The notes under the pieces were generated by a model. That model did no database searches and was not told the origin of the DNA. It worked only from the letters and a program-made list of their open reading frames with translations. This document shows positions 1-44,932 of a stretch of DNA of 44,932 bases, piece by piece. The position numbers and the translations under genes are program-made. The stretch is from the NCBI RefSeq assembly GCF_001194135.2, contig NC_068982.1, positions 41,258,510 to 41,303,441 of the forward strand, in the 5' to 3' direction. Source of the DNA: Octopus bimaculoides. Lineage: Eukaryota. Positions within the stretch are counted from its first letter, which is position 1, and each line of letters opens with the position of its first letter.

Positions 1-26
1 TATATATATATACACACATGCATATA

Positions 27-68
<42 letters not shown>

Positions 69-80
69 TATATGCATATA
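1..80. repeat. (TA)n/(CA)n microsatellite
   Basis: Seen directly. Confidence 0.95.
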
Positions 81-99
81 TGTAGGTTTACTATTTCAG

Positions 100-430
100 A
101 TCAACTCTGCTACGATTCTCACAATTAGGCCAATCATTGGATATGACACCTTCCTCTATTACTTGATTAAGTATCCGAGCGGTAATCCTACTTCACCAGA
201 TATTTTGAGAATCTCTACTGATGGTCCAGTAGCTTTCTCTCACTTTATGTCCTTATTCACTTTATCTACCAAACTACTATCGACTTGAATTGCTGGACCC
301 TCTGTAAGGTCAGAATGAGGTATTCATTCCTTATCCCATGTTTTCTCCATATTCAGCAGCTTCTCATAATAGCACTTCCATGTCACATTGTCTTCCACTG
401 CAATAGTAACTGTGCCTTCATCATTTGAAA
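100..430 (-). mobile_element. Decayed RTE-clade LINE fragment (linker before the RT)
   Basis: Minus-strand conceptual translation with stops and frameshifts: WKCYYEKLLN...DLTEGPAIQVDSSLVDK...ILKISGEVG...EGVISNDW, typical of RTE ORFs. Confidence 0.7.
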
Positions 431-1599
431 TAAACTTCTATCCAATGAGGAAAATTTTCTCTCAACTTATCACTCTCTGAAGTCATTCTCAGACACTTCA
501 TTCTCATCATCATTTTTATGCTCTCATGAGTTAGACAAGATGTATTGAGTTAGTGTTCTTTGGCTGGATGCCTACACAGTACTTTGGGTAAGTGTCTTGT
601 ACCATAGCCCCAGGCTGACCACTGCCTTATGAGTGAATTTGATAGACAGAAACTGTGTGGAAGCCCACTGTGGAAGTACATACACATAGGCACAGATATG
701 TGATAATGGTAAGAAGTTTGCTTCCTACACACATGGTTTCAGCTTTGACTAAAACACAAAAGTACTTAAAGAGCAAGTACTGGAGTTGATTCGTTTGACT
801 AAAAATTCTTCGAGGCAGTGCCCCAGCTTTGACTAAAACGCAAACGAGACCAATAGAATAAGTACCAGGCTTTAGAAAATAGGTATTGAAGTCAATTTGT
901 TTGATTAAAATTCTTCAAGGTGGTGCCCCAGCATGGCGGCAGTCCAACAGCTGAAACAAGTAAAAGATAAGGTATTTTTATTCCAATGGTCTTCATATGA
1001 AACTAACAAAGCCACTGAGCTACAGGACAGATTGTTTATAGGAGGCATAAACAATTGCACAGTGGCTTAAACAACAAAGTGAAAACATGCAGAGACAAAC
1101 ACTCACAAATGTACACACACACACCTCTCTCTCTTTCTCTTTCTCTCACACACACACATACATACACACACATAAAGATAATGGCAGTAGTCTGCAACAG
1201 CAACAGTGTTTTCAAAAATGAGTTTGTAAAAAAGTTTGCTAAATTCATTTGCTGTTAAGGAGTGAAGAATCTCATTAGTTTAGGTTTTCATCCTTCATTT
1301 GACTGCAAACAAAGAAAGGAATGAAATCAAGAAGTGATGTAAGGCGGGGAAGAAGCCAGTGAAAAGTGGGTGTGTAAACTAAATAAAACAAAGAACAGAA
1401 AAGGGAAAGCAGAGAGAACCAAAGTTTTAAGTAAGCCTGAAAGTGGAGAAAAAGAAGTGAAAATAGATTAAGAGAGGAGGGGTTAAGGTGTTGGGGGAGA
1501 GGGAGTAATATCTTTCTTATTTCAGTTTCTTATTGTTTAAACAATCATATCTCTGAAACAGTTTCCCTTTATATACATTCTACAAAAATTCTTTTTATC

Positions 1600-1940
1600 T
1601 TTTGCTTTTGCTCGTTTCAGTCATTAGTCTGTGGCCATGCTGGGGCACCACCTTGAAGAATTTTAGTCAAATGCATCGTCTTCTGTACTTATTTTTGTAA
1701 GTCTGGTACTTATTCTATCTGTCTCTTTTGCTGNNNNNNNNNNNNNNNNNNNNNNNNNNNNNNNNNNNNNNNNNNNNNNNNNNNNNNNNNNNNNNNNNNN
1801 NNNNNNNNNNNNNNNNNNNNNNTTCTGTACTTATTTTTGTAAGTCTGGTACTTATTCTATCTGTCTCTTTTGCTGAACTACTTAGTTATGGGGACATAAA
1901 CACATCAGCACTGGTTGTCAAGCAGTGGAGAACAACACAA

Positions 1941-1972
<32 letters not shown>

Positions 1973-2110
1973 GATGGACTTCTTTCAATTTCCATCTGCC
2001 CAATTCACTCACAAGGCTTTGGTCAGCCCTAGGCTATAGTAGAAGACACCCAGGTTTCCATGCAGTGGGGCCAAAACTGGAAACATGTGGTTGGAAACAA
2101 ACTTCTTACC
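1600..2110 (-). mobile_element. SINE family A copy (reverse) spanning a gap
   Basis: Reverse-complement family motifs on both sides of the N gap. Confidence 0.75.
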
Positions 2111-2254
2111 ACAAAACTTATGATTGTAAGATTGTGGTTTTGATTCCAGGATTGAGCAATGTATTGTGTTCTTGAGTAAAACACTTTATTTCACATTGCT
2201 TTTGTCCACTCAGCTGGCAAAAATGAGTTCCTGCAACTTGCTCAAAGTCCAACC

Positions 2255-2460
2255 CTTGACCTCATCGTGGTGGGAATATTTAATGAGTGAGTATCAGAGC
2301 TATGCCTTCAGGGACTTTGAATCCCTGGTAGGGCCACCCAAGGTGGATAAGTCTGACACCGACGGTGCTAGGGTCACAACCCTGCTAACTGTTGGGCAAT
2401 GGCAAATTCTAGGTGGTGTCTATTCTGAAATCAGGTAGCTTCCTGGTGGCATTGGATTAC
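2255..2460 (+). mobile_element. RTE-like 5' UTR fragment
   Basis: cctcatcgtggtggg...gagctatgcc...ccctggtagggccacccaagg resembles RTE/BovB-type 5' UTR motifs (recalled). It matches the reversed segment at about 6000-6090. Confidence 0.45.
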
Positions 2461-3079
2461 ATCTGTAGGCATCCTGCAGTGAAAATGTGTAACATGAAAA
2501 CGATCTACTACTGGTTGTGTATGGTGGCTTATGTATACAGACAGGAACTATTTTTGTGGACTCTGACCATCCCTTGAAACTCCTATGAGCTCACAATTGC
2601 AGTGAACTAAATAGGAGCTGGCTTAACCCCTTCTGGGTAAATGCAGTTACAAGACAAGACAAAGGATAGAGAATATATGCCAGAAAATCTAGGAAACTGG
2701 CTCTATGAGTGTATATGACTTAAGAAGTTCACCTGTGGTCAAGAAGTTCACCTGACAGCTACATGGCTTCAGGGTCAATCTTATTGCTCAGCACCTTGGG
2801 TGCTTTCTACTATAGCACTGGGCCAACCAGCACTATAGTGGTTAGGGTATTGGACTCATGGTCATAAGATTGTGATTTCAATTCCTGGATCAGGCAACGT
2901 GTTGTGTTCTCAAGCAAAACACTTCATTTCATGTTGTTCCAGTCCACTCAGCTGGCAAAAATGAATAATCCTGTGATGGACTGGTATCACGTCCAGGTGT
3001 GGAATATATACACCATGAAACTGGGAAACTGACCCTTGTGAGTCAGCATGACTCAAGAAGGTAACCTTCACCTTTTACC

Positions 3080-3470
<391 letters not shown>

Positions 3471-3919
3471 AAAATACAAAATATTTCATTTTTTTTTTTT
3501 TACAATTCCTAATGATATTTAATCATAAAATACAATAAAACTTTTTTTCATATACATTGAATGGCTATGGAAGCCCAGTAGAGTAAAATAGGGATCAAAG
3601 GGGTCCATAGGCAAAAAATAATTGAGAAATAGTGCACTAAACCCTTCCCAGTTCAAATATGGACCCAGTCCAATGATACAAAAGGTGAAAGATATTTTTG
3701 TGTATGTGAAGGTGAAAGTCATTAGACAAACAATACCTTTACAGTATTTCTTTATATTTAAGTAAATATCTCGGTTTATTTCTAAATGCAAACCGGAAAT
3801 AGTTTTGTTCGCTAAATGTGAGAACCATTATATGTAAAAACTTTTAAAATTTATGATAAAGAATTGGCTATGATTTTCTTTATATTTCACAATAGATATG
3901 AAATAGTAAAAGTTTCTGA

Positions 3920-4075
3920 TTGTTGGCTGTGTGGTAAAAGTTTACTTGCCAACCATATGGTTCCAGGTTGAGTCCCATTGTGTGGCACCTTGGGCAAATG
4001 ATTTCTACTACAACCTCGGGCCGACCAAAGCCTTGAGAGTTGATTTGGTAGACGGAAGCTGAAAGAAGCCCATTG

Positions 4076-4124
<49 letters not shown>

Positions 4125-4370
4125 ATGTGTGTGTGTGTGTCTCTCTCTCTCTTTGTGTCAGTGTTTGTCCCACTCCCACTGCTTGACAACTGATGATGGT
4201 GTGTTTATGTCCCTGTAACTTAGTGGTTCAGCAAAAGAGACTGATACAATAAATACCAGGCTTTAGATAAATAGAAGTACTGAGGTCTATCCATTTGACT
4301 AAAATTTCTTCAATGCATTGCCCCAGCATGGCTGCAGTCTAATGACTGAAACAAGTAAAATATAAAACAA
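3920..4370 (+). mobile_element. SINE family A copy
   Basis: Head, internal microsatellite and tail all match the reference copy. Confidence 0.8.
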
Positions 4371-4759
4371 AATTTAAATTAGATTAGACATTTTACAAGC
4401 ACAGATCAAAGATAGAAAAAAATGTGCCAAGAACCACCCACGAGAATTGCACCACCTGTCATAATCCAAATCCAGGTGACTTCAATAATCAATACACCAG
4501 AGAACCACAGCAGTAAACTTCACCTGCAAAAATTAATACTCATAAAATGTCATACATATGTAACTTGTCTTTCTTGTCATTTACATAAAAATCTTTGCTT
4601 TGTGGTTGTTTTGTTCAGACTTTTACTTCTCAAGCATATGATTTCAAGTTCAGTTCCACAGTATGGCATTTTACTATAGCCCCTGGCTAACCGAAACCTC
4701 ATGAGTTGTTTTGGTAGAGAGAAACTGAAAGAAGCATGTCAGATTTGTCCACATATTAG

Positions 4760-5145
4760 TTTCAAATTTTGGCACAAGGCCAGCAGTTTCAAGGGAGGGT
4801 CTAAGCTGAGTAAATCAACTTCAATGCCCAACTGGTACTTGTTTTATTAACCCAAAAGAATGAAAAGTAAAGTCAACCCCAGTGACATTTGAACCCAGCA
4901 TGTAAAGATGGATAAAATGTCACTAAACATTTTGCCTGGTGTGCTAACAATTCTTTTCTACTTTGGGCACAAGGCCCAAAATTTTTGGGGAGAGGACCTG
5001 TTGATTACGCAACTGGTACTTAATTTATCAACCCCGAAAGGATGAAAGGCAAAGTCGACCTCGGCAGAATTTGAACTCAGAACGTAAAGACAGACGAAAT
5101 ACCGCTAAGTATTTTACCTGGCATGTTAACGTTTCTACCAGCTTG
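4760..5145 (-). mobile_element. Two tandem SINE family B copies (reverse)
   Basis: ggatgaaaggcaaagtcgacctcggcagaatttgaactcagaac and a diverged neighbour. Confidence 0.75.
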
Positions 5146-5715
5146 CCACTTTATATATGTATACATGTTAAGTGTGAGTGTGCGTATGTTTGTGTCCCTT
5201 TGTGTGATAGTTGTAAAATGATTGTCACTGTCATTTCTGACATTCTGCAAAAAAACAAGTCTAGCCAAGGGAAAATATTACTTTGCTTGGAAACAGATGA
5301 GGGTTGGTGATAAGAAGTGCATCTGGCTGTAGCAAATCTGCCTCAATAAACTCCATCCAACCCATACAAGTGTGGAAAAGTGAAAATTAAAATGTTTATG
5401 GTGGTTGCAGTGATGGTGATAATGATGATTTGTTTTTTTTGTGCTTACTTTAACCTTAGCTGTAGAGATGTCATTTCATGCTATGAGTGAACATAATTTT
5501 TAATTCTGAAATTCTCCAATTGGAACAAGAACCAGCTCACTGAACACTAATAACAGACACTAAAGGAAATGGGTGGATTTATTTAGATTTTTGAATAATG
5601 AAATACTCCATAAATTGAATTAGACACTTTATTATCATAAACTGAGAATGATTAAAAAATGTGCACAGAGCCATTCATCAGAATTGAACCATGGATCTAT
5701 CAGGATGTACTTAAG

Positions 5716-6090
5716 CTCTTCACACCTGATGGAGCATAGGCTGTTAATGACTTTTCTCCACTGTTCTCAACTCTGGCCTGTCCTAAGGTGTGGCCTCTCC
5801 ATACCCACTTGTGCTTCAGGATCTGTTCTTCCATTAGAGAAGGCCTTTTTTCCCAAATCTTGTTGGCTCTGAATTGTCATCATTGCTTCTGTAACTTTGC
5901 TTTTTTCTTTTCTAGATAAGGGTGTTGGTCCTCAGCAAACTCATTTTTATAACTGGGAAGAGGTGGCCTAATTAGTCTAGCCTCTGTCTTTTGACCTCTG
6001 TAACATGGGAGACCCTACCAGGAGCTTGTGCTTCACTGGCATAGTTCATGGGGTCATTGAGAACACAAGCCATCATACCACAACAAGGAC
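5716..6090 (-). mobile_element. Non-autonomous RTE-derived element (5' UTR joined to 3' end)
   Basis: The minus strand begins ccttgttgtggtatgatggcttgtg...ctcctggtagggtctcccatg and ends ...cagcctatgctccatcaggtgtgaagagcttaag, like RTE 5' and 3' termini, with no ORF between. Confidence 0.5.
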
Positions 6091-6127
6091 TGAATTTTGT
6101 GTCAGTCTTTAAATGTAATCTAGATTA

Positions 6128-6535
6128 GGTGCAAGCATGGACATGTAGTAAGAGGTTTGCTTCCCAACCACATGGTTCTAGGTTCAAGCCCTACTGTGTG
6201 AAAACTTGGGTAGGTGTTTTCTACTGTAGACTCAGGCTGTCCAAAGCCTTATATGGTAGACAGAAACTGAGAGAAGCCTGCCACCATATATGTATATATA
6301 TCTATGTGTGTGTGTCTTTTTGTCTGTGTTTGTCCTCACCTACCCACTTGACAACTGGTGTTTGTGTGACTATATCCCTGTAACATAGCAGTTCAGCAAA
6401 AGATACCCATAGAATAAGTACCATAAGTACCAGGCTTAAAAAAAGTATGGGGTTAATTCATTCAACTAAAAATTCATGATGGTGCCCCAACATGGCCACA
6501 GTCTAATGACCGAAACAAGTAAAAGATAAAAGGTA
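6128..6535 (+). mobile_element. SINE family A copy
   Basis: ggtgcaagcatgg...cccaaccacatggttc head; tail ccgaaacaagtaaaagataaaag. Confidence 0.8.
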
Positions 6536-8085
6536 CCATAATTGAGGATTCTCATTTGAGAGATGCAACAGGTAAGCAGTTTGTGTAGTGACGACTTTAT
6601 TAGTGATAATTTGAGTAGATGAAGTATGCAGGGGCAGTTTAGTGCAATGATTAACACAGTTGTCTACATTACAACAGACACATGGTGAACAGTTTTACAC
6701 ACTTTTTTCTGTCTTGGATTCTGCAGTTCCTTTAAACAATATGTTCCATAGCTCCGTAGTTTGGTCAGCTTCATGTGAAGACCAATGAAATAAAAAATAC
6801 GTTACTTGAAAAACAAGTAAGGGAAGGGCATCCAGTCATTAGCTCGATATATCTTGTCTAACCAATTCTAGTACAGATAAAGCAGGCATTAAAACAATGA
6901 TGAGGATGAAGTATCTGAGAATGACTTTGGAAAGAGATAAGTTGAGAGAAAATGGTTCTCAATACAAAACACAAAAATTCTTACAGTAAAAATATCTATG
7001 GTAACATTACAATGTTTATAACGAAAATAACTTTAGCAAATTTTCTTACAGCAAAAATACCTTCCATGAAAGTTAACAACTGGTTCTCATAAAAAAACAA
7101 AAAAACAATTGACATCTGGCTTATGTGGACTGGTGCAAAACACCTCCAGCTCATCTTTAATCATACTATATTAATGGAGTATTATTGGGATGGAAATTAC
7201 TTGATTGTGAGGGATAAACATGGTTCAGTGCATCATTATGATGCTAAGGGGGAAAAATATAAGACAATATTCTCAGCTTCAAAGCTTGTATATTTGTTGG
7301 CACTATTGCAAGCATCACATTTTTGGCAGTATTACAGCCTAGCAGCAGGCCATGGTTTATGTGTTGCATCCAATAATTACTTCCTTTAATATTTTATGCT
7401 TCTTCTGCATTGTCCCACAATTAAAAACATGCCAGTATGTTATATTTTGTATTTGAATATCTAGCTTATCAAATTATACAGAATACTTACAAAGTAATGT
7501 TTTTACAATAACAATGAATAATAAATACAAATGGCAACGTAAGATTCTCACCAATCCCTAATGCATAAGAGTGCATGTGTTGGGAACTAGGTACACATCA
7601 CACTCAACCTGACCTCACATTAGCTTACTTCATCCTTCACAAAACCACCCATTTCTGCTCCTCGTCATCAACAGTCCTACCAGAATACTGGGCCACTATT
7701 GTCTAGTGTACTTTAAATTTATATATGTGCTTTATTATGAGACTTTATCAAAATATACATGTATAATTATAATAAATTAAAGTATAAAGTATAATTAAAG
7801 TAAATTCTATTGAAATAAATTTGACAAAGGATAGTTAATAATATCACCTATTGTTTGTCAACATTAAAAGAAATTTGGAAATTAAGCATGCCCTGCCCCT
7901 GGCTTTACCTGATTTGGGATTATAGCAACAATAAAGTTGACTTCAAGTCAAAGTGGGAAGTTTTCTGCACTGGTGTACAGCCTGCCAATATAGCAGTCAA
8001 ATTTTCCTCAAATCACACCTTACTGTAGAGTTAAATAAGAAAAAGGTATATTGGAAAATGAAGTCCCATATAAATATAGTTGATG

Positions 8086-8117
<32 letters not shown>

Positions 8118-8492
8118 GGTCTAAAAGTGGAAGCAACATGGACATGTTTAAAGATTTTTTATCTCCCACCCCCTTTAATTGGACAGGATAAATATTTTAT
8201 ATTTGTCACATTAAGTGACTTTTATAAAATATTACCAGTTTAAATGTGTATGTCCATCTTATCAAANNNNNNNNNNNNNNNNNNNNNNNNNNNNNNNNNN
8301 NNNNNNNNNNNNNNNNNNNNNNNNNNNNNNNNNNNNNNNNNNNNNNNNNNNNNNNNNNNNNNNNNNNNNNNNNNNNNNNNNNNNNNNNNNNNNNNNNNNN
8401 NNNNNNNNNNNNNNNNNNNNNNNNNNNNNNNNNNNNNNNNNNNNNNNNNNNNNNNNNNNNNNNNNNNNNNNNNNNNNNNNNNNNNNNNNNNN

Positions 8493-8526
<34 letters not shown>

Positions 8527-8738
8527 TAGTTTATGTATATATTAATATTATCTCAGTTTAAAAAACCTTGACAATGTAAATATATTAATAGTTACCATGG
8601 GTAGCAAAAATCACACAAAAAACCACGATATCATACCCATTTTATAGGTAGAGATACCAAGTTAAAGTGATGCATTTTGAGTAGATATGAATAATAACAA
8701 TAAATGGAGCAAAACGCATATAAATAAAAGTTCCTTTT

Positions 8739-8827
8739 ATTCCTACACATGTTTCAAAATATATGTGCACTCTACTCCAAAGAAGTAAGAGCTGCTGGAA
8801 TTCCACATATATTCATCGTCAGAGAAC
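8739..8827 (-). ncRNA. Type I hammerhead ribozyme motif (Penelope/retrozyme-like)
   Basis: Stem I GTTCT (8827-8823) pairs with GGAAT (8743-8739). Core CTGACGA at 8822-8816. Stem II GAATATATGTG/CACATATATTT with an inner hairpin. GAAA at 8755-8752. Stem III ACA-TG-TGT, self-complementary as a dimer. Cleavage triplet GUA, predicted cut between 8744 and 8743. Confidence 0.8.
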
Positions 8828-8919
8828 CAACATATAGAAGCAAGACAAATGTGAAATGATGAGGTAACTTACGAGTTATAATATTATAATATTTGTTGGT
8901 TCGCTGACGATGAATATAT

Positions 8920-9679
8920 GTGGTGAAGCATGACCTTCGAACTTTAAGCCTCACAGAGGCAATGACTAGTGACTGAGACCTTTGGAGATATGGTGTGCTT
9001 GAGAAGACCCGGCAAGCCAAGTGAGTGCATAATCTGTGGCCTCTGCCAGAAGTGTAGACAGCTCACTTATTCGTATCTTTACTTCATTGGACACTAAACT
9101 CTGGTTGCGAAGACCTGTTGAGGCAAGTGAATTGAAATCGAAATCGAACTAAATTCGACGACTGGCACCCGTGCCAACCTCTCCTTCATTGGACACTAAA
9201 CTCTGCTTGCGAAGACCTGTTGGGGCAAGTGAAATCGAAATCATAATTGAACCATATTCGATGACCGGCACCTGTGCCAGTGGAGCACTAACAGCACTGT
9301 CCGAGCATGATCATTGGCAGAGCAGCTTTCTGGCTTCCGTGCTAGTGGCATGTAAATAGCACCATTTGAGCACGGTGCCTTACTGGCACGTTAGAAAATC
9401 ATTCGAGTGAGGTCGTTGCCAGTGCCGCTGGACTGGCTCCTGTGCAGGTGACACGTAAAAAACACCATGTTGAGTGTGGCCGTTGCCAGTACCGCGTGAT
9501 TGGCCCTTATGCCGGTGGCACATAAAAGTGGTTGGCGTTAGGAAGGGCATCCAGCTGTAGAAACTCTGCCAGATCAGATTGGAGCCTGGTGCAGCCATCC
9601 GGTTCACCAGTCTTCAGTCAAATCGTCCAACCCATGCTAGCATGGAAAGCGGACGTTAAAGGATGATGATGATGATGAT
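8920..9679 (+). mobile_element. 5'-truncated RTE LINE 3' end with 3' UTR and (GAT)n tail
   Basis: Translates VVKHDLRTLSLTEAMTSD*DLWRYGVLEKTRQAK*, homologous to the RTE C-terminus at 32284-32630. Ends ccaacccatgctagcatggaaagcggacgttaaaggatgatgat. Has an internal tandem duplication of about 55 bp (about 9085 and 9188). Confidence 0.85.
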
Positions 9680-9979
9680 ATATATATATATACACACACA
9701 CACAGAGAAAAAAAAAGAAGGAAAGAGAGAAAGATAAGGGGCATCTGTCAGTCTCACAGATTATAGAAAGTTCTTGTGGAGGAGGATGACAAGCAACTTC
9801 TGAAATGACTACTCAGTCCAACATGCAACCACAGTTGCAAATATATGTTTTTTGCTGTTTCAAAGCTATTTTTATATCATGCAAAAACCAATCATAAGTA
9901 AAAAAGAAAAAGAAAGGAAAACAGATTAAAAAATAGCAACATTTTTATATTGTTTTCAATTTTTTTAAATATTTTTCAC

Positions 9980-9985
9980 TTTATT
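9980..9985 (-). promoter_or_regulatory. Candidate proximal poly(A) signal AATAAA for TAPT1
   Basis: AATAAA about 325 nt past the stop, with a U-rich tract downstream on the minus strand. The motif is common in AT-rich DNA, so this is weak. Confidence 0.3.
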
Positions 9986-10309
9986 TGGAAAATAATCTTT
10001 AAATACAATTTTTTAAACTTTTTTTTTTTTAATTATAATTATTGGGAAATTAAGTTAAAAATCCACTTTAAAGTCTGCAGAATATTCAACTTTGTTGGCA
10101 TGTATTTCCATTGAAATCTTTTAAGGAAATGTTGAACATTTGTACCCATAAACTTAACACACTACCATACACGCACAAGTAATGAGTTTTAGTCAGAGGA
10201 AAAGGAGAAGGAGGAGGTGTTGGTGTAGTGGTGGTGGAGGTGGTGATAGTCATAGTGTTAATGAAATTGAAACAACTAGAACGTCAAACCTGCTAACAGT
10301 TAAATTTTA

Positions 10310-11156
10310 TCATAGCCACCCTTCTTTTGGTAAATGTTGAGTCTTGTCTTCAGAGATTTTATTTAATGTAGCTTCTTGACAAATGTCATCTAGATCCATA
10401 CTGGTAGATTTAGATATTTTTTCAACTGTTGGTGCACTTGATGCTTGCTGACTTTGGTTTTCAAAGAAGACATTTTCATCCACTGTATTTTTTCGTTTTC
10501 TAATAGTGTCCGCCATATAGCGGTTGTCTTCATTATTGGACATGTTCACTACAGGTTTTTCGACAAGCTCTTCAGTGATGCCACTTGGCTGGGACCTAAT
10601 TACAACAGGTGGACTCACTGGTTCCGATTTCATTGGCATTATTGAAGCAGCATTCTCGAAGTCATCATCTTGTAGAGTGTTGACTGCTTTGTCTAATGAA
10701 GCAATCGGCATAGCACCAGCAGGTGGGAACTCGTCCCAATCTCTGCTGCTAGAAATGAAACTACCACATCTACTGCTGGCTTCTGCTGCTGCTGACAGAG
10801 CAGCGGTAAAGGTGGCGGGAGCAAAGACTGTAGTGGGGGCAGTGCTGGTAGTGGGAGTGGTTGGAGTAGGAGGAGGTGTGGAGGGCGTCATAGGAATGCT
10901 ACTGCATGGAGAGTCTTCTGTTTTGTTTGGACAGCTTGTTGAAAGCAAAAGACTACTGATTTTAGTAGGGGTTACAGGAGCAACTGGCACTGAAATTATT
11001 GGTGGAGGTTGCTGTGTGCATTCTGCATTTGGAGATGATGATGGTGGAGGTGTTGAGGACTGTGATGATGGTGGTGGGCCTGATGTGTTTCCATAGATCA
11101 ATTTGTTTGCACGACCGAGAAGTAGCATGGTGTTCAGTACTTTAGTTGATGTCAAA
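10310..11156 (-). CDS. TAPT1: TAPT1 terminal coding exon, 847 nt including TGA (LTSTKVLNTMLLLGRANKL... then a low-complexity tail)
   Basis: cttctttttttag|T acceptor completes TG|T (Cys). The start aligns to human LISLKVLNSIVLLGKS. The frame stays open for 281 codons to TGA at 10310-10312. Confidence 0.92.
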
Positions 11157-11483
11157 CTAAAAAAAGAAGAAATATAAAAACTATGAGTTCATTTACACAA
11201 ACGACTGAAGTATAAGTACTAAAATTTTATTTTATATNNNNNNNNNNNNNNNNNNNNNNNNNNNNNNNNNNNNNNNNNNNNNNNNNNNNNNNNNNNNNNN
11301 NNNNNNNNNNNNNNNNNNNNNNNNNNNNNNNNNNNNNNNNNNNNNNNNNNNNNNNNNNNNNNNNNNNNNNNNNNNNNNNNNNNNNNNNNNNNNNNNNNNN
11401 NNNNNNNNNNNNNNNNNNNNNNNNNNNNNNNNNNNNNNNNNNNNNNNNNNNNNNNNNNNNNNNNNNNNNNNNNNNNNNNNNNN

Positions 11484-11830
11484 CATATATGACTGGATAA
11501 TTTGGTCGTTTTTCTTTTGTCCCAGTGCCTGAAACCATCATTTATGAGGCCACCGTGGACTCTGTATCCACTAAGGACACAGTTTCCACGAAGAAATACG
11601 TGGGACTCACGGAGGGTATTTTCAAGGCCAGATTCAATAATCACACTTTGAGTTTCAAGCACTGGGACAAAAGCAAAACGACCAAATTATCCAGTCATAT
11701 ATGGTCTTTAAAGAAAAAAGGGTCATTTTTCACAGGAATTTTCAATGGCTGGATAACTGAAGAGATGTTGGCGTGGGCTCCCACCCTGGCATCCGAAACT
11801 CGGAATTTTATCATGGCTACTGAATAAGTG
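11484..11830 (+). mobile_element. Penelope-like element fragment: GIY-YIG endonuclease region, inverted 51-bp arm and hammerhead-bearing end
   Basis: ORF ETIIYEATV...KKYVGLTEGIFKARFNNHTLSFKH...TKLSSHIWSLKK resembles the PLE GIY-YIG pattern IIYxAxV..YIGxT..FKxRxxNHxxSF. 11484-11534 is the reverse complement of 11653-11703 with 2 mismatches. Confidence 0.8.
11752..11812 (+). ncRNA. Degenerate type I hammerhead ribozyme motif in a Penelope-like terminal repeat
   Basis: Stem I GATAA/TTATC. Core CTGAAGA at 11757-11763. Stem II GATGTTGG/CTGGCATC plus a GTGG/CCAC hairpin. GAAA at 11795-11798. Stem III ACTC-G-GAAT has a C.A mismatch; triplet AUU. Confidence 0.62.
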
Positions 11831-12316
11831 TCGCATATTTTTACAGATATATTTATATATATATATATATATATATTAAGATTCAGGTGAATAAGGCACT
11901 TAAATGATAAGACACCAGGTTGGGTCAAAATTAAAATGCATACACAGCAACTATAGATGAATACAAACATTGGTACCGAAGTACAGGCAGAAAAACATTT
12001 ACGTTATATATACAATTATTTGAACCCAACTGACTATATTATCAGCCCTTGGGCTAATTCAGAAACGTAGATTATATTAAATATATGGTCCATAATATAT
12101 TTTGGAACACGCGAGATAGGTGTTCCGAGATAGGTGAATAATAAATAAATTAATAAACAAAAAATGATGGATGGATGTAATTCATTACATCTGTTCTCAA
12201 CAAATTTTTTTAATTGATTAATGAATGTATTATATCATTATAAAAAACTGTTTTCTTCAGATGAATAGACGAACTATACAATTAAGGAGATTTATATATA
12301 TATATATAAAAAAGTA

Positions 12317-13593
12317 GTTAATGTTGACATTATTACCTGGAAATGAAATGGAAAAAAAAAATAGTGCAACGGGTGTAAAAAAAGGTGTAGGAAACGAATA
12401 TGAAAACAAAAATGCCTGGAAAGCAAAGGGGGTGGGGAGAAGCCTTCAGAAAATTCACAAGATCTGATGTTTTACCCTCATAGCTTTTAGGAAAATGGGT
12501 TTTTTTTAAGGAAGTCTTATATAAATACACCGTAGGGTGTGTGTGTGTGTGNNNNNNNNNNGATGCATTACAGATGCCTAATGTGCCGCAAACCCCTTAT
12601 TTTTCTTCAGGAAAAGTGTGGTGGGGGAGGAAACCAGAATTATTGGAAATTTTTTTTCTTTTTTCGATGAATGAATTACGGTGACCTAATATGCCACAAA
12701 ACACTATTTGTCCAGAAAACGGGGGCTGTTTCTTTCTTTAAAATTTCATTAAATTTTTACAAGTGCACCTTTATATAAAAATTAGTGGTCACAAAGTCTG
12801 GACAAGAGAGAGAAAGAATGATACAAAATCATAAAAAACTACGTTAGAGAAAGAATGATACAAAATCCTTATAAAAACCACGTTAGTGTTTGTATGAAAC
12901 AAAGTATTATATTAAAATATCTTTTATATACCTCTTAAAAATCACTAATTTTCAAATGGTATCCAATGTTTTCACTTTCCTTTAGCAATTTTTTGTGCCG
13001 AAATTTTAATCGGGTAAACTGATACGTTTCAATTTTGTGTGGAGAGAGAGAGACATCTTTCATATAATATACTCTGTGTAGCTAAACTTCCAATGGCATA
13101 GTAATGTCATGGGTCAAATGGAACGAGTGAGTGATTTCATATGTGTGTGTGTATATATATATATATATATAGTAGAAGGACCTGAACCCTTCAAAGGGAT
13201 GTTTAGCATCCAAGTTCCTGAGGAAAAGCCTAATTTGTGATTTCAAAAATATTATATTTTCCTCAAAGTTACAAAGGAAAAACTCGGATCTTGTGAATTT
13301 TCCAAAGTCCTCTCCCCATCCCCTCAGAAAAGATTTTCCCAATAAATTTCTTTATAACCGTAATCTATACCATTTGAAAGGTATTTATATAAAATTTCAT
13401 TAAAAAAAACATTTTCCTAAAAGTTATGAGGGAGAAACATCAGATCTTGTGAATTTTCCAAAGGCCTCTCCCCTCCCCTCGTTGCTTTCCAGGCATTTTT
13501 GTTTTTATATTCGTTTGCTGCACCCTTTTTTTTTTACACCTGTTGCACTATTTTTAAAAAATTTTGTTTCCAGGTAATAATGCCAACATTAAC
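12317..13593. mobile_element. Foldback or long-TIR non-autonomous DNA element
   Basis: Arms 12317-12528 and 13381-13593 are reverse complements over about 210 bp (roughly 80% identical by eye), with internal partial sub-repeats. No clear TSD. Confidence 0.8.
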
Positions 13594-13762
13594 CAGAAAT
13601 GCCCTACATGTTACCAACCCTCACTTGTTTCTAAGTAAGATATTTCCCCATGGCCTGGCATGTCTGGGAAGATTGGAAACAAAGGACACTGCTTGCACAT
13701 GTCAAGGCATGGAGACAGTAACATACACTCACAAATGCACAAATACATGCGGGTGTGAGTGA

Positions 13763-14378
13763 GTGAGATTAAGGATCCATTGAAATCTAGGTACATCAAC
13801 ATGCAGGATGCCAGAAATGTCAAGGTACGATAGTATAGAGTGAGTGAGTGAGTGAGAGAGATTATAGGGATTCANNNNNNNNNNGGATGCCAGAAATGTC
13901 AAGGTACGATAGTATAGAGTGAGTGAGTGAGTGAGAGAGATTATAGGGATTCATTCAAATCTAGGTACATCAACATGTAGGATGCCAGAAATGTCAAGGT
14001 ACGATAGTATTGAGTGAGTGAGTGAGTGAGATTAAGGATCCATTGAAATCTAGGTACATCAACATGCAGGATGCCAGAAATGTCAAGGTACGATAGTATA
14101 GAGTGAGAGAGAGAGAGATTATAGGGATTCANNNNNNNNNNGGATGCCAGAAATGTCAAGGTACGATAGTATAGAGTGAGAGAGAGAGAGATTATAGGGA
14201 TTCATTCAAATCTAGGTACATCAACATGTAGGATGCCAGAAATGTCAAGGTACGAGAGTGAGTGAGTGAGTGAGTGAGTGAGTGAGTGAGTGAGTGAGTG
14301 AGATTATAGGGATTCATTCAAATCTAGGTACATCAACATGTAGGATGCTAGAAATGTCAAGGTACTATAGTATAGAGC
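13763..14378 (+). repeat. Composite tandem repeat: about 7 units of roughly 85-105 bp, each with a variable (GAGT)n tract
   Basis: Recurrent aaatctaggtacatcaacatgyaggatgccagaaatgtcaaggtacga. Two small N gaps lie inside the array. Confidence 0.9.
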
Positions 14379-15999
14379 TCATGGTGTGTAAACAACATTA
14401 AAGACATTAAGTGTTGATACAAGACAATTTTACCCATTCACACTCTGGGAAGTGGTTGGCATTAGGAAGGGCATCAAGCTGTAGAAAGCATGCCAAAGCA
14501 AACATTGGAGCTTGGCACAGTCCTCTGGTTAATTGGGTCCTGTCAAACTGTTCAACCCATGCCAACATAGAGAACAGATGTTAAATGATAATGATGATGA
14601 AATCCATTCACCAGGCACTGATTGGCATAGGGCTATTGTAGAAGAACCTTATCCAAGGAGCCATGCAGTAGGACTGAACCTGAAACTATGTGGTCACAAA
14701 GCAAACTTCTTAACCAGATAGTCAGGCTTACACCACACACATGAGAGAGAGTGGGAAGATAGGAGGGAGAGGAGGAAGAGAGGGGAGAGAGGGAGTGACA
14801 ATAAGAAGATAAATTTAATAGCAACTGCAATGTGCTTATGTTACAAAAGGACAACAGTTAAAGTATTGAAAAAAAATGTTTCTCTTTTGTTTTCTATCAC
14901 CATTAATAGGTACCATGGTGTGTTACAATTTATTTCATTTTTATGATAAGTTGTTGTGAGACATTTTACTCAAGCTCACAGAATTCGTTCTTAACACAGC
15001 AGGCTAGTGAAATGCTTAACTGTAGCACAGTGTCCCTAATGCTTATCTTCTCAAAGAACCTATTTATAAATAAGAGGACGAAGTCATTTTGTTTCTTTTG
15101 ATCAGAGCAAAGACTTAGTAACAGAGGACAAATCTGTTGACTTTAAACTGGTAAGTAAACACTATGGCTTTCAATAGATAAATATATATTACAATAACAG
15201 CTGACCAACTAACTTTCCAACACACTTATGACTTATAGCAATTACAGTATGTAATTTCTGTATGACAATAGAATTACAGCTATTGTTGTTCCAACTCAGG
15301 CCAGCTCTGATCCAGCAAACCTTTGATCGAAGGCATTACATCTGTGGCCATTCCATAATTTTCAAAGGAATCTAGAACATTATCCAAAGGTTCCTTTTGT
15401 GGAGTATGATTTGAGGGAGATTTGGCTATTACAAAGCTCCTACATTGGAGACTATAACAGTGTTTAAAAACACTGCATTCATCGTAGCTTTTTCCAATGT
15501 CCACTTTTCCATGCTTACACGTGTCAGATGGTGTTTACAGAGGTAGAGATTCTATGGTCGGATGCTCTTCCTGTCACCAACCATTACCCGTTTCCAAGCA
15601 AGGCGATATTTCCCCGTGGTCAGACATATTTTCACAGGTTACTGAAAAATGAATGACAGCTTGTATGACAGTAACATTCATTAAAACTATCATATGACAT
15701 CAAGACACACACACATACACATATATGATGAATTTCTTTCAGTTTTCTTCTACCAAATACACTCATACGGTATGAGACTATAGCAGAAGACACTTGTTCA
15801 AGGTGTCATGCAGCGGGACTGAACCCATAACCATGTGGTTGGGAAGCAAACTATTTACCACAAAGCCACGCCTGTGCCTGCATCAAAAATAAATCTGATT
15901 TCAAATCAGAAGATATTTGCGTGACCCTGCATGTGTGCATGTACTTATGTGGTATGTAATGTAACACTAAAGACAAAAAAAAAATCAATAATTTAATTA

Positions 16000-16360
16000 T
16001 CTTTTATCTTTTGCTTGTTTCAATCATTAGGCTGCGGCCATGCTGGGGCACCACCTTGAAGAATTTTTAGTCAAATGAATCTACCCCAGGACTTAATTTC
16101 TTTGCTAAGCCTGGTACTTATTCTAACAGTCTTTTTTGCCAAACCACTAAATTACAAGGATGTAAACACACCGACAGTGGTTGTCAAGCAGTGGTAGGGG
16201 ACAAACACACACACAATGGGCTTCTTCCCATTTCCTTCTACCAAATTCACTCACAAGGCTTTGGTTGGCCTGAGGTTATAATAGAACTTGCCCAAGGTGC
16301 CATGCAGTGGGACTGAACCTGGAACCATGTGGTTAGGAAGCAAGCTTCTTACCACATAGT
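16000..16360 (-). mobile_element. SINE family A copy (reverse)
   Basis: Reverse complement of the 18246-18612 family over its length. Confidence 0.8.
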
Positions 16361-16531
16361 CACACCTACACCTAGCCAACCCTGTGCCTAGGCACACCTG
16401 CACCTAGCCACGCAAAATAGAAATGCAAAAGATAAGTTACTCTTTTAAATTCAAATAATTGTTAATGCTAAGCTGTCTATGCATAAACTCGGGAATCAAT
16501 TTTAAAGGCATAAAATACATTAATAACTTAC

Positions 16532-16677
16532 CAAAGATAAACCATTACCAAAACTGCAAAACCCAGATACCCATGGACTTTAAATGAGCGGACACATACT
16601 TGATAGAGAATGCAGGCCAAAGGCAGAGGAGTGAAGCCCATTCGCCGAGATAAGAGATCAGAATGATCTGTGAAAGC
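16532..16677 (-). CDS. TAPT1: TAPT1 coding exon, 146 nt (AFTDHSDLLSRRMGFTPLPLACILYQVCVRSFKVHGYLGFAVLVMVYL)
   Basis: attattatag|GCT acceptor and TG|gtaagt donor. Matches human AYTDYSDSVARRMGFIPLPLA. Confidence 0.95.
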
Positions 16678-16678
16678 C

Positions 16679-16975
16679 TATAATAATAATAATAATAATA
16701 ATAGCAACAACAATAGTATTAAAAACAACAATAGTAATAGTAATAATAATAATAATAATAACAATAGCAATAACAACAAAACAATAATAATAATCCTATC
16801 TGCTATAGGCACAAAGCCTGAAATTTTAGGGGAGAGGGCTAGTTGATAACATCAACCCCAGTATTCAACTGGTACTTATTTCATTGACCCTGAAAACTTA
16901 AAACGCAAAGTCGACCTCAGTGGAGTTTGAACTCAGAACGTAACGATGGATGAAATCCCCTTAATAATATTAGAA
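16679..16975 (-). mobile_element. SINE family B copy whose (ATT/GTT)n tail runs into the TAPT1 exon acceptor
   Basis: Body at 16795-16975 is homologous to 40820-41010. The tail at 16679-16794 ends ATTATTATAG|GCT. Confidence 0.8.
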
Positions 16976-17039
16976 CGCTAACTTTTTGTTTTTGTATGTA
17001 TCTGTTGTGTGCATCACACTTCAAAGAAGTGGCAAAGTG

Positions 17040-17310
17040 AGAGAGAGGAGGACAGAGAGGAAGTGAGAGAGAGAGAGAGAGAGAGAGAGTGAGAGAAAGG
17101 GAGAGTGAGAGAGAAAATGAGAGAGAAAGAGAGATAGTGAAAGAAACAGTGAGTGGTGATGGCATCTGTTTTGTGTTTTTAAATGTTTCAGAGAGGACGT
17201 AAGAGAGAAAGAAAGAGAGAGAGAGTGAAAGAGACAGTGAGAGAGAAAGAGAGAGAGTGAAAGAGACAGTGAGTGGTGATGGCGTTGGTTCTGTGTTTTT
17301 AAATGTTTAT
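17040..17310. repeat. (GA)n-rich tract with a duplicated unit of about 60 bp
   Basis: gtgaaagaracagtgagtggtgatggc...tgtgtttttaaatgttt occurs at about 17138 and 17258. Confidence 0.8.
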
Positions 17311-17611
17311 CACATCGCAAGAGAAGTATATACATAGATACATATAGACATTGTTAAATCAAAAAACGGAGAGAAGAGGGACACAAAGGAAGTGAAAGAA
17401 AAAGAGAGAAAGTGAGAGAGACAGCAGATACTTAAATCCAAAGAAAATTTCATGTAGATACAAACACACAGCAAATATTGGATGTCAATTTCACTTTTCA
17501 TTACCACACAAGGATAAAATTAACTCATAAATGGCTGAGTACTCCACAGACATGCATAACATTAACGTAGTTCTCAGGGACATTCAGCCTCACACAGAAT
17601 ATGACAAGGCT

Positions 17612-17960
17612 GAGAAAAACATCGCAGATGTGCGTGCAGCTGTGAGGGAAAATTGTTGAATCACCATCCATGAATTATCAGAAGATATGCAGATTAGTTA
17701 CGGTTCAGTTCAGTCCATTATCACTGAAGATTTGAGTATGAGATGCATGTCTGCAAAGTTTGTGCCAAAATTGCTTTCAGCTAACCAAAAAGACACTTGG
17801 GTTTCAGTTACACAAAATCTCCTTGATTGTGTTGAGAACAATGAAAACATTGCATAGGCCTCTGTGCAGGTATTGCCAAGCTTTTAGCAAAATTTGATGC
17901 AGATTCTCTGCTCAACTTTCTGTCATGGTCAATGTGATGATCACACATTACACACCTTTT
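17612..17960 (+). mobile_element. Internally deleted mariner transposon relic (HTH region and 3' end)
   Basis: Translates NIADVRAAVRENC*ITIHELSEDMQISYGSVQSIITEDLSMRCMSAKFVPKLLS, a mariner HTH plus the WVP-like linker motif. Confidence 0.8.
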
Positions 17961-18245
17961 TCCAAGCACTGCTGTAAACAGTGGAAGTGAGCTAGAACGT
18001 TAGAACTTAGTGTGCCTGCACAGCAGAGTTCAAGTTTAATCTGTGCCATGCTATTTCACTCTGTGTGCTTTAGCTTCGTTACTATGGCAACAGTCCGGAT
18101 ACTTATTGATCAGACTGCTGTGAATTATCTGTGCATCTTGTTTTGTCCTGTTTGTTGTGGTGCTATCGTCCTTTTTTCGGCATGTTGTGTTTTGACAGTT
18201 TCGGTTTGTTGTGTTTTTTCTGTTCTACCTTTGTTTTATATATGT

Positions 18246-18612
18246 ATAGGCACAGGAGTGGCTATGTGGTAAGTAGCTTGCTTACCAACCTCATGGTTCT
18301 GGGTTCAGTCCCACTGCGTGGCACCTTGGGCAAGTGTTTTCTACCATACATTTGGGTTGACCAAAGCCTTGTGAGTGGATTTGGGAGACGGAAACTGAAA
18401 GAAGCCCGTAGTATATATGTATGTGTGTGTATATGTTTGTGTTTGTCCCCCCAACATCGCTTGACAACCGATGCTGGTGTGTTTACGTCCCTGTAACTTA
18501 GCAGTTCGGCAAAAGAGACCAATAGAATAAGTCCTGGGGTCAATTTGCTCGACTAAAGGCAGTGCTCCAGCATGGCCGCAGTCAAATGACTGAAACAAGT
18601 AAAAGAATAAAG
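18246..18612 (+). mobile_element. tRNA-derived SINE family A (reference copy): A/B boxes, CORE-like caccttgggcaagtg, internal (TA/TG)n, 3' aaaaga tail
   Basis: A box gtggctatgtggtaag, B box gggttcagtccc. Many homologous copies occur in the window. Confidence 0.85.
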
Positions 18613-19739
18613 AGAGTATATATCTCCATCTGCCTAACTTAGCAGCTGACTTACTGTTCTAACTATATATATTGAAATATTTCCATCAATTGCTTCATAT
18701 TTTTAAATGCTCTAAATGAGAAAGATTTACCTAATGGATGCATTTCCTATTATATATTATGCAAACCTAAAAGGGACATATTGAATGATTTCAGAATATC
18801 ACTATTTGGTTTGACCTCATTATTACAATATATATAATTCAGTAATGTTGATTATAAAAAAAGAATAAAAAATAACTGAAGGAATATACTTCATGAAAGT
18901 GTTCACCATTATCATTATTTTACATCCTATTTGTCATCCTGCTGGAAAGTAGGATGTAAAATGGTCAGGCTGTCAATTAGTTCTTATTCAAAGTTAACTG
19001 CTCTCCTGGATGGGGGTGGGGTGGGGATCACACCTCATTTGTACATTCTGTTTTGGGCTTTATTTCTATGGTTGGATGCCCTTCCAATTTCCAAAAACTT
19101 TACAGAATGTAGTGGGGACATATCATCAGGTCACCAACACTAGAGAGGTTGTCTTATTCCCCCAAAAGTTTAAAAGAGTCCTCCCTGCTGTGTTGTCTGT
19201 TTGTTCATTGGCACCAAGGAGGTTATGTGTGACAAAATGAAAGAGTTATCTCTTTGCTGTATTATCTCAGTTTTTCTTTTTTCTTTTATACAGGAGTGAG
19301 GAGAAAATGGAATGACAGAAGTAAGGAGCAAGGAGGTAATAAGAGAAAGAGAGAGTAAAGAAAAGAGGCAGAATAAACAGGTTGTAAGTGAAAGATAATA
19401 AAGAGACAGAAAGAAGAGACAGTTGCAAGATGGAAGAAAGAGAATGAGGGTTATGGATGTCATTAATAAGTGATTAGGGGAATGGTAATGGGTGAGACAG
19501 AGAAAGTGATAGTGGATTGAGTAGTGGATCAGAAAGTGAGACAGCAACAATGAGAAGTAATGGTAAGGAGGGAGAGATTGAATATGGAGATTTTCAATAT
19601 ATTTCCATCTCTCATTACATAAGTGGCATGATGTGAGAGAGAATGCTATCATCAAGATTTGTGAGAAGAATCTGAATGATAAATTCACTATCTCCACCTC
19701 AATCACCATTTTTGTGTCATTTTTTTATGCTTGCATGAA

Positions 19740-20740
19740 TTACACAAATCTACTTCAGCACAGTATTTGCCACTTGCGATTATTTGTCATCTTCTTAATA
19801 AAATTCAACTTTTTGAGATCAGTTGTCACCAGGTCTTCCCATGATTTTTCTCACTTTTTTTTTCTTCAACAGGTATGGTCCACTTTCTAGTACTTGGCAC
19901 TTCTTTACACAACTGACATTTTCCATATATATCACATACCTGTACCAATGAAGTCTTCTCTCTTGTAACTGCATCTGATTCCACTTACATTCACTTTATC
20001 TTTTAGTTCATTTATGCTCTGTCATTCATGCACACTAACATTATGCATGTATCAAAAAAAAAAAAAAGTCTTATTTCTTTCCAGCTTTTATCAAATTTCT
20101 ATATTCAAAGACCATATCCTACTAACCAAGCAAAATATCACTTCATACACGAGCATCATACAATCTAACTTTCACTCTAGTAGCTCCCTGAACTTTTCCT
20201 ACTCTATTCTTACTCTGGTAACTATGCTCTTAGAACACCCACCTTCACTGTTAATAAGATTACTTAGTTAACAAAAGCACGAGATTGTTTAGAGATCCTT
20301 TTCCAAGCATTTGGAGAAATCTACTCCATAAACACACTTACTACAAATCACTCCTGTACATCTGGCACAAACAAAATCTATCTGCCATCTCCATCAACTT
20401 ACCTGTGTTCCCATTTGAGGATTTTGCTTCCATGTTTGGAATTTCCTCTCCAAAATCTTTAACAGATTCAGCTGAGAACTAACTTCTCAGCAATCAAGTT
20501 TTTTTACAAACAGCTGGTTTTAAACTCACTTGATATGGTCTGAAAGACCAATAAGAAATAGGAGGCAGTTAAAAACTGAATCTCAACATGCATCATTAAA
20601 TTCTTTGCCAACTCTTGCCTTGCTGATGGCACCTCTGTACATGGCTTGCACAGCTTCCACAAGCCAGTTGCCTACTTTAGTTTGTTTTGTGAGATGCTAC
20701 TATGAGGTTTATTCTTAGTCATAATGCAGGAATTGTAATG
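19740..20740 (-). mobile_element. Heavily decayed RTE RT and 3' end
   Basis: Minus-strand remnants WLVEAVQAMYRGAISKARVG and SWEDLVTTDLKKLNFIKKMTNNRKWQI, with many stops. Confidence 0.65.
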
Positions 20741-20767
20741 GGGAAGAGTTAACACAAAACTGCTTAC

Positions 20768-20827
20768 CTGTGTCTGACGACTTGATACCATATCTTGGGC
20801 CAAAATAAGAGAGAAATCTGCATAAAC
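20768..20827 (-). CDS. TAPT1: TAPT1 coding exon, 60 nt (VYADFSLILAQDMVSSRQTQ)
   Basis: gttttttag|GTT acceptor and CAG|gtaagc donor. Aligns to human VYSEYRASLAFDLVSSRQKN. Confidence 0.93.
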
Positions 20828-21144
20828 CTAAAAAACATTACACAAAGTTACATTAGTGAAAATTACAATTCTAATATATATATACAAACGCACAAGATAT
20901 TTTTTTGTTTCTTTTGTATAAAATAACAATTTGTGTGATCAAATTGAGACAAGCTTATATTTTATTTGAAAGTAAACATCCAAATATTTTTTCTTTCATA
21001 GGGTCATTACTTTTTTAATGGAGAGAGAGAGGGGGGAAGGAGAGAGAGAGGGGGAGAGAGGGAGNNNNNNNNNNNNNNNNNNNNNNNNNNNNNNNNNNNN
21101 NNNNNNNNNNNNNNNNNNNNNNNNNGAGAGAGAGAGAGAGAGGG

Positions 21145-21175
<31 letters not shown>

Positions 21176-21569
21176 GAGTATAAGTGAAAATGAGTAATGG
21201 AAAAATAATTAATCCTAGTATTTACAGGTACTTATTCTATTGATCCTTCGATTTTGAGAGGATAAATACCCTTTGAAAAGGGTATTTACCCCCTTCATTT
21301 CTGATCCTCTACATTTTAAAACATCAGCATCAGCACCATCATCATTCTAATTTTTACTTTTCCATGCTTGTATTGATCAGACAGAATTCACCAAGGAATT
21401 CCTATTTCCAAGTAAGGCAATATTTCCCCCATGGCCAGGCATGTTCTCATGGAAGACTGGAAACGAATGGCACTGCTTCAATGGCAGTGACACTCATTTA
21501 CAATTACCATGCAATGTCAAGACAAGGAAACGCAAAGTAACACCGCCCCCTCCCCTTTTGAAAAAAGTA

Positions 21570-22620
21570 TTCTTAACGGTTGGATATTGTTAGAAAAGTT
21601 TAGTTTGTTCATTAAGTTCAAGGCATCATCAACAAGAATCCCAACAAATCATTGTGGGCCATTGCCAATCATCTTCATGAGTTGGAGTCAGTGATTAGAC
21701 ATGTAGTCCTCGAAGACATCAGATACAAATCCTATGTTATGAGAAGAGGGCAGTTCATGTCTGATAAGATCTGGGAGAATCATGTAATCCAGTTAAGTTG
21801 CTTGCTGAACCACTTGAGGAGCCTGACATCCTCTAAAATCTTTTCAGGTGAGAACTTTGTCCAAAATCAGAAACTGAACAGGAAGAATGACTGATGGCTT
21901 TGCACCAGCCCCATTAATGCCCCTAATGCCATGCCCACCAATTCCCATAGTCTGTGATGGTCTTGTAAGTAATGAAGGTCATATTATGCTTCCTCACTTT
22001 TTTCCTGCAAGGTCTTAAGACCAATGTAGCAGCCTAAATGGAGGCAATGGAGATGGTTGTCAAGCAATGGATCCATACATGTTCCATCGCACATGTTCCA
22101 TCGCACATGTTCCATCGCACATGTTCCATCGCACATGTTCCATCGCACATGTTCCATCGCACATGTTCCATCGCACATGTTCCATCGTACATGTTCCATC
22201 GTACATGTTCCATCAAGATTCTGCTCTCACACAACCTGAATAACCCAAAAGTGAATGGCTAAAAACTTTCATGATCATTTTACCCCTAACATTTAGCCTC
22301 CTAGCTCACCTGATTTAAACTCACTTGACTACTATGTCTGGGGCATCATTGAGAGGCAGACTAACAAGCATGCCCACAATACCAAGGACTTGATGCCTGC
22401 TATTGGGGATGTTATGGCCAACCTGAAGAAAGATCTTCTGATCAACACATGTAGCTGTTTCAGAGGACATATCAAATTTGATAGCAATTTTATTCAATAA
22501 CGGTTTTCTGTTTGTAAGAATATATGTACCAAGTTCAACAAAAATATATTGTTTTTTTTTTAATAAACATTTTTGTTTTCCTTAAATTAAAATTATGTTC
22601 TCAAATAGCTGATGTACCAT
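21570..22620 (+). mobile_element. Decayed Tc1/mariner-superfamily transposon (maT/DD37D-like) interrupted by a minisatellite
   Basis: Remnants EDIRYKSYVMRRGQFMS, NQKLNRKND, SNEGHIMLPHFF, MFHQDSA and PPSSPDLNSLDYYVWGIIERQTNKHAHNTK, split by frameshifts and stops. Confidence 0.8.
22077..22214 (+). repeat. 14-bp minisatellite (ACATGTTCCATCGY) x about 9.9
   Basis: Seven units ACATGTTCCATCGC, two ACATGTTCCATCGT and one 12-nt partial unit, counted directly. Confidence 0.97.
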
Positions 22621-22869
22621 GTGTGTGTACATATAACACACACACACACGGTGGGCTTCTTTTAGTTTCTGTTTCCCAAATTCACTCACAAGGTTTTGGT
22701 TGGTCTGGTGCTACAGTAGAAAACACTTGCACATAGTGTCACACAATGAGACTGAACCTAAATCCACATGGTTGGGAAACAAGCAGAGAGCTTAACTAGA
22801 GAGCTATGCATCTATAAAAAAATTAAATGGCTGTGAAACTAGTATATCACTACAACTTGCTTTATGGGT

Positions 22870-23905
22870 AGTACCAGGTTGAGTCAAAAGATTTTTGGGG
22901 ATTTCTACTGATGATTTTTTGAAATTTGTATCTCTATGTTATATCATTAATTTGATACAACTTGCTTTCCAATTGTTGCGGAACTGTTTATTCTTTATTT
23001 TCATATATAACATAGAAATGTTAGTTGTTTATTCTTTATTTTACAGCTTTGAGAATGAGTGGTGAAAAAGTAACAATTAGGGCCATTTTACACTATCTGT
23101 GGAAAAAAAGAAGACTTAATGCAAGGGAAATTAAAGAAGTGGAAGGCCCAGATTTTTCAAGGAAGGTGAGACCAGCCTCAAAGACAAACCAAGGTCAGGA
23201 AGACCTTCTGTTGTAAAAGATGAGGCCTTGCATGAAATAGTTGAACCACAGTCAAGTATATATATATTGTCAGCAGAACCTGGTCCTTCATAAAGCACCA
23301 TCAATTGATACTTCTATAAGCTCAGTCTTGTGAATAGATAATGTTACAAAGCTCCTGATGAACTGACCAATAACCAGGCTCAACAATGTGTGAATGTTTG
23401 CAAACAACTGCTGGCAAATCCTTGAGATGCTTGTTTTTGGTGTTGAATTGTAACTATGGATGAAAAATGGATCTATTTTTGTAATCCTAATAAGAAAAAT
23501 CAGGGGCTTTGTTCCAGCCAGGCTTCAGACCTGTTGTTATACAAGAGTGGTTTGAACAGAAGGTCACGCTGCGAGTTTTTTTGAATTTGTCTGAGCTTGT
23601 CCCAAGTGGTCATGCTGTGAACACTAACCTTCATGCTCAACAACTGCAGTGATTATATGATGCTTTGAAAGTAGGCTACCTGGCATTGGTCAATCAAAGA
23701 CATGCATTCCTACAGCATTACAATACCCCAGAACACATAGCCAATGTAACTTAACCCAAACTCGAGGAACCAGAGGGGATGGAAGTGCAGCCTTAAGTGC
23801 CTACAGTCCAGACCTTGCACCATCAGGTTACTATTTTTTCTGAGCCTTGGCTCATTTCCTAAAAGGACAGAGGTTCAACAATGTGGAGGAAGTTGAAAAT
23901 GAATA
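22870..23905 (+). mobile_element. Decayed mariner transposase pseudogene with a probable left TIR
   Basis: MSGEKVTIRAILHYLWKK, GETSLKDKPRSGRPS, IVTMDEKWIYF and AYSPDLAPSGYYFF. TA-CCAGGTTGAGTCAAAAG at about 22871 looks like a mariner TIR. Confidence 0.85.
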
Positions 23906-24666
23906 CTGAAAGTAAGATAATGAGATCTGTTACATTGTCTATACCTTATCCTCTTACAAAGCAGAAATCCAATCAGAATAATTTGTCATTGTTGAGCCTT
24001 GGGTAAATCCTAACTGAGCAGGCCTATCTATGATCCAAGAAATTTAAGCAACAACCATCCTGTCTTTTCCTCAAGAAACAGTGCACTCAGGTCCATGTTA
24101 TCTAAGGTGTCCTTAACATTACTGTAGAATATAATTTGAAGAGACTTGGCTGCTATTTCTAGCAAGGTGAGCAACCAGACAGGTACAAAATTTTTCATTA
24201 TTGCTGAGGTAAGTTACAATATTTCAGTGAATACAGAGTGCTTTCTTTCTTACAGATTGTGAATCCAGACTCTATCTTACCTATGTTACCAAGTCCTACT
24301 TTTTTTAAGGTTTCATGCTTATTTCAGGAGAAAGATAAAAGAACTGATACATATGTTACTTTATAGTAATTATTTTGAAGAAGAAAAGTGACAATGTATT
24401 TAAATTTTTCCAAGCTCTCCTTGTCAGACTTGCTGCTTTACTGTATTTTATTCAATGTTTTATGCTTTCACAATCATCTAATATAGGAGTATATTTATCT
24501 TTCACACCTCCAGGGTTGGTAGAATAAATTATAGTTTATTTCTAATTGATTTAAGCAGGTCATTTGAGAGATCAGATACCAGCCTAGTTAAAAGGGTTAC
24601 TGACAACTAATAAATACTGACTGCATTACATGCTTAGTGAAAATATCTCTGAATGGCCCAATCTAA

Positions 24667-24900
24667 ATCATCATCATCATCATTATCGTTTAACGTCCGC
24701 TTTCCATGCTAGCATGGGTTGGACGATTTGACTGAGGACTGGCAAGCCAGAAGGCTGCACCAGGCTCCAATCTGATCTGGCAGAGTTTCTACAGCTGGAT
24801 GCCCTTCCAAACGCCAACCACTCCGAGAGAGTAGTGGGTGCTTTTACATGCCACCGGCACGAGGGCCAGTCACACGGTACTGGCAACGGCCATGCTCAAA
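24667..24900 (-). mobile_element. RTE 3' UTR tail fragment with (GAT)n
   Basis: Near-identical to 31917-32100 (catcatcgtttaacgtccgctttccatgctagcatgggttggacg). Confidence 0.85.
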
Positions 24901-26790
24901 AAGGTGTTATTAATTATAAATCATAGTGGAAATGGCTTGTAAGTATAAACAGAAGCAGCATTGTAAAACTGATGAGTTAGCTTACAGTGCTGAGTCCAGG
25001 CCTTGCTGTAGACATGAACCAATCATAGAAAATTACTGACAGCATATCATCATTATCAACTCCGAACATCACTGTCCTAAGTCCTAGGACTCACAGGGCT
25101 GTTTACTAAGTTTTCATGGCATATAAGTGACTGAAATCATAACATTCTATTTGAATGGGAAGTCAGTCTGTAGTAGAGTTACTCATTTACAGCTGAGTGG
25201 ACTGGAGCAACAGAAAACAAGGTGCTTTACTCAAAAACATAATCGCCATCTGACCTGGGAATTGAAACCATGATCTTGTGATCATGAGTGTTACACCCGG
25301 ACCAGTAGGCCACAAGCCGTCATCTAACAGTATATCCGTACCCTTAATTCTGTTAGTAAAACCCCAGGAAGGCATATAAATGAACAAACCAGGCAAATCT
25401 AAATATTTTTAGATTACCTCAGTACTTTATAACCAACTTATGACTATACTTTATTCATAAGGAATGACCAATTTTGTATCAATCAATCCAGGTTCCTTAA
25501 AATCAGTGGGGGTTTTTTTTCTCAAACCACTTATACTTTTCAAATTCATATTGAAATTCCATTGACAATAGCCTTTTTTTTTCTACTTGGTGATATAGTT
25601 TTCCAGTTTCACTTTAACATTTCTGATACAATCCACCAAACATTTTACTCAAAAGTTTGTAATATTTTGTATCAAATCAAAAGTTGGGTGAATTACTAAT
25701 GCTCATAAACATCACAAACAACTGTTTTATACAATAAAATTTATAAATTTAGCATTTGTTGCTATTATTCTTGTATAATGAGTCCTCAAAATTTATTGGA
25801 GCCCTATTGAACAATTTCTATGTCTGAAGCATATCTTGGGCTAATTAATTTGGCAGAACTCATCACTCTCCAAATTGTTTAGTCTCATACCAATCGTGAT
25901 CAAGATATTGCACTCATGACCATTTTGTCTTCCTTTCAAGCATTGTATATCAAGGACTATATTATCTATTGTCTTTTCTTTTCTCTTGTGTTAGCACATA
26001 TCTACCTCTAAATTATACCTACAAGAGAAGTTGGACTCAGTACTATAAGCCAACAAAACTCTTGTCGGTTTTACAGTGATATATCTGCTTAAACAACTTA
26101 GTGGAGTTGGCTGTTCAGAAAATTGTCCAGATGGTAGATATGCTGCATACTTATAACACGATATGATCCACTGACTCTTCAGCTGATGGCTTTACAGCAC
26201 AGCAAGTCAGCAATCTGCAATTCCCATTCCGGAAAACCATCTACTATGCTAAGAATATCGTCATGTTCAGCCATATTTTGAAGTATGCCCCCTTATGCAC
26301 AATTCCATCTTCAAGCACATCATCATGAACAACATTTAACATTAATTTTTCCATGCTGGCATGGGTTGGATGGCTTAACAGGAACTGGCAAGGCCAGGGA
26401 CAGCACCAAGTTCCATAGTCTGTTTTTGCTTGGTTTCTATGGTGGGCTGCCCTTCATAACACCAACAACTTTACAGAGTGTCACCAATGCTTTTTAAGTA
26501 ACACCAGCACCAGTGCTTTTTAAGTGGCACCAGCACCAGTTCTTTTTATGTGGCATCAGCACCCACACCAATGTTTTTTATGTGGCACCTTATGTCTCAG
26601 TTAATTGATTCTGAGTCTCTCACAAATAAAGTTGCTTAATAATAACATTTCAAGTGATTAAAGAAATAAATTATCAAAAGTCACAACACTTAGTATAGAT
26701 AGAACCATACGTTCATAAAAATGATCTCTGATCATGAACCAGTTTAAAAGAATCTATTAGAATGACATAGTTTTATTTATAAACACTCAC

Positions 26791-26900
26791 CTCCTTAGAG
26801 ATTTCATTGAACTTACTGATGAAAGCATGCTTTAACCAGTCGACTACTACTTCTGCCAAAAGAATCATGACTGCATCTGGCAGAATTACTGAAATATGTT
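26791..26900 (-). CDS. TAPT1: TAPT1 coding exon, 110 nt (EHISVILPDAVMILLAEVVVDWLKHAFISKFNEISKE)
   Basis: tttgtttcag|AA acceptor and GAG|gtgagt donor. Contains the conserved VDxxKHAFIxKFN motif; its Asp (26839-26841) corresponds to human Asp353 as I recall the numbering. Confidence 0.96.
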
Positions 26901-26976
26901 CTGAAACAAAAGAAACAACATTTCCATTATTGAGACTAGTTTAATGATTAATACAATTATTTGAAGAACAGTTTAA

Positions 26977-27194
26977 CCTTTTTGTTATCATATTTCTGTC
27001 AAAATACTCTTTGTTTGCTTCAATTAATTTGGAAAATAAAGAAAAATTTAGTAAAATAACATTGTTGTTATTATGTTGGTATTTGGAACAAATTAACACA
27101 GAACTTTAATGAAAAGTTTTCATGTAGATCAATTTAAAACAGGAAGTTTGTATCAGAGAACCAGGAACAGTTTAAGGCAATTTGGCATCAAGAG
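26977..27194. mobile_element. piggyBac-like MITE
   Basis: Flanked by TTAA on both sides (26973-26976 and 27195-27198). Degenerate TIRs CCTTTTTG / CATCAAGAG; 218 bp. Confidence 0.65.
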
Positions 27195-27664
27195 TTAATT
27201 TTTTGTTAAATAACCACACAATCAATTTAATAGAGACTTTTTACACATGGGTTACAATTTTTCACCAAATATTACAACTAAACCCAACTTTACAATTGCT
27301 AATTTCTTTATTAAAAATAGCTGTCATATAATTAACTTCCCGGTTTAATTATTTACTATATTGGTTGTGTATTTCATTATATATAGTTTTAGTGACTGTG
27401 TGTGTGTGTGTGTGTGTCTGTCTTCATACCACAATTTGGCAACTGGTGTTGGTTTGATTAACCCTATGACTTAAGAGTTCAGCAAAAGAGGCTGACAGAG
27501 TAAGTACCAGACTTCAAAAATAAGTACTGGGGTCTATTTATTTGACTAAACCTTTGAAGTAAGTAAAAGAGTAACCAACGAAACAAATTATTAAATAGCA
27601 GCAGAATTTTAATTACAAATGTCTTTCTGGTTACAAAGTAAAATGAAAATAAAGGCACTGGAGG

Positions 27665-28325
27665 GACAATGTATACCCTGCACATAGATAGTTTTTTTTT
27701 TGCAAATTATAGTGTAACTTGACTAGAAACCTAAGAATAGTGAAATTAAGAAATCAATTCGTAAATAAATGAAACCTTTGAATCCATCACTGTACACACG
27801 CACACACACACACACACACACAGTCGCATATCTATGTATGTACGCACACATGTCTACATGCATAGGCACACCATGATCTATATACATGCAGATGAGGGGC
27901 GATTCGTATGAAAAAGGAAGTGAACAAAATGAAATACTTATAGAAAGTATTGCACAGCAATGTCTTTCAATGATGGCAGGTGAATCAAACATACTGTAGT
28001 TTGTTGTAGGATATAAATAATATAGCCACTTGCTTATCGGGAAATTTGTAAGTTCTGGTGAAATTAAGAAATCAACTCGTAAATAAATGAAACCTTTGAA
28101 TCCATCACTGTACACACACACACAGTTGCACATCTATATATGTATTTATGTATACTTGAAGATAATCAAACCAAATTTTCTTCATTTTGAGTCACTCCCC
28201 CAATGAATATTTCTGCCAAATTTGGTGAAAATCCATTCAGCCATTTTCCAGTAATTTTGCAAACAAACAGACAAAGACAACTGATTACAATACCCTGCTT
28301 TCACTTATGTGTGCAGGGTAATTAA
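27665..28325 (+). mobile_element. Helentron-associated (HINE/DINE-1-like) non-autonomous element with an internal duplication
   Basis: Subterminal inverted repeats TACCCTGCACA (27674-27684) and TGTGCAGGGTA (28310-28320). A 3' hairpin forms with TACCCTGC (28291-28298). A duplicated core with (CA)n starts at 27740 and 28058. Confidence 0.55.
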
Positions 28326-28392
28326 TGCTTTCTCTCTTTTCTTTTTTATCTCATGATTTTTAAAAAATAATTTGAGAGAGACAAAAACTTAC

Positions 28393-28543
28393 CAGGATTC
28401 CAGGAAAATTCTGCCATATTTCGAACAAACACTATAAACAGAAGGATAATGTACTGAAACCTTTCACGGGCATCACTGCAGGAGATTTGGAAAAGGTTTT
28501 TTTTGTCCACTCTTTTGAAGACATTTATTTTAATCTCAACAAA
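28393..28543 (-). CDS. TAPT1: TAPT1 coding exon, 151 nt (FVEIKINVFKRVDKKNLFQISCSDARERFQYIILLFIVFVRNMAEFSWNP)
   Basis: ttttttgcag|TTT acceptor and CCTG|gtaagt donor. Matches the family motif FVEIKGSVFKK...NLFQ...D..ERF. Confidence 0.96.
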
Positions 28544-30568
28544 CTGCAAAAAAGGATCAAAAGAAGAGAAGAGAAAGAAGTGCATTATATTAGTTTGTTG
28601 AGTGGATCTATGACACACACACACAAAAAAAAAGAGAGGAAAAAATATACATAATTTTTATTTTTTAATGATTTGATCAAAGATGGGGCATCACCCAAGA
28701 TTTTTGTGAGGGCTTCTGAGACTGGGAATGGAAGGAAGAAAGGAGGAAACCAGAATTCTTAGGTCGCTACTGTGGAAAATGGTGCAGACAAGAGACTTTG
28801 AATGCTTGAAATAAAGGAGACATTACTAAAATCAGCAAAAGAGTAGGTGCTGGTGTTAAACATGGTGGATGATGGATCAGGTCTACCTTCAAAGAACAGT
28901 CCACACAGTTTCCATCAACCTAATTTCATCCATAAGGATTGAATCACCATAAGGTTATGGTAGAAAGCACCTTTTTTGTTTTTCTTTTTCACTTACCTGT
29001 GTCCTGAAGGGGCTGAACCCATGGCCTTAGTGATACCATTAATGCTCCATTAACATTCCTATTGATTCTGATTTCTGACTTTTCAAAACTTATTAATCAA
29101 TGGGGGAAAAAAAAAAAAAAAAAAAGAAAGCACTTAATCAAAAAAATTGAAGGGTTTTTATTTATTTATTTCTAATCCATGCCAAATAAAAGGATGAGAT
29201 AAGCACAGCTGAAACATCTGATGGATCAGGGTTGACTTGGGAGTTAAAAGCATCAATAATGAAGGGGACCAATAAGTGGTCATTTGATGTGCTAGAAAAA
29301 AAAAAACAAAATTTACCCCAAGTACCATACTGTGGTAAACAATGCAGGATACATTGGATCACAGACAATCATAAACTAGCCTGTTATATTGCTAAGTCAA
29401 CGTTAATGTGTAGTGAGATTGAACCCAGAAACACATAATGGCGAAGTGAGCTTTTTATATATCTCATCTAGGTCGTCCCATACAACGCCCCCTTTTTATA
29501 TAATATGCACCTCAATAAAAGTTATAATAGTTAATTTTAAATTGCTTTTTAAAAAACACAGCAAGCTGACAAGTGCTGTGGGACTGAACCTGAAATCATG
29601 TGGTTGGGAAGCAATATATCAAAAAACAACAAGAGTTCAAGGGACATTCACAACTGATCTCACTAAGTTGACATTCAAGGAAAAATGGAAAAAAGGTAAC
29701 AGAGAGTAAAAGATAAAAGACAAGAGAGCCAGGAAAAAATGCATGTCGGTTAGGTATCTCTCTCATCGTCATTTAACGTCTACTTTCCATGCTGGCATGG
29801 GTTATATCATGCTGAACCGTTAATCCCTACACATTTTTTCTCCATTTCTTTTCATTCTCTCTCCTTTTTTCTCTCCTCTCAATCCTTTCTGTTAAAGACC
29901 GGAGGCTCAAAATGTCAAAGACTTCCATTCTTCCCAAGCGTCAAACTAATACACCTACTTGTTGTTACCACACCTGTCTTTGTCTTTTTTTTCTGTAAAT
30001 TTGAACTATATATATATATATATGAATACACATATTAAGTTTACAGTTGTAATCCAGACAGCAAACCTGTCTCCCTGAAAAGTAGACAAAGTTTTGCAGA
30101 CTTAATTTATGCAGTATAATTAAAATCTTCTCCAAATTATATGTTACTCAATTTGTTTTAACATGTTTTTAATTATTATACATTGATTTTCATATACTTG
30201 TTTAAAGTGGGTGGTTTTTATTTTTTGTTAGCTTGTTGTTGTTTTTATGCCGGAGAAATTGATTTTACAGCTGAATGACCTTCGAGCTGTAAAGTACTAT
30301 AAAGTACAAGGCTTGCTTATAAGTCAGTCAGGAAAACTAGAGCAAGTAGACTTATGTAACTTGCTCAGCAACAGTATTACACAATGATGATCATAGTTGA
30401 ATACCTTGATTATGGTCACATAAAGCAGAGATAGCGTGTTAACTTACGAAACATATTTTTTGTTTTTGCTTCAATGTAAAGGAAAAGATAAGGGCATTGC
30501 ACAATTGAGATATAACATTAAAAATATGTCAAGTTGTAAGTGAAAAATATATATGTACGTTAACTTAC

Positions 30569-30666
30569 ATTGTTAGACATCATAATGATAAGGAGAGATT
30601 TGTTATGAGAATTGAAAGCTACATTTAAAATCGTAGCCTGGACTAGAATCAGGATGCTGTGAAGAA
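30569..30666 (-). CDS. TAPT1: TAPT1 coding exon, 98 nt (LHSILILVQATILNVAFNSHNKSLLIIMMSNN)
   Basis: Near-identical to human LHAILIMVQATTLNVAFNSHNKSLLTIMMSNN. Preceded by an AC acceptor; donor AAT|gtaagt. Confidence 0.95.
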
Positions 30667-30738
30667 GTACAGATAGATAAGGAAATATTTGATAGTGAAC
30701 AGAATGTGTGTATTGTTGACACAAGAACAGCACTTTAA

Positions 30739-30957
30739 CCCTTTAGCTTTTAAACCAGCCATATCCAGCCCAAATATTCTGATTGCTTATATTCAAACTG
30801 GCCACATCTGGCCTCTTGCATCTACCCTACAATGTCATTCTAAAAATAAACAGTCATATTATCAAAATCTTGAAGGTATGAGATAAAGCATGATTAATTC
30901 AAAACAATGTGAACAAGTAAGCATTACATTTGATAGAGTAATCTGAATGCTAAAGAG
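30739..30957. mobile_element. piggyBac-like MITE inside the U12 intron
   Basis: TTAA-CCCTTTAGC ... GCTAAAGAG-TTAG: TIRs with one mismatch and a TTAA/TTAG target site. Confidence 0.75.
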
Positions 30958-31544
30958 TTAGGAACTTTTAAAAGTTTTCAGTGATCTCAAATCTGATTTC
31001 AATGTTTAAAATAAAGTAATAAATTCATTTATATTTTCATGTTTCCTAAATATGCTTTGCAGCATGCTTATTTCTATATAGTTTCTCTCTAAATTCCCAT
31101 TCTTTTAAGGCTGTTTTTAACTATTTTCTTGTTTATTTTTTTTCAATATCTATTTGTCTCCAAGAATTTAATCCTAATAGATTTTATTATTTACCTTCCG
31201 GCTATTCATCCACTAATCTTATTTATATAAATATATATTGTAGAACAAAACTACAGAATGTATATAAAATTCATTCATAAAAATCTTAAGACAACTTTTA
31301 TCAATTACTTTTTATTTGTTTCAATCAGTGGACTACGGCCATGCTGGGGCACCACATGAAGGGTTTTAGTCAAACAAACTGATCCCAGTATTTATTCTAT
31401 CAGTCTCTTTTGTTGAATCACTAAGTTATGGCAACATAAACAAACAAATACTGATGTCAAGTGGTGCTAGGGAACAAACACAGACACACACACACACATA
31501 TGTTGACATCATATATTTATGTTATTATTTGTTGCTGTATATGT

Positions 31545-31880
31545 GAAAGCGCATGGCTCAGTGGTTAGAGCGTCTAGCTTACGATCGTGAGGTTAGAGCA
31601 TCGAGCTTATGGACTGGGCTGCGTGTTGTGTTCTTGAGCAAGACACTTTATTTCACGTTGCTCCAGTTCACTCAGCTGTAGAAATGAGTTGCAATGTCAC
31701 AGGTGCCAAGCTGTATCGGCCTTTGCCTTTCCCTTGGATAACACAGGTGGCATGGAGAGGGGAGGCCAGTATGCATGGGCAACTGCTGGTCTTCCATAAA
31801 CAACCTTGCTCAGACTTGTGTCTGGGTGGGTGACTTTCTAGGCACAACCCTATGGTCAGTCATGACCGAAAGGGGTCTCA
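31545..31880 (+). mobile_element. tRNA-derived SINE family C
   Basis: A box tggctcagtggttagagc and central cttgagcaagacactttatttcacgttgctccagttcactcagctg. Related copies at about 2120-2250, 2830-3070, 33478-33640 and 35200-35350. Confidence 0.7.
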
Positions 31881-31916
31881 GCATATGCTTCAAGATCCTT
31901 GTTCCAAAAAAATAAA

Positions 31917-32630
31917 TCATCATCATCATCGTTTAACGTCCGCTTTCCATGCTAGCATGGGTTGGACGATTTGACTGAGGACTGGTGAAACCGGATGGCA
32001 ACACCAGGCTCCAGTCTGATTTGGCAGAGTTTCTACAGCTGGATGCCCTTCCTAACGCCAACCACTCAGAGAGTGTAGTGGGTGCTTTTACGTGTCACCC
32101 GCACGAAANNNNNNNNNNNNNNNNNNNNNNNNNNNNNNNNNNNNNNNNNNNNNNNNNNNNNNNNNNNNNNNNNNNNNNNNNNNNNNNNNNNNNNNNNNNN
32201 NNNNNNNNNNNNNNNNNNNNNNNNNNNNNNNNNNNNNNNNNNNNNNNNNNNNNNNNNNNNNNNNNNNNNNNNNNNNNNNNNNNGTAGTCATCGCCTCGGT
32301 GAGGCCCAATGTACGAAGGTCTTGCCTCACCACCTCAGCCCAGGTCTTCCTGGGCCTACCTCTTCCACGGGTTCCCTCAACTGTTAGGGTGTGGCACTTT
32401 TTCACGCAGCTATCCTCCTCCATTCTCACCACATGTCCATACCAGCGCAATCGTCTCTCTTGCACGCCACAACTGATGCTTCTAATGTTCAGCTTTTCTC
32501 TCAAGATACTTACACTCTGACGGGTATTCACATTGACATTACACATCCAACGGAGCATACTGGCTTCATTCCTTGCGAGCTTACGTATGTCCTCAGCAGT
32601 TACAGCCCATGTTTCACTGCCATGTAGCAT
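31917..32630 (-). mobile_element. 5'-truncated RTE LINE with an open C-terminal frame and (GAT)n tail, spanning a gap
   Basis: MLHGSETW...LRWMC...QERRLRWYGHVVRM...GTRGRGRPRKTW is the canonical RTE C-terminal motif set. The tail is the same as at 9640-9679. Confidence 0.92.
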
Positions 32631-34255
32631 AAATAAATAAATAAAAGAATCACACCCACACAATGGGCTCTCACACAGTTTCTGTCTATGGAATTCACTC
32701 ACAAGGCATTGGTTGACCCAGGGCTATATAGTAGAAGTAACTTGCTCAAGGTGAGCAGTGGGACTAAACCCAAAATCATGTGGTTGTAAAACGAGCTTCT
32801 TAACCACACAGCCATGACTATGTCTTTGTGCCTAAGATTCTCATGAAAAATCCTGAGACAACTTTCATGAAAACTATTTCATATCATTTTATATCATAAG
32901 GTCACTCCCCCGATGAAGAGGAATTGGCCTGCAAGAGTCCTGTGCTGGTGCCATGTTAAAAACACCCAGCACACACTGTAAAGTGGTTGGCATTAAGACG
33001 GGCATTCAGCTGTAGAAGCCAAGCCAAATCAGACTGGATCCTGACACAGTTCTCCGAATTGCCAGCTCTGGTCAAACCATCCAACCCATGCAAGCATGGA
33101 AAACGGACATTAAAGGATGATGGTCATATAATAAAGATGCAGATATTTTAAAAGAACATTTACAAAAGAAGTTTTAAAAAGTGTTTAATGAAATCCTCAT
33201 ATTATGAAAAACTTATCTGGTAAAACAAAATTGGGATAAAACAAATGCTATAAAAATTCATATTGTATCTTTTGCCTCACAAATATTTTGTTGATAAACT
33301 CAAAAGTTAAGTGCTAACACTTTAATTAGACTGACTTGTGAGCAATTCTGGTAGACAGAAACTGTGTAGAAGCCCATAGTGTGTGAGTAAGTATGTATGC
33401 ATATGTACACACACACACTTCATCTTTATATTTGGTTTGAAAGATACTCAAACATATAACACACACACACAAACACTGAAGGTGCATGGCCTAGTGGTTA
33501 AGGTGTTGCACTCACAATTGCAAGATCATGATTTCAATCCCCAAACTGGCAGTGCATTGTCTTCTTGAGTAAAGCACTTCATTTCACACTGTTTCAGTCC
33601 ATTCTGCTGAAAAGGTGTAACCCTGTGATGGAATGTTGGCCTGCCTTCCTATCCAGTAAGATAGCATCATTCAAAAGCTACAACAATGCAAGGAAGTACA
33701 CTGTGACCAGTGGTGTTTAACAACATCCCACAGCCTGGTTGATACAGTGACAGAGAGACACACAGGCAAGCAGACACACATACATACATAAATAAATGTG
33801 TAAAAGACAAAAACTGGGAAGTTTGTTCTAAAATCATTCACTTACAGCATCCTTACATTGTGTTCCAGTGACGATTTTAAGGCTGAATTGTTTAAGACTA
33901 ACCTTATGTAATTTAGTCTTACATTTGTCACTGAAACACATGTAGAGATGATATATGTAATGAGGAAGTGAGTTTAGAGCAAACTTGTTAGTCTAGTTTC
34001 TTTCTATGTATACTCTGTGGGAGAATTAAAAAAACAAAAACTGTGTTTATACGTATCTATAGACTTATACATATATATTTATGTAGGCTTGCATATTTGT
34101 AGAAAATATATGCATGTGTGTATTTTAAATAGCACAAATAGATGTAGTTGAAGTACACAGGTATACTAACAGTTATAAAACAGGTATACTAATCTATTAA
34201 TAATCATGACTCAACACTATGTTCATTAACATAATTCATTTCATCAAAAGGATAT

Positions 34256-34391
34256 TAACATAAAAAATAGCTAAAATAAGGTGACCAAGGACTCCAATAT
34301 GTTCCCTTTTCCTTCCTCTAGGTTCAGTTGCACTCCAGAAGAGAGAGTCAAGGAAATCTTGTCCAATACCAATAAATAATTTATCTGCCAG
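34256..34391 (-). CDS. TAPT1: TAPT1 coding exon, 136 nt (LADKLFIGIGQDFLDSLFWSATEPRGRKREHIGVLGHLILAIFYV)
   Basis: ttattgcag|CTG acceptor. Matches human ADRLFSSFGQDILDALYWTATEPKERKRAHIGV. Ends at a U12-type donor A|ATATCCTTTT. Confidence 0.95.
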
Positions 34392-34609
34392 CTGCAATAA
34401 AATAAAACAGAATAGTATAAGTTGTTGACATCATTAAAATTTATAAGCTTCAAGAGAATGTGAAATAATTATAGTTAGAAACAGTGATACTGAAGGCAGA
34501 AAAAGCTAAAAATGATAGTGTGTAAATATTGGGGTTAAAAAACCCTTTGGATAGGAAAAGCCAAAGGTTGCCCATGGGATTTGAACGCAAATCTTCTGTA
34601 AATATGCCT

Positions 34610-34860
34610 TAATAATAATAATAATCCTTTCTACTAAAAGCACAAGACCTGAAATTTTGGGGGAGGGGACTAGTTAATTACATCGACCCCAGTGTTTCAC
34701 TGGTACTTAATTTATTGACCCCAAAAGGATGAAAAGCAAAGTCGACCTTGGCGGAATTTGAACTCAGAATGTAGCGATGGACAAAATACTGTTAAGCATT
34801 TCTGCCAGCTCACTGCCTTCTTAATAATAGCAATAATAATCCTTTCTACTATATGCACAA
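34610..34860 (-). mobile_element. SINE family B copy with an (AAT)n tail, plus a second tail fragment
   Basis: ggatgaaaagcaaagtcgaccttggcggaatttgaactcag; aataataataatcctttctact occurs twice. Confidence 0.75.
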
Positions 34861-35094
34861 AGAAAAGAGCAAGGAATATTTTTGTCCAAAACATTTAATT
34901 TTTTTACACCTTTAATTTTATACCTTTTTAATTTTACACCTTTTTAATTTGACACCTTTTCAATTTTACACATTTAATTTTTTTCATAGGGAAAAGTTTC
35001 AGTAAAAATTTACTGAAAAAGGGCATGGAAATGAAGGGGTAAAATGCAATAACTTTAAATATTTTTGGACAAAAAATACCTTGACCTTTTCCTT
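34859..35094. mobile_element. MITE-like element with about 38-bp imperfect TIRs, an internal tandem repeat and a perfect hairpin
   Basis: aagaaaagagcaaggaatatttttgtccaaaa versus the reverse complement of ttttggacaaaaaataccttgaccttttcctt. About five (ttttaattttacacc)-like units. Hairpin TTTCAGTAAA-AA-TTTACTGAAA at 34997-35018. Confidence 0.55.
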
Positions 35095-36745
35095 CTCCAT
35101 AACATAGGGAAACCTATTCCAGAAGTTCACTGTCAATCAACTGTTATACCAGTCTTATGAGTGTAATAGTTGATTTACTATTTCTTTAGTGGTAAGGACA
35201 TGAGGCTTAGTGGTTAGAGTGTTGCATTTACAATCATAAAATTATAGGTTCAATTCCAGGACTGGGCAGTGCATTTTGTTTTTTGAGCAAAACACTTCAT
35301 TTCACATTGCTCTGCTGTCACTTTGACATCTGTTGTATGGTGCACAGTGCACCTTCACAGGCAATGTCAATTGGGTGGAGAGAGTCAGTTCATGCATACC
35401 ACAAGCATTTGAACAACTCAGACAAATACTAGAAGTAAGTAAATCAGAGAGTGTAATAAATCTTGAACTATTTCAAATATTAACACACACATGTAATTAG
35501 AAAACAGATTTTATGACCAGCTGCTTTTTCAAAGGCAACCTAATACGACAGCTGTTAACTCTACAACACACATTTTCAACCATGTCACAGATTATAATAG
35601 ATAATGACATTGAAACCCTGTGCTACAAAGAAAATTTTGTGAGTGAAATTCAATGCAAAAGTGAATGTATCATCATCATTATCATCATCATTTTACATCC
35701 ACCTGCCATGCTGGAATGGGTTCGACAGTTTGACAGGATCCGATGAGCTAAGGAACTATATCAAACTCCAACGTTTGCTTTGGCTGGTTTCTATGACTGG
35801 AAGCTCTTCCTAACACCAACCACTTTACAAAATGTATTTACACTATTTGTCTACAGAGAGGAATTTTATCCATGACAAGACACATTGAATGGTTTTAGTA
35901 CAGGTTTACAGGTTTGAATATGCCTGAAGCATATTTGAACTGGTGATAACCTATTTATACATATCACTGCTGACACTGTCACCCAATACTTTACAGAGCT
36001 TATGGAATGCAAGACAAAGAAAAAAGCTCCCTCAGCTGAGTGAAACTGCAGTAGAGAGGGTTGTGGCTTTATGACAAGTGTTGAGAGGCAAAAGTATAAT
36101 AGAGGGACAGGAAGAGGTATTTTGTTATAGATGAGATATGGCTACTTTGCATTATATAAAGGCAGATGGAAGTGGTTGGAAAGAGAGACAAAGATGGTGG
36201 TAAAGAGGTGTCAGGGTGTACTCTCAAGGTACAAGAAGACGAGTATAAGAGAGAATACAGACACAGGATTGGGAAGTGTAGGTTGGTAAGAGTGACAGGT
36301 GGTTAGAGTTGGAGGTAGAGCTGTATGTAGTAAATGGTGAACAAGAATGGAGGAATGGTTAATGATAAATATCAGTTTGAGGTGTAAGGTAAAAGACATA
36401 GGAATGGCTCAGGAAAAAGTATTACAGTGTGTGTATATGTGCTTGTTTGTGTTGTGTGTGTGTGTATAAGGGATGTAATGTTTGAAACTGCAGTACACAA
36501 CTAATTCTTTATTCTGTATATTTCTTCTTTTGTCTTGTTCTGGTGTTTTGCGAAGTTTTTCTGGAGAACATTATTTTTCTTTGTGGTTGGGTCGTTGATG
36601 ACCTCTTTCTAGCATATTGGATATCCACCTAGTGGTCATCCCTTATACACGTGTAATACAATTTTTTCTGAATTTTCAGATTTTTTTATATGCAAGGCCA
36701 CTTGGTTTTAAATTGAATTAATATTCAATTTATCACCCTATCTAT

Positions 36746-36786
<41 letters not shown>

Positions 36787-37589
36787 CTTTCTCAGTTCTA
36801 CAGCCCCACCCCCAACTATTAACACCTGCTGTCAAACTCAACAACAACGACCGTCCTTCACAATACTACCCATCCTGCACTTTCTCACTCACCTGATTCT
36901 ACTTCTACTTCTCTCAATACCCTAATTACTCACCCCTCCTTCTTCTTGCCCTTCCTTGCTTCAACACTCCCCACATGCCCCTCAAGCCACCTACTTCTTT
37001 ACTCCACTTACTTCTATTGGCTTTCCTCTTCACACATTTTACTTTTAAATTTCCCTGCATTATGATTTGAAATGTTAGGTACTTATGTCTCCACCCTGAA
37101 TACGCTGACTGGATTTACCTAATGTTTATATGCTTCCACTATTAGTTGCACATCCATGACTTTTTGAAAACTACTCTCGTCAACATTAATGCCTAATTCC
37201 AAACCCCCAGAAACAGCTGTTGGACCTGTAAAACCATACTTTCTCCCCTGAAATTTGTGTCTTTGTACTCTGTGTGAGCCTGTTCTGTTAATATATAGAT
37301 ATTGCTATATTTATACACACACACACAAGATGAACTTCTTTTAGTTTCTGTCAACCAAATCCAATCACAAGTCTTTGATCAGCCTGGGCTATTGTAGAAG
37401 ACATTTGCTCAAGGTGCCACATTGGAACTGAACCAAGAACTATGTGGTTGGGAAACAAGCTTCTCACCAACAGCCACACCTGTGCCCATAGCATGGAAAA
37501 ATTTATGCAAAATTTTTTTCATAAAACTAAAAATAAAAGTAAAAGTGTGTGTATAAATGATAGCAGTGCATTCACCCTCACTGATGTCA

Positions 37590-38410
37590 AGAAGAAAAAG
37601 GTATAAAAACGCTAATCTGAGAAGTTGCTAAATGAGGAGAATACATAAAAGAGAGAAATAAGAAGTGGGGGAGGGGTCCCAATAGTGGGACCAGCTACTG
37701 AAGTTGATAGCAATACAGTCAAAGATGGGGCCATTAAGAATATGAAGGTACAGAAAATATCTGACCATCTGGGAGGATTGCTGAAATGCTGAAAAATATC
37801 CAGCAAAGTAGGAGATAATTTGCTCGCTTGCATAATCAAATGGGTAATACAAAGAAGTGTATTCCCAATGACTGGCATAGCAGTCTCTTAGTCAACTACT
37901 ACAAAGGCAAAGGAGGTGCTCTTAAAAGAAACAACTGCAGCAGTATCAAATTGATGGACAAATTATGACTGTAGCAAAAAAAGTTATAGCACAAATAATT
38001 AGGAAGAGAATGAACTTGAATAAGCAGCAGTTCAGTTTGTACTGAGACATCATACTGAGACAGTTTGTACTGAGTCATTGTGCCAACAATAGTCACTTCC
38101 AAGTGAGACAACTATAGGAGACATTCCTAGCTAAGAGCAAGCCACTCTATACAGCATTTAGTGAGTTGGCCTTTGGTAGTGGTACATGTTCTGTACTTTG
38201 TTGGTTACTAAGAAAACTTGTTGCAGATGAATGGCTTCAGCTGTATACATTAACAAAGTGGGAACAATGAATTTATTAAGGAATGAAGCACTCATCAAGA
38301 CTCAGTTCTCAGGAACTTTTGTATATTGATAACCTAGTTCTCATAGCAAAGTCTGTCAAAACATTGAATTTAGAATCAGGAGGCCTTAAATTGAACCAAG
38401 TAACCTTGAA
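37590..38410 (+). mobile_element. Decayed RTE reverse transcriptase fragment
   Basis: Remnants PNDWHSSLLVNYYKGKGGALKRNNCSSIKLMDK, IAQIIRKRM, FLAKSKPLYTAF and ELLYIDNLVLIAKS (YADD decayed to YIDN). Confidence 0.8.
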
Positions 38411-38476
38411 GAGGAATAGATATTTTGTGATCTCAAACTCAGCCATCATAAAATATAAAAAGTAGTGGTTAGTTAC

Positions 38477-38639
38477 CTCAACAATATTATAAAATACGTA
38501 GAGCTTCAATACAGCTTGGCCACGTATAATGTGATACATCATTGAGATATCCAAATAGTTGAGGATGAAACAACTTAGCACTATGATTATGCCCTTGAGG
38601 ATATCGCATGTCTGAGAAGGCTCTAATATTTTCCTGGAT
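38477..38639 (-). CDS. TAPT1: TAPT1 coding exon, 163 nt (SRKILEPSQTCDILKGIIIVLSCFILNYLDISMMYHIIRGQAVLKLYVFYNIVE)
   Basis: ttttgcag|A acceptor and GAG|gtaact donor. Phase 2 in, phase 0 out, fitting both neighbours. Matches the human CDILKG...SMMYHLIRGQSVIKLYIIYNMLE motif. Confidence 0.96.
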
Positions 38640-39325
38640 CTGCAAAAGCAAAAAAAAAACAACAATAAAAGAACAATCAATAAAAAATGTGAACAAGGGT
38701 ATTAACAATGTTGGTAAAGGATACTGTAGACATTAGTAGAAAGCTGAAATTATTACAGTGGATCTCCCATACTCATACTACACTTAACCTAAAACCATTA
38801 ACAAACTTAAATCATTCAATTTAGATCATTTATCTTAGAGCAACTTACAAATTCAACTTCCAAAATGTTAACTACTTAATTCAAAATAACTTCTAAATCC
38901 TAAATTTATCAAAATATTCAATTCAAAAGCAAGCCAGACCCAACCAACATGATACACACCAAGTCAAGCAAATTGACTACAACACAGCAATTCTAGATAA
39001 ACTTTGGTCGGATTCAAAAATCAAAAGTGCAAATGACCCAAAAAGCTGATCAAATGTTTAAAATCACATCATCATTTAACGTCTGTGCTTCATGCTGGCA
39101 TGGGTTGGAGAGTTTGACAGAATCCAATGGGTCCAAGAACCACATCATGCTCCAGTGTCTGCTTAGGAAGAGCATCCAGCCCTTCCTAACACCAACCATG
39201 TTACAATGTATACTACATGCTTTTTCCATACCACTGGCACTAGTGAGTCTGCCATGCAGCTTGGAAGACTATAAAAACCCCAGTGGCATTTATGCAAGGA
39301 GATGCAAGGAGATGAGGATATAGAG

Positions 39326-39660
39326 TAGTGGTTCTCAACCAGTGTTCATATGACCCCTGGGGATCCATGTAAGATTTTGGAGGGTCCATGCTAGCAAAAT
39401 AGTAAATTGGGGATCCACAGTAGTATTTTGAGGACCTATGTACAGTTTTCATTTAAATGTATGTATTGTAAGAAACAGCTAGGTTTATTTCTCTAATGTT
39501 TAACATGGTTCAATCTATACAAGTTAATGTGTAACAAAATAGGAATTTTGAAAGAAGTATCTATAAAAGTAGTTTTTAAATTGAATGGCAATGAGGATCC
39601 TCCAGAATAAAATAGTAATGAAAAAGGGGTCCATAGGTAAAACATGGTTGAGAACCACAG
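39326..39660. mobile_element. hAT (Charlie-like) MITE, 335 bp
   Basis: TIRs tAGTGGTTCTCAACC / GGTTGAGAACCACaG. Decayed 8-bp TSD ATATAGAG / GTAGAGAG (6 of 8 match). A partial related copy lies at about 3490-3640. Confidence 0.8.
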
Positions 39661-40169
39661 GTAGAGAGGAGGGAAAGAGGGAGGAAGGGAGAGGAGAAGG
39701 TACAAGCAGATTCTTGTGAAGGAGCTACATGGTTATTTATCTTTAGGAGAGAGAAAATAATCAGTAAGAACTGCAAGTTCAGACATTTCCTCAGGGAATA
39801 TAATTCTTGCAGACCTTTACCTTTGTATTATAACAATGGATTTATAAATTAAATGGTTTTGGGTAATAACAGTGAACACAAAAAGGCTGAACATGAAGAG
39901 CAAGTACAAAAAATAAAAAAATAAAAAAAACATAAAAATCAGAATATCAATAGTTTGAAAGACCAAAAACTCAGAATATTAAGTACCATAATACTGAAAG
40001 ATCAAAAACTCTGAATTCTGAAATATTATAGGGAAAATAATGATAAATATGGCCTTAAAAGAAATATACAGTTTCAAAATGGAGTTTATTTAAGAAACAT
40101 CATAATATAATTACTTTAAAAATTGTTGATTGCAGGGATATAATATCAAAGGTGTAAGTGAGAACATAA

Positions 40170-40520
40170 ATCTTTTACTTGTTTCAGTCATTGGGCCTTG
40201 AAGGGTTTAGTTGAATGCAGCATCTCTAAGTACTTATGTTTATAAGTATGGTACTTAATCTGTTAGTCTCTTTTGTCGAAACCATTAAGTTATGGGAATG
40301 TAAATAAACCAACCCTGGTCAGCAAGCAATGTGTGCATGTGTGGAGAGATCCATGAAGACATACACATATTCTGTACACAACAGGCTTCTGCATAGTTTC
40401 TGTCTAGCACATTCACTCACAAGGCATTGGTCAATGTAAGGCTATAGTAGAAGACACCTACCCAAGGTTCCATGCAGTAGAATTGAACCCCAAACCATGT
40501 AGTTACAAAGAGAGCTTCTT
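40170..40520 (-). mobile_element. SINE family A copy (reverse, diverged)
   Basis: cttttacttgtttcagtcatt...cactcacaaggcattgg...gtagaagacacc motifs. Confidence 0.7.
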
Positions 40521-40584
40521 AACCACATAGTCAGGCCTACACCTAGACCTGATATTTTCTTCTTTTTTTTCATATTTCCAGTCT

Positions 40585-41010
40585 TCAAGGCAGTGAGCTG
40601 GTAGAAACATTAGCGAAATGCTTAGCGGTATTTCGTCTGCTGCTACGTTCTGAGTTCAAATTTCGCCAAGGTCAACTTAGCCTTTCATCCTTTCGGGGTC
40701 GATTAAATAAGTACCAGTTACGCACTGGGGTCGATGTAATCGACTTAATCCCTTTGTCTGTCTTTGTTTGTCCCCTCTATGTTTAGTCCCTTCTTGTCAA
40801 TAAAGAAATAAGAAACATTAGCAAGCCAGGTGGAATGATTAGCAGTATTTTGTCTGTCTTTACATTCTGGGTTCAAATTCCACCGAGGTTGACTTTGCCT
40901 TTCATCCTTTCGAGGTCAATAAATTAAGTACCAGTTGCATACTGGGTCAATCTAATCAACTGCCCCCCACTCCCCAAAAATTTCAGGCTTTATGCCTAGA
41001 GTAGAAAAGA
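40585..41010 (+). mobile_element. Two tandem SINE family B copies (tRNA head plus gcctttcatcctttcggggtcgat domain, MetaSINE-like)
   Basis: B box gagttcaaatt and the central domain ctttgcctttcatcctttcg..gtc.at.aa.taagtaccagtt repeated twice. The MetaSINE assignment is from memory. Confidence 0.7.
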
Positions 41011-41069
41011 ATATTTCCATTCTTTAAGTTCTTTCATTATTGAATATTTTCCTTCTTTATTCTTTTCAA

Positions 41070-41359
41070 TACAAGTGGCTGTGTAGTAAGTAGCTTGCTT
41101 ACCNNNNNNNNNNNNNNNNNNNNNNNNNNNNNNNNNNNNNNNNNNNNNNNNNNNNNNNNNNNNNNNNNNNNNNNNNNNNNNNNNNNNNNNNNNNNNNNNN
41201 NNNNNNNNNNNNNNNNNNNNNNNNNNNNNNNNNNNNNNNNNNNNNNNNNNNNNNNNNNNNNNNNNNNNNNNNNNNNNNNNNNNNNNNNNNNNNNNNNNNN
41301 NNNNNNNNNNNNNNNNNNNNNNNNNNNNNNNNNNNNNNNNNNNNNNNNNNNNNNNNNNN

Positions 41360-41412
<53 letters not shown>

Positions 41413-41612
41413 CTGTGTTTGTCCCCCACCATCGCTTGACAAGCAATGGTGGTGTGTTTACGTCCCCGTAACTTAGCGGTTCGGCAAAAGAGACCGATAA
41501 AATAAGTACTAGTCTTACAAAGAATAAGTCCTGGGGTCGATTTGCTCGACTAAAGGCAGTGCTCCAGCATGGCCGCAGTCAAATGATTCAAACAAGTAAA
41601 AGAGTAAAAGAG
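41070..41612 (+). mobile_element. SINE family A copy (young) spanning a gap
   Basis: The 3' half is nearly identical to 18420-18612. Confidence 0.85.
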
Positions 41613-42583
41613 TATACAAATGGTCAAAAGGTTGAACTTCGATAGACTATAGTGGAAGAATGGAGGCGAAGGAAAATAAGATTGAACGAGAGAGGGTTGA
41701 ATGCAAGGACTAATTTCATCATTATAATCATTTAATGTCTGCTTTCCATGCTGGCATGGGTTAGATGGTTTGACTGGAACCGGTAAGTTGATTTGCCAGT
41801 CTGATTTGGCATGGTTTCTAGGGTTGAATGCCCTCCCTAACACCAACCACTCCAAGAGTGTAATGGGTGCATTTTACATATAACCAGTACAGCAGCCATT
41901 AAAGTTCATTCTTCTGATCATTCATATTTATATTTGTAATGAAATAAAAGAATGTATTCAAGAGTATTTAAATAATGGAAATATTTGATAGATAAACTGT
42001 GTTTTCACTTCTGTCTTCCATATATCTCTGCAACACAATTTTTTTTCTAAGTAAATAAATTACATGTTCCTCACATAAACTCCTTTTTAATTCTTTCACT
42101 GCAAAATAAAATTTCATAATTATTTCAGTAATAATGTCAAATATTTACAAAAATGGAAAAAAGAAAGAAAAAAAAAGACCCCTCCCCGCAAAAAACAGAG
42201 TTGAGATTTTCTACAAATCACATGGCCTCAATAAACTTGATATATCTCAATAGAAAATGGTTTCAAACATGACATTCCTCAACAAAAGGTAGGTTGGTAT
42301 ATAAAAACAACTTTCCACAGATAAGAGCAATGACATTTTGAATGGATATATCTGCTGTCTGCAGTAAAAGGGTTAAAACTATGTCAATGTTTTTTTGGGG
42401 TTTTTTTCTAAGACTGTTTTTCTTATTTTACTGGAAAAATATTTCAAAATTCAGAGTTTTTTTCATGGTTTTTGGTATTCTGAGTTTTTGATCTTTCAAG
42501 CTGTCAAGCTTTTGATATTCTAACTTTTCGGTCTTTTAAAATGTAGCCTTTTTGTGTTTGCTCTTATGACTGACTGTCTGCCA

Positions 42584-42630
<47 letters not shown>

Positions 42631-43554
42631 CAGACAGAATAGGCTTCTTTCAGTTTCCATCTATCAAATCCACTCCCCAAATCGACCCCAATGCTCAACT
42701 GGTACTTATTTTATCAACCCTGGCAGAATTCAGACCTAGAATGTAACAACAGACGATGTACTGCTAAGCATTTTGCCCAGCATCTGCCAGCTCGCCACTT
42801 TTACTTGATAGTATATTACGGTTACATAATGAAATGAGGTGTCCTTACTAACGATTAATAATTATATTAATTTCCAATGGAGTGTTTAGGCTATGGACAC
42901 AAGCTGACTTTTTTTTACTAGAACATAACATTACAAAAATTATAAACTTATATAATTATTTTCCTTTATTTTTCCTTGCATTATAAACCATCATCAGCAT
43001 CATTGTTTTAATGTCCACTTTGTCATGCTTGCATGGTTTGGACAGGATTTGTTCAGGCAGATTTTCCGTGATCAACCCTCACTTGTTTTCAAATAAGAAT
43101 ATTTCCCCATGATCTGACATGTTTTCATGGAAGATTGGAAATGAAGGACACCAATTCCATATGACAGTGAAACTCATTGACATCTATCATGAAAAAATCA
43201 AAGCAAGTAGATAGTAAGACATACAATGAGCTTCTTTTCAGTTTCCATCTACCAAATCCACTCACAAGGCTTTGCTCAGCTTGAGTCTGTAGTAGAAGAC
43301 ACTTGCTCAAAGTACCATGCAATGGAACTGAACCCAAAACCACATGGTTGGGAAGCAAACCTCTTATCACACAGCCATGCTTGTGCACAAACAATTATGA
43401 TAAAAATAGTGGCTTAAGATTCCATCCGAATAACTGGTTATTTAATTTTATAACAGAGGAAGCCAGATTTTACTGTTTTGAGAAAAGCATCGCATGTTGA
43501 TTTCAGTTTAAATGTTGCAAAAAACATGTTTTAAAAATGTTGAATATATATAAA

Positions 43555-43930
43555 GGTGCAGGCATGGCAGTGTGGTAAGTAGCTTGCTTACCAACCACAT
43601 GGTTCCAGGTTCAGTCATACTGCGTGACACCTTGCGCAAGTGTCTTCTACTATAGCCTTGGGCCGACCAAGGACTTGTTGAATGGATTTCGTAGACGGAA
43701 ACTGAAAGAAGCCCGTCGTGTGTATATTATATATATATATATATATATATNNNNNNNNNNTGACGACCGATGTTGGCGTGTTTACATCCCCTTAACTTAG
43801 CGGTTCGGCAAAAGAGACCGATAGGATAAGTACTAGGCTTACAAAGAATAATCTCTGGGGTTGATTTGTTCAACTGAAAGCAGTGCTCCAGCATGGCCGC
43901 AGTCAAATGACTGAAACAAATAAAAGAATA
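43555..43930 (+). mobile_element. SINE family A copy (young)
   Basis: Complete head ggtgcaggcatggcagtgtggtaagtagc and tail. Confidence 0.85.
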
Positions 43931-44159
43931 AATATTATTTCTAGTTCCTTTATTCATTTTACACACACACACACCTAAAATCCTCATCAACACTTAGCAT
44001 CTGTTTTCCATGCTGGCATAAGTTGGATGGTTTGACAAGGACTGATGAGATACAGAGCTGCATCAGGTTCCAAATGAAAATGAATGAATGAAATGAATAT
44101 TTGAAAACAGGGACCTGTAATCAAACATACACACAATAAAAGTTTCTACTCACCCATAC

Positions 44160-44278
44160 ATAAAAAAACCACAAGGATGGGTTAAAAGTTTGAGCAAAGC
44201 TAGACATATCCGCAGTGGAAGGAATGTAAAGATGAAAAGGAAGGCATCAACACACTGGAAGAACCCATAGATGACAAA
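44160..44278 (-). CDS. TAPT1: TAPT1 internal coding exon (first in window; FVIYGFFQCVDAFLFIFTFLPLRICLALLKLLTHPCGFF)
   Basis: Acceptor ttttttatttcag|TTT at 44278. The peptide matches the TAPT1 N-terminal TM segment (human ...CLDAFLYVFTLLPLRVFLALFRLLTLPC). Donor AT|GTATGG at 44160 gives 119 nt; an alternative in-frame donor G|GTGAGT lies at 44154. Confidence 0.93.
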
Positions 44279-44888
44279 CTGAAATAAAAAAGAGAAACAT
44301 TTATAGTTAAAAGAAAACAAAAGAGAAACTATAATCATGCAGTACTTTTACAGCAAGAAACCTGTTCTGCTCTGGCCATTTTCTCTCATACTTTATCTCA
44401 TGTAGCAAAAAGTATCCCACCACCACCACCACCACCACATGCACCTTGGGACTTATAGTTTTGCAAGCTGCATGGCAGCCTCAATGACGCTGGTGGCATA
44501 TAAAAAGCATCCAGTACATACTGTAATGTGGTTGGCATTAGGAAAGACATCTAGCTGTAGAAATCATGCTAATGCAGATACTGGAACATGGTGCAGTCTA
44601 TGGCCCCATCGGATCCTGTCAAATGATGATGATAATAGTGCTTTGCTGAAGAGGTGTAATAAACCCAAAACATGAGCAATATAATCTCTTGTAGTCACCA
44701 ATATGATTAAAATTTTTTTTTTTAATACACCCAGGCCTATTCCCCATTTTTTAAAAGGAGGAATTAGCCACAACAAGACACACACTAGGAATTCCATTCA
44801 TTTCCCAGCTCAAAGAGGCGAGCTCCATTCTTAATAATTAATGATGTACTAAATAACACGTAATCTGTAATGTATAATCTAATATAAG

Positions 44889-44893
<5 letters not shown>

Positions 44894-44932
<39 letters not shown>
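44894..44932. repeat. (TA)n microsatellite
   Basis: Seen directly. Confidence 0.95.

Follow-up and report, generated by a model that had tools for sequence, protein, structure and literature searches.

A very probable U12-type AT-AC intron in octopus TAPT1, orthologous to the TAPT1/POD1 minor intron of vertebrates and plants

U12-type introns can be rate-limiting for expression. A sequence-only reading of a 44,932 bp stretch of the Octopus bimaculoides genome (the window) had placed one such intron, with AT-AC termini, in TAPT1. The locus raises two questions: is the intron of the minor class, and how does it stand in relation to the TAPT1 introns of other organisms? The U12-type AT-AC reading draws support from three sides: the splice signals, orthology, and the elimination of other junctions. 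The minus-strand segment 34255–30667 is very probably a phase-1 U12-type AT-AC intron of TAPT1 (DUF747 family), orthologous to the known TAPT1/POD1 minor intron. What had been stated about the sequence itself holds throughout, with the gene on the minus strand, as does the length of 98 nt given for the exon that follows the intron.

The part of TAPT1 that falls within the window extends from 44278 to 10310 (minus strand) and comprises nine exons: 44278–44154, 38639–38477, 34391–34256, 30666–30569, 28543–28393, 26900–26791, 20827–20768, 16677–16532 and, including the stop codon, 11156–10310. The N-terminal exon or exons lie outside the window. Compared with Pfam PF05346/DUF747, the nine-exon model gives a single uninterrupted match spanning profile positions 2–312 of 315 (E 5.1e-109); the score, 365 bits where the Pfam gathering score is 25, places the protein in the TAPT1/DUF747 family. 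Apart from the intron considered here, the remaining seven introns are ordinary GT-AG introns with GTRAGT-type donors.

The intron at 34255–30667 measures 3,589 nt as assembled (3,414 read bases and 175 N). The 136 nt exon ahead of it (34391–34256, minus strand) follows a canonical acceptor (ttattgcag), encodes LADKLF...HLILAIFYV and ends at 34256 with ...TTT TAT GTT A, the last A being the first base of a split isoleucine codon. The intron then opens with ATATCCTTTT (intron +1 to +10, 34255–34246), which agrees fully with the /ATATCCTT consensus of U12-type AT-AC 5′ splice sites. Near its other end is the branch-site element ATTTCCTTATC (30686–30676), with the core TCCTTATC (30683–30676) where the consensus is TCCTTAAC: TTTCCTTATC at 30685–30676 is followed by tatctgt and then by the terminal AC (30668–30667), an intron end that makes no use of a polypyrimidine/AG acceptor. 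The C at 30667, the last intron base, lies 11 nt downstream of the presumed branch A at 30678. The 98 nt exon (30666–30569), immediately preceded by TTTCCTTATCtatctgtAC, begins with the TT of the split codon, continues with LHSILILVQATILNVAFNSHNKSLLIIMMSNN and is followed by a canonical GTAAGT donor; joined, the two exons translate as ...LAIFYV-I-LHSILILVQATILNVAFNSHNKSLLIIMMSNN.

How likely are such signals to arise by chance? Position weight matrices were trained on 154 curated human and mouse minor introns. Under this mammalian matrix the 5′ splice-site 12-mer scores 13.4 bits (the training median is 13.8) and ranks second among 89,842 window positions, while the branch-site 12-mer scores 7.3 bits, a value equalled or exceeded at 68 of the 89,842. 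The latter score falls between the 5th and 25th percentiles of the 154 curated mammalian sites. The branch site has one mismatch to the TTCCTTRAY-like consensus: T replaces A at position 7, the usual branch position; the same variant, TCCTTATC, is also listed for the minor intron of mouse Cfap44. The 8-mer ATATCCTT occurs once in the window against 2.0 expected from shuffles: alone it is unsurprising, and its placement exactly at the end of an exon is what counts. The branch-site 12-mer, for its part, stands at the optimal 11 nt spacing from the AC that restores the frame; the interval between branch A and 3′ splice site is reportedly some 10–15 nt (Dietrich/Padgett 2001). The intron has the sequence features of its class: a rigid 5′ splice site, a TCCTTAAC-like branch site and a short distance from branch to AC.

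Whether the vertebrate intron is also of U12 type had been left open by the sequence-only reading. It is: the catalogued TAPT1/Tapt1 minor intron lies at the identical position, in the identical phase, and belongs to the GT-AG subtype. The mouse locus reads GTC T/GTATCCTTC...TTTTCTTTGACTtgctcttag/TT (slashes marking splice sites) around an intron of 722 nt, and its 12-mers and length are identical to those that Olthof et al. 2019 (PMC6717393) give for the Tapt1 minor intron. Both the mouse intron and its human counterpart, a 1,341 nt intron at chr4:16186879–16188219, are catalogued there (MIDB; supplementary Table S2). Some 29 further vertebrate-like genomic ORFs (carp, a goodeid fish and bullfrog among those named) show YV/CIL, encoded as T/GTATCCT. 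At the equivalent position GTATCCTTT together with TCCTTGAC and AG occurs in both Paralvinella, an annelid, and Trichonephila, a spider; the two plant loci examined, one on an Arabidopsis-like contig and one on another plant contig, have TCA A/ATATCCTT...TCCTTAAC or TTCCTTGAC, then 10–11 nt ending in AC, and /TT. All orthologs are in phase 1, directly ahead of conserved [LIV]H residues, that is, at the same position and in the same phase as the octopus intron. A diverged relative of the octopus (L001) keeps the 5′ splice site ATATCCTTT, identical at nine of nine positions from intron +1 to +9. The exons of this relative share 77% nucleotide identity with those of the octopus (49% at third codon positions) and the remaining intron is unalignable; the preservation of +1 to +9 at such divergence argues for selection on the 5′ signal.

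The octopus intron resembles that of human and mouse in gene family, in its position after the YV codons, in phase, in U12 class, in its rigid 5′ splice site and in the presence of a TCCTTRAC-like branch site near the 3′ end. It differs in subtype and split codon: the vertebrate intron is GT-AG (TCT/GTATCCTTA or TCT/GTATCCTTC) and divides a phenylalanine codon (T/TY), whereas that of the octopus is AT-AC and divides an isoleucine codon (A/TT). It is also repeat-rich, roughly 3–5 times longer, and carries the one branch-site mismatch. With the land-plant POD1 intron it agrees completely in subtype and geometry (A/ATATCCTT...TCCTTRAC, 10–11 nt to AC, /TT), as well as in phase and in the split isoleucine codon right before the conserved [LV]HS; the plant introns, however, have perfect branch sites and lengths of only 84 and 117 nt. 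Elsewhere lengths are 422–1,341 nt in vertebrates, 668 nt in the spider and 1,086 nt in the annelid, and at ∼3.6 kb the octopus intron is the longest sampled.

TAPT1 is already known as a textbook-listed minor-intron gene, and the octopus intron is a well-preserved, ordinary counterpart, by orthology, of a minor intron for which human, mouse and plant entries already exist: neither the intron nor any mechanism is new. Dependence on a minor-spliceosome factor has been demonstrated experimentally in human cells, where knockout of RBM48 leads to retention of the TAPT1 U12 intron; the U12 intron of the maize homolog GRMZM2G347645 is likewise retained in the rbm48 mutant. Of the two RT-PCR primers that the RBM48 preprint lists, the first codes for CLDAFL, which belongs two exons further upstream, and no coding sequence can be recognised in the second. 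A study of twintrons (PMC3564746), which gives counts and no intron position, records the U12 intron in 42 of 42 vertebrates and its deletion in Drosophila CG7218. Molluscs have been reported to be relatively rich in minor introns.

The distribution of subtypes bears on the history of the site. The octopus and its relative share AT-AC termini and the A/TT split codon with land plants; vertebrates, annelid and spider have the GT-AG subtype and the T/TY (Phe) split codon. Most likely, the octopus lineage has retained the ancestral AT-AC state. The alternative is a reversal, in which AT-AC was regained from GT-AG. All other bilaterians sampled at both intron ends (mouse, a fish-like contig, annelid and spider) have the GT-AG subtype, exon position −1 being T, and the remaining vertebrate-like ORFs, seen at the 5′ end only, read T/GTATCCT; an early switch followed by one reversal would require two events, against at least three independent AT-AC to GT-AG switches under retention. 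Weighing against reversal are the identical A/TT split codon of plants and the known rate asymmetry of subtype switching, both of which favor retention, and we consider reversal unlikely, though deserving of some weight. If true, it would run counter to the widely shared idea that subtypes switch solely from AT-AC to GT-AG.

A second alternative concerns the junction itself. Every GT, GC or AT donor was tried against every AG or AC acceptor around both exon ends, and the sole junction colinear with intron-less homologs is 34255/30667, which yields YV-I-LHSILILVQ. The original claim that only this junction restores the reading frame was too broad: other donor/acceptor pairs keep the frame too, but every one of them at the cost of residues lost from, or added to, a transmembrane segment that is strongly conserved, and what survives of the claim is that this junction alone restores a conserved, colinear protein. 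Might the major spliceosome nonetheless join these exons by way of nearby GT-AG or GC-AG sites, or skip the 98 nt exon, the AT-AC motifs being coincidental? There is a GT 4 nt upstream of the proposed donor (TAT/GTTAAT, 34259), and 10 nt into the 98 nt exon, downstream of the proposed acceptor, there is a good pyrimidine-rich CAG (30659–30657) that could act as a competing, frame-shifting 3′ site; moreover, one public model of a primate TAPT1 fragment (P0043) skips the exon downstream of the orthologous intron. GTTAAT, however, is a poor U2 donor, and its use at 34259 together with the AG at 30657 would remove 14 nt and shift the frame. In-frame GT/GC-AG pairs each lose at least eight conserved residues or add unrelated ones, and skipping of the 98 nt exon would both shift the frame and remove the protein's most conserved transmembrane segment. 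Coincidence is also at odds with the U12 motifs themselves, which persist in the diverged relative and recur at this one position in lineages ranging from plants to vertebrates. We regard splicing of this kind as very improbable. A protein-database search with the joined 78-aa peptide returned eight fragments, none of which spans the junction at high identity, and no transcript-derived protein of the same or a close species in the database extends across it.

A third alternative arises from an assembly gap of 175 N (length estimated) at 32109–32283, which is separated from the 3′ splice site by 1,442 nt and from the 5′ splice site by 1,972 nt. Because the gap is wholly intronic, the reading frame across it is irrelevant. 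The scaffold could nevertheless be mis-joined or incomplete at this point, in which case the apparent intron would consist of two introns and an unassembled exon, or of two unlinked pieces. The gap does exist, and continuity across it is unprovable from the window: one flank is where a dispersed repeat ends, the other a unique retroelement-like ORF remnant. The repeat copy adjoining the gap (31916–32106) has counterparts at 24673–24862 (91.6% identity), at 9527–9676 (95%) and elsewhere, as well as an inverted copy within the intron itself (32942–33127), and all copies terminate at ∼32099–32106, at the edge of the gap. The far flank (32284–32628) is single copy in the window. Here an open frame of ∼115 codons (32284–32640, minus strand; ...LRWYGHVVRM...GRGRPRKTWAEVVRQDLRTLGLTEAMT) enters the gap; from its motifs we take it to resemble the C-terminal tail of a non-LTR retrotransposon ORF2, and a Pfam search with this tail gave no significant match. 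Against a faulty scaffold, the flanking exons are consecutive, co-oriented and correctly ordered, no residue is missing relative to either the intron-less homologs or the Pfam profile, and the two sides of the gap supply matching U12 signals, one the 5′ splice site and the other the branch site with its AC. We give such an error very little credence. Since no residues are missing and the U12 signals match, the gap cannot hide a conserved exon, only a lineage-specific cassette exon; and since the flanking exons are consecutive, co-oriented and complete with respect to intron-less homologs, only the length of the intron is left uncertain. The gap may contain a cassette exon that lacks conservation, or mark a join that is locally wrong.

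That the AT-AC intron is spliced by the major (U2-type) spliceosome, as are rare AT-AC introns of sodium-channel genes, is barely credible: AT-AC termini alone do not define the spliceosome and U2-type AT-AC introns do exist, but these have G at +5 (Lin et al. 2010, PMC2831892), whereas at +5 the octopus intron has C, inside a perfect ATATCCTT; its U12 branch motif sits 11 nt from the 3′ end, and U12 signals recur in all its orthologs.

Taking the intron to be of U12-type AT-AC, we infer that the 34256/30666 junction is used in the mRNA, for which colinearity with intron-less homologs and the uninterrupted Pfam match are indirect support, and that its formation would depend on the minor spliceosome. 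The steps can be sketched from established knowledge of U12 splicing. U11 snRNA would pair with the rigid 5′ splice site ATATCCTTT, and U12 snRNA with TCCTTATC, bulging the A at 30678. Distance, rather than a polypyrimidine tract, would set the 3′ splice site at the AC 11 nt downstream, and splicing of GTT A to TT CTT would then create the isoleucine codon in ...FYV-I-LHS.... An Rfam scan of the 45-kb window found no snRNA genes and no matches of any kind, which for a stretch of 45 kb is uninformative as regards minor-spliceosome snRNAs.

For annotation the consequence is practical. It is plausible that gene predictors mis-model the two flanking exons: a program that admits GT-AG boundaries alone would split the 98 nt exon or leave it out, frame-shifting a conserved membrane protein, and the junction should therefore be modeled as AT-AC. 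The known fates of U12 introns are subtype switching, conversion from U12 to U2 type, and loss (Burge et al. 1998; Lin et al. 2010, PMC2831892), and the TAPT1 site offers a further cluster of examples that adds nothing new mechanistically. At this one site the intron is U12-type AT-AC in plants and the octopus lineage, U12-type GT-AG in vertebrates, annelid and spider, U2-type in one taxon (a 48 nt GTGAGT intron at the same position, L009) and absent from others, among them genes on marine-metagenome (TARA) contigs and, reportedly, Drosophila CG7218. The site is also a clean evolutionary example of U12 signals kept during ∼40-fold growth of an intron by repeat insertion; dispersed repeats with further copies in the window make up about one third of the read bases of the octopus intron, in which the sequence-only reading had named putative RTE, SINE and MITE insertions.

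Elsewhere in the window a second U12-like 5′ motif, GTATCCTTTACC, is found at 38724. No branch motif follows downstream, and the motif, which lies 85 nt from a normal acceptor, was judged to be a chance occurrence.

The TAPT1 exon upstream of the intron (34391-34256, minus strand) ends ...GCT ATT TTT TAT GTT A at 34256 and is followed directly by ATATCCTTTT (34255-34246, minus strand). At the other end of the intron TTTCCTTATC (30685-30676, minus strand) precedes tatctgt and then AC at 30668-30667; the downstream exon, 98 nt in length (30666-30569), begins TT CTT CAC AGC ATC CTG and runs into a canonical GTAAGT. When 34256 is joined to 30666 the translation continues in frame as ...GHLILAIFYV-I-LHSILILVQATILNVAFNSHNKSLLIIMMSNN. 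From the presumed branch A at 30678 to the last intron base is 11 nt, the spacing that the literature gives as optimal for U12-type introns. On re-reading, all that the sequence-only reading had stated about the intron ends, the junction and the 98-nt exon proved correct.

Exons were modelled by tblastn and manual reading of splice sites. Nine fall within the window, all on the minus strand: 44278-44154, 38639-38477, the two that flank the intron, 28543-28393, 26900-26791, 20827-20768, 16677-16532 and the last exon, 11156-10310. The remaining seven introns belong to the GT-AG class: their donors are of the GTRAGT type (GTGAGT, GTAAGT, GTAAGC and one GTAACT), and their acceptors are pyrimidine-rich and end in AG. 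The partial protein, of 611 aa, gives a single unbroken match to Pfam DUF747 (PF05346, the TAPT1 family; profile positions 2-312 of 315, E 5.1e-109), and therefore the AT-AC junction rebuilds the family domain without insertion or deletion. Beyond this domain the last exon contributes a low-complexity tail of ∼260 residues that is rich in Ser, Thr and Pro and fails to align with the C-terminus of vertebrate TAPT1.

All GT, GC and AT donors in 34320-34181 were paired with all AG and AC acceptors in 30800-30611, and pairs that were in frame and free of stops were retained. It had been claimed that only the AT-AC junction restores the conserved frame; this is too strong as worded, in that several pairs survive the filter, but 34255/30667 is the only one to give YV-I-LH, colinear with intron-less homologs such as marine-metagenome (TARA) contigs (...TIVYVILHTVLVLLQATTLNVA). 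The GT/GC-AG pairs each lose conserved residues (e.g., ...AIFY/ATILNVAF; here and below a slash marks the splice boundary) or add unrelated ones. The closest U2-like (major-spliceosome) pair, GT at 34259 with AG at 30657, loses 14 nt and shifts the frame.

By itself ATATCCTT is not significant (one occurrence in the window against 2.0 expected). The 154 minor introns of human and mouse in Table S2 of Olthof et al. (2019, PMC6717393), a mammalian set, supplied the 5′ splice sites and branch sites on which position weight matrices were trained; with these, 89,842 window positions on both strands were scanned. At 13.4 bits, against a training median of 13.8, the 5′ 12-mer TTA/ATATCCTTT comes second among these positions. 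The branch 12-mer ATTTCCTTATCT scores 7.3 bits; this falls between the 5th and 25th percentiles of the training sites and is equalled or exceeded at 68 positions of the window. The 12-mer carries a single mismatch, T instead of A at position 7. The minor intron of mouse Cfap44 is catalogued with the same branch core, TCCTTATC (Olthof et al. 2019, PMC6717393). The highest-scoring U12-like 5′ 12-mer of the window is GTATCCTTTACC (38713-38724, minus strand, 16.2 bits), located within the GT-AG intron that leads into exon 38639-38477, 85 nt short of the acceptor; no U12 branch motif was found downstream of it, and it is probably a chance match.

A diverged relative of the window species (L001; 88% amino-acid identity) reads TAT GTC A/ATATCCTTTC. 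The exon shares only 77% of its nucleotides overall and 49% of its third codon positions, and intron positions 11-60 are 30% identical, whereas intron positions +1 to +9 are identical (9/9); the 5′ splice-site motif is therefore under purifying selection.

TAPT1 is a known minor-intron gene. The catalogued human intron (chr4:16186879-16188219, 1,341 nt) has the 5′ end TCT/GTATCCTTA and the branch site TTTTCCTTGACC, and the mouse intron (722 nt) TCT/GTATCCTTC and TTTTCTTTGACT (Olthof 2019, PMC6717393). Human RBM48 knockout cells retain the TAPT1 U12 intron, and that of the maize homolog GRMZM2G347645 is likewise retained. The intron is present in 42/42 vertebrates examined and lost in the Drosophila ortholog CG7218 (PMC3564746).

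The ortholog introns that we fetched are all phase 1 and lie directly before conserved [LIV]H residues. A mouse-identical contig (L004; 5′ TAT GTC T/GTATCCTTC, 3′ TTTTCTTTGACTtgctcttag/TT CTA CAT, 722 nt) matches the catalogued mouse minor intron exactly and shows that it follows the YV codons and is of phase 1, in both respects like the window intron; the question whether the vertebrate intron is also U12-type can thus be answered in the affirmative. In ∼29 further vertebrate-like genomic ORFs (carp, goodeid fish and bullfrog are named), seen at the 5′ end only, YV/CIL is encoded with T/GTATCCT. The annelid Paralvinella (L007, 1,086 nt) and the spider Trichonephila (L010, 668 nt) share the 5′ end GTATCCTTT; their branch sites are TCCTTGAC, then 15 nt ending AG, and TTCCTTGAC, then 11 nt ending AG, respectively. 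Two plant introns, one from an Arabidopsis-like contig (L011; 5′ GCC TCA A/ATATCCTTAC, 3′ TCCTTAACtgtcttcAC/TT CTC CAT, 84 nt) and one from a second contig (L012; 5′ A/ATATCCTTC, 3′ TTCCTTGACtagtcttAC/TT, 117 nt), have the AT-AC subtype, the phase and the A/TT Ile split codon of the window intron. At exactly the same codon position one locus (L009:580-630) has a 48-nt U2-type intron (GTGAGT...CAG) and marine-metagenome contigs (L003:540-600) have none; the site therefore samples both U12-to-U2 conversion and loss of the intron. A Saguinus oedipus TAPT1 fragment (NCBI, P0043) reads ...AVLY/FVEIKGS..., skipping the exon after the U12 intron, and this gene model is an example of mis-annotation at the site.

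The sequence comparisons support the interpretation, beyond the confirmed observation, of the window intron as a U12-type AT-AC intron, orthologous to the known minor intron of TAPT1 and its land-plant homolog POD1. U11 snRNA would pair with ATATCCTTT at the 5′ splice site and U12 snRNA with TCCTTATC, bulging the A at 30678, and the AC 11 nt downstream would be picked as 3′ splice site by distance. Subtype switching has a known bias in the direction from AT-AC to GT-AG (Lin 2010, PMC2831892). Because plants and the window lineage share AT-AC and A/TT, the simplest reading, given this bias, is that the ancestral AT-AC state was retained and that GT-AG is derived elsewhere; a reversal to AT-AC in the window lineage, which would run against the bias, is unlikely. 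The intron adds one more ortholog to a minor intron that is already catalogued and deeply conserved, and little about it is novel; it is of use for annotation and as a clear-cut case in intron evolution.

As assembled the intron is 3,589 nt, of which 3,414 nt are read, the longest among the sampled orthologous introns; dispersed repeats with other window copies make up ∼1.1 kb (33%) of the read bases. This supports the proposal that U12 identity was kept while the intron expanded through insertions, putatively of RTE, SINE and MITE type. A run of Ns (32109-32283), one of ten gaps in the window, is wholly intronic (the 3′ splice site is 1,442 nt away and the 5′ splice site 1,972 nt), so a reading frame across it has no meaning. 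The flanking exons are consecutive and co-oriented with no residue missing; the intron is probably continuous across the gap, which bears only on intron length. The low-coordinate gap flank (31916-32106) is the terminal portion of a dispersed repeat with copies including 24673-24862 (91.6%) and 9527-9676 (95%), the other copies all ending no more than a few bases from the edge of the gap. The high-coordinate flank (32284-32640, minus strand) holds an open frame of ∼115 codons (...LHGSETW...LRWYGHVVRM...GRGRPRKTWAEVVRQDLRTLGLTEAMT) that enters the gap and that we take to resemble the C-terminal end of ORF2 in non-LTR retrotransposons; a Pfam search gave no match, and no second copy was found in the window. 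Inverted copies of one dispersed repeat inside the intron (31919-32104 and 32942-33127; 77-86% complementary, 0.9-1.1 kb apart) could fold the pre-mRNA into a long double-stranded stem. One repeat family, with a GAT-type microsatellite at its end, occurs in at least eight copies and both orientations across the TAPT1 introns (e.g., 9527-9676, 14432-14600, 24673-24862, 41716-41885 and 44503-44593).
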